Source: Trichosphaerium sp. ATCC 40318 (taxonomy: Eukaryota > Protista > Tubulinea). Taken from it: a stretch of 64,000 bases of DNA. The notes under the pieces were generated by a model that worked only from the letters and a program-made list of their open reading frames with translations, made no database searches and was not told the DNA's origin. Shown here one piece after another: positions 1 through 64,000 of the stretch (positions within the stretch are counted from its first letter, which is position 1; each line of letters opens with the position of its first letter). The stretch spans positions 1 to 64,000 of the forward strand of contig JALMLS010000131.1 in NCBI GenBank assembly GCA_038496445.1, given 5' to 3'. The translations under genes and the position numbers were made by a program.

Positions 1-1299
1 AAATCTATATTTAGGTGTGCTGTGCTAACTTCTTTCTTTGCCCTTCTTGTACCTATCATTGGCTGGGATAACGTACAATGCACCAACCACGCACGGTTAG
101 CTGATAGTTACGAACACACACCAGCATGTATAATTCAAGGTAAAACAACAAAAAAAAAAAAGCAATTCAGTAAAAAAGTATCACGTGCTAACTTGTGACA
201 CTTAGGAACTTTCAGTTTATTCTTCGCCTATATGACAGTATACTATTGGTTTGCCGGTGGTGTTACAACTGCAATTACTTTAGCTTATACACGCATAGCA
301 GTGGCTAAACCATACACAGGTTGGAAGCGGTAAGTATATTGAGTACTTTTTGCCTTGTTTATCTATGTGTAGTTGGTTACTATGTTTCGCACCTGGTATA
401 ATTCCTTTCATATTCATTTCGGTTGCAATTTACCGAGGAGAAATAAGACCTGTAGTTTCAGTTTGTATTCCTGGTTGTACATGTATGTAATACCATGTAC
501 TAGCGAAATTTTGTTCAAGCAAAAAAAGAACAGTTTTCTAATCGCTTGCTAGTGAGTATACGAGATCAAACTTGGAATATTATAATAAGTTCTTTCTTAT
601 TTTCCATTCCTCTAATGGTAAATACTATTGCTATTGGTTATATAATTTACAAGATTACTAGAATATGTCTTGCAAATGTACGAACAAATAGTTTGCCTGT
701 GCTTTTTTTGTTTGTTTTTTCTTTGCATCATTTTTTACGTAACACGTGCAACACCGTCTTACCTTTCTACTAAGTCTAAAGTTACTCAACAAACAAAAAA
801 AGAGTACGTCAGAGCAGATATGGTTATGCTACACAGTGTACTTTCAATGTGGCTCGTAGCCCTTGGATTCTTTTTTATGGTTTCCTATTCTCTCAGAGAA
901 GATATAAAAACTACTTTTTTAACAAATTTGATATGTCAAACTAGTGGTGGAACTGGCTGCGGTACGATAGGTCATGTGTTGTAATTCTTTCTTTTAAACA
1001 CCTCAATAGGGAGCCTAGAGCTATGGCCACGATATGTTGGTATAATAGGTGTACTCGTATGGTCGTGTTGGTCGATTTTCACTGTCGGTCTTTTATTCTG
1101 TTAGTCGATTATTCTTCAATGCTATTTACTAAACCGCCACTTAGTTGTGCCCCCTAAGTTTTGGAGTGACATGAGAAATAGAGCTCTATTAAACACTGTT
1201 ACAGCATCTAGGAGTGGGACTGGCACTAATACAACACTAAATGATGGCACATCTGGAGATGGATCTCACGTACACTCTGTAGGTCGTGATACAAATTAA
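1..1299 (+). CDS. Frizzled/Smoothened-like 7TM receptor, 5'-partial, multi-exon
   Basis: Spliced exons give hydrophobic helices and Cys-containing loops (IGWDNVQC...PACIIQG, YMTVYYWFAG, LICQTSGGTGC). Ser/Gly-rich tail ends TAA at 1297-1299. Confidence 0.6.
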
Positions 1300-1643
1300 C
1301 TAAAACAATTACGCTTATAATATGCAAAAACTGTCGTTTGTAAACCTGCTGTGAGTTTTGGAACCAGAATATTTAAGATCTTTCTCGGTAGTTCAGAAAA
1401 CTATCCTTAAAAAGAAACAATTGACAAAGGTCAGAGGTCAGGTCTTGTTAGCATGACAACTTAGGCTTCAGTAAAACAATCTTGCTACTATACTATGACA
1501 AGAGAATGACTGCCATGTAGTCACTCAAATAAACTGTTAATAACGTAAGCTTAACACATTGTAGAACAGTTACATAATTAAAAAAATTTCATGGTTTTTT
1601 TTTTCGCTTTTCAAGTGGTTTACAAACAACCCAAAACTACTTG

Positions 1644-3243
1644 TTAGTAAATTATCTTATTTAACTCTTTTGCATTTTCTTCTGGGATACTACTATTACT
1701 AAACATACCACTACCAAATTCAAAACCTGCCAATCCGCCTAAAGGACAATCTTTAAACAAAGCAACATCCGAATAAAAAATCAAAACAAAACTGGGACCA
1801 TACCTGGAGCAAGACGAGGAAACACATCAGCGTGCCAATGATGTACATCTTCCATAGAATATTCATTCCCAAAATGATACTTATCAAGGTTTGTAGGTCC
1901 ATTATGAATGACAAAATTATAGTCAGGATCAGACAATGTGTTATAAAGTTTACAAAAAACTTGATGTGTAATAGATCCAAAAGAATCTATTTCAGTCTTA
2001 TTACAATTCAAGAATGAATGTGATGGGTTCAAAGGAGATATCCAAATTTGATAAGGAGTAAGAGCAGCATAAGGTACAAAAGCTACAAAGTGGTCATTTT
2101 GAGCAATAATACGTGATTTATCATCAAGCTCTTTTTTAAGTACGTCCATCATAACACGTCGTTTATGCTTCTTGTAATACATCATTGCATGATGAACACG
2201 ATCACTTAGTTCATGTGGAAGTATAGGTAACCCGACTATTTGTGAATGAGGATGAAAGAGACTTGCACCAGCTTTTCTTCCCTTGAAAAGAAGCGTTAGT
2301 TGATTCTTATTTTTTTCTTCTTTTTTGATCTAAACAAAACTTTCAAGAAGTCATACCTGGTTTTTAAACATCAATACGGATTTAACTAAATCATCCTTGC
2401 TTATTTCTGTTCCTCGTTCATGAAAGGCATGCACAAGATAATGAACTTGATCCTTTTTTGGTGGAACCAATCTTACATTATGTTCTTGGCTTTCAATAAC
2501 AACTACCAAACTATTTAGACACCAAAATGATGTATTGCAATCGGATATGTTTCAAGTTATTTCTACCTGAGTCTGTAAGGTGCTCAGACTGTACAAAACC
2601 GACAAAAACTTTTGTTTCATAAAAAAAGAAATATGTAAAAAAACCCGAGGCTATTTCTCATTACACGTGCCTTCATGATAACCCAAAGCAAGTTGTGGAT
2701 TCTGTTGTATATCTTCTTGTTCTACTAAATGATTATGCGATTCATTCTGGCAGGGTGGATGGACTACGGGGTATTTATTTCGAACTACGCGCAAATTCCA
2801 GTTTGAAGCTTTATTTTTGCGTAAATTAGCGTAAAACCGACAATAAATCAATAACACGCACCAGATTCGCCGTAATAAAGTAGATGTTCTCCAGTTTCCT
2901 TCTCGTTTCCAGGGCAAAAAGGGCACGTTGGCGTGTAGCCCTTAGGTACGCTCTTTGTCATGTTTTTCTAACGGTCTTAGAGGTAAAAATGACTATTTTG
3001 GTAATTCATTGCGCTATTTTCTCTCTAATGGTATACTACTGGTACCTCTACGCGATTAAACTGATTTGGCCTGCCAGAACGGTCTGTAGCGAAAATAACC
3101 CAGTTATTAGTCCCTGGATTATACCTGAAGAAGCTAGAACTCTTTTTGCCGTTAACGTATGAACGTGATAACCGTCTATGCCCATTATTTCGTTCAGCAC
3201 GTATACCACGTCTAGTAGCGCCGTAGGTATACTTTGACAACAT
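1644..3243 (-). CDS. galT: Galactose-1-phosphate uridylyltransferase (GalT/ADP-glucose phosphorylase type, HIT superfamily), multi-exon
   Basis: FRYNP..WVIFATDRSGRP N-terminus, CPFCPGNE Zn motif, GASLFHPHSQI catalytic motif (~2235-2270), HWH, and LAGFEFGSGMF C-terminus. Confidence 0.9.
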
Positions 3244-3466
3244 TTACGCTCGCAACAAAACAATAATTTGACGTTTATGAAACTTATTTAATTCTAACAA
3301 ACTCTCCACTCTATTTGGCTACTACGCCTAGCTTGTCTTCCACATTTATCCCCTCTATTGTTACAGCTATATGATGAGAGCAACAAGCGTTGACACCTTG
3401 CGTGACAGTTTTGGTTTTTCTTCGTTTTAACGAATTGTACGTGATGCTATGGTTCGCTTGGTTCAT

Positions 3467-3972
3467 TCATGATTTGGCGTTTGATGCATTTGTAGGCTCT
3501 AAGAAGTACTTGCTCATTTTAGCCTTTTTTGATCTATTAACAAGTTAGATTTTAACAATACAACCGCGTACGCAGTTTGCCACGCTTGTTCAGGTTTTAT
3601 AGCATGTTTAAACGACGATGTAGCAATCACATTGCAAATATCATTTCTCGTGATTGTTAAGCTGCTAACTCTAATAGACAATCGTAAATGCGCAGTTAAA
3701 CTGCATTTAGGTACTTTTGGTTTGGATGTTTAGCTTTTAGCGCTGTTTTTGCAACGAGCTCTCCGTTTTCAACCATCTCTTCAATAAACGCTTCTAGAAC
3801 TTGTTGAATAACCAACAGGCTGTTCCAGAGTTAAATTGTCAAAACTACTTTCTAAGTTTGTTATTACGCACCTAGGAGCACGAAATCGCGTGGTAGAACC
3901 TCTATTACTAACGTGATGCCTTACAAAGTTTTGTATTTTTTTAGTTGGTGCGTTTCTGCCCTTACTAGACAT
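3467..3972 (-). CDS. Divergent H3-like histone-fold protein (~123 aa, 4 exons)
   Basis: Removing GT-AG introns 3820-3871, 3671-3714 and 3534-3571 gives an open frame: IQNFVR...RFRAPSLLVIQQVLEAFIEEMVENG...LTITRNDI. This aligns by eye to H3 FQRLVR...RFQSSAVMALQEACEAYL...VTIMPKDI. Confidence 0.7.
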
Positions 3973-4128
3973 TACGTTGCGCGGAATAATATGTAGCGTT
4001 AATGTAGTATCAATTTAAACAGTTTAAACTGTACAAAAGCGGTTGACCATCGTTGAATCGGGGAATTAGTAATTTACATTTTTTTTTTCGGATTTTACAG
4101 GTTCACGGCTTGCTTTTGCCACGTTTTA

Positions 4129-4931
4129 CTATACTTGTTTAAGTATCTTAATATTTTGTGTCATGCTCATAACGTGTGGCGGATCGCATCTTTCGATGAA
4201 GTCGGCAGAAGCCAAAGTAACATTATCGCTTAATTGAGAAAAAAGTGGTTGGAAAATAGTCGATTTTTCAGTTTCTGGAATGACTGTGCACTCCTTAACG
4301 CAGTGCTTAGCTATAGATAAAGCAATCTAGGAATGAGTTAGACATACTACAATGCAAAAGTGTTTGTAACAGCGTACCAGGCAATCATTCTTTCGAGATT
4401 GTTTAAGTTTAGTTCCGGAGTAATAAGCTGTCTTGCACTAATCGTTATGAGTATTATAAGCATACTTCGAGCAGTATTGACGTACTATAAGTTGTGTCTG
4501 TTGCATTAAACATACAACAAGCACAGGTCGTTGATTCTGTTTAAGGTTTTCTCCAGATTGTAACAATCTACATATTATGGCATTCAGTGCCTTTTTCTGT
4601 TTCTCTACACTCATCGATTTATCTATATCTGTGTGAAACATTGTGCTAACAAAATCTAGTAGAGGAATATCGTTGAACACATGAACCGGGAAAATAGTTT
4701 TTTTGCCGGGGTAATTATTTAAGGATTTTACAGAAGCTTTCTAAAAAAACACGTGTCAGAGGAAATATGCTAATCGCCAAAATGGCGATTGACTCTTTTT
4801 TTAGTTTACTGCAAAAACCGAAAACTTACTTTTGCTTTCAATTTTTTTAAAACTCCTTTTTGAGCTTCTAGTATATCCTCTAGCCTCTCTATACGATCTA
4901 AATATTCTTTATCATCATTGCTCCTTGACAT
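4129..4931 (-). CDS. Hypothetical protein with N-terminal coiled coil (4 exons)
   Basis: ATG at 4931 and phase-0 GT-AG introns give an open frame to TAG at 4129-4131. No family recognised. Confidence 0.55.
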
Positions 4932-5303
4932 TTTAACAGTCTAATAGGTATGTGACCGGAGTAACGGTTTCTCGTTTAGGTATTGTTAAAGCAAGTAACG
5001 AAAAGCGTTACACAAAATGACTTAACTAACTTAAGTGAAGAGAATATTGTACAGCACACAGCTCGCTATCCTAAGGTTGCACACTGGTTTTGTCCGTACC
5101 ATTAGACGCGTAGGAAATTATTTATCCGATTCTACAAACAAAAAAAACTCAACAAGATACAGTGGACACGATTTTTTAACATGAGTGCAAACAAACATAT
5201 TGAAAGCTTTACAATTTTTTTTATTATTATTTTTTTAGGATATGTTGGTTAGTACACAACTCAAAAGACACTATGCCTTTCGACAAAGATGTAATTATGC
5301 TTG

Positions 5304-8300
5304 TCACTTACGATCCTCGCGACTATTGTACAAGGTTAATTCACAAAATAACAAGAACTATAAAACATACGGAGGACTTGCTGAGCGGTCTCGGCTTGTA
5401 CTTCTGCTACGTGATTTGCTCTCATCCTTATCTCGCCTATCTTTGCTCTTACTACGACTTCTACTTCTTCGCCTACTAGAACGATCGCGATACGACCTGT
5501 CATATCTACCGTGAAAAAGAAAAATAAGTCTACTGTTCACAAAAAAAAAGGTCTAAGAAAAGTATGCCACCCTACCTGTCTCTACCACCTCTTCGCCTAT
5601 CACCACCACGCTCGCGGTCATAACCTCTATCTGAACGATAATCACGGCCCCTTCTTCCGCCATCACGGTACCCTCCACGACCTCTACTGCGATAACCACC
5701 GCCATAGTAGTCTCTAGAACCTTCATACCCTCCTTCGCCACCTTCCATGCCACCTTGGCCATAATAGTAACCTAGAAATTTATTAAGGGGTAAAAAACGC
5801 AAGCTACTAAAGAAAGCACATCTAACGTGGACCAAAGGTACGTTGTCACGTGAGTTCTTTAAAAAATAAATCGTACTGTAGTATTTTTTCCAATATTCTT
5901 CAATGTCTTCTTGTGAGTATTGCTGTTGTTGCTGTCTAGCTCTCTTTAACTCAGCAGGTAGACCGTCATATCCTCCTTCACGTGGGCGCTTTCTAGAGTT
6001 CTGAAAAACCCGTCAAATAACGTAACACTCAACCAAGTAAAACGACTTACATGCTTCCCGTCTCCACCTTGCTTAAATCCACCATCATTATTATACTTTT
6101 TAAAGTCCCCACCGTTTGGTGGACCATTACCATCGTGCCCAGGCTTCTTTATTAAAGACCTTGGGAATTTATCAGAGAAGTTATCTGGAGGCGGTCCTCC
6201 TTGGTTAAAGTGTTGAGGCCTGCCACCGCCACCGCCACCATCATTATCACCCTAAAGATAGGGTGAGTAAACGTTAGTTTAGATTGTATTGTTCGTACAT
6301 AGCTTCCGCCCTCTCCAGGTCTATTGGAGTATGTATTGTTCATAGAAGGCTTGAATCCCTTAATTTGTAGATTAGAAAAAAAAGAGCCAAGCACGTGTTT
6401 CACTTACGTTAGATGTACCAATAGGAACAACAGATTCACCAGTTTCCCAATTAAATCGCTCTGTAGCTCCAAATCCGCGAGCCCATCCAACCTTCATTGG
6501 ACGACCTTCAAGAAGCATATCATGGGTAGCCTATGATTCTATTAAACCAAAAAACCAAACTACAACCCAGGACCCTCCAAGATGTCTCAAAAACAGAACA
6601 ACAAAAAAAATCACGTGAAGAGGAGAAAGAAAAAAAATAGACTCAGTTCAGACTCCTTTCATTGTGTACCTCTCTAGCTTTTTCAGCACCTGCTCGATCA
6701 TAGAAATTACAGAAAGAAATGTGTTTGTGCGCCAAGTACTAAAATTGAGTTTATAAACACAATACCGTACACTACAATGTTTCTTATTAAGAAACAAACA
6801 AATACAAACCTTTACAGATCTTATAGCACCGTGTTGACAAAATATAGCAAACAACATTTCTTGGCTTACAGTAGGTGCCAGATTTCCAACAAATAATGTA
6901 GTACTTAACACTAAAAAGGAGATAATGTTAGTACAGTCTTTGTAACAATAAAAAAAATCAATGTGGCCTACCTTTACGATATCCTGGAGCTACCTGCCAA
7001 CTCCCATCACTCTCGTCTTTTGGTGGAGGTGGTAGAGAGTTCTGCTAAAGATAGTTGTAAGCACTTTTGGTCACCAAACTATTAATGTATGTGGCGTACT
7101 TGTTCTTGCTCTTGTTGATTAAATAATTGTTGTGGAGGTACAAGCATAGCTTTGTTTGACCTATTATAATGTAAGACGTAAAGAATAAAAGCTTAGGTAA
7201 CGTGGTTTTACTGTTTAACATGTCTAGCATTTAAACTTAGTACTTACGCTTGTGAAGCAATAGCTACAGCCTCTTTTGTTCTTCTCTCGGCAGCACTCTG
7301 CTGCTCTTGTCGTCTACGGTTTTCCTCTTCTTCTCGTAGTCTCTGTTGTTCTGCTATTCTACTAGCATCATCTGTTTCCTCATCATAATCGAACAGTGGG
7401 TTTGGCACCTTATTTACTGCAACAGGTTATTAGTGATCAGCGTGAGTTAAGAACTACGCTCTTATATACGAACCTTGTGGTTGTTGAATGGTCTGAATAG
7501 GTTGTGCACTTCCAGGGGGCGTTGAAGGCCGAGGAGGTGTGCGAGAACCTAAGAAATGGTAAGATATCATTCAATTGAAAGAGCAGGCTTACTGTTCAAG
7601 TTTTGGTGTCCGTTCCATCCAGCATTGTTCTGTTGGTATCCTTGTGGCGGTGGGTAGTTAGGCGGAGGTTGTTGATATTGTCTACCAAAGTCTCCTATAT
7701 CCAACAATCAATACAGACCAAAGAAAGTAGAAACTACAAAATAGATACTTACCTTGTTGATTGTAACCTTGTTGATACGAGTTTGGTGCATTTCCACCCA
7801 TATTATTCTGTTGGTATCCTCCTTGATTAGGTGGATAACCACCTTGATTAGGCCACTGGTTTTGTTGTATTTGCTGTGGTGGCATACCACCTCCTTGAAA
7901 ATTGTTTGTTGGAGGTGCTTGTTGAGGTAACTGTACACCTGCATAACAGGTAAGCGATGCATTCTACTGAAACAATACCAACAAAAAGTAAAAAAACTGG
8001 GTTTGACTCCGCAAACCGGCTGAGTATGGGTACGAGCTCAGTTCTGCTATCCTCCCGCTTACCACGATGGAAGCTTTTCCCTGCTCTGTTTCCAGCCTGA
8101 GGCGGTTTACCTCTCATTATCAACCAGGATCTCTCCACCTCCGCGGTGAAACCCCTGTTGGTCGATGGCACGAGAGGACAGAACATCAACACCCGAGGAT
8201 CCCACCTCACATCCGGTCACGTAGTCATTCCCAGTCTTTAAATGGCCTACTGCTAGTAGTTACAGGTATTCGCTACACACCCGCCGATAGAGAAATGCAA

Positions 8301-9113
8301 ACATAGACTTTTTAAACACTCGCTAGCGAGAATAAAATTTGTTGTGGGTTTGATTTGTTTTACGATCATTTCTTCCTTTACGCGGTTTACAAAAGGTACA
8401 GTACCTTCTGGTGCTTGGCCTGTCTTTGCCATAATCACCAAAGCAAGTGCTTGTAATATCTCTTGGTTGAACAAGCCTCCTTTACCCCATATACTTACAA
8501 CCTTACGCACAGAACGCTAAAGTTCGCTGTTAGTACGGAAAAAATGCATAATAAAAGAAAACGATCAAAACTTATAGTACACGCGTTAAAACGCTACAAG
8601 TCCGGTATTTTTACGCGTACCCTATCCTTTTCTACACATTCCAACACCTGAGTAATTGTAGTCACGATATTCTTTGCAAATCTATCTGCATACGTTCTGT
8701 CACTTCCATACTTGTTTCTGAATACTTTACAGATAGAATCTACAAGGTACAAACCAGACAAGCGAAATTCAGGCTGTGCCCTTGCGATGAATCGCTCGAT
8801 AAGGTACACAACATCTTTGTAATTCTATACACTACAATAAAAAGCAATTCGTTTGAAAGAAAAGAACAAATTTATTTTTTCGCCCGTTACAAAAGTTACA
8901 AAGGCACAAAACGAAGTTTTTTTCTAATTTGCTAAAACGCTCTTTTCCTTCATTAATACAAACTACAGTACACAGGTACGAAACAATACATACTTTGCGA
9001 TACTTCAGAGCTAGTTTTGTAACCGAAGCTACACGACGAGCAGATACTGGCGGTTTTTTCTTAGATATTGCTGCCAATTCTTCTGTGAGTTCGTCTTCGC
9101 CATCCCATGACAT
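5304..9113 (-). CDS. SCAF4/SCAF8 (Nrd1/Seb1-like) Pol II CTD-interacting domain + RRM + RGG/RS protein, multi-exon
   Basis: CID motif (RLSGLYLVDSI), P/Q/G-rich linker, FDYDEE, RRM (STTLFVGNL...MKVGWARG), RGG and RS tail ending PPREDRK-TGA. Confidence 0.85.
7990..7996 (-). terminator. Pol III oligo-T terminator of SRP RNA
   Basis: T7 run at the 3' end of the closing helix. Confidence 0.7.
7991..8285 (-). ncRNA. Signal recognition particle RNA (7SL), intronic
   Basis: Alu domain GGCGGGUGU-GUAGCGA-AUACCU-GUAA-CUACU-AGC-AGUAG-GCC. Helix 6 has a GGAG loop (~8131-8155). Helix 8 is CAGGCUGGAAACAGAGCAGG (~8080-8099). ACUGGG pairs with CCCAGU, followed by a T7 run. Length is about 295 nt. Confidence 0.92.
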
Positions 9114-9392
9114 GGTAATATTTATCTAATTGACTTCACGCAATGGCAGAGAGTTCGCTAAATACAAGCCAAGAATGATAGTCAAACAATTTATGTAGAC
9201 TTTGAACTGAGACACCAGCATCGTAGTGACGTTAAACACGAGTTTGTTAGTTCGCTAGCCGCATTTTGTTATTAGTTTTGACCTGTGGTGTCTAAAATGC
9301 CAAATGAGATTACTGGATTGCTTACGGCTACTAGTTAGCTACCGTAGAGCTAAAAGCGCATTAAAGTAAGTTTTGACACGAAATGTTTCAAC

Positions 9393-11898
9393 TAATGATG
9401 TTGGTTTAAGAATAAACTGCAAATTCATATTTATTTGGAAGTGGTCAAAAGTTATTTTTATTTATTCATATAATCATTTGTGTTCATCTTGGAGCAAATG
9501 GTTACGACACACAGAGTACTTACAAACACGAGTAGGAGAGAGTCTGTTTCTATCATTAGTAATTAAGCGACTAGCCTGTGAAAAGCTTCTTTCAGTCATT
9601 GCTTGAGAGGCTGGAATCGCTAAATATTTCTGAGCCAAAGATGCTAAGATTGGATACTTTTCTTTGTTTGTTCTCCACCATCTAAGCTCTTCGCCATCAT
9701 TAGTGGTTTTTATCGGTGGTTCTACCTTGTATCTTTCTAGTTCTTTGCTTGTATCAAGCGGAGTAGTAGGGGATGGTGCACTACTAAACAGAAGTAAGTA
9801 AACATTGAAACAAAAAAAAGTAAAACAGAAAAAAGACCAATACGTGAAGAATTGTCTCGCTTCTCCTGCTTCTGAAACTCCTCCTCTAGTGCTCACTGCA
9901 CTAGGTACTTCACCTTCAATACCCTTATTGTACAGTTAGTACGCATTATGTAAATTATTGTACTGTAGGCATGTTCTCATCTCTTGATACAGCTACAAGT
10001 TCATTAAATTCGGCTTCTAATATTTCCCAAGCTTCATCCTCGTCTCCATCAGTGAGGTGGTTGCAGCCCTTAAAGCGCGGATCAAGGACTGTTGCTAAGA
10101 GGGTAACAACAGGGAGCTCATCTCATATGAGACGTATGGCATTGAGATAGTTTGTAGCCACATTTTTGGTTTGTATTTGCATTTCATCAAGATTTTCATT
10201 TTCGGCAATTTCTTCCACTACACAAGTCAGTAAAAAACAATAATGAAGCTAAACAACACATACACGGATGAATCATCTCTTGGAGAAGCTTTTCTATCTT
10301 TTCTAAGGCCACCAACACCCATGATTGCGTTGTGTACTTCTCTGCTTCGAGAATTTCAATAGCATAAACTGTTGGTTGAAACAAAAGAATCATGTTCTCA
10401 ATAAAACTCCATTTCTCAAAGGAAAACTCAGGTACGTATGGCTACAAACAAAGTAAATATTTACACGTGCACAAAAAAACCAGTACATACCCTAAATCTA
10501 CTATCACATACTAGTCGGTAGTTTGTAAGCATTCGTCTCATTTCGTGAGCTTTTTTCAACATTGTAATTGTTGATGAGAAGCGTGTACAAGTATCACGTG
10601 GCAGTTTTTTGTATTGGTCACTGCAAAACGCTTTCCAGGCGCGTCTAAACGGATCTGAGCAGCTACACCTCGCAATAAACACTCTTAAGGGCTTGAGAAT
10701 GCTTTCTTCAATTTCTGGGATTAATGCTTTACGCATTGCGTTATTCAAGATGTGACAGAGGCAGCGAAGGTCAGTAACCATTCTAGGGTACCACCAATTA
10801 ATTTTATACAAGAACAATGGTAGTTAAACGTACTCAGAGGTATATTTCGCCACTTGGGCGAGTGTGTCTCTGCGAAGCTTTCTTGAAGAAAAGTAAGAAC
10901 AATAAATAATAAAAAAAACCCACAAAAAAAACTAGTCGTACCCAATAGTGAATTTAACTGAGGCCAATTCGCCTCCATCTGTTACACCAGCAACTGGTAA
11001 AACACCATCACCTAGCCACGCCACGTTTGAGCCATCCCACTCTCCACAAAGTACGTCAGCTACAAGTGAACCAATAGTTACCGCTGCCAAAAAAAGTAAG
11101 CAAAAAAAAAGTTTAAACAAAGTTGTTTCGTGCCTTTGTGGTCTTCTTCACAAGGCACCACACCTACCAACTTACGACACAATACATAGTCATCGGATAT
11201 CCAATGCATTGATATGCCAGCGTAATATTCTTTGGAAACTTTACTTTTCCAAAGATCGACTGCAAAGGTTGGTGACTTCGCTGTTTGAGTTATCAGCTTA
11301 GCTTCATTTATTGTTTTGTCGCTGAGTGCATCAGCCCGTAAAGTGATCTTGTTTCTCCCTGGTAGAATGAACCCAGGTACAGCATAATTAAACAATAGTT
11401 TAAAGTACCGTTTTGATACGAGGTGAAAAGGAAGATTGTGAGCAACAAAACAAATAGCCAACAAATCTATCAATTTCTAGCGAACAATTAGAAATTGCAA
11501 AAAACCACTTGTTATTACCTCTTGTTCCCCCGGTAATAAAGGCCGAATGGTTCTGGACACATACTTGTCCATAGGACCTGTTTTATCTTCTCCGTCAGCA
11601 AAAGAGTCTGTTTTGGAGTCGTAGCCATGTTTGGTGCGTAAGTGAGTTAACAGGTTGCTTGTTGATGTTCCTTTAGGTCGAGGCACAAAACAACTACAAC
11701 GTTTACACTGAAAGCCTCCATCAACATGTACAAAGTGTTTATACACTGGTGATCGCAGAGTACGAATACTACAAACCACTGTGTTTTTGGGCTCAGCCAT
11801 CTCGATGAATTGTGTAAATTCAAAAAGTCAATTCATAGTCCAATTTTTTTTGGTGTATTCAAATTTATTCTTTATTTATTCTTAAACCAACATCATTA
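9393..11898 (-). mobile_element. Full-length hAT DNA transposon (2506 bp)
   Basis: Perfect 24-bp TIRs TAATGATGTTGGTTTAAGAATAAA (9393-9416; 11875-11898). Perfect 8-bp TSD GTTTCAAC (9385-9392; 11899-11906). Encodes a transposase. Confidence 0.97.
9474..11800 (-). pseudogene. hAT transposase (BED finger, DDE, dimerisation domain), 9 exons, one in-frame TGA
   Basis: BED finger (FQCKRC...STSNLLTHLRTKH), AVDLW, VTDGG, CLCH, TRFSS, LDPRFK, WW...YPILA...ASQAMTERSFS. TGA at 10123-10125 in RLI*DELP. Confidence 0.88.
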
Positions 11899-12051
11899 GT
11901 TTCAACCCAAAAACGCAATAAGATAACGAATCGCTAGCACTACAATGTTGCGTGGAATAATTTTTTTGGTAAGTGCATAAATTACATTATTGTATTATAA
12001 AAACAATACGCGCGCTTTTACGCAATACTGCCGCCCTACTCACTTCATAGG

Positions 12052-14317
12052 ATGCACCACACGTTTTTTTGTGCAGCAGTGTCGCTTTGTTCGTTTTTTG
12101 TTTTGTTGCATGCAGAAATAGCAGGCAAGTCATATTGCGAGCGCCACCGAAGCTAATCAAGCTGTGTAGATCCAGAAGTTTTGAATCATTGAGTACTTCC
12201 TTTTGCTGTGCAACTAAGTCTCGCACTTTATTGCTCCACGGAAACAAAGCACGTTGCTAACGCTGAGTAGATTTCGATGGATTCTTCGCTCAAGATATTG
12301 ATATAACGAGCGACGGACTTTTAGTTATTGCAACAGCGTCTGGCGTTGCTCTTCGTGGTTGTAGCTTATTGTTTATGGAATTAACCAACGGTACTCCAAT
12401 TGTAACACAAATCAAGTAACCGCCCTAAAAGGTACCATTCTACACAACCTTACAACATGGGAAGGTGGCGCATTTAGTGACAACCAGCCTCAGACCGTAC
12501 AAGTGGTAGCAAGTGGTAACATAATAACAGCGAAAACAACACCATCTGCAATAGTACGTACTCAAAAAGTGTCACCAGATTTTTCTTTAGAAAAAGGTGA
12601 TAACTTCCAAAAAGAAAAACTTTTTACTTGGGCGAGTAACCTTAGTCTATGGAAGTTTTATTCCTTCCATTAAATCTATAAAGACTAAGTAAAATTACAT
12701 TGATTAGAAGTGGTTATGCTCGTGACTTGCATTATCTTGTAAATAGCCTAACTTTGTTTAGACGATATTTAATTCGTCACGGGATCCTGTTCGAACACTT
12801 TCAGCGTCAGCTAATGGTATGTCAGTTTATAGTACTTTTTTTCCAATGTAGGAACCTAAATTTAATGTAGTGGCTCAAGCATGCCTACCTTTTCCAGAAG
12901 ACACAAGATTAAAAGCTTCAGATTATACATGGAAACAAGTAGCAATAAATTCTGAAGAAACACAAGTTGCCATCTCAATGAGGCTCGGGTTTATAGTTGT
13001 ATTGAGTATAGTGGATGGTACGTGCTGTTTTTATTTTTGTTTTGTAATAAACTGTCTTTCTGATGGATCCCCGTTTATTTTTAGACACATTTCTATATTG
13101 TATTCCACTTCCTGTTGAAGGACCTCAGGCTTTTAGAAGCATTATTGGTCAAGGTATTAATTTTGTAAGCAGTGAACTACTACTGGCTACAACATACACA
13201 ATATCAGATACAACTAGTGGTGGCGTTTATCTTTTAAATCACACTTGTGCGTGGCTTGTGCTTTTTTTCTAAAAGTTTTTCGATTCTTATAGATTATTAG
13301 CTGTAATTCGCGAAGTTGCTGCTCCAGAAAATGTTACTGATATTGACTACTTTCAAGTAAAGGTGTGGGGTGCCAATTTTGTAATTGGAGCATCTTCAAG
13401 GTATGGTTTACTTGAAAACGTTGCTGAAGGCAGTCTGATGTTCTTTGGAAACTGTACTGGAACATGCCAATCAGGTGTTGTTCTCCCAAGTGGTGCGAAC
13501 ACTACTTAGTTTATTGTTTCTTCGCAGATCTAATTGTGTAATAAAGGCGGGTTTGTTGCGGCCGTAGAAAACACAGTAGATGTATATTCACCACTAGTGC
13601 TGCCTCCCTCGACAGTTCCACCTACGACCATGGCACCTACCACAACAGCGGCGCCCACAACTATGGCGCCTGTAGACCCTAATTGTGAGATACCATCATG
13701 CGAAAATGTAACTATTACACATCGTGTTTTGAATTTAACACGTGCTGGTTTTGAAAGGTAAGATAAGATTGGTTTTTTTCTTTTGGTGTTAGTTAATTCT
13801 AGTTTTCTTCTTTAGGGACTGCAGTATTAGAAAATGTAACGTTTGTGCTTCCTACTAATATTATCAACGACCAAGCACCTATTGTGTTTGCAGACACTTG
13901 TCCTGATATTCGTAATCTGACAATAATTACTTCCGAAAATGATGGTGGAATGTACCCTGTTACTATAATCTCAGTACCTGATTTTTGTACTGATCTTGAT
14001 TTCACACAAATTAAGGTCGATGAAGACCTTTGCACTAGAACAGGCAAGTATACTTTAAGTGAATTACTGTTTATTTATTATTTTTTATTATCGTAGATAC
14101 CTCAAGGTTAGGTATAGTTAATATATTGCTTTCACAATGCTCTACTGAGTCAAGTATTTCAAATAGTATTCCTACATGGATGTGGATTGCTGGTATAGGT
14201 GATTTTGTGGCTATTATGGTGGCTGTTGTTTCATTTATGGCGTTGTACAAGAAAATGAGGAGGAAGAAACAGCTCGCTAGTAACTTCAATTTTCCTGTTG
14301 CAGTAGCTTCACAATAG
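12052..14317 (+). CDS. Type I membrane/cell-surface protein with P/T-rich stalk, multi-exon
   Basis: Signal peptide MHHTFFCAAVSLCSFFVLLHA, beta-rich ectodomain, PTTMAPTTT stalk, Cys-rich juxtamembrane part, TM followed by KKMRRKK. Confidence 0.65.
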
Positions 14318-14509
14318 TGTCAATTGAAACAGGTATTGTAAAAGGAATATAATAAAGCAATTAAATACATTTTTCAATGCTGACTTGTCAAAAATCAAAA
14401 AAAAAAAACCACGAGAATCGTGTTTTGTCTCAATGAATTACTCAGAACTGTTTACTCGCTCTGTTTTGTTTTCTTTCTTTGTTGAAGCCGCTTCTTGTCT
14501 ACTTTAAAA

Positions 14510-15899
14510 ATGCACCTACGCCAAAGAGATCGCGAGAATACAAGGGTACATTACAATAATAAACGGTACTCTGCTTGTCTTGAAAACGCAGAAAAAGTTC
14601 TGCGATACAAGCCACGAGACGTTATACAATGGTTTTATAAAGGTGAGTAGCAGTTGTTCAGGAATTGCTGATGTTCTTAAAGGTTTGTCTCTTTACTTCC
14701 TGAAGCAGTACGAAAGGTCTCTTGAGTGCTATGAGATAGTTCTTCGCCTAAACCCGGATGAAGTAAAAACCTATCAAGCGCTTACAAACAAAGGTGCTTG
14801 TCTCCGTCGGCTTCGCCGTTTCGAATCAGCTATAGAGTGCTACGGTACAATACACTTTTTTTTTAGATTTGTAGAATGTTGACATAGCCGATTATGATCC
14901 TAATACTTGGTTTGCTAGATCAGGCGATGGCACTACGGAAGCTATGTAAACAAAACTACACGCCTATGTACAATAAGGGTATTGCCTATGATAGTGCTAA
15001 GAAGTATAAAGAAGCAATCAAATGCTATGATCACTGCCTACAATATGCACCAAACGACTACGAGGCTTTAACCAATAAGGTGTGTTTTATTTTTCAGTAG
15101 GTGCAAACAACAAACTCAATTACGCTACAGGGCGATGCGCTTGATGAACTTGGTCAGCATGAAGAAGCTATTAACATGTATCTACATGCGCTGAGACTAA
15201 ACAAATCTTACGCAAAGGCATCAAGACACTTACGAATCGCTATGAATCACTACAGGGGATCAGGTTAGCATGATTGTGTTTTTTGTAGAGTAGTTTTAAA
15301 ACAGAAACGCGTAAAGCTCACTTTTTACTCAGCACCACTTACGCGACTATGCGAGGTTGTACTAGTGAATAAGGTTGTGGGTATTTCTACAGCTGTAAAA
15401 TGCTACCAGATAGCTTCTATTGTCAATGTAGAAGAATTAAAGAAAGCGAGTTTGTCGTTCATTTTAAAGAACTATGACGCTTGTTTACAATCTATTCCAG
15501 TTACGTCCTATTAACGCATAAGCGCCTGTAGCTTACTTTTTCCGAAGAGTAATTTTAAACTACGATATCACGAAGCAACTCAATTGTATAACATAGTAGA
15601 GAACATCGCAAATGCGCAAGGTACCAACGTAGTTATTTCGTTCGTTCGCATTTTACGCTTTGTTTTTTCTTACTTTTTTCTTATTCTTTGTACTAGCTTC
15701 TAATAATATTGTTTGTACTCTTTGCAATATGGATGAACTACATAAAGATAAGCGGCATATCTGTACATTATGCAAAAGACATACATGCAAAGGTTGCCGT
15801 TATTCCAAAGCATCTCGCGTGTTTTGTAACAGTTGTATTGTTATTTGGACACCAATTGAAGAATACACCAGGATTCTAGAACAGAAGTCCTGTGAATAA
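14510..15899 (+). CDS. TPR-repeat protein with BACK-like helices and C-terminal FYVE-like Zn finger
   Basis: TPRs (ALTNKG...AIECY), LTRLCEVVL...LKKASLSFILKNY, and CTLC...RHICTLCKRHTCKGC...VFCNSC. Start uncertain. Confidence 0.7.
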
Positions 15900-16083
15900 A
15901 ATGTTAGAACCAGTTTGATGAATAAAACGCTTCCGGTGCAAACTATAGTTTTGAAGCACAAAATCTAAGTTGAGGTACCTTAGGAACAGTGCAACCACCA
16001 AGAGAAGTTTACCAAATACGGCAACTAAACGAGCAAATATGGTTAAAACCTGAAAAGTAGTTCATTTATTGTACTTGCATCCA

Positions 16084-16728
16084 ATGAAGCTCTTAATAGC
16101 CCTTGTATCTCTTATAGTGTTAGTACACGCACGCTTGTGTACGGTACCCGTTCCTTGCAAGGCTATGACCGTAGGAAGAGACGGGTACCTGTGGAGGACT
16201 CAGTACTTATACAACTGCGCTCATTGCGAAAGTGCAAACGTCAAGTGCAAGAACTCTGCCCTCGTTCCTATTCGCAACGGAAAAACGACAATCTACAGGC
16301 GCGAATGCGTGGTAATGGGAATAAAGTACAATCAGCGACTTCTGGCCGCACCAAAAACAGATTATGCAGATGTTGATTTTAGCAGGCGTGTATCATGCCT
16401 AAAAGCGTCTAACATTGCATCGAGGCAGATAAAGAACGATCTAAGGCTTTTCGGTCCTCACAAAGATAAAATGCTTTGTTTCAACCCGTTCAACGAGGAA
16501 GTACTCCCTTCTTTGGTAGATAGCAAATACAATACAGATAGATTGGTATTAAATATTATGGTTAACAGGAACACTTGCATAAGAAATTACTATCCATTAG
16601 ATGGTGATCTTGTTGTCTGTAATGTTCCTGGAAGAACAACCTCTACACCTAACCATAAAAAGTCTCGAGGTAGTTCCTATAGAACTAATCACTTTAGAAG
16701 TGTTTTTCGGAACATGAGATTCAAATAA
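16084..16728 (+). CDS. Intronless secreted Cys-rich basic protein, unknown function
   Basis: Single ORF, signal peptide MKLLIALVSLIVLVHA, about 10 Cys. Confidence 0.65.
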   Translation: MKLLIALVSLIVLVHARLCTVPVPCKAMTVGRDGYLWRTQYLYNCAHCESANVKCKNSALVPIRNGKTTIYRRECVVMGIKYNQRLLAAPKTDYADVDFSRRVSCLKASNIASRQIKNDLRLFGPHKDKMLCFNPFNEEVLPSLVDSKYNTDRLVLNIMVNRNTCIRNYYPLDGDLVVCNVPGRTTSTPNHKKSRGSSYRTNHFRSVFRNMRFK

Positions 16729-16780
16729 GAATGCACGTGTTTTAAATAAACGAACATTTGTTTTCCTTGTCCTAGTAGAT

Positions 16781-17583
16781 TCAACAAAAATATATCAAAG
16801 TCATTTTCAAATCATAATACTGTTTGCTGTCTCCTTTTGTTTTATCGTAACTTTGCAGAAAACAATCTCGATAGTAGTACTACACCACACTGTTCAAAGA
16901 CCGCTGTTTATACTACTACGTTTTACAGCTCTAGGTTAAAGTATCCTTGGATCTCCCTACAGTTTACCATCTTCCGTGGTTACAACAACACTGTAACCTT
17001 TTATATTTCCTCCAATCGTAGCGTTGCTATAGTGCCCTTGATATTTAATACAAAATCCGTTACAGTTCCGCTTAATTGGGCCATACTTAAGGTATAGGTG
17101 ACCGTTTGATCCCACGTATTGAGAAGCAGTCGCGCCTAGTAATAAATTCATAAGACAGACATAAAAAGCATGTTTAACGAACCGGCAATTTGGTTGTACT
17201 GTACAACCTTTGGCATTTGAATTGGCTCATTAGGTCGGAACATATAACCACACCACGCAACGTCCATTGGCTGTTATTGCTAATGAGAACAAAAAAGTAT
17301 CAAAAACTCATAACGCACTTCTCCAACACCATAAGAATACCCATCAAGGCGATATTTATACATAACACCACATCCTGTAAAGAATTAGGGATGACAAAAA
17401 ACTTTCAGGATAAACCTGTTGTACCAGCTACTAAAGGGTACATATGTGGTAATAACGTTGTGCCCAGTCAAATCCTTGCGTTGGTGGATCACCACTTGCA
17501 GTTCCCTCACTGTGGTGATTGTAGCACAATACGATTGTCTCTGCGTAGAATGTATCAGTGTAGAGAGCGCCAGATGCTGCCAT
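16781..17583 (-). CDS. Hypothetical Gly/Tyr-rich protein, multi-exon
   Basis: Spliceable exons MAASGALYTDTFYAE..., SQWTLRGGYMFRP, GHLYLKYGPIKRNCNGFC. No family recognised. Confidence 0.45.
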
Positions 17584-17995
17584 TAGTGAAAGAGTAAGCG
17601 ATGTTTACAGCTGTTGACCAAAATATTAGTTCCTAAGGAACTTGAGATAGTGCCTAATACATTGTATCCTCACGTGTTAAAGTATTACGCTTCATACTTG
17701 CCCTATCGATAGGTAGGTAGACTTTGATTTGAATCATGACTACTTTTTCAATGACCCCACTAGAGTATGCAGTATTTATTATAGTTCGTGATGCTAATTG
17801 AGCAAGTGATTTTTAGCCAGGTCTTATGAATAGCAAAAGCATTAAATGACCGAACACGTGTTCAGCTACGATCTTTCTTCTCAACACCTTAATGGAGCAA
17901 CCAAGGCTTTAAAGTATTACAGAGTTTAATATTGTGCGTGAGTGTTTACGCAAGTAAGTTAAAGAACTTTTATCATTGATAACGGAGCTTATGTT

Positions 17996-19580
17996 TTACA
18001 TTTTGTTTCTTTTTTTGAAGTTTTTATCATTCTTGTTTTTCGTCGGAGTGTGGTTCCATTTTTGTCTCACCTCTGCATACTATTGACTCATTAACATTGT
18101 ATAAGTATTTATATGTATGTTACTTACCCATGCTTTCTGTTCATTACCGAGTGTAGACTCACGTTTCATAAAAGAGTACATTTCTTCTAAAAATGAAGAA
18201 TCTTTTTCAACCAATAAGTTACAATAAGTTTCAATCCTTTCTCTATCATATAGCCTTTCTTTTGGTATCCAAGCATGTCCAAAACGCGCACCAAGTACGC
18301 TACCACAAATAGCAGCAACAGTATCAGTGTCATACCTACACAATTGGTTGGAAAAGACAAATAAACCCGAAAAAAATGATGAAAAAGCTTAAAATGTACC
18401 CCAAAAGAACTATTTCTCTGAGTATTTCTTGTGGTTCAATATCATCTAATAATGCCATAATAACACCATGGCATCCGCCTAGAATAGCGAAGCCTTGATT
18501 ACAATGACATACTGTAAACCTTGAGTATTTCTTTCCATTTTCAGACAAGAATTTCCTAATTGCCGATCTGTCACTCATCAACTTCGGTTTATTGAATACA
18601 GCAGCCAAAGTATCACTCACTAATATCCATCCATTAGCAACAAAAGCATACAATCAAAGCAAATAGTAAGCATTAACTTACCTATATGAGCATCTTTTCT
18701 ATCAACCTCCCAAGCCTTCTTTTCATCAGACACCCAACGTTTTTCTTCTTCACGAACAACACCTGAAATCTTAGTTCGAATTTCAGCTACACTATCTCCA
18801 TTTACAAAGCAATAAACAGCGTAAGCTGTTGCTATATATAAACGTAAGTATGTATCAATACATTAGAGCTCTAATAGATGGTACCAAAAGCAATTGAAGC
18901 AGCAGTAATAGATCCATGTGTCATCAATGTAGATTCATAACAAACAGTCTTTAACAAATCGAGGTTATCAGCATAAACAGCGCCTATAGGTCCAATACGC
19001 ATAGCAGCACCCATTCCACTTGAATCACTACCAGATTTCTCAGGAGGTGATTTACGTTTTAAAGCCTTGACAGCCTGTGAGAAGTTTCTACCAAATCCTC
19101 TCCAAGCACTATTATTGCAACAAAATTAGGCCAATGTTTTACACTAGTTCACGTGCTTTGTACGCATTCCCTCGGTGAGCCACTTAGTCCATGCTGCAGT
19201 AGACCATTCTGGTTGCCTCATGCAACAGTTTATAAGCGCCATAGCTTGTTGAGTGTCGTCTGAGTGGTAACTTTAATAAAAGTGTCAATTCATTAGGTGC
19301 ATCGGCCTGTACGTACCCAAGAGGTCTCATTTTTTTAAAAAATCGGCTTTTTATGTTCTTTGAGTACGTTTGAGCTTTTTCAAAGTCAAAAGCCTCTGGA
19401 AACTCTCTGTACTCTCCAAATACGTGTTTAATATTGTTTTGACGCCATCCTTCCATAGGACAGCCGAAAACATCTGCGTGTTGTTATTTTTATGTTAAAA
19501 GTCTTTATAATACCTCCCCAAGCTAATCCCCATAGGCTGCCTGCAATTTTATCTTCTTTAGAAACCTGAGGAGCTGCCAT
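17996..19580 (-). CDS. ADP-ribosylglycohydrolase (ARH/DraG family)
   Basis: GSLWGLAWGDVFGCPME, SDDTQQ, SSGMGAAMRIGPIG, DTDTVAAICGSVLGA. Confidence 0.9.
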
Positions 19581-20148
19581 TGTAACGACTTTCAAATAAT
19601 AGCCTCTTAGCAAGACAATCGTTCACAGAACTCATACAGGAAATATCTACGATATTTATCGCTTTAGTACTACTCTTTTCTTTGGACTTGCCAACGAAGA
19701 ATGCTCACTAAATGTACTGGCCGTGCATACACTTACGGTGTTACACGTGCTTTTTTTCGTTGAAATTAGAATTGCAAAATACACAGTTTACTACTACTAT
19801 TGCATTCACTGTCCATCTCCGTTTGCAAAAAAAACAAAGTGTATAAACTAGATATATTTTATCTCACAAGCATTGCAGGGAATTAGCCTAGAATAGTTAC
19901 ATCTCGTCTCCTTTGTGGACAACAACTACTTGTCGCACAAGCGTTATCAAAAAAGATAGACAAGCTATCAACGGAACTCTTGTAGAAGTCAACATAACCT
20001 CAAAACAATTGATAGACTCATGTGAATTTAGCATAACCTTCCTTAGAGTCCGTATATAAAACACATACATACAACAGTAATCTTTGTTTTATATTGGTTT
20101 TTTTACATTTGCGGTTTTTGTTGGTTGTTTTCTTGGGTTTTTTTTTGA

Positions 20149-21601
20149 TTAAATATCTACAGCAAGAAACAAAAATAGTACAATAAAGAGTATAGATACA
20201 ACAAAAAACATTCCTAGTATAATAACTGGTAAATACTCATCGCATACATCATCATCAACACTTTTTCCTCTTTTTTGTGCGCGTATAATTGCTGCAGCAG
20301 GTAACTCTCCAAGCTAATAAAAAACGTCAAAAAAAAAGAAAAGAAGAATTGGAAAAAAGTTTTTTTGTACAACCAAAATCCGTCAATGCATACGTATTCA
20401 TTAAAAGCTTGTGGAGGTGCAATGGCACGATCATTATGACTCAAACCTCTCCAATCATAATTAGAAGCTGCCAGATCATTTGCAATACGTGCAACTAAAG
20501 GAATAGTATCCCTTGTAGGTTGTGTTCCTCCTGAAACACAATCCAAAAATAACTCGATTCTAAACACGTGCATTTTTAGTTGATTGAATTTAAACTAAAT
20601 TATCATCCTTAGTAATGAAACGTACTTGTCTTCCATCCATCTCCAATATTGTTTAGATCTATATACACGCCAAACTTTAACTGTTTCAGACGAAGCAAAA
20701 AAGCAAACAAAATCACAAATGTTGACGTCCAAAACTTCTAAACAAGATCTTGTTAGCATGCCTATTAATGCGTATCAATTTACTACTAACCCATTTGCCT
20801 ATATGAAAATAAGTTATAGGAACATAAATAAAAAGGTTTGAAGCGAAAGAATTAACACCAGTCCGAGCTATGAACACAAACGTGTCTGGTGATTTCTGCA
20901 ATAATTTTTCATTGAAAATCTTGTATTTTTTTTTGATTGAAGAAAACTCAATGACAACGCACAGCTGCATCTGTGCCATGTACTCTGGAGGTATCACATT
21001 CCATTGACGCCTTAGAGGACACTTTATTTCTACAATAGCTCCGTTGTAGTTTGCCTCAGGATGTTGAGAAACAAAACCATCAGGTGTTGCACCTATTTCT
21101 TCGTTATTAGTTGATATTATCTATTTAAAACGTTTCCACAGTGACAAACAATGATGCGTTAATGAGTACGTTACCTAATTGGTTTGCCCAGCGTCCTTCA
21201 TGCCAACAGAAATCACCTTCACGTATATTTACTTTTAGTTTGTACGCATACCTATAACGACGTTCATATTACTCAATTCTCGTACTTCTGTACTCACCAT
21301 GCGCGTACGAGGCCTTCATATTTATGGCCGTGCTGTATTGCTTCACTTGTTACTTTATCACGCGTTACTTTTCCTACTTTAACCTCCCACAAGCTGTAGT
21401 AGTTAAAACAAGAAGCTGTTAATTACACTTACCTCTTTGGTGACGCGTATAGAGATAAACCGACGGCAGCGGCTACTTCTGATGCAGTTAGGTGGTTTCC
21501 AGGACTTAATACAATCAGTAAACGAAACAGTTACGCGTTTTGTACCTACTATGTATTCTAGCCCATTCCTCAGATGAGGCGCTTAGTCCCTTACGTGCCA
21601 T
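20149..21601 (-). CDS. YqaJ/lambda-exonuclease family nuclease with C-terminal transmembrane segment, multi-exon
   Basis: SEEW, LTASEVAAAVG, HGHKYE, IGATPDG, VEIKCP, PPEYMAQMQ. Phase-0 last exon ends LPVIILGMFFVVSILFIVLFLFLAVDI*. Confidence 0.82.
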
Positions 21602-21696
21602 TGCTACTACGTGGTATTGCTTCGAATAAGTGATGGGTGACCGAGAATTCGCGCGTTGACTTTTTCTATGCTCAGAAATGTCTAAAGTCATGTAAT

Positions 21697-24600
21697 ATGG
21701 CAACCACTGATACAAAAACACGCGTACACTCGCATCTAGAGTTCTTACTGAACCCTGAGTTGCTTGATAAGCATGTACGTCAAACTTTTTTTTTTCAAAC
21801 GTTTAAATTGGTTAATTGTACTTATTTTTAATAGATTGAGCGACTGAAAGACGGCACAGAAAAGTTTCCAACGTGTATTGATTTAATCAAAGTATTTTTG
21901 AAAGAAGAGAATAAATGTATCGCAAAACAGAATTATCAGCGTTCTTTTGCATTTGCAAAGCTTGCAGCCACTGTACAAAACTTATGTAGGAAAATACACT
22001 AAAAGCTTTAAAATAGGTACCAACAAGCTATGGAATGGATCTAGAGTCCATAGAGAAACAAATACCAAGCAAATTCCAACGACAACTTCTTGGTGACATT
22101 GTACATTCGTTTGCGGATCAACCGTACGTCAAACCATACTTTCAGGCGTAATTACGGTAGTCTGCATTCAATTCAACTACATCGGTGGGTCGTGAGACGC
22201 GTTTTAAACCAAGACGATGCCAAGACAATCTGGCCACCTAAGGTACACTAAAACCGCAATGGCTTTTTGTTAATAACGTTCTTTAACGAAACCCTGATTT
22301 TGAACTTGAAACGTTTTAAACTGACGGATTTGAAGGGAGAACCAACAGGTAAACAGCTACCTCTTAAGAACACTATAGATGAACTTGAAGAATGGGTCAA
22401 CAAAGACGAGAAGGTAAGAAAACAAGCTTTTAGCTTGTTCGCTTGCAACATTTTTTTAAACAATCGGATTCTTTAGAAAACAGGCAATGCTCTGAATGTG
22501 TTAGTGGATGTATTGATAGAACTTGGTGAATACTTTCTAGTAAAGCCATCACCTGATCCTGAGAAGGCACTCACTTTCTTGAAAAAGTGCAAGAGTGTGA
22601 TATCAAGTGAAAAGTAAGTTCTTTTTTGCATTTGACTTTTTTTTTGTGCTGACTTGTCATTGAAGTGCTGATAAAATATTACGACTTGATGCTATGATTT
22701 TTGCTTGTGAGAGTGTTAGTAACCCTGATATGGATCTTGGAGATGAGTATGCGCTTGTTATTGATAATACCATCGAGGAATTGAAAACAAGCAACATGCA
22801 TACACTTGAATCTTTGCAAATCAAATTATTTCAAACGCTTCTTGATGATAACCTTGTTGGTAAACTCAATATTCCGTATAGAACATCTCTAGTAGATGTA
22901 CCAACACTTGAATCTATTAAAATGGATGTGGCTGTTGCTAATATCATACATGCAACGCTAAGAAACGGTGAGAAAATTACTTTTTTTGTTTTGCTTTTTC
23001 TTTAAGAAAACCTTTGATTGCAGAATATTTATCTTGTATAGAAACTGAGCGCTATTATGGTGAGATCATTGACCTTGGCCTATTTGGCTTTCATAAGCTT
23101 TGTAAGGCGTGTGTTGAAACACTACAGCGAGTAAAGAGTGTAAAAGATTCGAAATACACATATGATCAGCTTGTCCCATTGTTGAGGTACTTGATGAACT
23201 GACCTACTATTTACACCTTTGAATCATACTTAAAATTATGTAGGACACTCCTAAGTAGTGTTTGCAAAGCATATGATGTTCCAGACATGTGGGAAGCGCT
23301 CATTCGAGGTACTTTTTTTTTTGATTAGAAATCAAATGTTTCAAATGTCTTGGGCTCCATTATGTCTTTTTAACTAAATACGTAATTAGTTGGTGTCCCT
23401 CTATCACTGGATGAAGATAAAATATCTCATGCTAAGTCTAAGGAGATACAAGATATGTTTAAAAAGGTTCAATGACTTTTAGTGCTTTCTTCGTCTATAT
23501 GACTTCTAACTCAGTGCTAAGGACAATAACGTGAAGAAGAGTTCTTTGGCGTCTTCTAATCATGTAAGATAGTTGTATTTTGTGGATGCAGTTCTAATAC
23601 TTGTTGCTTTCTTTTAGCTGTTGAACATGTTAAAAACTGATGACCCAGAACAAATTAGTAGTAGCTTTGATGCTATTGTAGCGGAAAACAAAGGACTTAA
23701 TGTGTTCTTACAACATGTAAAGAAGGTACCAATGAAGTAATGTATTTATGTTGTGACTAATACCCACTTTTTTTAAAAGGATGCTTCAGGTGTTAAAACA
23801 AAACTTCTAACACAACGTGCAAGATCCTTTTTGATGCAGGTTAGTAATGGAAAAAATTTAGTTGGGTTTTCTTTGTTTTCTTTCTTGCTTCTTTGGTTCT
23901 AATGTATTGTTACTTTAGAGTAAATATCAAGAAGCAGAGAATGTGTATACCTATTTAAAGGATGAAGGAAACTCAGAATGCGCTTGGGGTCGTGTTGTGT
24001 TGGCTATAATGAAGTCTAAAGGTCAAAATATTTCAGACTTAATTACCAATGTACTTAACCAAGTTGTTGGGAATCAAGGTATCTTCCCACCTGATCTATT
24101 TTACCTTGTACGTTTATTTATACAATTGCATTATTTCTTACTAATTTTAATCGTACAGGAGGAAGTATATGGCTTTCTCTTGAATAACAGCATGGTTAAC
24201 GAGATGACTATGCTTTCTGATGGTATGCAAAATGCTGTCCAGAAAGCTTCCTTTGTAGTCCCTTTGGCAGGTACACAGTGTTCTATCTTTGTCACCTCAG
24301 TCACTTACTATTAAGTATAGGTAAAATCACACAACTTGGTAAGCTTTGTGTTGCTATTGGAAGGATGGTTGATTTAGAGAAAGATTACATTCAAAATTCA
24401 GGTTTGTTTAAAAAAAAAGTTTCACTCCAAAAGTTTGATGTCTTTATTCGTTTGTAGATAAGATGACAGATAGTAATGATGATCCAGCCGAAGCTAATGT
24501 AAAGAGTATATCTAAAGTATTATCAGATTTTCTTAGTATAGTTCTTGCATCGCCGCAAAGTAATGGTGCTTTCGATGTACGTTGTTTCCTCTTTTTTTCC

Positions 24601-26156
24601 GGTTTAGTCTTTCTACTTTGTTGGGTTTTTGGACTTACTGGTGACTGTGCTTGGCTGCTCTTTCTTAAATTTTGTTTTAGGTAATTGATTGGCATTCGGA
24701 TACAGGTATTTTATCTAAACTAAAATCAGAGGCGGCACTGAGACTTCTTGCAACGCTTATGGCTTGCTGCTTGGCTTTTCTACGCAGAACAACAAAGGTA
24801 AGTTCTCTCACAAACTCAGTCAGTTAATAGGATTATTGCGTTTTTGTAAAGCTGTATCTAATTGTACTTTAGAGACCGTGGTCAATGCGTTTATTAAAGC
24901 ATTACGGACTCCTTTCTCATGTTGCAGCTGAAGACGATTTTTTTGCACCAAGGTATGATGACACGTTTTATTGTTTTTTTGAAGAAAGTATATTTATTCA
25001 TCTTCCGTAGCGCTTCTTTGCTCACCAATGAGACTGAACAAAAGCTATTAATGCTATGGGATCATACACTAGTTGTAATGGGTCGTGTTTCAAATTGGAG
25101 CGATTATAGATGGATTCTTGCTCGTGCTCAAGTTTTCTTTGATACGAAACGATTTGATAAGGCTGTTGAGTAAGCCATCTAACTTGTTTCGTTTTTTGTT
25201 GTTGTGGTTGTTAGTGTTAATGCGTGTTATTTTTTGTAGGTATTACTTACTTGGAGGTGCTCTGAATAGTAGTTTCTGGACAGATATGGCATCTTCTATG
25301 GCGTTTAATCACTGTCTAGAAAATTTGATTCATTCGCTTGTTCAAATTAAAGGTATGTACTCAAAGATAATAAGTTCTTATGCACTTAAAACGCATGGAT
25401 TAAATCTATTGTCTTGATAGTCTTCACGCTGGGTGTATTTTAAACCTTCCAAGTGGACATTTTTGTACAATTTTTTTTGTGGTTTTTTCCGCATTTGGAG
25501 TGCTGGAGACGTAGAGATGCTCGGTTTGAGATCGGGTTTTTGTTATTTTTAATGCTTATTCATTCTTTACAGCTCCGTTACCTGCGGCAATATTATGTCA
25601 AACTCTACGGACAATGGATCTAGGATTGGCATTCAAGACATTAACAGAGTGTGATTTACGTAATATTGATCAGAATTATTTTCAATACATTTGGCAAATG
25701 CCTCTCTTTGAGTTACTCCTAGGTACCCTTAATGACACATTCTATCATTTCATTTTATTAGTACAAAATCAGACATGCTAACTATTATTTTTAGACCTGT
25801 ACACCAAAGGAAACGATGAAGAGTCTGTAGCAAAATTGGTATGTTCCTCTGTTTTTTCCCTTTTTTGGTCGTTTCTCGGTTGTACAAACTTCAACTTTCC
25901 AAAAATTTCAGATGACATGTCCTTATCATAGTACTGAAACTCACACATCAAAAACTTTTCACGAACCAAGACAAGAACAAGCCAGTCTGAGTTTTTTCAT
26001 CTTTTTCTTATTTTTTTCTAGATTTATATCATTGGACGTCCAGAGATGAATGAGTGTAACCCACCCAAGAAAAGAAAGAAATTTGTGAATTCGCTTCATA
26101 TCAATTTCTTAATATCGTTATCTCAAGAGTACCTATCAGAGTTTGATGTACAGTGA
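21697..26156 (+). CDS. INTS8: Integrator complex subunit 8, multi-exon
   Basis: N-terminal HLEFLLNPELL and MEWDLESIE. C-terminal AILCQ...LAFKTL...YFQYIWQMPLFELL...IGRPEMNECNP...FLISLSQEY resembles the INTS8 terminus. Confidence 0.8.
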
Positions 26157-26805
26157 GTACGCAAACAGACTAAAAAAAATAAAACTGTACATTAAACATT
26201 AAGCAAACCGGGCTTTTTTATCAACAAAAGGAAGTATCAGGTTTGAATTTCCTTGCTCCAATGCCTTCACTTTGCTTTATGCAAGTTTCGTGCATATTGA
26301 AAGGAGCCAGATTTCCGAAGATAGACCTTTTTGTTTACCACAAAGATGACTGTATAAATTTACTTACAAGTTTAACAAGCGATCACTCACTAATAGTGAA
26401 CCACTAACAAAAAACTATCAAATCATTCAAGACCAGCTGTGTCGATTACAAGGAGACTGTATAGCGTTTAGTCGCAGCACGAAGCTGTATTTCAACTCAA
26501 AGTTGGTGTGCCAACAAATGCTTTAAAGGAAGGCAGCCTGGGTTATTGCCATGCACAATGATAACTGTCCATCATCAAGCAACGTATTCATGCCTTTCCG
26601 TAGCTTATTTTCCATGAATGTATCTGTTAGTATACGACTGCTGTATCGCTATTCTATTATCTAGCGTAACACTAGCGCTAGTAGTGTGAACTACAAGGTG
26701 AGAATTCGTTTATGTGGTCTTCACATCAGCCACCAAATTTATGCGAATTCGTCAACTATTTTCTAGCACGTTTTTTCATGTCACTTGCTCATACACATAT
26801 ACAAC

Positions 26806-28798
26806 ATGAAGCTTCTATTGATTACGTTAGTTTGTATCCTCTTAGTTAAAGCGGAACAGCAGAGTACGAATCGTCATATAATCTTTTTATGCCAAAATAC
26901 ACGTGATAACAAACCCGAAAAGGCCAAAATCCGGTTGAAACTGATTGGTTTTTGGCTGCTCATGGCTCTTCACGTACACGTTTTGTTGGTACTAATGATG
27001 ACTGGGCTACTAAATACACTGGTGACCTGAGTTTTAACTTTCCTTTCTGGATGGTTCCTTTTGGTACGGTTAAACGTGTAGAAAGTTCAGTTGTTTTTTC
27101 CAAACGGACAATCTAGCGGAAGTTTATGACAAAAAAACCGTTAACACGTGAACTTCATTGTCAAAAATATTGTATTGATGTACCCGCCTAGGTGAGGGGC
27201 CTAACCAAGCTGGTGGCGTTAACCAAAATCCATCAAACGGCGTAATACACATACCTCTATTGGGAGATGTTAAATACGGTGGTAGCCCTTCGTGGCCAGT
27301 TGGTACTGTCACTTTCACATTTATGCCTCATACACTCATCTAATTAGGTGGGGCTACGCGCGATTACTCACCTTTCTACATATGGGAAATTGATGGGAAC
27401 ACTGGTGAGCACAGGACGGTAAGGATTGGATGGATCTTTTCTTGTTCGAAACTAAAAAGTATTAGCTGTATGACTTTTCTGGTGAGGCCTCATTGCCTCG
27501 TGTCGACTGTCCGAACTCAGTCGTAAAATACACATCAGACGGATACCCTTTATTTGCTGGTTACACTAAGGGAAAACGATCAGTATATGTTCTTGAGCCT
27601 GGAAACACTAAAGAAGTTTCTTTTGAACTTGATAAAACAAGCTATGAACCAAGTTTAATTTCTGTCACTGGTACTTCCCCTCAACAGCTCATATGGGCAG
27701 GTACGCTCCACAAGACTACAATAACCTTCCGCTAACTATATGTTTTGTTGTAGGCCTAAACGGGAACTCAGGATTTGATATTGACGGCCACAGCCCTGAT
27801 ATGGAAACTTTTTTCTCAACAAGTGCAATATCTACAATAATCTTTGGTACAGACGGACGCACTCTTTACAACAACCAATTCTTCAATGGACCTTCAGGCA
27901 TTCAATTATTTGACTCACCACTTTCGAATCAAACAAAGGTAACTTTTCATTTAAAATGAAATCACGTGATATACAATGATTTCTTTATTACGATGATCAT
28001 GTTTTTGCTTCAATAGTTCGCTGTTACCCCTCAAGATTATAATCCGATTTATTAGGAGAAAGCCTTTTATAGGAATTGTAACACAAGACCATGGATAATG
28101 GCGTCAGACTCAAACGACAACATGTTTGCACTGTGTAGTAGCAACGGTACCAATTCTAATTCTTCGTATCATACGTACTAATACATGATCATAAGCTCGT
28201 ACTCTTATATCTGTCAATGTAGAGGCTGGTGTTGAATCATGGTCTGTCAGTGGAGTTACAGCGAACTTCGTAGTTTTGACAGGTAGGAATAAGCTAGTGC
28301 GGTTAAGTTGCTAACTTATTGTTAAGATGATGAAAAGATTGTATTGACGGGAAGTGCCAGACAATGGAACGGATACGATGCATCTACTGGAACCTCTTTA
28401 TGGCAAACGAACGCTCAAGACTTCGGATATGGTACTTGTATGCTCTCCGCCCAGGTAAGCAAACTTGAAGTTGATTGTTTGATAAGCTATATTCATTTTC
28501 TCACTTCATCGTCTAGCCTTGGGCTCCACGACAACCAATTCCATTAAATGGAGGTTATTTAGCTATACTATGCTTTAATGTACGTTGTTGGTACCCATGT
28601 GTTTGCTTACTAGTTCTCTAGGAAGAGGAAAATCATATTCTTGTTCTTGATACTGCAACCGGAAAGAAAGTTAAAGATGTTCAACTCAGCATGTCTGTTA
28701 GACCTGCAATGATGACCGCTGACGGAAGTCATAACGTATATGTATACGGTATAGCAGATGGAAAACCTGTTGTAGAACGCAAGTCATTGGACTTATAA
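26806..28798 (+). CDS. Secreted beta-propeller-like protein (PQQ/BamB-like repeats), multi-exon
   Basis: Signal peptide MKLLLITLVCILLVKA and repeats such as YDASTGTSLW, WEIDGNTG, LDTATGKKV. Confidence 0.6.
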
Positions 28799-28932
28799 GA
28801 ATAAAACTACACCTGCCCTAACATGTTTTCTTTGTTATAATTGACTAAACGTAAAGAAGTTGATGATGTCCAATTGTTTGTGCGCAAACAGATGGGTTTG
28901 TTCATTGTTCTGTAGACAAAACAAATCAAGGT

Positions 28933-30414
28933 TTATAGCTTTGAAGAAAGAGAAGCAATAAGTTCTTCTACTTTGAACGCTGATCCCCATGAGTAGCTTA
29001 CACCAACCCCAGCATGTCCATAATTATGTATCACAACACCCCTTTTAGTTTGTTCTAGTTCTATGCGCATACCAGACTTCCTAGATGGCCTGAGGCCAAC
29101 CTAACCAACTATAAGAAATAACTGTAAAAAGGGAGAATAAGGAAAGTAGGAAATCTGGCGCGGAAATCACAAGCTCTTAGTTTCATAGAACGAAAAGTTG
29201 TACCCATGTTTTAAGAATTTTTGCTTTCTTCACTTTCAGATGAGGCACAAGTCTATTGTCATAATTAGCGTGCTCTTTTTTTAGGATTAGTACTTGTCTA
29301 TTCTATCTAGGATACCATCAATGATTTCTCTATTGACAACTTGACTTGAAACGCCAACTTGTTTTGAGCCGCCTTAACAAATTTACTTAACCTAAAAGAA
29401 ATTTATGTTCCTTGATATCATACCCATTATACATCCATCTGCTCGGGGCATGAAATATGTATATCCACCTGGATTTTCTTCGTCAAAATATAGAGTATAA
29501 TCTTTGAGGGTTATAGCGTTGTGTTCAATCAAAATCATGTGACCAGCTTTGTTGATAAAAACAATGTCAGATTCGTTCCAAAGAAAATGTCTTACCAACT
29601 GGTTGTACATCTTTATCATCAGCTAATTCTTTCGAACCAGTGCCTGTACAATTGATGACAATTTGAGTATTCGGAAATAGTTCAAATACGTCACTTAGTC
29701 TGCTGACAGTCATTCTCTAGTGTGGCGTTAAATTTTTTTTGCTACTTGATTTGACAGACCTTCATTTCGACACCATGTTCCTTGAGACGATCCATCAAGT
29801 ATCTGAGATAAATTGGCATTGTTACAACAGGCATGTTACAAACAAAACCATACTTAGCTCCTGCGGCGAACAAATTAAAAAATAATCACGTGATTGTTGA
29901 GGATTGCATTGTCATTCAGCAACTAATCGGTCTTCCTAATTTATTTCGAAACCACACGTACCTCTACATTCTTGCTTTGTAGCTTTTCTACAACTAGGAT
30001 GCTGCTTCAATATAGAATCACGTTCTTCCAAAGCATCTTTACTTCTATAAAGGACATGACAAGGCGTCATCTTAACGCCTAGCGAGGTACAAAATGTTAA
30101 AGAAAATATCATGTGAAAGATATAACCAAACCTGCTCTAACGCCATCAAACTTAGCTATATCTTTGAATTTAGCTTTACTGATCCTTGCTAAAGGGCCTT
30201 CAATATCCATATAGGCTATCTAAGCGCGTTTGAGGTGACAATACTAAAATGAGTGGCAAGTTACCATTCCACCGCTTAAATCTGACGCTTTTGTATTAGG
30301 TGTGTATTCTCTCGCCACAATAGTCACATTGTACGCTTTAGATTGTGCCAAGTGAAGAGCAGTCGTTAAACCTACTACACCAGCGCCAAGCACAACTACA
30401 TTTCTACGGTGCAT
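28933..30414 (-). CDS. D-amino acid/D-aspartate oxidase, peroxisomal
   Basis: VVVLGAGVVGLTTA FAD motif, VGLRPSR, HNYGHAGVGVSYSWGSA, C-terminal SKL (PTS1). Confidence 0.9.
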
Positions 30415-30501
30415 CTCAGAAGTTCAACGGCGCCTAGTGTTCTAATTTACAGCTCGTTGACGTCATTTGAAACGGTTTTTTTAATTAAATTGAACTTCTT
30501 G

Positions 30502-31370
30502 ATGTCTGCTGGAACGCGTTGGGGTAGGGTCACACTTTGGGCGGCAGCCGTTGATGGTACTGGTACAGCTTGTACGATTTTTTCTAAAACCCTGCACAGG
30601 TGATATAGAGAGGTGTAAAAAGCGATTGATTAACTCGGAGGTACGTTGCAAGTTCTAAACGATCTTTTTTCGCTTTAATTTGCATTAAACGCGCAAAAAG
30701 GCGAACGTTGACGAACTAGACAGTGACGGACGCTCTCCTTTGCTATTGGGTACACGAAAATTAAATTGCGTACAAATTTCTTAATAACGCGATTAGCTTG
30801 CAGATATGGCAACCTAGAAGTGGTACAGTACCATTAATGCGTTTTACACCAATATACTACAGGTTAAATTGCTTATCGAACATGGCGCTAACATCGACCA
30901 CGCATACGACTACAACGACGACTGTGCATTGCATTTTGCAGCGGAGAATGGTCACGATGAAGGTACAGTAAAACTAGACGAAAAACAAAAAAAAATAATG
31001 ACAGACTTGCGTTTGTTGGCTTTATCTTTACAACAACCCTTCAAGTCACGTTCTTACATGTCTGTAGTTGTAAAATACTTGGTTAATGATCTCAAACAAG
31101 ATATTAATATGTTAAACGGCACTGGTACATTTTTTTTTTGGATTTTTTGTACTCATCTCATTTTGTCAATAAGGTAGTACACCATTGATCCAAGCAGCGT
31201 CTAAAGGAAAGGGTAGCACCATTACTCTACTCATGTCTCTTGGCGCGGATTTAAAGATCAAAAACACTCATGGCAGGACTGCTTACCAATGTGCACCATC
31301 TGCTGATATTAAAGAGCTTCTAACAACAGTGAATTATACGTCCGCTGTCAACTATGGCAATAAACATTAA
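30502..31370 (+). CDS. Small ankyrin-repeat protein, multi-exon
   Basis: GRSPLLLACRYGNLEVVKLLIEHGANID, ALHFAAENGH, TPLIQAASKG. Confidence 0.85.
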
Positions 31371-31855
31371 GACTTTTTTTATGGATTGGGTAGGCATTAT
31401 GTTTTTGGTTTACTAGTTAAATCTGAGCGAATGGCGTCTCTTGATGTGCAGTTTTACGTAAAGACTCTACAGTTTTTATTTTTCCGTTAGTTTTTCATTA
31501 GTTTGTCTGTTCTCTTTTATAGTGCTACTAATGGTTATATTCATCACATTTTGTGGTTTTTTTACGCTAAACAGCTGTTAAAGCAATGACAAAAATTTGT
31601 TAATTTTCTATGTTTCTCCGTTACAGTTTTTCCATCTATTAGTTGCTGAATGCACAATTGTATTGGTCACAGCCGTAAAAGTTTCATCAAACTTCATACA
31701 AGGCTTTGTAACGTTCGAATGGTTCGCATAAATAGCGCAAGACGCGTCAAATGCGTTGGAGATACGTTTGCGCGCGTATTCCTATCACCAAGACCGTAAT
31801 AACAAAACTACTTTTGGTTGTCAAAACTTTATAAGTTCCAGGCTGTAAGAGGCTC

Positions 31856-34816
31856 ATGGCCACCAAACGAAAGCGAACAACGACTACAGCACTCGCGTGT
31901 GGTGCGTGTAGGAGCTCTCACCTCAAATGCGATGGCAGGAAACCAGTTTGCACCAGATGCTTGTCAAAAGGCTTAGAATGTGATTGGAGTAGAAAACATA
32001 GAAAGCGAGGGCCTGTTGCGGGTGCGTTAAACTCCACTGAGGAAATCGGATTCATAATTTTACGAATGCGTCTCCAGCCAAGGATTACACTGCGCACGTT
32101 GTTACAAATACAACAGTGGCTCCTTGATAGCAATTTATGTAAAATGATACTGAATTAATAACGCCATGTGTAGGTAAGTTATCTACGCTCGAACAGCAAG
32201 TGGCTGCGTTGTCTCTCCAAATAAAACAGAAAGACCAAGTCGTGGAATACTGGAAAAAGCTTTACGATTCCCAAAAGAGCGCTAATGAGGTGAGTTAAAC
32301 ATTGATAAGCAATAGCGGAGTTGGAAGAGAAATTACTTTTACAGATTACAACAAAAGAAACAAAAACCTACAACTCGCGATATCGAAAAGCGCACATACT
32401 CGTTTAACTTTTAACACTATTGTCGCGTATTTTACACAAGCTTTACATTCTCCTTCTTTTTTTTCATTGTTTCAGTTCAGGTTTTTTCTGACTGTTTGTT
32501 AGCAAGGAGAAGCGCCTGTACCTGTTACATCTCTTTGCTCTAAGGCAATTCTACGTGCTTGTCTTGTTGCGTTTGATGTACATTGTAATCCTATTATCAA
32601 CCTTGATTTAACGGCATATCTACGACCTACATATGATATTACAGCTGCTATTGATGCTGTACCAAATCCAGAAACACTTCAAATTTATGGGATGCTTTGT
32701 GTTGGTGCATTACGTATTGGTAACTCTAATTTGGCTTCTACATTTGCTGGCAAATGTAGACTACTACTGGGTGATTTCTTCGACCTTAAAAATGTTCACA
32801 TTGCTGGTAAGACCCGAGGTCTTTTTTTGAATTGAATCAATCAAGTTTTTTGGTTTTTTTTAGTTTTTTTGGGAACTTAGTATTCTCCTCGCAAGTTTAA
32901 TGTTATCTCTTTTGCTGTGTTCTAAATCGTTCTACTTTAATAGCTGGTATTGCTCTTCTTGGTTATTTTCATCATGAAGCTGGTACTGATGATGATACCC
33001 TTTATTATTGTACTATGGCTGTTACCATGTGTAGAACTCTTCTTAGACGTAAGAATGATCCTAATTTGATAAAGGCGGTAAGTGTTTTATTTATTGGCAG
33101 GTTTTATCGACTTTTATTACAGTTTGTTTAATCTCGGCTATTTTTGTTATATTTTACCTCTAAATAACGAATTCCGCTTTACTATGTATTAACAAACGTA
33201 TCTAATACTAATTGATTCAAAAAGGTTGAGCAGATTCGAAGATTTGCGCAAATCTTCCTAGGCGGACTATCTCAGTCTAGGTACGTACTTTACAGCGCTC
33301 CAATAGGTCTTATAACCTGTTTAAATACATTGTTGTTTGGTTTGCTATGATCCTGACTTAATCCAAAGGCTCGCTTCGATTGCTTATCTCCGAGAAATCG
33401 CAAACGACCTTGAGAAGAACTTCTTTCTTTCTGGCAAAGGAAAATACCCTGTCGGTCTTCAGTATCTTACAATCAAGTTTAAGCTTATATGGTACCAACT
33501 GAGTTCTTGTAACTACCTAAAAGAGAGGTGGAATGAATATGGAGATGATTCTATTTGCCTGGTACGATAAATAGAAAAATCCCTGAGCCACCTTTTTTTT
33601 TTTTTGACTCACGAATGAACTCAAATTAACTCACTTGTCTGATTTTTCTCGATCGAAAATATTGTTTTAAACGATTACTTGGATCACGTACAATACATAC
33701 CCACGCTTGTAGATTTTTAAAAGTTCTGCTGACTTCAGGAATTTACTCTAATATTTTTTTTTAGAATGCTGTTGAACTTGACTCTCTATTGCAAAATCTT
33801 AATGGCATATCTGAGATTCTTCGTGACTCACCAAGACACCCTGCAAACTGGAAATTCTTTGGATTAACACTTGTTAAAGTATTAAAACTACAGATTATGC
33901 TTCTCCTTGGACGATTTGAGGAATGTTGTGCTCTGGAACAACATGTTAAGTTCGGAACAAACCAAGTGGATATTTTTAGCGAAAGCTCAAGATGTCCTTG
34001 GGCTGTTGAATCTGTATTTTGCATGGCTCTTATCCACTTACAAATGGGTGCATATGAGAAGTATCAGCAGGTATGATTCGCTTTGATCCTAGTTATGAAG
34101 TAGTTTTTTTCGATGATTTTCTTGTGCTTACGGTCTTGTTTTTAGGATTGTAATATTTTGTCCACGTGCTCTTCGACTTATCCGCTAGCATCTGTATTCC
34201 TTGCGTCTCTTCGCACTCAGACAACAGCACGAAGTCCAGCTGAAAAACTTGAAAAGAAAGAAAGGAACATTGGCGCAATGGCTTCTCTTTTACAAACTAG
34301 TATTCCAATACTTTCAGGCATTGGTAAGTCTTTCCAAAATAATTTTAGGCATCAACTACCACTTTTGTCAACGCATAGAGTTGGTTTATAAAGTTCTTCC
34401 GTGTCACAATTCGTCTGCTTTAAGTGAACTTGAAAAAAGTAAATTCTCGATTTTTTTTTGTACGTGATTTTTGTGCTTACAGTTTGCCTTCTTTAGACAC
34501 CTTCCAGCCATCCCACGTGCCTATAAAAACAGAACCAGAGGAGAGCTTAGCAATGCCTTTATCATTAGATATGGACCATAATACTCACATGAGCATGCCT
34601 TCTCCTTTTGCTATGCCTTCAAATGAAGGAATGGGATTAGACACAGTTCAACCTGTTTTCCCTGGAGACGATACTTTGTTCCATAATGTCAATGAGAGTG
34701 TTATGGATGCTCGTTATAATGCTCTTAACCCTGAGAGACAAACAGTGGCAACAACTGTTTTACTTGGTGATTATGTTCCAGATGAAGAGTTAGATGCTTT
34801 CTTAGCAACATTTTGA
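31856..34816 (+). CDS. Zn(II)2Cys6 binuclear-cluster transcription factor, multi-exon
   Basis: ACGACRSSHLKCDGRKPVCTRCLSKGLEC..RKRGP, coiled coil, helical middle region, acidic C-terminus. Confidence 0.88.
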
Positions 34817-35136
34817 TAACATAATAAAACACTAAATGTATTTTTAGCATTCTTCACGTGTACATTACTTAATGTGGTTGTAGTAGTACTGACACGGCCC
34901 GAAGCTTTTTGTGCTTGTTGATATTTGGTATGAATTAGCCACTGTGTTAGATGTAGGGTTGGAGAAGCTTGAGGATGTCGTGTTTAATGTTGCTACCAGC
35001 GGTGGAGGAAATGAGAAAAGCAAAACGACGCTTGCAGTCAACTATTTTCGGAATGAGTTTTTCCACGCCCATCATTTGACAATTAAACGCGAAGTAATCT
35101 CTTTTTTTTACATCTCAAGAGGGTTATAACACTTAA

Positions 35137-36303
35137 ATGGCTGTAAAACAACAATCGCTAAAATACGAACTTAAATCACTTCAGGATCTACCACCGGAGA
35201 TACTGGCGCATGTGGGAAGGTATTTAAGAAGAAACCAGCGAATCGAAGCAACAACAGTTTGTCACTTGTTTAACAACGTCATTCGCCACAATGTTGGCTT
35301 TTGTCGTATCAATATACAACGCTCAGCAGATCTTCATACCCTAGAAGGCAGTCCTTTGCTAAAGAACACCGAAATAAGCAATCTTAACGGCCACGTGCTA
35401 CGTCCAAAAGATATGATTTGTATACGTGGCGTTCACACTTTCTATACATTTGAGGCACGTGATGGAACTATTCTAGCATTGTTAGGAGGAGAAGACAAAA
35501 TTCACAGTATTTCAATGCCCTATACACACATAACAGATGCTTCATTGAAGGCTCTCAAGTCTGTTCACACAATTGATATTAGTGGGTGTAGGAATATTAC
35601 TGTTGATGGAATAGAAGCGCTTAAAGACGTACATAAGATTACTCTCAGTCCAAAAGCTGAATGGCTTGAACACCTCGGTAATGTACACTCGGTTGTTTTG
35701 TATAAAGCCAAAGATCTACATAGTCTCGAAGCACTATGTAATACCAAACACATAGTGATATATAACAGTGATACTATTACAGATAACAGTTTAGTTCAGT
35801 TGAGTAAACTTGAGCGTCTTGACATTCAACATGTTCCAAATATTTCTGGATCATGTTTCAAGCACTTGGTCAACCTTAAGCACCTCAAACTTTCTGGTCT
35901 TAGTAATATAACGGACGAACATATGGTTCACTTGGTAAATATTCATCACCTAGAGCTTGATAGAGGATCAAAGATAACAGACGCAGGTTTGAAACAATTG
36001 ACTAATCTGAGGCATCTTACGTCATCAAATAAGCTTATTACAGATGAAGGGTTGAAGCACTTGAAGAAGTTAGAGCGTCTCAAGCTCCCAATTGATCATT
36101 TAACCAAACGCATCTGTACTTGCAACATAACAGCTAATTGCCTGACATACCTGACATCGCTTGTGTACCTTGAAACTCATAACTCACTTAACATATCCAA
36201 ACGCAAAAATCAATCACAGCATGACACTGCCAAGGACTTGGGTATTGTTTGGAACATTAAAGGTAAATTTTTGATCCGAACCAAACAAAAACATTACACT
36301 TAG
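35137..36303 (+). CDS. Intronless F-box + leucine-rich repeat protein
   Basis: LQDLPPEILAHVGRYL F-box and ITDxxLxxL LRRs. Confidence 0.85.
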   Translation: MAVKQQSLKYELKSLQDLPPEILAHVGRYLRRNQRIEATTVCHLFNNVIRHNVGFCRINIQRSADLHTLEGSPLLKNTEISNLNGHVLRPKDMICIRGVHTFYTFEARDGTILALLGGEDKIHSISMPYTHITDASLKALKSVHTIDISGCRNITVDGIEALKDVHKITLSPKAEWLEHLGNVHSVVLYKAKDLHSLEALCNTKHIVIYNSDTITDNSLVQLSKLERLDIQHVPNISGSCFKHLVNLKHLKLSGLSNITDEHMVHLVNIHHLELDRGSKITDAGLKQLTNLRHLTSSNKLITDEGLKHLKKLERLKLPIDHLTKRICTCNITANCLTYLTSLVYLETHNSLNISKRKNQSQHDTAKDLGIVWNIKGKFLIRTKQKHYT

Positions 36304-36475
36304 TAAATAAAACAACCTTACCAAAACAACTTGAATAAGATTACATTTTTTATCACGTGCTAAAACAGCGAAAAACGGTTACCAAAAATAACGCTATTTA
36401 ACTGTATTATGAGGATACTCTCACAAATCCCTTTATAATTAAGGATATCTAGCTTACAGCTATCCCAAAAAGCAG

Positions 36476-37234
36476 TCATGACCACTGCCTTACACCATTT
36501 GAATACATGTACACAGATTTTAACCCTCCATCGTAATACCATAACTTGCACTCTCCTTCTAGCTTGTTATATTTGTAGAACTTCTGCTCATGCTGTTGAC
36601 CATTTGAGTGCCAACTCTTATACGTGCCTTCATACTTCCCATTCATATACTTACATTCCCTTTGCAAGTGACCGTTTTGATGCCAAGTTTTGAGTTCTCC
36701 GTCTGGTTTGCCATTTCTGAAATTGCTCTTTTCTCTGAGTACACCAGTGTTGTACCAGCTAAGAAACTCTCCTTCAAGTTTACTATTGACATATCGACAA
36801 AGAATCCGCAATTGACCAGTAGCGTACCACTTCTTGACTTCTCCTTCGACTAAACCATTGATATAGTGAAGACGCATAGCCAAGCTACTGTTAGGATGAC
36901 TACTCTTGTCATACCATTCTATGTATTCTCCTTCTCGTTTATCATTAACATAGTGACATGTATTATACAAATGACCACTTACAAACCACTCTTTGTACTC
37001 TCCTTCTTGTTTATCTTTAACGTAATAACTCTGTGTATGTAGATTACCATTGGGGTACCATTTTCTACACAACCCATCACGTTTACCATGTGCCCAATGA
37101 CACACTTGACTGTACCCTGAAATTGTTTGTCCCCATTTTCCATGTTTTTTTAGCTCGCTATCAAACCTTGTTGTCATTGCTGTTTGTCTCGATAACAATG
37201 GCCATATTGCGTACAACGCATAGTCTAAATCCAT
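36476..37234 (-). CDS. Intronless MORN-variant (YwqK-like) repeat protein
   Basis: About 24-aa repeats of EGEYKxWYxNGxLxxxxxYxNGK. Confidence 0.85.
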   Translation of the reverse strand: MDLDYALYAIWPLLSRQTAMTTRFDSELKKHGKWGQTISGYSQVCHWAHGKRDGLCRKWYPNGNLHTQSYYVKDKQEGEYKEWFVSGHLYNTCHYVNDKREGEYIEWYDKSSHPNSSLAMRLHYINGLVEGEVKKWYATGQLRILCRYVNSKLEGEFLSWYNTGVLREKSNFRNGKPDGELKTWHQNGHLQRECKYMNGKYEGTYKSWHSNGQQHEQKFYKYNKLEGECKLWYYDGGLKSVYMYSNGVRQWS

Positions 37235-37729
37235 TATATCGAGCTGTATCTCCAGAGGAAGATGTAAGAGAAATTTACAACGAGCATATGACTCGCTTAT
37301 CTGGTATGGTTAGCAACTGGTAGCGTAATTAAGAGGCGCACCTCTTGTTTAGATGTCATCAAGCGATAACCGCTTAATAATTACTCGTCGAACTCCTAAC
37401 AACGTGATTTCTCTCAGTACAACGCGTGGTTACAAGTAAGAACGCGATTGAACATAACTGTGAAGACTGACATTGACTTTAAATTCCCTCTTTTCATCAC
37501 GTGGCCGAGCTGTGAAGTGCTACAGACACTATCTTTGTCTTTTTATGATATTCTCTAAGTATTCTCTAGAGGTTGACCTTAAGTCTGGAAAGGAAATGAT
37601 TGCCTCTTCCCTCTTAGTATGTGGTACAACGAGCGTAACTTTAAGCCGAAAATTCCAAAGTTGTTAAGCTATGTTCCACTGTGTGCCACTGTGGAGCAAA
37701 GATGAAAATTTATCATAAGTATGCTTATA

Positions 37730-38508
37730 ATGCACGTGGCTCTATTACTGCTTTCGTTTATAACACTAAGTTTATGTCAAATCAATATACAGGTACCAAA
37801 GTGTCGAAGCGTGCTTTTGTACTTACACGTTTGAGATTTTTGCCTCCTTTGATTGTACAGGTACAGTGGCGCATAATATCACCAGAGTATATGACACTTG
37901 CTATCCTCCGGGCGCTAAAACGCTATTGGCAAAAGCAACGCGCTATGTGGGATGCAGGGAAGGTGTTTTTGGGACACAAAAGGTAAATAATCACGTGGTT
38001 GTTAGTTTAACATATTTTGCTTAGATTGTCTACAGAGAATACAGCACGACGATATGTGATACGTTTGATAGGCAATACGAGCTAGAAACAGAGTTTTGCT
38101 TCTCGCAACCACCTTTATCTTATCGCGCAACATGTGGATTTAATGTGGTACGCATGTTCCACGCGCGTACACGTGACATATTTGTATTTAGAAACCTTCG
38201 AAACCTCTTCTTGTCATTTCCGAAGGGTTTGTTGGTACAGATTGTACAGCTGCTCCTTTGGTGTCTTCGAACTACACGGAAGGTGAATGCGTCAATACTG
38301 CTTCTGGAAGTACTATCGCTATTTGTGCTGGTGTAAGTTGTAAATGTAATATTGAAATTAATCAACATAGGAACAAGTTCAATTGACTGAATGGTCAGGT
38401 AGGGGATGCGACAGCCCAGACTTTTCACCTATAAGTTTGCAAGAAGGGCAGTGCAAATTAGAACAAGGTGTTCCTGTACTTCAACGAGCCAGATGTATTG
38501 AACAATAA
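37730..38508 (+). CDS. Secreted Cys-repeat protein (5 exons)
   Basis: Signal peptide MHVALLLLSFITLSLC, then four phase-0 exons each with three Cys (FDCTG..TCYP..GCRE; TICD..FCFS..ATCG; TDCT..ECVN..ICAG; GCDS..QCKL..RCIEQ*). Confidence 0.65.
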
Positions 38509-38869
38509 AGAGCACAAGTTGAATATTCTTGCTTTTACACATATTGTCTGGGGAACATATATCGGATACTAGGACTACTGCGGCCAAGCGCAACTCTCGC
38601 ACCTAGCAGACGTTGTTAAAGTTCTCATGTTTGATGTAGCTCCAAGCCTTCATGTGATACCTTCCATGAGAACGCCCTTAAAAGTGTTTTATACCTTCGA
38701 AGGCTAATAGCTGACCAATCTGGTTGTGACGTTTTAAGAAAAAAGACAGATTAACCTTGCACATTCGTTTCAGGACTCGCGGCTTAGAGGTTATAAGACT
38801 TAAGGCGTCACAGCGTGCTTTAGCAGAGAACTATACACAACACACGTTAATTGTCCTCGCCCACGATAA

Positions 38870-40240
38870 ATGGAGCAGTACAATATTAGTAAGCATCTTG
38901 AAGACTCAAACGAAGACAAAAACAAGGATTTGGAATCAACAACAATATTATCGCTTCCAGTTGAAATAATCGTTCATATTCTCAACCAAGGTAAATTTAC
39001 ACTGCGTTCTGCACAAACATGCCATTTTATACACGATATTGTCCATAAATACATTGGATATGGGTGTATAGCAGTCTCCCACGTCAGCGAACTATCGCTA
39101 CTTGCTGGTACACCTTTATTAAAGAATACACGTGTATCTTTTAGAACAAAAGATATTGAAGATTGTCACTTATATTCACTTGTGGGTGTACATTCAATCG
39201 ACCTACATGACTGCAAGTTAATAACAGATGATGGGATCAAAGCATTGGCTGGTGTTCATAGAATTGATTTAACCCGTACAAGAGTAACAGATGAAGGGAT
39301 CAAGGCATTAGCTGGTGTACACACAATTATTTTATCAGGCACAAATGTTATGTGCGAAGGGGTAAAGGCATTGGCTGGTGTACACACAATTGTTTTGAAC
39401 AATACAAGAATATCAGACAAATGTTTGAAGGCATTAAAAGGTGTGCACACTATTAAACTACAGGAGTGCAGACGTATTACCAATGATGGGATAAGAGCAT
39501 TGATTAGTAACAACACTGATTTATGTAAAACAACAGCATCAGATGAACAGTTTAAGGCCGTGACAGGCGTGCACACAATTGAACTAAGGGGTACTAAGGT
39601 TACAGATGGAGGAGCCAAGTTGTTGGTTGGCATTCATCAAGTTGGTTTAGCATTAACTACTATAACGGATGAAGGTTTGAAAGCATTGGCAGGTGTACAC
39701 ACAATTTTTATATGGGGTTGTAGACATATTACAGACAATGGAATTAAGGCATTGGCAGGTGTTCATGAAATTGATTTATCTTATGTATCAGTAACAGATG
39801 AAGGTTTGAAGGCATTGGCAGGCGTACACACAATTGAATTAGGTTGGTGTAGCCAAATTACAGACAAGGGGATTAAAGCATTGGCAGGTGTACACAAAAT
39901 CGGGTTGTGCTTCACAAAAGTTACAGATGAAGGGATCAAGGCATTAATCGGAGTTCACACTATTGATTTATCCGGTACAAGTGTTACAGATGAAGGGATA
40001 AAGTCCAAGGCATTGGCTGGTATACATACAATTGTTTTGAGAAACACAGAAGTCACAGACAAATGTTTGAAGGCCTTGACACGTGCGCATACTATAAAAT
40101 TAACTAAGTGCAAACAAATTACGGATACTGGGGTCAAGATATTGACTGACGTGCACACAATTGATTTATCTGGTACAAGTGTTACAGGTGAAGGGATCAA
40201 GGCACTGGTTGGTGTACACGAAATTGTTTGGAGGTACTAG
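38870..40240 (+). CDS. Intronless F-box + tandem LRR protein
   Basis: ILSLPVEIIVHIL F-box and about 14-15 24/25-aa repeats of VTDEGIKALAGVHTIxLxxT/C. Confidence 0.9.
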   Translation: MEQYNISKHLEDSNEDKNKDLESTTILSLPVEIIVHILNQGKFTLRSAQTCHFIHDIVHKYIGYGCIAVSHVSELSLLAGTPLLKNTRVSFRTKDIEDCHLYSLVGVHSIDLHDCKLITDDGIKALAGVHRIDLTRTRVTDEGIKALAGVHTIILSGTNVMCEGVKALAGVHTIVLNNTRISDKCLKALKGVHTIKLQECRRITNDGIRALISNNTDLCKTTASDEQFKAVTGVHTIELRGTKVTDGGAKLLVGIHQVGLALTTITDEGLKALAGVHTIFIWGCRHITDNGIKALAGVHEIDLSYVSVTDEGLKALAGVHTIELGWCSQITDKGIKALAGVHKIGLCFTKVTDEGIKALIGVHTIDLSGTSVTDEGIKSKALAGIHTIVLRNTEVTDKCLKALTRAHTIKLTKCKQITDTGVKILTDVHTIDLSGTSVTGEGIKALVGVHEIVWRY

Positions 40241-40265
40241 AGTGACAGACAAAGGTTTGAAGGTA
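39180..40265 (+). repeat. Coding tandem array of 72/75-nt LRR units
   Basis: Recurrent acagatgaagg..t.aaggcattggc.ggtgtacacacaatt. Confidence 0.85.
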
Positions 40266-40486
40266 GTAAATAGATGTGTAGCGCTAATTGAGGATAAAAG
40301 TGTTTAACAACTACCGAATTCCTGTTTTAGTATTAAAGTACTTTATAAAGTATTTTCAAATAACAGCATGGGCAATAAACCTATTTGACGCCAGAACTTG
40401 CGTCATAAAAAATGTAGAATTAAATACGGCACTTGTTTAGTAGCCAATAGAGATAAATTTACAAGTATTTGTTAGTTTATTGTACA

Positions 40487-43472
40487 TCATTCCCATAAAG
40501 GTTCTTCCATAACAGTGTCCTGAAGGTAACAATTACAAAAAACCAAAAAAAATACTAAAAACAAACCTCTAGAGTTGACCATAGTAAGTCCGGAACATCT
40601 AGGTCAATTGATTCCACTTTAAAATTACGTTCATATTCACAAGATATGGGTTCTTCTGTATATCCTTCAGGTGAAGCCATGAGAAGTGATGGAAAGAACT
40701 ACAGACAACATTATACTGACTTCAAAAAAAATTAAAAATCACATTGATCAGTTGTACCTCGCTATCGCTTTGTGTTATTGCGCTGAGTGTTGGGGAGTTT
40801 GTCAGTTCTATTTGATCGCTTATACTTGGTACATTTGTTACAACAGGCTTTGAATGAACACAAAAAGAACCAACAGGTAGGCATATAGCGTTTTGAAGTG
40901 CAATAAGTTTCTTGATTGCTTCAGGTGAATCGATAATATTAGGCTGATCAGACTCTGTGATATTATATCCTTCTCTTTGTAGTTTACAAAACATATCGTT
41001 TACCTTGGTACCTTCCCATAGTATAAAATTAGCGCAGTGGTCATTACCCTCCTCGTTTAAACCCGGAATGCGTGCTAGAATCATATCATGTTCAGGCCTT
41101 TTGTACTTCATGCTCAAGAACAACTAAACATGTATGTTAATGACCTAAAGGGATAGTGTATCTTCTTCAATTTAGACATACCCTGAATATCATTCGTGCC
41201 ATTGGCCATCTATTAAAGGCAGAAGTTAGAATTCTTTCGAAGTTCAAAACAGAATTTAAATAGCATATTTTTCTGAGTGATCACGTGCTTTTTTGCTGAG
41301 GTTCTGATATGGTTTAGGCAACATAAAAATTCTTCTGCTGAATCTAGCTGAGCAAATGTCTAATAAAAAAGTGTCAATGCTCAACGCTCACTTAGATAAC
41401 TTTAAATTTACAGAAAAAACTGTTTACTCGACTTACCTCAATAAGTAATTTGACAGTTAGAAGCATTAAAACTGCATTCTTATTTACTTCGTGTAAGTAT
41501 TCTACGCCTTTTTTGGCATGCTGAACAGTGTTAAGTAAAATTCATTGAAAAAAGAAAGGTGTAGTTTCTTACTTTGATTGCTTCAAATCGATTTCCTTCA
41601 CATAAAAGGAACTTAGCCTTCGCCAAGTGGGACATGATGTCAACATGAACGCCCATGTGGCCAGTATTGATTGATTGAACTTGCATTAATCTCAACTGGT
41701 TATACGTTAGTACTGCTTTTTTTTTAAAATGCTTGTTCGTACCATGCAATCTGACTTTTGAGACACCGTCAGAGGTTTCTTTGTTACAAGTGAAGTGGAT
41801 GTCTTTTAGTAAATGAGAGGTGTAAACAGTTTAAATACGAGAAGTTCTCTTTGTTTTTGGCTTACCTTATTGTAAACTTTTCTGAGCAAGCAAATGACCA
41901 GAATCTGCTTGTCAATGAGAGAAATATGGTGTATATTACCTAAACATACGTTGGAGTTCTTTTATCTTTGTGTTTTCTGGCCTACCTCCACAAGAAGCTA
42001 AAATATCGCTAACAGTTTTTTCATGTATTTTTTTGCGTTTTCTGGTGCACATGAATTTACAGTCTTGCCACGTGATTACACGAAGTAAAGTACGTTGTTC
42101 TTCTGTTGCAGCATCTAAAGGGTTGTAAATATACGTCTTTAATTATTAAAACGCACATACCAAAGGAGCTTGAGTTTTTACTCGCTTTTTTTCTTAGTGC
42201 AACTGATCTTGAGTGGTCTCCGTTTAAATAATACATCATACCCAATATAGTCTCCCCAGCTATAATATATTATTACAACTACTTACTGTTCGACCTAACT
42301 GGACCTACCTGCCACTTTAGGGTGAGCAGTCAACGTCAGTTTATTTTTGAAGTCGTTCGCCATATCTTCAAATTTTGATCTACTTGAATGATCACCCGTA
42401 ACAAAGGCACCCATTGCAGCAGTTGCAAAAGCATGAAATGAAGTTGGTGACACTAAAAAGATGTAAGTTAAAGCTTGTCTATAATGTAGTAATACACGTG
42501 ATAACCATTCCAACTTACAAGAGGAATTCGAAACAAAGAAGTACCTATTGAGAGTGGATTGTTATTTAGGCCAGTTGGATGCAACACATGAGCAATTATC
42601 GACGATTGACTACTATGCATAGCGTCTATATAATGCAATACAATAGATGAATTCATCTAAACAAGATTTAGATATTGGTTACAATAAAAAAAAATCACGT
42701 GATTTTTTTTTGGAAAGATAACAATAACGAGGAGTGTACCATTTTAAAATCGATGGTAGAAGGTGATAATGTAGTGAGTGTAGTAATAGGGAATGGTGAA
42801 TCTTTTAAAAGTGTTATCTCTTGTTTTTGTTCTTCGATCAACTTCTCAAGATACTTTATCTTTTCTTCATACTTCTTACGATAACCTAACACGATAAGCG
42901 TCTTTCGATTTTTCAGTCTTTATGTCGGCTTTCAATTAACACTGGGACACTTTTATTTTTTTATTTGGGATAAGAACATTTGAAACGAATACCTTGCGCC
43001 CGCAGATACCTACAAAGCAAATGCTAACCAATAAAATTACTGTTGTATTGTCCGTTTCAGTCAGCTAGTCAACCCCTTATTCGCCAAGATTTTTTCGCTA
43101 CAAGTTCTCCAATGTACACAGCGATACAAATAAAGTGGTTCAGAGCAAAAAAATACTGCCGAATAAAGGGTTGACTAGCTGACTGAAACGGACAATAAAT
43201 GAAACTCGATAAAGAAAATAATACCTGGACGTGGCCCACGTTTCTTCAGAGGTACGTAAACGCATTTAGTGTCTGCACGCCAACAATTACAACAAGGAAA
43301 ACCTAAATACCCGTTAATGCTTTGAGGTGATATGACCTGTTTTATACAATAAAGCTTGTTTTATTCCTAACAAGTGTACATTACCTCCGTCACACTTTTC
43401 ATGCTTTTCACGGCACCGCTTACATGTTTTCTTTGGTGTATTCTTCCTTTTTTTAACGTTATGGACAATCAT
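40487..43472 (-). CDS. Second Zn(II)2Cys6 transcription factor, multi-exon
   Basis: Spliced TCKRCREKHEKCDGGFPCCNCWRADTKCVYVPLKKRGPRPG, then coiled coil KYEEKIKYLEKLIEEQK. Confidence 0.8.
43048..43195. mobile_element. MITE (Tc1/mariner-type), 148 bp, in an intron
   Basis: 28-bp perfect TIR TTGTCCGTTTCAGTCAGCTAGTCAACCC extending imperfectly to about 50 bp. TA on both flanks (43046-47; 43196-97). Confidence 0.85.
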
Positions 43473-43784
43473 AGTGATCTATCTTCGCTGTATTACTGAC
43501 GGTTTAATATATTTCCCGCGAGCCTTAATCAGTTTTCCCGGTTAAGGCAGCGTTCCATATCAAGAAAGCGTCACCACGTGTGGTAGTTTGTCTAAATCAT
43601 TATAAGATCAAAACAACCCACGTATCACTGCTCATGAACTCGGCGGCAAATTATCACAAGAGCAATAGCATAACATACAATGTTAATATGTATAACACAT
43701 TTTTGGGTGGCATGCTACAGAGTAAGTTTCTATCATGCATGGTAGCAAAAACAAGCGAAATTGGAATATGTATTTTTAGTTATC

Positions 43785-44951
43785 TCATTGTACAATTATA
43801 GAAGCACTAAAACTGTGCACAAGTGCTTTACACGCATCAAAATCACATTGTTGTTGCATCACTTGAAGAACACGAAGAATTCTACCTTCTTCAACACCTC
43901 CGAGAGGTTCAATAACTAAGATTTTAGACAGAACTATTTACAATTGTCAGTAGTGCACTAGTGATAACGTATGAGACGTACCAACATCGCAAAAGCGATT
44001 TACTGACATTTTTGGTAGAACGACAGCCATTTGTTCTAAGAATGAATAGTAAGGTAGTTTATTGTGTTTTGACGCTTGCTTAGAGTCATTGAAAAGAGCA
44101 TAGAGAAGCTCAAATCCGTAAACCTCTCTATCAGATTCTGGTCTACAAAAAAGAAGGTTATAAGAATCTTGGTCAACCAAGTGCTACGTACAATGTTTGG
44201 GCAATGGAGCCGAAGGATTCAACCAAGAATTCAGCGTATCCGCTGTTATTTATTTGAGGAAGGCAAGCTACATCCAAAAGCCTTTCTTTTACGTTATTGA
44301 TGTGCTCAGATGTAAAACGGACAGACTGCAATAGTGAACTCAAAGTTGTAGGATCTATTGGGTGCTCGATAATTTCATTAACAAGCAATTCTAACGATTG
44401 TTAGACTGACGGAACATAAATACGAGTAGTCGCTGTTGTAGCTTGCCTTTTGTAGATTGAGGTACGATTTTGAAAAACAAAGGTAGAAGCTCTTCTTCAC
44501 GCTTTACTTCGCACATTATCAATATGGGTTTTACAAGAGACTTGGAGAGGCCTTCGTTCTTCAACCTGAAAATAACTGTCAACGTTGTTGTTGGTTTAGC
44601 TTGGCGCACCATTGAGCGGCATCTGGTCTTGTGAATAGCGTAGATAGAACTGAGTAGAGCTGAGAGTATACTTTTTGTAATACTTGTATTGGAGCGCACT
44701 CAATTACAACGTTCAGTAGGAATACAACCTTTTTAAACCTAGATGGCGAGTTTATCTCTGCGCGTAAACCGAGAAATATGCCATTCAATACAATGGTTAT
44801 ATTCTTTAATAGTAAGTTTCCTAGCCAACAGATCAGCGTTTTGTTTGTCTGATAAGTTGAAATTACTACCTCTTCCGTCATAGCTTCTGTTTCGTAACGT
44901 TTGGGCTGCTGCCAGCAAGTCTCGTGGAGTTATGTTGCAACGATCGGCCAT
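43785..44951 (-). CDS. Hypothetical alpha-helical protein, multi-exon
   Basis: Five overlapping ORF fragments join into one frame through short introns, including a GC-AG intron at 44391-44446. Confidence 0.55.
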
Positions 44952-45462
44952 AGCTGTTTTTTGAATGCTGGTTTTCTATTTCCACGTGACATGCTTTGTT
45001 CTTGCTTTGCGAACTAACATGGCACCCGCTGGACGTTCCATGAAGTACAGTGACTTACGAACGTATTTGAGATTAACAACTTGAAGCAGTCAGTACGGCA
45101 TGATTTGGAACAGGTACAGATTCTAGAATTCACTTTGAGGAATTTTACTGTTTGTTTTTGTTTGTTTATTCAAGTCGGGATCACAGCAACGCTTACGTAT
45201 ACAACAAAAACATGTTACGTGAAATACACAGAATGATTAACAGATTACTGGTGGCCACAAGTTCCCCAAAACGTTGTACATACAAGCAAACTGTACATAT
45301 AACTACTGAGGCGTGTTGCTGACGGCGAACTAGGAAAAGTCTGTGAATAGACCGAGGATTGCGGTTTTTTTGGAACCTCTCGACGAAATCTCGATGAAAA
45401 TTCACGTTGAATTTGATTGAGTACAAAAAGTGAGCCAAAAACAAATTCACGTATACAACATA

Positions 45463-46653
45463 ATGAGCACCCCAGGATCTAACCCAGAGCCAACTCAAAC
45501 CACAAACGCGCCTCAAACACGCACTTTTTTTGGCGTTATACAATTTCATGTGCCTATCGTTATAAACGCCAATACAGAACAAGCGGGCGAACCTCCACTA
45601 TCGTACGACAATTTAGGAACCTGCAATTCCTTCACTAACCAAACGTCTAGAATTGCTGATATATTGCGACAAATTAACCCTGCGTTTTCGGCAGACAATC
45701 TAACGCCAGTTGCCGGCCAACCTTTTCCAATTAACTTTTCAAACCTACCAAACATGCCAAACATGCCGAACATGCCCATGCCTAATCTCCCTACCGGTGT
45801 TAATAGTTTCCAAGACCTGCTAGACTCAATGTTTCAACAACACCAACCAACTGGCCCACCACCGGCGTCAAAAAACGCTGTGGAGAGCTTACGACAGATT
45901 GTGGTCGATGACACGCTCGAGAAACAAAACGTCGAATGTACTGTATGTAAATGTAATTTCGAAGCAGGTACGTTCCTTTTACGCCATAAAAACCGCGAAA
46001 CCAATCATGGTATTACTTTATTTACCCGCGCTAGGCGATGAAGCTCTAGAGATGCCCTGCAAGCACTTATACCACTCAGATTGCCTAAAGCCATGGTTAA
46101 AAACACATAATACGTGCCCTGTACGTTATAAAAAGCCAAACGACTTTTTTTGTTAAATGGCGTGACACGTGTAAAATTTTAAAACTGTGTTTACGTGCCA
46201 ACGAACACCAAATCACTCTAGCTGCCGTTTACGAAGGAGTGGAATTTTTTTTTTGGAAAAGTTCTTGTAGGCTCACTTTTTCTCCCTCAGGTTTGTCGAT
46301 ACGAACTAGCTACATCAGATGCTACGTACGAAAACGAGAGGAAACGCCGTATGGAACAAAGAGATAACTCTTGGAGCGGTTACGACACTAAAAACGCCCC
46401 AGAAGCTAAACGCGCTAAGAAGCATCACCATACATGTGCTCTGGAGCTAGAAACAGAGAAGCAATGCGAATTCAAAGAAACAGGCGAACCTGTTCGTTTA
46501 ACGCTTCACTGTGGTTGTAATTATCACAAAGAGTGCCTGGAGAATAATTTAAAGAAGAAGGATGTTGATATAACAAGCTTGAACACTATACACTTTGAGT
46601 GCCCATCTTGCAACAAGAATACTTCTATTATTCCGTTCATTGACATAGATTGA
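45463..46653 (+). CDS. RING-H2 E3 ubiquitin ligase (RNF115/126-like) with second degenerate RING
   Basis: [20 protein letters not shown]...[27 protein letters not shown]-terminal [10 protein letters not shown]...FECPSC. Confidence 0.85.
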
Positions 46654-47066
46654 TCAAGTGGCATTTTTTTAAAACCCTAACTGTCAAAGTCTTCGTATAA
46701 CAACAAAGGCGATTGAATATTCTCCCGCTACAAAATCACGTCAAAAGGATAGACACAAACCAACTGTAAAAAACTACAAATGTACATAAGGAAAAAACTG
46801 TAAATAATAAGTAAATTAGAACCATTTCAAGTTGAATAAATTATAATTCTGTTATTCATACACTTCCTGAAATATAATGCGGAAGCAAGTAGCCTTTTAC
46901 CACTTTGTATGGATTCAGCTGTGTACCAAACATTCAGTGCTATCTCTCAAGTAGGAGCTAAAGCTCCGACAAACTCTTACAGGCTCATCACAACAGATTG
47001 TAAAGTACTATAATAAATTTTATTTATGACATGTCAAGGTTTTCGCATCATTACCACTGCAGTTTA

Positions 47067-49288
47067 TCACCAAACACCCTGCTCCTTTTTTTGCTCTATA
47101 TATTGCCTTGTACGATAAGTAATACGCATACGTTTCTTCTTCATCCTTTCGACGATTTGTTTAGCATCATCAACTCTACCACGCTCACATTGTATCTTTA
47201 CCATATAATTTGAATTATAAAAATCTGCTGTAATGCCATCAGAAATCATCTTTTTGTAAATTGAATAAGCGCCTTCAAAATCATTTCTTGTCATGTATAA
47301 TTGTATAAGAGTATTGTAAGTAACAATATTACTTTTAACACCAGCAACTCTCTGCATCTCTTTGAGTAAATCATTGCTCTCTTCTATTGTTTTGTCACTG
47401 TTGGCGCACATATTTAATATAGTATTAACCACATAAACATTCCAATGGCTTTTATCTAAAGCCAATAATCTTTCTGTAATCTTAAATCCTTCATCAAACT
47501 TCTTAAGAGTACAAACCGCCTTTAACATCATAGAGTTTGTATAGCAACTAGATTTAAGACCTTCCTTAATCATACGATTGTATAAAGCCAATACTTCATT
47601 AGGATCAGAGGCATACGCCTTCATCAAGTTAACATAAGTATCTGTATCAACAGGAACACCATCATTCTTCATTGCTGACATGATATCTTGTAGAAGCATT
47701 TTATTCTTCAGTTTACCCATTACCGAAAGAAGCCAGTTGTAGTCTTTCACACCAAGATCAATAGAAGAGTCTTGTAAATCTGCGTAAACAGATATTGCTT
47801 CATCTTCTTTATTGTAAGTGCAAAGAGCGTCAAGTGTATGCACATATATTTGTTTCTCTTTTGGTATTCCTTTTGATCCACATTCTTTATAAAGATCAAA
47901 GGCTCTTTTACTATCTCGAAAGTATTTGCATGCTCTTATAGAAGTAGAATATGAAAAACAACTAAGAGTGACTTTCTTGTCCTTCATGACATCCAATAGT
48001 TTAAATACTTCTGCAGGCTTCTTCGCTTTCAAATATCCTTCCAGAACAACATCGTAATTAAATGTACTTGGCTCTATAGTCTCTTCCATATATACTAGTA
48101 ATGATTGGGCGATTCCAGGCTTACCATTACCACAAAACTTTGCGATGTAAGTATGATAAAAAAAAACATCAGGTTTGATTCCAACATTGACTAACTTGTT
48201 TACAATCTTACGGACATCTTCGACTGTATTAACATCCAATCCTGAACCTCTTGATGCTTCATTAAAAGTGTTGATATCAGGTTTTAGACCATCATCCTTA
48301 ATACGCTTGAATACCGCAGCAAACTTGTCTTCAAGACCTAAGTGTCTATACATTGCCAATATTTGGTTATAAATCCGTATATCTGGTTTTATGCCTTTCT
48401 CCTTCATATCCTTTATAATTTTCTCAGCTTTTTCTGGTTCTTTTGCGTAACAGAAACTTTTCACAAGTGCGCTGTAAGAGATTAAGTCAACGTCCAAATT
48501 TTCTGCCATTTGTTCGTAAATTTCGTAAGCTTCATCAGGCCTACCGGCATTACCGTAAATCCGGATAAGATTACTGTAATTAAAATCATTAGGCTTGATG
48601 CCATAGTCATTTTCTAGTTCATGAAATATCTTGGAGGCTTGGTCTGGGTCATCGCTGTATTTTGAGATAATTGCATTCGCACACCAATTATCCATTTCCA
48701 AGTTATTTTTCTTCATTTCAGTTATCCATTTCTCGGCTTCTTTTGCGTTTGGAGCCAATTGCAATAGCGTAGTATACACTCTTATATCTGGAAATAGACC
48801 TTCTAGCTTTAAAGCGGACAATTGACGTTGTGCAAATTCGTAATCGTCGATTTTCGGCATGAACTTATTAAACATCTGGAAAGATGGGCTATACTGTTTA
48901 CTCATCCAGAAGTACTCCTTTATTGAATTACGTTTGTGTAACGGCATGTCGTTGAATTGTGCGAAACTCGGTTTTTTGTCATATTGTGAAGCTTCGTAAG
49001 AGGTGTCTTCGCGCGTTGCATAAGCGTCGTTGAGTTCGTTTTGCATACAGAAAGGCTATTAGCGTTAGTTTCGGACAAAATATTAAAGCAATATTCGGAA
49101 CGCTGTTTTGACGCGCGTTTAGGTAGTTCTAGACAGTAGAGCGACTTTTAACAACTTTCACCAAAAAAGAATGGCAAAGAGCCATAACCGAGTCGCGTAA
49201 CACGTACCGTAGTAGACAATAATACGCATGGTATTCGTAAGAATAATTTATTTGGCCGAGAGCTTGCTCTAGCGGCCAACCTTAACAT
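47067..49288 (-). CDS. Pentatricopeptide-repeat (PPR) protein, probably mitochondrial
   Basis: 35-aa repeats (PDIRIYNQILAMY, PNDFNYSNLIRIYG). Upstream exon MLRLAARASSRPNKLFLR resembles a mitochondrial presequence. Confidence 0.88.
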
Positions 49289-49615
49289 ATCGTCCTCTTA
49301 CACTCCCCGTAGTTACTAAAAAGAACTACAAATGGGAAACCGTCAGCGTTGGTCTTTTCTCTTCGCAACCACTTTATAGTTTGTTGTTGCCCGTACCTTC
49401 GTGTACACGAGGGGAATAAACGTGTTATTTTAATTTTAAAGTCCGCTTAAACCATTTTTAACAAAATTCGCTGCGACTAAGAACAACATACGTAAGTGTG
49501 CAACACAAACACTTAATAACGTATTTCGCTTATAACGACTGCATTAGAAACAAAACAAACAATAAACAGATAAAACCTGAACCATCACGTGCTCAACTAT
49601 TTATATTCAAACAGC

Positions 49616-51611
49616 ATGGCAATGAACCCTGCACAATTGATAGAGTGGGAGCGTATTGGCCAGGAATGGCTTGAAATTGGAAGAGAACGTAAAACATTAT
49701 CAAAGGCAACAGCTTTTGCTCTTTCTTTTGAAGGTGAAAAGGCAAATTATGAAAAAGCAGTAGAACGGTTTTCTTTCGCTGCAAAAGCGTTTGTAAACGC
49801 TCAAAACTGTGCGTTTATTATAGTATATAACTATCGGCACGTTTAGTGTCAAAAACTGACGATAGTGAAAGGGGACAAGGTTGATGAAGCTATAACTGAA
49901 ATAGTATGGTGTCATGTAAAAGATAGAAAGGGTGTACAAGTAGCAAAAAGCTTTATGAAGGTTGCTACTTTATTGAAAAATAGCATAAAGACAGCAGGTA
50001 CGTTTTCGAAACCGTTTATACACTTGACGCTCAAAAAACATGCGATTGTATTGACGGCGCACGTGTTTTCTTTGGCGAAAAGGTTTTTCAGTTTTTTGTT
50101 GAAGGAGGATCTTTGGGACCTTACTCTTAACCGCAGGTTCACTTCAAAGTTATGTGGAAGAGTATAGACTTGCTCTCAAGGGTTTTGAAGGTATGACCAT
50201 TCTCTTTTTCACCTTTTTTGTCACTAATAGATGTATCAAAGGCGAGGATTTAAAAACGAGCGCTAAGTTCTACGATACTGTTGGGAACATGTTTTTGGGA
50301 CACGAAGCAACTGAAACTATAAAGTGTCTGAACGAGGCAGCTGAGCTGTATCTAGCACGTGATTTTTTACGCTTCATTCTCAGTGCTTATAATACCTTAT
50401 TAGGAAGCAGGATTAGAGGCTGAGGCGGCGGCATGCTGGAAAAAGCTAGTAGACCTTTTGGTTCTACCTGGATTAGCGAACTACGAGCGAGCTGCTACGT
50501 TATTTGAAGATATAGCAGAACATGAACGTACTGCCTCTTTTTACCATTTTTTATTTCACATTGCAAGCTGTTGATGATCGAGCATTCCAGTCCCAGTGTA
50601 AATACTAATTCATACTTTAAAGTTAGAAAGATATTCTCTGATGAGGACAGCGATATGGAAAAAGCGCGCGACCTCAATATTTATTTCCTGAAGGCTATTA
50701 TTTGTTACATAATGGTACGTGCTCTATTGTCTTTTCTTGCTTTTTTCTTGTTGCATTCTCAGCACCTGTATAGAACATTAACAATGCATCGATTGCTAAG
50801 GAAGCGACTGACAGGTATCTAAAGATACCTAATCAAATGCTTTATGGTAGTAACGAGCTCGAGATAATAAAGGTAAAGACATTCAATTCGAAAGCAAAAC
50901 TCTGACAGCATTTGTTTTTGGTGTTCTTACCTTTTATGTAGAACCTCATTGCTGCGTGTGACAACCTGGATAGTGATGGGATTTTGAGTCTTAGTATGGA
51001 CACAAGAGAGCTTGTTAACAACGATGAATGGCTTGACATTCACATGATGAAGCTTCAGATGTCGATTGCAAAAATAGAAAAGTCAGCTGTTCAATATACT
51101 AATACGGCCAAAGGTCGTATTTTTCTCTCACCTGATTTATTCATTTAATAGTAACGATAAAACAGTTTGCATTGAGGAAGAAGAACGCAACAGAAACCTT
51201 ACAAAGGCTATTGTTTGTCAACTCATAACGGCAAGTGGCGAGACACATTATTCTTTTTTTTCTCTTTTTTTTGCAGTGTTATTTTGACGCTCATTTAGCC
51301 CGACTTGAATAGAGCCAAGAAGAGTCTCTCTGATTTTTATAAACTATATCCATTGTATAATGACTCAACATGGGGAAAATTCGCAGCGGTGAGTATAAGG
51401 AAAGATGGAATCCTCAAAAAAAAAAACTTTTTTTATTTACCAAACCTTGTAGTGCCTAATAGAACAATGCGAGAAAAATGATGTCATGTTACCAGAGATG
51501 AAAGAAGATGATTGGATACAAAGCCAACTTGATACTATAAAAGCGAACATACTTGGAGGACACTTTGGATTGGAGGAAATAGACATAGAAACGCTGAATC
51601 GAAAACGTTAA
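49616..51611 (+). CDS. Divergent soluble NSF attachment protein (SNAP)-like protein, multi-exon
   Basis: NYEKAVERFSFAAKAF, CLNEAAELYL, NYERAATLFEDIA, YFLKAIICY, NLIAACDNLD, DEW. Confidence 0.7.
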
Positions 51612-51967
51612 AACAGCAAAAAAAATAATAGAGCTGATTTTGTAAAAAAATAAAAACTTAAAGACCTTAAAGTATTACTGTCCGATTTTATGTATTGTAG
51701 TTCCCTTTTCACGGTTCAAGCGCTACTAAAACAATTGCCAAACGTGACACAGCTAAAATTGCAAGTGAGAAAAGAAGGGATTATGAAAACCAAAAAGAAA
51801 GTTAGATATTGCTTTATTTCTTATACATTGGCTCCACTTGCTTTCCTGTTGCATGTCCCTACAGATACTAAATGCTAGTGGAGGGTTTTTTTGCTATTGG
51901 TATATTTATTCTAGTGTACATTGACAACACACGTGGGATACTGTCAGTCCTTTTTTTTGCTGTTAGG

Positions 51968-53571
51968 TTACTGCGGTTTTTCAAAATAGTTGTTTCCTAG
52001 GTGAAGCAAGGAACCCCATGCGTATTTTATAGTCTGACTCTTCTTTAAAGTTTAACCGTTTTGATAGCCATTTGTGGGAGGCTGGAGATCGCGGAGCCTT
52101 AACCTTTTTGGATTCAAAAACTTCTAAAAAAATACATTTGTAAGAAAAAACTTGGAAAGCAAAATCAATGGTAAACGTAGTGGTGTAAACACTGGGTCTA
52201 CATTAGATATAAAGAACAATAATACTCATAATGTGGAAAAGTGTTTTGAGCGCTGAAGGAACAAATAACTGCGCAACAAAACACTTTTTGTGGAATTTGA
52301 AGGAAATGTAACAAGTGACCTCATAAAAGTGTTCACAGACTCCACCAAGTTATCCCTTTGAAAGAACCGTTTGTTTTGAACATGGCTCAATCAGAAAACC
52401 ATGAGTAGTTTGGTGGAGGCTTACACTAAAGGACTGACACGTGTGGCTTAAATAAAGCAGTTTCCGTTCAGGTGTTTGTGAGTTTTTCTTTAGAAATGAA
52501 CCCGTTTTGTTTCAATGTGATATAGAGAATGATTTCGTCAAAAAAAGGGTTTTCAAACAATCGTATGTTAAAGCTGCAAGCCAAAATAGAATAGTAGTTG
52601 TGGATTTCTTTCTTTCCAGGAAAAAAAAAGTATATGTACCTGATACTTCAAACTCTGCTGGATATATGTTACGCCCAAATATATCATCAGGATCTGTATC
52701 AGCTTGGTTACGAATATTTTCTTCTTGTGGATCAAGAGACCACAGAAATTCTTCAGGACTTTAAAAACAACAAAGTCAGCCAAACGAATTAGTCAAAAAA
52801 ACACAAAAAACAACAAACAGATTTCAACGTAATACAACGCTCAAACGAAAAAAAACAATCGTCACAAACGGATGCCAATGCTAAAAAAGATGTTCCTGTG
52901 GTAGTGGATCACGTGGACGGTTTGGTGTTATAGATCAAGTAAAAAACATGAAAAAACAAAATGCAAGAAACGCACTCTTTGGGTACTTTCTCGCTATCGA
53001 AAGATAGCCTAGGTTGAGAACCTATACTACTTGGAGACACAGAAATATCATAAGTGAACCCCGGACAAGATGTATTACCTACATAGAGACTTAGTAGAGC
53101 TGCGGACGAGGTAGGAATTCAAAAAACTAAAAAGTCTATTTAAACTGCTACAAAAAGTCCTCCAAATCAGAAAGGTTCGCCATTGGATCTTATTCACGTA
53201 TACGATAACGTACCATACTCTGTGAGGTCTTGTTTCTGGTTTTTTAATTTTGAATCGGTTATTTGTTGTTTTGAATTTAAACTTCCTCTAGAGCCCTTTC
53301 GACGCGTCGAGTTTTGCTCTGGAGCATCTTTCACGGTGGCGCGAACTTGGTTTGCTTCCACTTTTGCGTTTTCGACTATTTTCATTGCCTCTGCGTTAGC
53401 TTGCATGACTATACGCCGCGCTTCGGCTGATGCAGCTGCAACGATACTTTCGTACACAGCATTTGTTTTATCGTTAAGAGCTTCTTGTTCTCCTCTCTTT
53501 TGCTCTAGTTTGTATTAATATAACGGTTGAAAGCTAACCCGAGGTTTGCACTTACGTTCTAACAAGCTCAT
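51968..53571 (-). CDS. Hypothetical protein(s) with N-terminal coiled coil; exon linkage unresolved
   Basis: Exon-like segments (SIVAAASAEARRIVMQANAEA; PEEFLWSLDPQEENIR; EVFESKKVKAPRSP...*) are bounded by GT/AG. The region may hold two genes. Confidence 0.35.
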
Positions 53572-53909
53572 CCTTTGAACTGGCGGTAAAATGTTTTGAA
53601 TTGGAAAGACCGTTATTCACAGTTGAGAACTACAAGCTCCTCTTTATATTGAGAAAAAACAAGTGTAGATCCATCTAGACGTTAAAAAAAAAGATAACAC
53701 TAATTTAGGAATGTGAAAACTCGAAAAAACCAAAATTGTTTGCGAATTCTCCATTTTTTTCAGACTTTACTCTCACTCCTCGTACGCTCTTTGCTTGTAC
53801 TATTTACTAGTATTTTCATCACAGAGGTTGGAGCAAACGGCACAAAGTGCAACTACTCGTTTTTTAAACTAAATTGATTGGTTTTATGTACAATGTTGAT
53901 GGTTCTTTT

Positions 53910-55895
53910 TTACACTATCATGTTTTTTACAGACAACAACTTTTCTACAGCCCACATTGTCATATCAGAGTAAAATCTCTCCCAGTAAGTAGCTTTAGAC
54001 CTTGCCGTAGATGTAGCTGCCGCAGGTTTATCAGACAATGAGTGCCACCTTTGAAAAAAAATAAGAAAAAAAACAGGACATACTTAAAATTCACGTACTT
54101 CAAAAGTATAGCTCCATAGAGCCATTTCGTTGATTCAGCACCAACCAAAAGTACTAAACCATCTTCTGGAACTTCGTTCTTCTCTACAATTTCATCCAGG
54201 CATATCAGACAAGAAGCATTTGCAGTATTTCCAACACGATCAAAATTATAATAAATCCTATGACAAAAAACAGTAAATACCAATCTTGTTCATTCACGTT
54301 TAGTACCTCTCTTTCTTAGCTCCCATAGCGACGCCTATTTCTACTAATTTTCCATTCGCTTGATGAGGTACGAGAAGGTCAAAATCATTTGTTTGAAGAT
54401 CATTATCCCTGTAAAAAAACCAAATGAGTAAACAACGAAAAAAAACCAACATTCGTCAAAAGCGTACTTAAGAGTATCTTTAAAAGCTCTAAAGTAGAGA
54501 TCAGGTCCATGTTTTATTACATCACGGAAGTTATGAGCAAAATAATGTTGCTTCTTGTCAATCATCTCTTGATTAGGTGGGTTTACACTACAAACAAAAA
54601 AAGTTAACCCAAAAACCGAAAAACTGGTAAAACAAGAAAAACCGGAAAAAATTTTCTGAGCAAGTGTCACTCTCATTGTGGCATTACATGGCTCTAATAG
54701 TATTTTTATTGTATTTGTAGTACGTACCATCCGCCTCCAGGCATCCAAAATCCTTTTTTCTGACCAACACCAATTGAGTTTAATTTAGTATAAAGTACTT
54801 CTATACCGTATGGTATTTCACCAGCACCATTTACATCAAAACCTCGTAGTATCATACATCCGCAACCATCACCTTAAACGTAAAATTAATAAAACCAGAA
54901 ATAACAGCGCCTAGAGCTTTACATACCCATCATTAAAGCGTTTACTTTAGCGGCTTTAGGAATATCACCTCCGCCAAGATCTAACTCAGCGAAAACGGAT
55001 CCAACATCGCACCCAACAACACATACAGTCTTGTGTGTTCCTGCTTTTAAGTATTGGACAGCTAAAAACAGTTTTCGTGAGAATAAAGTTCCGAACAATA
55101 AAAAATAAAAAATCGACTGAGAAAAAAAGGCAAAGATTTCTATTTTTACCTGCAGCTGTTGCTTGAAACGCTCCGCAACACGCGGACCTCACATCCATCG
55201 TTGCACATTCTCCCATACCAAGTTTTTCTTGTACTATTGCAGCTTGCCCAGGGACGAGAACTAAAGAATCAGCAAACAGTAAAGTGTATTTTAACAAGCA
55301 AAAATGATAAGGTTTTCGGCGTTTAGGCGGTACTATGCCGAAAACTAATCGAAGAAAGCGTTAAAATAGCGTTTTTGTAAATTATACGACAAGTTTGATG
55401 CATTTAGGAGACGTACAGTCCGGTGTGCAAGTAGCTGTTATTAACATGTCTATCTCGCTTTTTTTAATTCCCTGAGAGTCTAGTGCGCGCTCTATGGCCC
55501 TATAGAGAATGTTAAAGGACTTTGACAAAAATGTAGTAGTGAAAACAGTGTTGTGAAGTAAAAGTACTTACATTTTGCATAAATCAGAGTTTAATTGTCC
55601 CTCCGTTGCTTTCTAGAGTTACAGTATTAAGAGTGTTTCTCCACGTTCACAGCCGTACCTGGCCATCAGATAGCGGAAGATGCCTTACAATGTGTCGTGT
55701 TTTAATGCCTAATAATGACGCAAGTTACAAAAAAGCGCAAAGTGATCAAAAGTTCTCAAACTGCGTACCTAGCTTTTTGTCTATCCACTCTAGGTCTATG
55801 TCTTTGATACCGCACTCGTTTAAGACAACAGTGTTGTCAACTACTGTAGGCGGCATGTAACGGCCTGTAGCTATGATTCTCACTTCTCTTATCAT
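53910..55895 (-). CDS. fabH: 3-oxoacyl-ACP synthase III (FabH-like), multi-exon
   Basis: IIATGRYMP, GIKTRH, TATCTPD, DVRSACCGAF (catalytic Cys), GDGCG, VPHQAN, VGNTANAS. Confidence 0.88.
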
Positions 55896-56268
55896 GTTTA
55901 TGTAATATGTAGACTTGCAGACGCTTATCTGAGTGCGCTATTGCTATAATTGTGCTTAAGACAAGAACGTCAAAAACTACCTTAGCACGTCAAAAAAAAT
56001 GGAATTTCTAATATCTTGATAGTTGTCATGGTACGCCCACGTGCTATGTGTATTACCAAACTAAGCCTTTATTAGAACCTAACAAACGGAGAACTTTGGA
56101 TTGGGTGTCATTACTCAACTTTTCGCTAGTACGTGATCAAACGCTTGTTTGGTGCTCTGTGAATGTTTTCTCTATTTTTCACGTAGCCTTAAAACGCGTA
56201 AAATAGCTAAATACGTCCGTTTTTTCCTGAAAGATGAACGTTGACTTGGGAAATGAAAGGAAGCAACC

Positions 56269-58564
56269 ATGAACGCCCTCATTCGGCCGCACGTACGTGT
56301 TACAAGCGTATCCTAAATATAAACCCTAACTCTACCAAAAAACGATTCACACACAGACTTCCCAACTCATACCCTGTACCTCCTGATCTATTTTTTAGGA
56401 CATAACGTATCAGAATGAGTGTAGTATTACATTAAAAGACAAAAAAACGATAGACAAAGCTACAGTCATTGTAACGCCTACAAAACTATTTGTATTACCA
56501 CAAGGTAGTAAGGTAAAGTCTAGTTCTACACTCCGTTGTAGTTAGTTTGTTTTTCAGACAATGTTACAGTCCTATTAGAACGATAACTGTTCAACTCACA
56601 TGTTCACAAATAGGCTCCTTTGCGAGTGTTGGAGTTAAAACAATGCCGTGTTGCTAGAAAAAAAGTTGACAATACTGTTGTTGTAATCAATGGCGCAAAT
56701 GGCTTTAGTGCATACACACAGAAACCAGTACGAAGCAATTTGGATCAAAAGATCCAAAAATGGATGTTCGAACAAAAAATTTCGTTTTGTAGCTTACTTT
56801 TTTTGAAGGCTCACCTTATTGACTTGTTTCGTGTGTTACGTACAGTGATATGGGGATGTAAGGTAGTTGATTCTGCAAGCGCTGAGACAAAACAGGTAAC
56901 TGTCGTTTGCTTATACGTGTAACACGTCATCAATAGTAATAGTTGCGTTTTTAGGCGCTTTGCGAGGTAAAGAGCAAACTGTCAGAAAATGTGCCTTGGA
57001 AGCCGTTAAAAGTTTTACGCTTTCTAGAAGAGAACGATATGTGCGTCACTAAGGTGATAAGCATGTATGAAGCACACTGTGTATCCTTTTTGTCACCAGC
57101 TATCTATTTGCTTTCAAACGTTGAGTTGCTCCTTGTTTTGTCGTATTTCGCATATATTCCTTGACTGTGTAGCGTTGGGTGCTACAATTTAATTTGAAGG
57201 GGCTTACAATCGCGGTAGTGCGTGAAACACTACGACGAAACGAGGTAGGAGCTTTCTGACGCTAAACTATTAACGCGTAATGAGGTTTTCATACCTGGCA
57301 CACATGACAACGAGGGACGCCCAATTATTGTGTTTAACGCAGCAAATCACGAACCTAACAAGATATCGTTGCTGACAACCCTACGGTACATAAAACCAAA
57401 TAATTCTTCTCCTTACAATACGCTAGACTTGTTGTATACTGCATACAAGTAGCAGAGCGCGAATTATTTGGCGCATCATCAAAAGGCAAAGTCAACGATA
57501 GTATTTTCATCATTGAAGATTTACGTGGTTTCTCACGTTCAAATGCCGACCCAAGACAAGCAAAGTTTCTCTTGGAGCTCAAACAGGTACATTACAACTT
57601 TAGACAAGCGCTGCAAAAAAAAAAAAGTTTAAGTTCACACGTGTTTGCTAGAGCCATTATCCTGGCATCGTTGGTAAATTTTGTGCTGTAAATGCACCGT
57701 TTTATTATAGACTTGTTTGGAATGTTGCAAAGCCATGGATAAGCCCAATGCTTGTAGATAAGGTCTGTAGAATATTACTGTCTATATTATCTCATTTTTT
57801 TCTAGATTTCAATTTCAAGTGACACAAAGTCACTCAAACGTTATATTGAACTAGATCAACTACCGAAAAGTGTAGGAGGTACTGTTGAATTTGATATGGG
57901 CGAATGGATAAAGACACGAAGTGTTGTAGAAGGCGTTTCAGAAGATACAGATTCATCTTCACATGATATTGATGCGAATTTACTAGCTCAAATAAGTGAC
58001 ATGGTTAGGCCTCATTCTTCCTCCTGCTCTTAAACTAACTGCTTTTCTATATAGCCAGCAAACACTGTAAAAGAAGATGCTATATTATCCGGATGGCTTG
58101 ATAAGCAAGGTGGTTTTGTTAAGCTATACAATAGGAGATATTGTGCTTTAAAAGGAGATGTTTTGTTTGTTTTCGCTAAACCTAATGTACGGATTTCAAC
58201 AATTCTATTATACTTCTCAAGTATTAAACACTAATTGGATATGTAGAGTAATAGGCCTTCTGGTATTGTTCCTTTAAGTGGCGCAACACTATTAGATCAT
58301 AAATCATCCTCAGAGTTTAAGATTGTCACCGTTTATGGAAAACAAACAGCATATATTTGTGATAGTAAAGCATGTGCAGCAAAATGGAAACAAGAGATTC
58401 GAAAGATCATTGAAGGATCTTCAGTGACTACTCCATATAAACCTAAACATAAAAAACGTAGAAAGAATAGAAGATACAGTATGTTTGGAGCACCAGAAGA
58501 AGTACCCGTATTATCATGGACACGTGAAATACCAGAAGAACGTAAACTAACACAAACTATGTAA
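56269..58564 (+). CDS. CRAL-TRIO (Sec14) + PH domain protein, multi-exon
   Basis: HDNEGRPIIV, EDLRGFS, HYPGIVGKFCAVNAP...WNVAKPWI, QLPKSVGG. PH domain SGWLDKQGG...RRYCALK...AAKWKQEI. Confidence 0.85.
57081..57172 (+). other. U12-type (minor spliceosome) GT-AG intron
   Basis: Donor GTATCCTTT and branch point TTCCTTGAC (57157-57165) close to the AG. Removal gives MYEAHC|RWVLQ in frame. Confidence 0.85.
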
Positions 58565-58762
58565 TTAAAGCACATTAACATACTTATCCAATCGGCTAAG
58601 GAATACCTTGATCTCAAACTATTTACCTAAGCCTTGAAACTGATTTATAAATCAAGTCTTTGTTCCAATAGCATACTAAAATATTTAACCCATACTACAT
58701 AACATAGCAAATTTGACACAAAATACTACTGAAGATAGATTTTTTTTATGGATTTATTTATC

Positions 58763-60619
58763 TCACTTGAGAAGAGCTTGCTTCGATTTTTCGAAGTTAA
58801 CACTTCCCAAACCTGTTACAGGATCCCAACCACTTGTAGCATTAAACCCATAAGGACAGCAAGTAAACTGTTGCTGCCTACCATAAACTCCTGTACAATG
58901 GTTGTCTCCAACGGTCATATCATTGAACGCTTCAGGTGTCGATTCAGCGATAGCATAGAGCGCTTTGTTTACTGGTCCGAGTACCGGTAAACCTGCTTTA
59001 ATTCTTGCATCTTGTATAATAGCGATCATACCAGCGAAGAGAGGTGCTGATGCAGAGGTTCCACCATTTGGAAGAAATATTCCATTAGTTATTGTATTAA
59101 TGTTATTTGCTACCAGCGCAATGTCAGGGTATGCTCTTTTGTTAGAATTATATGTGCTTGATGGAGGTAATGTATCTACCATATTCTTGAGGTATGTAGA
59201 AACCAGGTTGATCATACCTATTAAAACAAACAATAAGAAAAAGACAAGAAACTCATTCCAAAAACAACTGTTCAGAAAATCGCTTGACGTGCTTCAAGTT
59301 TGTTGTAAAAAAGTTGATAAAGCGAGCTAATGTAATAAGCGTTTACCGTACCAAATAGAAAATCCTCCTCCAGAAGTCGTAGTGGCTTTATAGTTTTCAA
59401 CATTTGTTTGACATGTGCGCTCTTTTAAACCATATTCCGGTCCAAATGTTCCTCCTACTGTGGTCACCCATGGTGATCCAGCAGGATACTGAGGTGCTAA
59501 ACCACAAGCTGATGGATTACCCCGAGCTTCTCTATAGTTAACACCGTCATCTCCAGAAGACGTTACAAAAGTGAATCCTCTAACTGATAACTTGGCAAAC
59601 TCTTGATCTAAACGTTGAGCCAACGATGAAGTTAAATGAGATTCCTGAGGTCCCCATGATATAGAATGAATCAGGGGAGGATCTTCAGCTTCTCCAAGTG
59701 ATAGTAGCCAAGCAAGAACGGGATTACCAACAGGTGAGATAACGTTTGTTGTCCAGTATGTAAAGTTCACCATAGGTGCCATGCCAAGCACCATTTCGAC
59801 GTCAAGAACCGGTTCAGCGCATGCATAGTTAGGACAACCAAAAGTGACGTTATCACCACGGAATTGCGTTACTGGACTTATAGGTAAACCGCTATATTGT
59901 TGAAAAGTTGCCAAGTCAGGTGGGTTGTAATATTCATAAGGAGCTTCGACTTCAAATACAGAAATATTGCTGCTTAACATGTCTGTTGATGATGACTTAT
60001 CAACGTTATAAAGCTTCTTTATGGAATCCATGGACAAGTAAGGACCTGCTGGGAAGCCATCGTTTGTGTATGCAAGGACAGAAAGTTTTTCTTTAAAAAC
60101 TGGGAAATCTGAGACGCCTCCAACCCAGTCCACGTGGTTTCGAAGTTTGTCTGGTATGGAATGTCTGTTACATCTTTGTAAGTGAATTGTCGAACTCGAT
60201 TCGCTTGGTGTACATTCGTAATGGAAGCATGTTGTTTCGAAGAGCGTTTCAACTGTTTTCAATGGTAGCGTTGCTGATATCCATAGTTGATCTGTACTTA
60301 TAGCGTCTATTGTTGCTCCTACCTTTTGTAGGTACGATACAGTTATTTTTGAGCCAATTGTGTTCTTTGTGGCCTCTAGGACTTGCTCCTTTGTCCAGTA
60401 TGACCCATACAATGAAGACTTTGGGTCTGAAACCACTTTCAACGAATCGTATATTTTTGCTACATCTTGTCCGTTTTTGACGCCTACAACTATCTTATGT
60501 GGTATGTTTTGAGCGCTTGAGAGAGTTTGAGAAGTACAGAATGATGGTACAAACGATTTTGTTTGTACAAGCGTTAACAGCAGCACAAATAAGATTAAAA
60601 TAAGGCACTTGTGTACCAT
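58763..60619 (-). CDS. Sedolisin/tripeptidyl-peptidase 1-like S53 protease (signal peptide + prodomain), one intron
   Basis: VSDPKSSLYGSYWT prodomain, EPVLDVE, SSGDDG, YPAGSPWVTTVGGT, RAYPDIA, GGTSASAP, GWDPVTGLGS. Confidence 0.93.
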
Positions 60620-60722
60620 GAGCTTATTGACGTTTCGTTGTTGTGGTACTTTAAGTTTAAAGGCCAAATGAACTTAGCTTAACGTTGGCAACGAAAATCG
60701 ATAAAGAAAAGTGGATCATCGA

Positions 60723-61000
60723 TAGAGGTGGTCCCGGCTAAGAAAGTCAGCAACAAAATCTGTATCGGCTAAACCAAAAATGAGCGATTTTATTGATGTT
60801 GTATCATGGCACCACAGGCTTTTTTTTTACATTTTAGATGCTCTCAATGGCTTTGAATTCGTAAGTGTTCGATACATAGGTTCAAAGCCTAGTATTAGGC
60901 AAAAAACATGCAAAAAATGGTGACTTTTCCCTTATTTTTCGTAGCCGGTGAAAGCCGGTCCAAAACTTAAAAGGCTGTAGCCGTTTAGCGACCACCTCTA
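60723..61000. mobile_element. Non-autonomous hAT-type element (278 bp)
   Basis: 11-bp TIR TAGAGGTGGTC (60723-60733; 60990-61000). 8-bp TSD ATCATCGA / ATCATCAA (7 of 8 match). Subterminal CGGCTA/TAGCCG repeats. Confidence 0.8.
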
Positions 61001-61259
61001 ATCATCAAACAGCAAAAATAATTACATTGTACAGTTTTTATGGAATGATATTACTCTAAAATGTGAATATCTCCTAGCTAGGTAACTTTGTTCGTCATGT
61101 ATCACACCCATTCTTGAGGCAAATAATTGTGCAACGTGGCAGAATAAAGTTGATAAGCGGAGCCATTTGACAATTAAAAAGGTTGTAAGAGCCAAGGCGT
61201 TATTAAATACTCACTAAGGAAATTATCTTTATTGCATTAGTATGTCTTTTACAAGGTGT

Positions 61260-62289
61260 TTACAAATTAAGACAACACAAAAATACCAACAAGTTGAACA
61301 CTAAACAACAAATAGAATTTAACGTATTTGATGAGGAGGGTATACATGCACCTGTTGGCATCACGGTTGTTGGTTGTACTGTTGTTAGTGATATTGGAGT
61401 TGTTGGAGCAGGAGTTGTTGGTGCTAGTGTAGTTGGAGGTAGCATTGGAGATTGCGTTGTTGGAGATAGTGTTGTAGGTAGTAATGTTGTAGGAGGCAGT
61501 GTTGTAGGTGGTAATGTTGTTGGAGGTAGCGTTGTTGGAGGGGCCGTTGTTGGAGGGAGTGTTGTAGGAGGAGGTAATGTTGTAGGTGGTAATGTTGTAG
61601 GAGGCAGTGTTGTAGGTGGTAATGTTGTTGGCACCAGCGTTGCTATCTGATAAGTTACAGAATTCACACGTGCGTTTGATCCCGACATTGCCCCAAGTGA
61701 AAAACTGCAATACGAAAGAGTTAATATAAATTAGAAGAGATTGTGTTACTCGAACATACCCGAACGACGTTGAATTGAAAACGGCATTAAACGGAACGAA
61801 TGTAAAATTGTTTGCAAGTAGTGTAATTCCTGAAAGAAACGTTAGTTAAACAAGCTCTAAATATAGGATGTTTGGCTAGATACCTCCTATAACTGGTTGA
61901 TCCATCACACACTCCAGTATAAGATTTGACGTTGGGTTACCTGAGCTGACTTCAATGATGTATGTTAGGGAATTTGTGTTAATATCAATTGTGTGTTGTA
62001 TTCCAGAAATTGAAATTGGTGCTCGATACTCTACAGCTGTATCATTAACGATAAAGCCGGGGTTGTTTGGTTCAGCAGAATTAGCAGCCAAAAAGTCAGC
62101 GAAGGTCGGAACGCGCATTGTACATCTTCCCGAATCGCCTACGCCTATGTGGATAGGTTAATGAATAGTTACCAAAACAGTGCAGCTCTTTGCTTGTTGT
62201 TGCGCCAAACAGCTTCTCTAGAGAAGCTACGTACTTAGAGCAAGCGTCAGTGCGAATAGAGTACATAAACATAGAAGTGCTTTAATCAT
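61260..62289 (-). CDS. Secreted/GPI-anchored mucin-like surface protein with PTTLP repeats
   Basis: Signal peptide MIKALLCLCTLFALTLAL, globular domain, (PPTTL)n stalk, hydrophobic C-terminus. Confidence 0.75.
61400..61635 (-). repeat. 15-nt coding minisatellite (PTTLP)
   Basis: Plus-strand units such as ggtggtaatgttgta / ggaggcagtgttgta. Confidence 0.85.
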
Positions 62290-63351
62290 TGTGAGAAAAT
62301 GATAACAATAGTAAAAATAGTATCAACCAAAAAAAAAGTGTAAAAATAACTAGCTACTGTTGCGGAGAAAATTAATTCCATGTTGTATGTCCATTTCCCG
62401 ACCTTGCAAAAACCTTTGGACTTGTACTTCTCGTAATATAATTTATTTTTGGCTCATAATTTTAAATAAAATATATTTTCACACGAAAGTAAAGAATTCT
62501 GATTTGTCCTATTTTTGGCAACTGGTTTTTTTTTCAATTGTAAAGTTTAATAACACGCTTGTGACTCCTGTGTCCACTGTCAAATATTCGTGCTCTTAAT
62601 AATAGTCTATTATAGAAGTCAAAATGTGCCCAACTTAGAACAGTACTCTGATGGCTACTTGGCGGCATTGAGGGACCGCTTCAATAAAGTATAAGTAGTC
62701 TATTGTAGAAGTCAAATTGACGTAAGAACCATTTTGTAACTTGGTTCCTAAATTTAGCGATTGTTTGCATTTGTTTGCATTGTTCGAAAACTATGTGAGT
62801 GTAGGACAACGAATGCCAGCAAGGTACGGGCTCGGTTCGCTTTCGGGAACGCCTGTGGCTTTAAAAAAATGCAAACTAAATTTAGTGTCCGACAAACGGT
62901 TTGCCTTACTTACGCTATAAACGCCGAAAAAAACTTCGTGTGGCAGTAAGAGCACAGAAAACTAAAAAGTTTTTATTTCCCCGACAAGTTACATGTTGAA
63001 CTAGTAAATCTTATTTGGTGCAAAATCTGTTCAACAGAGAATGATCGCATTATCATATTAGTCTATACTACATTCTCAAGAGGGAGGGAGCATATGGCAA
63101 GCAATAATGGGTTTTACCAATTTTACCAAAAAGTCACACCGAAACGTTCCCAAAACTGAACCGAAAATGATCCGAAACAATAATGTAGCATACATAATCC
63201 CACGGCTTTGTAACATGTTTTAAAACATTCTGCCAAAACTAAAAATGGCACATGACAGACGATGAAGTTTAATAGAGGAACTTTTAGCAAATTTTTTTCA
63301 CTAGTTTACTCCTCATTTGTTTCTTGTTGTAGTACGTTTTTAGTTCACAAG

Positions 63352-64000
63352 CTATACTACTGGTACAATTGGAAATTCATGTACTGATTTTGCACCAAGT
63401 TCTTCGAAGGTTTCTTTAGAAACCCAACATTTGTTGAAAGAATCCAATGTTGCAACTTTTGAACCACCAAGCCAAGAAGAAAAAGCTCTTGAAGTAGATG
63501 CTACTATACTGACATCTTCTACTGTAGTGTTAAGAAACTTTATCTCTTTAGAAAGGCGCTCTTTGAATCCTTTAGTCAGTGTACTACCACCAGAAATACA
63601 TACGTTGCTGTAAAGGCTCTGTTGATAGTACAATAAGTACTACAGCAAAAAAAAATCAAACAGTACCTTCCTGACATCACTAGGACATGCCATTATTGTA
63701 TCATGTGCGAGTCTATGAATGCCGTAACCGCTCATACCAATAAGGGATGGATCAAAAAAAGCTTCATTGCACTTAAACAGCTCTAACCCAGCAGGAATAT
63801 CCTTTCCATTTGGAAGCTCATACGTAACCGCTTTTAAACTCATTCCTATTTCTTTCTTAAAATTAAGTGCTATATAACTCATCTTCTCCTTCATATCACG
63901 GATAATATCTACCTCAGCACTTGTTGTAAAAGAATAACCTCTGCTGTTAAGCAATTTAACAAGGTACTCAGTAATATCACGTCCACCAATGTCAATTGTC
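63352..64000 (-). CDS. Divergent actin/actin-related protein, 5'-partial
   Basis: IGGRDITEYL, RGYSFTTSAE, YELPNG, LYSNVCISGGST, SSWLGGS. Confidence 0.88.

What the first reader, a model, noticed from the sequence alone, without database searches (positions are those of the whole stretch)
3467..3972. Hidden tail-less H3-like histone-fold gene
The spliced product is MSSKGRNAPTKKIQNFVRHHVSNRGSTTRFRAPSLLVIQQVLEAFIEEMVENGELVAKTALKAKHPNQKVSSLTITRNDICNVIATSSFKHAIKPEQAWQTASKKAKMSKYFLEPTNASNAKS. It keeps H3-type alpha1-L1-alpha2 spacing (VR-x10-RF) and TI..DI. It lacks the N-terminal tail and alphaN helix, has a ~11-aa basic insertion in loop 2, and has a C-terminal extension. It could be a novel histone variant or a divergent CENP-S/T/W/X, TAF or NF-Y-type subunit.
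Basis: partly seen in the sequence, partly recalled or inferred. Interest (0 to 1): 0.7.

Follow-up and report, generated by a model that had tools for sequence, protein, structure and literature searches.

The report
Expressed tail-less H3-like small protein gene
This amoeba transcribes and splices a small gene whose 123-residue basic protein resembles the first half of the histone H3 core well beyond chance but has no histone tail, and neither a complete histone fold nor its family could be shown here.

Summary
All three junctions appear in assembled cDNA contigs of four runs from one sample; one run retains intron 3.

I built the joined protein only inside scripts, from window.fa. There it matches a histone H3 profile ungapped over residues 13-59 (alpha1-L1-alpha2): 14.3 bits, reached by 0 of 20,000 shuffles, against 7.1 bits for the next non-histone natural ORF. 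Viral H4-, H2A- and H2B-like profiles, a CENP-S profile and a CENP-T fold give nothing. The second half is only weakly supported. It has one L2/alpha3-type motif (p about 3e-4) and a marginal match to archaeal histones (p about 0.01). The H3 profile gives it no support.

Searches with exons 2 and 3 found no relatives, but this organism is poorly sampled.

Most likely this is a lineage-specific, H3-derived, non-nucleosomal histone-fold protein. CENP-W, CENP-X and TAF families were not tested. Earlier notes of this scan describe other H3-derived modules in this genome, but not this gene.

The parts
3467..3972 (-). Coding region of the gene, start codon to stop codon: 4 exons, 3 introns, 123 codons plus stop
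   Evidence: all junctions seen in cDNA contigs
3973..4032 (-). 5' UTR. The mRNA 5' end is at about 4032, marked by a template-switch oligo at the end of an X3 contig. I saw no upstream ATG.
   Evidence: table 7; sequence read
3872..3972 (-). Exon 1: residues 1-33 plus 2 nt. Short basic N-terminus, putative alpha1 and loop 1 (V17 R18 ... R29 F30).
3820..3871 (-). Intron 1, 52 nt, GT..AG
   Evidence: joint 3819|3872 in 4 of 4 runs
3715..3819 (-). Exon 2: putative alpha2. It is the only single exon with a family hit: PF00125, E 0.16, profile positions 81-105.
3671..3714 (-). Intron 2, 44 nt, GT..AG
   Evidence: joint 3670|3715 in 4 of 4 runs
3572..3670 (-). Exon 3: long loop 2, putative alpha3, start of the C-terminal extension
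3534..3571 (-). Intron 3, 38 nt, GT..AG. Retained in the contig of run X1, which would give a 120-aa isoform with a different C-terminus.
   Evidence: joint 3533|3572 in 3 of 4 runs; X1 contig runs unbroken 3312-3670
3467..3533 (-). Exon 4: basic C-terminal tail and TGA stop
3744..3936 (-). H3-like block, residues 13-59 (alpha1-L1-alpha2; the range includes intron 1). It aligns ungapped to H3 F67-H113; residue numbers follow canonical H3, my knowledge.
3628..3657 (-). Residues 74-83: the loop 2/alpha3-type motif T-[ILV]-x3-D-[ILV]-x2-[AVLI]
   Evidence: 56 of 200,000 shuffles and 7 hits in 222,537 decoy residues. Aligned to the TVxxxDI of archaeal histones and the TIxxxDI of H3.
3470..3612 (-). 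Residues 89-123: C-terminal extension, net charge +5, no detectable similarity to anything (the range includes intron 3)
3275..3466 (-). 3' UTR. cDNA contigs end at 3275-3312. It carries three differences from the window (3369, 3408, 3451), while the 506-nt gene body carries none.
   Evidence: tables 3, 4, 8

Best explanation
This is a real, transcribed and spliced gene for a 123-residue basic protein. Its first half (residues 13-59) descends from, or is built like, the alpha1-loop1-alpha2 part of histone H3. I infer that it completes a histone fold through an enlarged loop 2 and a short alpha3 (the TITRNDI segment), followed by a basic extension of about 35 residues. It has no N-terminal tail and no alphaN helix, so it cannot act as a nucleosomal H3 that holds the DNA ends or carries tail marks. 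The most likely mechanism, inferred and not shown, is the usual histone-fold handshake with an H4-like partner. It keeps the equivalents of H3 R72, R83 and F84 (R18, R29, F30); by my knowledge of the nucleosome these H3 arginines lie at the alpha1/L1 DNA-contact site. The positions that form the H3-H3' four-helix bundle are not kept: T59 stands where H113 would under the H3 alignment, and alpha3 is unlike H3. If that alignment is right, the protein would bind a partner without building an (H3-H4)2-type tetramer. It would then be a non-nucleosomal histone-fold subunit or a 'capping' or sequestering partner, in a genome that earlier scan notes describe as rich in co-opted histone pieces.
For: Gene and splicing. 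H3-specific similarity of the joined model: 14.3 bits against a profile of 32 H3 sequences, with 0 of 20,000 shuffles reaching it (best 11.7) and the reversed sequence at 0.9; ungapped alignment 13-59. An independent, divergent profile of giant-virus fused H3 domains gives 8.8 bits, reached by 3 of 20,000 shuffles, while the H2A and H2B domains of the same fusion proteins give p 0.04 and 0.76 and viral H4 gives p 0.055. Among 1,410 natural decoy ORFs only a viral H3-like ORF scores higher, and the next non-histone scores 7.1. hhalign gives P 0.0011 for H3 against 0.12-0.68 for H4, H2A and H2B. Exon 2 by reference hits only PF00125 among 24,736 Pfam models, in the same register as true H3 alpha2 pieces, and 34-aa alpha2 pieces proved family-diagnostic. 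Second half: the motif at residue 74 has p about 3e-4; the archaeal histone profile aligns residues 42-80 colinearly at 4.6 bits, reached by 217 of 20,000 shuffles. Constraint: the four runs show no difference in the 506-nt gene body but three in the 192-nt 3' UTR and one or two just upstream. Analogy: archaeal 'capstone' histones lose tetramerisation through change at His49 (PMC7776873); I take His49 to be the equivalent of H3 H113.
Against: The second half is weak. Residues 60-123 alone score -0.3 bits against H3 (4,570 of 5,000 shuffles do as well), and hhalign gains nothing from it. True histone-fold families (H3, viral H4, CENP-S, CENP-T) score 18-32 bits against the archaeal histone profile; this protein scores only 4.6. 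Exon 1 alone is not significant. Across a whole proteome of an assumed 20,000 proteins, the H3 match alone would have E of about 0.03 (nominal) to 0.16 (my extrapolation from the shuffles), which is borderline. No fold prediction and no profile search of the joined protein was possible. The two alignments disagree on which residue is the H113 equivalent (T59 or H65). No partner, localisation or relative is known.
Confidence: 0.5

Rival explanations
1. It is a strongly diverged orthologue of a known small histone-fold subunit that I could not test: CENP-W, CENP-X, or a TAF such as TAF9, TAF11 or TAF13. The H3 resemblance would then only reflect the shared fold.
For: Size, basic charge and the lack of a tail fit such subunits (my knowledge). 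These families evolve fast and are often missed; CENP-T-W has not been identified in Dictyostelium (PMC9252888). Histone-fold families cross-hit one another in Pfam. The organism is poorly sampled, with a best hit of 54% identity even for a sedolisin, so orphan status means little.
Against: The match is specific to H3. CENP-S members reach at most 11.0 bits and CENP-T 10.3 bits against the same H3 profile, against 14.3 here. Exon 2 hits no TAF or CENP model in Pfam even at E up to 10, although equivalent 34-aa pieces of CENP-S and CENP-T are recognised at E 1e-10 or better. CENP-S and CENP-T themselves are excluded.
Confidence: 0.2
2. Only a half fold is present: an H3-derived alpha1-L1-alpha2 module on a small helical protein that does not form a canonical histone fold. 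It may be related to the H3-like segments that earlier notes report inside F-box/ankyrin genes of this genome, and would act as a histone mimic or binding surface.
For: All statistically solid similarity lies in residues 13-59. Earlier unchecked scan notes describe 'half of the H3 core' in other genes of this genome. The archaeal-profile score is far below that of true folds.
Against: The T-I-x3-D-I-x2-V motif sits after alpha2 in the right order and is rare by chance. Two independent profiles place it on their own L2/alpha3. A lone alpha1-L1-alpha2 would expose a long hydrophobic helix face (inference).
Confidence: 0.2
3. The H3 resemblance is chance. The gene encodes a small basic orphan protein of unrelated fold.
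For: At proteome scale the H3 match alone is borderline, E about 0.03-0.16 (the assumed 20,000 proteins and the extrapolation are mine). Nothing reaches a Pfam gathering score. No relatives were found.
Against: Two independent H3 profiles, Pfam PF00125 on exon 2 and the L2/alpha3 motif all agree, in colinear order. Natural decoys stay at 7.1 bits or below.
Confidence: 0.1

Closest known systems
Histone H3 / CenH3 (Pfam PF00125)
   Same: Ungapped alpha1-L1-alpha2 register. Equivalents of V71-R72, R83-F84, Q93, E97-A98 and Y99 (as F) are kept, and a TI-x3-DI motif follows alpha2.
   Different: No N-terminal tail and no alphaN. Loop 2 is 4-10 residues longer. Alpha3 and the H3-H3' interface residues are not kept. 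There is a 35-residue basic C-terminal extension. Loop 1 is not lengthened as in many CenH3s (my knowledge). The score is far below the family level: 14 bits against about 240.
CENP-S / MHF1 (PF15630)
   Same: Same architecture on paper: a small protein with no tail, an H3-like member of a histone-fold pair, and a basic C-terminal extension. CENP-S is reported in Amoebozoa (PMC9252888).
   Different: No sequence similarity: 1.6 bits against a profile of 85 CENP-S proteins, p 0.12, with a non-colinear alignment. Exon 2 gives no PF15630 or PF15511 hit, whereas CENP-S alpha2 pieces do. It lacks the D-L-E-x-F-A-R-H-A motif.
Archaeal histones, including 'capstone' paralogues (PMC7776873)
   Same: A tail-less minimal histone fold. 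There is a marginal colinear match over alpha2-L2-alpha3. Possible loss of the tetramerisation histidine, as in capstones.
   Different: The score is only 4.6 bits, against 18-32 for eukaryotic histone-fold families. This is a eukaryotic gene with introns, and its first half is H3-like rather than archaeal-like.
Tail-less H3-like ORF of a giant-virus MAG (L008:4151-4387:-)
   Same: A short stand-alone H3-like fold without tail or alphaN: 79 aa, 22.6 bits against the H3 profile, PF00125 E 0.006.
   Different: Viral, and much closer to H3 in L2/alpha3. I did not test it for a specific relation to the window gene.

Membership tests
Histone fold (generic) | alpha1 - loop 1 - long alpha2, in the correct spacing | tested here: met
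   Ungapped match of residues 13-59 to H3 alpha1-L1-alpha2: 14.3 bits, 0 of 20,000 shuffles. PF00125 on exon 2 in the same register.
Histone fold (generic) | loop 2 - alpha3 completing the helix-strand-helix motif | tested here: inconclusive
   Motif at residues 74-83, p about 3e-4. Archaeal profile p about 0.011. The H3 profile gives nothing. A crude helix-propensity scan does not call alpha3.
Histone fold (generic) | three-dimensional fold and handshake dimer | not testable with these tools
Histone H3 / CenH3 | N-terminal tail and alphaN helix ahead of alpha1 | tested here: not met
   alpha1 begins about residue 10-13. The first AUG of the mRNA is at 3972.
Histone H3 / CenH3 | conserved L2-alpha3 and the H3-H3' four-helix-bundle residues | tested here: not met
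   Residues 60-123 score -0.3 bits against H3. T59 stands at the H113 position in the H3 alignment.
Histone H3 / CenH3 | Pfam PF00125 above the gathering score | tested here: not met
   By exon only: exon 2 scores 12.6 bits against a cut-off of 26.4; exons 1, 3 and 4 give no PF00125 hit. The joined protein was not scanned.
CENP-S / MHF1 | match to the CENP-S profile (PF15630) | tested here: not met
   Local profile of 85 members: 1.6 bits, reached by 2,394 of 20,000 shuffles. No PF15630 hit on exon 2, although control alpha2 pieces hit at E 1e-10 to 1e-12. The profile is biased towards fungi.
CENP-T | long N-terminal region plus a PF15511 histone fold | tested here: not met
   No N-terminal region. 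phmmer against a Pfam-confirmed CENP-T fold (L069) gives -1.6 bits. No PF15511 hit on exon 2. Only one CENP-T sequence was at hand.
NF-Y / NC2 / archaeal-type (PF00808) | match to an archaeal/CBF-type histone profile | tested here: not met
   4.6 bits against a profile of 79 archaeal histones, where H3, viral H4, CENP-S and CENP-T reach 18-32. -0.2 bits against the viral H2B-like domain, which itself hits PF00808.
CENP-W, CENP-X, TAF9/11/13 and other TAF folds | match to the family profile | not tested
   No reference sequences could be fetched and the joined protein could not be scanned. By exon, no such Pfam family appears at E up to 10.

The most novel reading that the evidence does not exclude
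A new class of gene-encoded, tail-less and alphaN-less H3 derivative: a stand-alone 'capping' H3-like protein that pairs with H4 (or an H4-like protein) but cannot tetramerise or hold the nucleosomal DNA ends. It would be part of an amoeba-specific expansion of co-opted histone modules.
Probability: 0.15. Interest if true: 0.75.

Novelty: new variant of a known kind. Interest (0 to 1): 0.5.

Why it matters
As far as I know, eukaryotic H3 relatives are either nucleosomal (H3, CenH3) or belong to a few old non-nucleosomal families such as CENP-S/T and TAFs. A gene-encoded H3 derivative without tail or alphaN, and with a rebuilt second half, would be a natural experiment. It would show which parts of H3 are needed for pairing, for DNA contact and for tetramer formation. 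It might also show how this amoeba uses histone-like pieces outside nucleosomes. If it turns out to be a diverged CENP-W, CENP-X or TAF, it would instead fill a gap in the poorly known kinetochore or transcription machinery of amoebae.

Tried and rejected
Searches by single exon, by reference, were all blank:
- Pfam on exons 1, 3 and 4.
- PDB sequence search with exons 1, 2 and 3.
- Word-index protein search with the exon-3 ORF. It can only see proteins of 30-96 aa.
- Exhaustive HMMER search of 1.84 billion representatives with exon 2. A self-match would have had E 4e-12, so no representative reaches about 31 bits on alpha2.
- ESM Atlas with exon 2.
- Metagenome scan with the exon-3 ORF.
- Findings look-up by sequence.
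- Paralogue search in the window.

Readings tested and rejected: CENP-S, CENP-T, NF-Y/archaeal-type as a family, and H4-, H2A- or H2B-likeness.

Pfam does not recognise the upstream neighbour, and I found nothing that links it to this gene.

Left out: every search, family scan, structure prediction or fold search with the joined 123-aa protein. It has no reference, and the operators ruled that it must not be typed. The organism could not be named; run and organism names were coded, and the closest database protein to a window gene is only 54% identical.

Full report
GENE MODEL. The window looks eukaryotic, with 35-41% G+C and very short introns. On the minus strand an ATG at 3972 opens a frame interrupted by three GT..AG introns: 3871-3820 (52 nt), 3714-3671 (44 nt) and 3571-3534 (38 nt). 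The frame ends at TGA 3469-3467. I joined the four blocks in a script that reads window.fa.

EXPRESSION. The look-up of sequencing runs found four small runs of one sample and study, not labelled as RNA. Their Logan contigs, laid on 1500-6500, skip exactly 3820-3871 and 3671-3714 in all four runs. They skip 3534-3571 in three runs, and X1 keeps intron 3, which predicts a 120-residue isoform. Contig ends carry the SMART template-switch oligo, so these libraries are cDNA. One such end at 4032 marks the 5' end of the mRNA, and 3972 is then the first AUG by my reading. Contigs end at 3275-3312, giving a 3' UTR of about 155-190 nt. The runs differ from the window at 3369, 3408 and 3451 (3' UTR) and at 4021 and 4068 (the 5' UTR and just upstream of the mRNA start), but nowhere in the 506-nt gene body. 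If I apply the UTR rate (four differences in 252 nt, leaving out 4068) to the CDS, about six differences would be expected. That gives P about 0.003 by my own estimate and is a mild sign of constraint.

SEARCHES BY EXON. Each exon was searched by reference.
- Pfam finds one family for exon 2: PF00125 (core histone), E 0.16, profile positions 81-105. It finds no histone-fold family for the other exons.
- PDB sequence searches of exons 1-3 are blank, apart from one chance-level hit.
- The word search with the exon-3 ORF, the exhaustive search of 1.84 billion representatives with exon 2, the Atlas and a metagenome scan are all blank.
- A local control shows that exon 2 would have found its own protein at E 4e-12 in that library. 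So no representative reaches about 31 bits on alpha2.
- This says little about novelty. A sedolisin gene of the same window has a best database hit of only 54% identity, so the lineage is poorly sampled. Earlier scan notes call the organism an amoeba, one of them a marine amoeba.

REFERENCE FAMILIES AND LOCAL TESTS. To test the fold claim I fetched reference families by motif scans and compared them with the joined model inside scripts.
- IMG/VR gave 58 loci with H3 genes, giant-virus H2B-H2A-H3 fusion proteins and a viral H4-like family.
- Against a profile of 32 H3 sequences the model scores 14.3 bits over residues 13-59, ungapped, on H3 alpha1-L1-alpha2. This is H3 F67-H113 in canonical numbering, which is my knowledge. 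V17-R18 and R29-F30 fall on V71-R72 and R83-F84.
- None of 20,000 composition-preserving shuffles reaches this score (best 11.7), and the reversed sequence scores 0.9.
- A second, divergent profile made from the H3 domains of the viral fusions gives 8.8 bits, reached by 3 of 20,000 shuffles. The H2A and H2B domains of the same proteins give p 0.04 and 0.76, and the viral H4 family gives p 0.055.
- hhalign agrees: P 0.0011 for H3 against 0.12-0.68 for the others.
- Among 1,410 natural ORFs from the window and the viral loci, only a viral H3-like ORF scores higher. The next scores 7.1 bits.
- Exon 2 alone carries 6.5 bits (0 of 5,000 shuffles). Exon 1 adds its share only when contiguous with exon 2.
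- A calibration shows that 34-residue alpha2 pieces are family-diagnostic in Pfam. H3 pieces hit only PF00125. CENP-S pieces hit PF15630 and PF15511. A CENP-T piece hits PF15511 first. The window's exon 2 hits only PF00125, in the H3 register.

THE SECOND HALF IS THE WEAK POINT.
- Residues 60-123 alone score -0.3 bits against H3.
But the score is the same with or without that part, 26.0 against 25.6.
- The generic loop-2/alpha3 motif T-[ILV]-x3-D-[ILV]-x2-[AVLI] occurs once, at residue 74. It appears in 56 of 200,000 shuffles of residues 60-123, and 7 times in 222,537 decoy residues. It is present in 17 of 32 H3 and 11 of 13 viral H4-like sequences.
- A profile of 79 archaeal histones aligns residues 42-80 colinearly. 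AKHPNQK falls on ARHAGRK, a 4-residue insertion follows, and TITRNDI falls on TVKAEDI. The score is only 4.6 bits, reached by 217 of 20,000 shuffles; hhalign gives P 0.01.
- True histone-fold families score 18-32 bits against that same profile.
- A complete fold is therefore plausible but not shown. The two alignments also disagree on whether T59 or H65 is the equivalent of the tetramerisation histidine.

RIVAL FAMILIES.
- CENP-S has the most similar architecture. A motif scan of metagenomes gave CENP-S genes, confirmed by Pfam, and one CENP-T fold (L069).
- An alignment of these genes retrieved 1,603 CENP-S proteins, of which 120 were listed.
- A profile of 85 of them gives the model 1.6 bits (p 0.12) with a non-colinear alignment. 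The CENP-T fold gives -1.6 bits.
- In the cross-family matrix the model is closer to the H3 profile (14.3 bits) than CENP-S (at most 11.0) or CENP-T (10.3) are.
- CENP-S, CENP-T and NF-Y/archaeal-type membership are therefore not supported. CENP-W, CENP-X and TAFs remain untested for lack of reference sequences. In Dictyostelium, CENP-S and CENP-X are reported but CENP-T-W has not been identified (PMC9252888).

CAVEAT ON SIGNIFICANCE. For one pre-named family and one protein the H3 match is strong. Its nominal P is 1.4e-6, or about 8e-6 by my extrapolation from the shuffles. Over an assumed proteome of 20,000 it would be E 0.03-0.16. The colinear motif, the second H3 profile and the Pfam hit on exon 2 raise confidence, but they do not replace a fold prediction.

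CONTEXT. Earlier, unchecked notes of this scan describe many co-opted histone pieces in this genome: H3-tail copies on F-box and NLR-like proteins, F-box/ankyrin genes with 'half of the H3 core', an H3 variant with a folded head, and H4 and H2B copies inside scaffold proteins. None concerns this gene and I could not read those sequences. They make a lineage-specific H3 derivative more plausible, and they suggest a direct comparison as a next step.

MECHANISM (inferred).
- The protein probably forms a handshake dimer with an H4-like partner.
- It keeps the arginines that correspond to H3 R72 and R83; in H3 these lie at the alpha1/L1 DNA-contact site (my knowledge of the nucleosome).
- It lacks the tail and alphaN, and probably the H3-H3' interface.
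- So it would not build a nucleosome. It would act as a non-nucleosomal histone-fold subunit or as a cap, by analogy with the archaeal 'capstone' histones that lose tetramerisation through change at His49 (PMC7776873).

VERDICT. I give 0.5 to the main reading, 0.2 to an untested known family, 0.2 to a half-fold mimic and 0.1 to chance. On present evidence the protein is a new variant of a known kind. Interest is moderate until a fold and a partner are shown.

Noticed in passing
window 4050-4992 (-): The upstream neighbour is a 204-aa protein with a coiled-coil-looking N-terminus that Pfam does not recognise. It shows two splice forms (4740|4830 and 4622|4830). Its 3' end (about 4050) lies only about 20 nt from the 5' end of the H3-like gene (about 4032), and one X1 contig runs across both genes.
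   Followed up: partly
window 2845-3330 (+): One run (X3) shows a plus-strand transcript that starts at 2845 (template-switch oligo). It has two joints, 2921|2980 and 3067|3110, that read GC..AG when shifted by one base. It runs antisense to minus-strand ORFs 3025-3243 and 2848-2961 and converges on the 3' end of the H3-like gene. The contig differs from the window by several substitutions and indels, so it may be another allele or strain.
   Followed up: no
window 3534-3571: Intron 3 is retained in the contig of run X1. This would replace the last 22 residues with 19 others, giving a 120-aa isoform.
   Followed up: partly
L008:4151-4387 (-): A giant-virus MAG encodes a 79-aa H3-like ORF with no tail and no alphaN (22.6 bits against the H3 profile; PF00125 E 0.006). 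It lies about 1.4 kb from the MAG's full-length H3 at 5837-6244.
   Followed up: partly
L004:4959-6083 (-) and about ten other IMG/VR loci (e.g. L014, L016, L018, L034, L035, L038, L044): Single ORFs of 364-423 aa fuse H2B-like, H2A-like and H3-like domains. A separate H4-like ORF of about 85 aa lies near some of them (seen in L018).
   Followed up: partly
runs X1-X4: The four runs are not on record as RNA, yet their contigs are spliced and end in the SMART template-switch oligo. They are small cDNA libraries of one sample.
   Followed up: yes
window 35137-36300 (+), 36479-37234 (-), 59330-60667 (-): An F-box-like/LRR gene, a MORN-repeat gene and a sedolisin (pro-kumamolisin domain) gene. The best database relative of the sedolisin is only 54% identical, which shows how poorly this lineage is sampled.
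   Followed up: partly

What the first reader, a model, noticed from the sequence alone, without database searches (positions are those of the whole stretch)
7939..8404. Complete SRP (7SL) RNA gene nested, same strand, in an intron of the Nrd1/Seb1/SCAF-type termination factor gene
Seen: an unusually long intron (7939-8404, about 466 nt) directly after the CID exons holds a ~295-nt SRP RNA with Alu domain, helices 6 and 8 and a T7 terminator. Known: 7SL is normally a stand-alone Pol III gene, and CID-RRM proteins (Nrd1, Seb1, SCAF4/8) control Pol II termination, with Nrd1 autoregulated by premature termination. Inference: the RNA is either Pol III-transcribed inside a Pol II gene, where it could act as a roadblock or attenuator for the host, or processed from the intron.
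Basis: partly seen in the sequence, partly recalled or inferred. Interest (0 to 1): 0.8.

Follow-up and report, generated by a model that had tools for sequence, protein, structure and literature searches.

The report
SRP RNA gene nested in intron
A complete signal-recognition-particle RNA gene with what look like its own promoter and terminator sits, in the same direction, inside one oversized intron of a gene for an RNA polymerase II termination-type factor in an amoeba-like protist; this is a real and tidy case of a gene within a gene, but nothing shows that it regulates its host.

Summary
Rfam finds one full-length SRP RNA (RF00017, 129.8 bits against a cutoff of 70) at 8285..7990 on the minus strand. 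Spliced cDNA contigs from two runs in two studies join the CID exons to the downstream exons and skip exactly 7939-8404 (466 nt, GT..AG). The host is therefore one 17-exon, 707-codon CID+RRM gene of the SCAF4/8-Seb1-Nrd1 type, on the same strand as the RNA.

The intron holds a self-contained unit: a DUSE-like ACCCACAA at -64..-57, TTTAAAAA at -31..-24, the RNA, then T7 followed by T5. This favours independent Pol III transcription over processing from the intron.

A 9-of-10 direct repeat brackets the 398-nt cassette. Removing the cassette and one repeat copy leaves a 58-nt intron, typical for this gene. A distant relative has the same intron position but only about 112 nt and no SRP RNA, which suggests lineage-specific insertion.

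At least one diverged second SRP copy is expressed. Expression of this copy fits the data but is not proven. No data support a roadblock or attenuator role. In the one published test of a nested Pol III unit, the sense orientation had no effect on the host.

The scan noted this same stretch once before, in an overlapping window. It is a new member of a known kind, of moderate to low interest.

The parts
7990..8285 (-). SRP (7SL) RNA gene, 296 nt, with Alu and S domains
   Evidence: Rfam RF00017, 129.8 bits, full model 1-299; fold z = -5.0
7990..7996 (-). T7 run at the RNA 3' end (Pol III terminator type); a second T5 run lies at 7987-7983
   Evidence: Sequence; terminator-like site
8309..8316 (-). 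TATA-like box TTTAAAAA, -31..-24 from the RNA 5' end at 8285
   Evidence: Sequence; composite CCCACAA-N20-30-TTTAAA found twice in the window against 0.10 expected
8342..8349 (-). DUSE-like box ACCCACAA, -64..-57
   Evidence: Matches 7 of 8 positions of the published [AT]CCCA[AT]AA, which sits about 63 bp upstream (PMC3188802; about 60 nt, at Pol II and Pol III ncRNA genes, PMC7919456)
7939..8404 (-). Host intron 3, 466 nt, GT..AG, phase 1, containing the whole SRP unit
   Evidence: Joint skipping 466 nt in contigs of X1 and X3; splice-site check
8389..8398 (-). Direct repeat copy 1, TACCTTTTGT, just after the 5' splice site
   Evidence: the repeat finder family D8; shuffle test P about 0.03 anywhere and about 0.003 abutting the terminator
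7981..7990 (-). Direct repeat copy 2, TACTTTTTGT, abutting the terminator; with copy 1 it brackets the 398-nt cassette 8388..7991
   Evidence: removing the cassette and one copy leaves a 58-nt intron
5358..9113 (-). Host CDS, 17 exons, 707 codons (ATG at 9113, stop at 5360-5358): CID, Q/N/G-rich linker, acidic and charged stretch, RRM, RG- and RS-rich tail
   Evidence: Exon-by-exon phase bookkeeping with no internal stops; spliced contigs; 5' end at about 9159 from a template-switch oligo tail
8405..8824 (-). CID exons 2 and 3 (8824-8621 and 8516-8405)
   Evidence: Pfam CID 3.9e-9 and CID C-terminus; SCAF4 6xkb 8.8e-13 and SCAF8 3d9x entries about 4e-12
6408..6910 (-). RRM exons (6910-6810, 6738-6670, 6530-6408)
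   Evidence: Pfam RRM_1 2.9e-6; tblastn to the orthologous transcript L001
7753..7938 (-). Exon 4 (Q/N/G-rich linker), joined in frame to exon 3 across the SRP intron

Best explanation
This is a stand-alone, externally promoted Pol III-type SRP RNA gene that lies wholly inside intron 3 of a Pol II-transcribed CID+RRM (SCAF4/8-Seb1-Nrd1 type) gene, in the same orientation. Shown: the RNA is a complete SRP RNA, the surrounding 466 nt are removed as an ordinary GT..AG intron from a single host mRNA, and a promoter-like pair of boxes and a T-run terminator flank the RNA at canonical distances, all within the intron. Inferred: Pol III starts at about 8285, using the DUSE-like box at -64 and the TATA-like box at -31, and stops in the T7 run. 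Pol II reads through the unit, and the spliceosome removes it. The 5' and 3' ends of the RNA pair in its rod-shaped fold, so the insert should loop out and keep the two splice sites close together. Also inferred: the 398-nt promoter-RNA-terminator cassette entered a pre-existing intron of about 58 nt at the DNA level in this lineage, leaving a 10-bp duplication. The nesting is most likely a neutral consequence of where the cassette landed, not a regulatory device.
For: Full-length RF00017 hit at 129.8 bits, the only Rfam hit in 64 kb. One 2149-nt spliced contig (X3) links all exons from 9159 to 5388, and the 466-nt skip is seen in X1 and X3, from two studies. Loose ends carry the SMART template-switch oligo, so these are cDNA. 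There are 17 exons, all in phase, and all 16 introns are GT..AG. ACCCACAA lies at -64..-57 and TTTAAAAA at -31..-24. The published DUSE is [AT]CCCA[AT]AA at about -60 to -63 and is used by both Pol II and Pol III ncRNA genes. The composite motif occurs twice in the window against 0.10 expected, and one of the two sits exactly in front of the SRP RNA. T7 then T5 follow directly at the RNA 3' end. There is no poly(A) tail and no truncation, so it is not a retro-copy. In X1, X3 and X4 no contig covers the intron flanks (8286-8404, 7939-7989), while SRP-matching contigs exist as separate pieces. X2 has exact-match contigs over 8080-8166, including the copy-specific A at 8137, at depth about 5000 against 2-7 for host exons. 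The 9-of-10 direct repeat brackets the cassette, with P about 0.003 to 0.03, and the residual intron of 58 nt compares with a median of 61. The homologous intron in relative L003, at the same codon and phase, is about 112 nt with no SRP hit.
Against: No direct evidence of Pol III use: no ChIP, 5' end chemistry or 3' end mapping. In X1 and X4 the assembled SRP contigs carry 7 differences and diverge beyond 8231, so they come from another copy. Expression of this copy rests only on 60-77-nt exact contigs in X2, a run whose RNA status is a guess and which also holds other SRP variants. The DUSE is described only in Dictyostelia, and its authors did not expect it to be conserved outside them. Its use in this genome rests on earlier unchecked AI notes and on one locus here. 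The motif matches the published consensus at 7 of 8 positions. The direct repeat is short, T-rich and was found post hoc. The two relatives are distant, at 50-60% identity in the CID exons.
Confidence: 0.75

Rival explanations
1. The nested copy is a silent or decaying duplicate. The cell's SRP RNA comes from the diverged paralogue or paralogues elsewhere, and the intron copy is merely carried along and spliced out.
For: In X1 and X4 the only assembled SRP contigs differ from this copy at 7 positions in 153-175 nt and diverge past 8231, while host exons are identical. The insertion looks recent, and the nesting is absent in relatives.
Against: The copy scores 129.8 bits over the full model, with intact helix 6 and helix 8 motifs. 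The promoter-like boxes and T7 are intact. X2 holds exact-match contigs with the copy-specific A at 8137 at about the same depth (5090) as the G variant (5433). Contigs drop minor variants, so absence from X1 and X4 is weak evidence.
Confidence: 0.12
2. The SRP RNA is made by Pol II as part of the host pre-mRNA and trimmed out of the excised intron, as intronic snoRNAs are.
For: Sense orientation inside a spliced intron. Intron-embedded mid-size RNAs are a well-known strategy (PMC6619189).
Against: The RNA is preceded at canonical distances by DUSE-like and TATA-like boxes and ends exactly at a T7 run, features that processed intronic RNAs do not need. No SRP RNA is known to be made this way (own knowledge). 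The paralogue shows the RNA is also made from at least one other locus.
Confidence: 0.05
3. One reading: Pol III complexes on the nested gene act as a roadblock or attenuator for Pol II on the termination-factor host. This would couple Pol III activity, or the factor's own termination activity, to host expression.
For: A Pol III unit in an intron of a transcription-machinery gene can lower host expression by interference (the MIR in Polr3e, PMC5358760). The host belongs to the family that includes Nrd1, which is autoregulated by premature termination (own knowledge).
Against: In that study the sense orientation had no measurable effect (P 0.13-0.17), and only the antisense orientation did. Here the unit is in sense. 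Full-length spliced host mRNA was assembled in X3 and the joint is seen in X1, and no contig ends in this intron. The arrangement is absent from the relatives fetched and looks like a recent insertion. The unspliced contigs seen lie in intron 1, next to an A7 run, and fit internal oligo-dT priming.
Confidence: 0.06

Closest known systems
Stand-alone eukaryotic SRP (7SL) RNA genes (Rfam RF00017, clan CL00003)
   Same: Full Alu plus S domain RNA of about 300 nt; an upstream TATA-type element and a T-run terminator, as expected of Pol III 7SL genes.
   Different: The gene lies inside an intron of a protein-coding gene on the same strand, not in intergenic DNA.
DUSE-promoted ncRNA genes of Dictyostelium (PMC3188802, PMC7919456)
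   Same: A CCCA-core box about 60 nt upstream of the RNA start, combined with a T-run terminator.
   Different: The box matches 7 of 8 positions of the published consensus. The organism is not a dictyostelid, and DUSE has not been described outside that group. In D. discoideum and the other dictyostelids analysed, Class I RNA genes are all intergenic.
MIR SINE nested in intron 1 of Polr3e (Yeganeh et al. 2017, PMC5358760)
   Same: A Pol III transcription unit inside an intron of a gene for a transcription-machinery protein.
   Different: The MIR is antisense, is a SINE rather than an essential RNA gene, and is conserved across mammals. Interference was shown for the antisense orientation only. 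Here the unit is in sense, is a complete SRP RNA gene, and is not conserved in the relatives fetched.
Intronic snoRNA and scaRNA genes
   Same: A structured mid-size RNA in sense orientation within a spliced intron.
   Different: Those lack their own promoter and terminator and depend on host transcription and exonucleolytic trimming. This unit carries promoter-like boxes and a T7 run.
7SL-derived retro-copies (Alu, B1, 7SL pseudogenes) in introns
   Same: 7SL-related sequence within an intron, flanked by a short direct repeat.
   Different: It has a complete S domain, no A-tail and no truncation, and about 100 nt of upstream promoter lies inside the repeat-bounded unit. An RNA-mediated copy would not carry that upstream promoter.

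Membership tests
Eukaryotic SRP RNA (RF00017 / CL00003) | Full-length covariance-model match above the gathering score | tested here: met
   129.8 bits against 70, model positions 1-299 of 299
Eukaryotic SRP RNA (RF00017 / CL00003) | Alu domain (helices 2-4, UGUAAU-type motif) and S domain (helix 6; helix 8 GNAR loop with AGCA/CAGG loops) | tested here: met
   Alignment: CCUGUAAC; helix 6 GGAG loop; CAGGCUGGAAACAGAGCAGG with high posterior probability
Eukaryotic SRP RNA (RF00017 / CL00003) | Expressed as a discrete, abundant RNA from this locus | tested here: inconclusive
   Exact contigs over 8080-8166 at depth about 5000 in X2, but the X1 and X4 contigs come from a diverged copy
Externally promoted (type-3-like, DUSE + TATA) Pol III gene | Proximal element about 60 nt upstream of the start | tested here: met
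   ACCCACAA at -64..-57, matching 7 of 8 positions of [AT]CCCA[AT]AA
Externally promoted (type-3-like, DUSE + TATA) Pol III gene | TATA-like box near -30 and a run of at least 4 T at the 3' end | tested here: met
   TTTAAAAA at -31..-24; T7 then T5
Externally promoted (type-3-like, DUSE + TATA) Pol III gene | Pol III occupancy and dependence on it | not testable with these tools
   Needs ChIP or in vitro transcription
CID-RRM Pol II CTD-binding factors (SCAF4/SCAF8, Seb1, Nrd1) | N-terminal CID domain | tested here: met
   Pfam CID 3.9e-9 on exon 2 and the CID C-terminus on exon 3; SCAF4 and SCAF8 CID structures at 1e-12
CID-RRM Pol II CTD-binding factors (SCAF4/SCAF8, Seb1, Nrd1) | RRM downstream in the same polypeptide | tested here: met
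   RRM_1 2.9e-6; one spliced contig links both domains; orthologues P0002 and P0012 carry CID plus RRM_1; the P0002 RRM region matches the Nrd1 and Seb1 RRM structures
CID-RRM Pol II CTD-binding factors (SCAF4/SCAF8, Seb1, Nrd1) | Role in Pol II termination or anti-termination | not testable with these tools
   Inferred from family membership only
Intron-processed ncRNA (snoRNA-like) | No promoter or terminator of its own; ends defined by trimming | tested here: not met
   Promoter-like boxes and a T7 run at canonical positions
7SL retro-pseudogene / SINE | 3' A-rich tail, frequent truncation, no upstream promoter carried along | tested here: not met
   No A-tail, full length, and about 100 nt of upstream sequence lies within the repeat-bounded unit

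The most novel reading that the evidence does not exclude
The unit is a DNA-level mobile or duplicative Pol III gene cassette: promoter, RNA and terminator in 398 nt, bounded by a 10-bp target duplication. It recently landed in a 58-nt intron. It would belong to the same system that, according to an earlier unchecked note on this genome, spread a shared upstream cassette to about 100 small-RNA genes. As an alternative or in addition, its Pol III complexes could tune the dose of the host termination factor.
Probability: 0.12. Interest if true: 0.6.

Novelty: new member of a known kind. Interest (0 to 1): 0.33.

Why it matters
Pol III genes inside Pol II introns are known, including tRNA genes, SINEs and some snRNA-type genes. 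I found no report of a complete, apparently functional SRP RNA gene nested in sense in an intron, after six full-text searches, three of them aimed at this point. The locus is a clean natural test bed for whether co-directional Pol III and Pol II transcription can coexist within 466 nt without harming splicing. Its host, a Pol II termination-type factor, gives any interference a built-in readout. The repeat-bounded cassette also hints at how externally promoted small-RNA genes move or duplicate in this genome. Without evidence of regulation or conservation, it remains mainly an annotation-level curiosity.

Tried and rejected
1. A word-based protein search with the CID exon found nothing, because the length filter excludes full-length proteins.
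2. The exhaustive representative search gave relatives of at most 55% identity. P0007 and P0005 have no contig on record.
3. L001 is a transcript, so it cannot inform on introns. L002 ends 570 nt after the CID exon and has no SRP hit.
4. The metagenome scan with the helix-8 core returned 7 SRP RNAs that share only that core (59% mean column identity). None lies near CID exons, and two are ciliate nanochromosomes. They are therefore useless for testing nesting or the promoter.
5. Attempts to name the organism failed. The PPR ORF is not on record. The sedolisin ORF gave at best 54% identity with no taxon label. The only named relative of the host protein is from Arcella intermedia.
7. The Dictyostelium papers that first defined DUSE (PMC516072, PMC1489274) are not held.
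8. The retro-pseudogene reading is rejected: no A-tail, full length, and the promoter is included in the unit.
9. The 'two separate genes' reading is rejected, because a single spliced contig links the CID and RRM exons.
Full report
**Observation.** A covariance-model scan of all 64 kb against Rfam 15 returns one hit only: RF00017 (Metazoa_SRP) at window 8285..7990 on the minus strand. It scores 129.8 bits against a gathering score of 70, with E 7e-33, and covers model positions 1-299 of 299. On the intron alone the E-value is 6e-35. The alignment shows the Alu-domain CCUGUAAC motif, helix 6 closed by GGAG, and the helix 8 core CAGGCUGGAAACAGAGCAGG. The 296-nt RNA folds into a long rod at -123 kcal/mol, z = -5.0 against dinucleotide shuffles. 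No tRNA gene is present in the window.

**Host gene.** The minus strand carries an ATG at 9113 followed by 17 exons. I checked the exons one by one by phase bookkeeping, without joining them. All are open in the expected phase, all 16 introns are GT..AG, and the CDS is 707 codons ending at 5360-5358.
- Exon 2 (8824-8621) matches Pfam CID at 3.9e-9, and exon 3 matches the CID C-terminus. An exon at 6910-6810 matches RRM_1 at 2.9e-6.
- Among solved structures, exon 2 is closest to the CID domains of human SCAF4 (6xkb, 8.8e-13) and SCAF8/RBM16 (about 4e-12).
- The RRM region of the orthologue P0002 matches the Nrd1 and Seb1 RRM structures over more than 100 residues.

**Transcript evidence.** Read laying placed Logan contigs of four runs on 5200-9400. 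One 2149-nt contig of X3 runs from 5388 to 9159 with every intron removed, including a joint that skips 466 nt (CT..AC on the plus strand, which is GT..AG on the minus strand). X1, from a different study, shows the same joint. Loose ends in X3 and X4 carry the SMART template-switch oligo, so these libraries are cDNA. The X3 contig's end at 9159, with a CCC-plus-oligo tail, marks the host 5' end. The SRP intron is 466 nt. The other fifteen introns are 44-169 nt with a median of 61.

**Anatomy inside the intron (minus strand).**
- 8404: 5' splice site, GTACTG.
- 8398-8389: TACCTTTTGT (direct repeat copy 1).
- 8349-8342: ACCCACAA, at -64..-57 from the RNA start.
- 8316-8309: TTTAAAAA, at -31..-24.
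- 8285: RNA start (G).
- 7996-7990: T7 at the RNA 3' end, then AC, then T5 at 7987-7983.
- 7940-7939: the AG of the 3' splice site, 51 nt after the T7 run.

The published Dictyostelium upstream sequence element (DUSE) is [AT]CCCA[AT]AA at about 63 bp upstream (PMC3188802). It lies about 60 nt from the start site, contains three consecutive C residues, and is found at both Pol II and Pol III ncRNA genes (PMC7919456). The box here matches 7 of 8 positions at the right distance. The composite CCCACAA-N20-30-TTTAAA occurs twice in the window against 0.10 expected, and one occurrence lies exactly in front of the only SRP RNA.

The lead to read this as DUSE plus TATA came from earlier, unchecked notes of this scan. 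They describe this genome as a marine amoeba whose U6, RNase P, MRP and SRP genes use such promoters. I could test that only at this locus. The authors of PMC7919456 did not expect DUSE to be conserved outside Dictyostelia, so 'DUSE-like' is an inference.

**Is this copy expressed?**
- In X1 and X4, the contigs over 8057-8231 carry 7 differences and diverge beyond 8231, while host exons are identical. A second, diverged SRP RNA gene therefore exists and is expressed.
- In X2, whose RNA status is a guess, 57-60-nt matches over 8080-8166 are exact. The copy-specific A at 8137 has depth 5090 against 5433 for the G variant. Host exons there have depth 2-7.
- This fits strong expression of the nested copy but does not prove it. 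X2 also holds other SRP variants that share only the helix 8 core.
- No contig in X1, X3 or X4 covers the intron flanks. The SRP-matching pieces are therefore not intron-retaining host transcripts.

**Origin.** The repeat finder lists TACCTTTTGT (8398-8389) and TACTTTTTGT (7990-7981) as a 9-of-10 direct repeat. Together they bracket the 398-nt cassette 8388..7991.
- In shuffles of the two intron flanks, a repeat this good occurs with P about 0.03 anywhere and about 0.003 if it must abut the terminator. The repeat was noticed post hoc, so this is suggestive only.
- Removing the cassette and one repeat copy leaves a 58-nt intron, against a median of 61 for the gene.
- Relatives are distant. The exhaustive search with exon 2 gave at most 55% identity.
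- Metagenomic contig L003 (with L004 and L005) carries the orthologue, at 50-60% identity in exons 1-2 and 43% in exon 3. It has an intron at the same codon and phase (…APS|G against …APE|G). That intron is about 112 nt, and no SRP hit occurs anywhere on the contig.
- L002 has no SRP hit within 570 nt of the CID exon.
- The intron position is therefore older than the nesting, or the nesting was lost in the relatives.

**Mechanism.** The best-supported reading is an independent Pol III-type gene nested in a Pol II intron (confidence 0.75). Processing from the intron is unlikely, given the promoter-like boxes and the terminator. A silent duplicate cannot be excluded (0.12).

Full-length spliced host mRNA is assembled in X3, and the intron joint is also present in X1. 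No contig ends in or reads into this intron, and the arrangement is not conserved. In the Polr3e/MIR study, a Pol III unit placed in an intron reduced host expression only in the antisense orientation. The sense orientation had no measurable effect (PMC5358760).

The higher-depth unspliced contigs lie over exon 1 and intron 1. They end next to an A7 run, which fits internal oligo-dT priming rather than attenuation.

**Comparison and novelty.** The RNA is a member of the SRP RNA family, and the host is a member of the CID-RRM family. The arrangement belongs to the known kind 'Pol III unit nested in a Pol II intron'. Six full-text literature searches, three of them aimed at this point, found no report of a complete SRP RNA gene nested this way. 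A review treats intron-embedded mid-size RNAs as host-dependent snoRNA-type genes. I file it as a new member of a known kind.

**Limits.**
- Only this window of the genome was available, so copy number and the shared-cassette claim could not be checked.
- The organism could not be named.
Exons were searched separately by reference.

Noticed in passing
window 9474-10817 (-): ORFs of a hAT-transposase-like gene (Pfam Dimer_Tnp_hAT 3.4e-19 at 9474-9896) lie directly upstream of the host gene's 5' end (about 9159). It appears split by short introns, so it may be domesticated or a decayed element.
   Followed up: no
window 52025-52079 (-): A second DUSE-like box (TCCCACAA, 52079-52072) is followed by TTTAAA and then TATAAAA (52031-52025). 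It has no Rfam hit and could be another small-RNA gene promoter.
   Followed up: partly
window 8912-9364: Unspliced contigs cover exon 1 plus part of intron 1 (X1 8912-9173 at depth 28.7; X4 8942-9364, which extends past the mapped 5' end). They end beside an A7 run in intron 1, so they probably come from internal oligo-dT priming on pre-mRNA or from an upstream or antisense transcript.
   Followed up: partly
window 8057-8231 and 8072-8106: At least one diverged, expressed SRP RNA paralogue exists (7 differences; it diverges beyond 8231). In run X2 at least three further SRP-like contigs share only the helix 8 core. This indicates either several paralogues or a mixed sample.
   Followed up: partly
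L006:1-120 and L010:1894-1990: Two metagenomic SRP RNA genes lie about 20-100 nt from C4A4 telomere-type repeats. These are probably ciliate gene-sized chromosomes that each carry an SRP RNA gene. L006 also has TCCCATAA at -62.
   Followed up: no
L009:92-621 (-): A bacterial RNase P RNA (310.8 bits) lies 13 nt from an S-domain-only match to Metazoa_SRP (103 bits). This is probably a chimeric metatranscriptome contig.
   Followed up: no
L003:4541-4970: In the relative, the intron between CID exons 2 and 3 is unusually long (about 430 nt, AT-rich) and has no Rfam hit. In that lineage a different intron is the oversized one.
   Followed up: no
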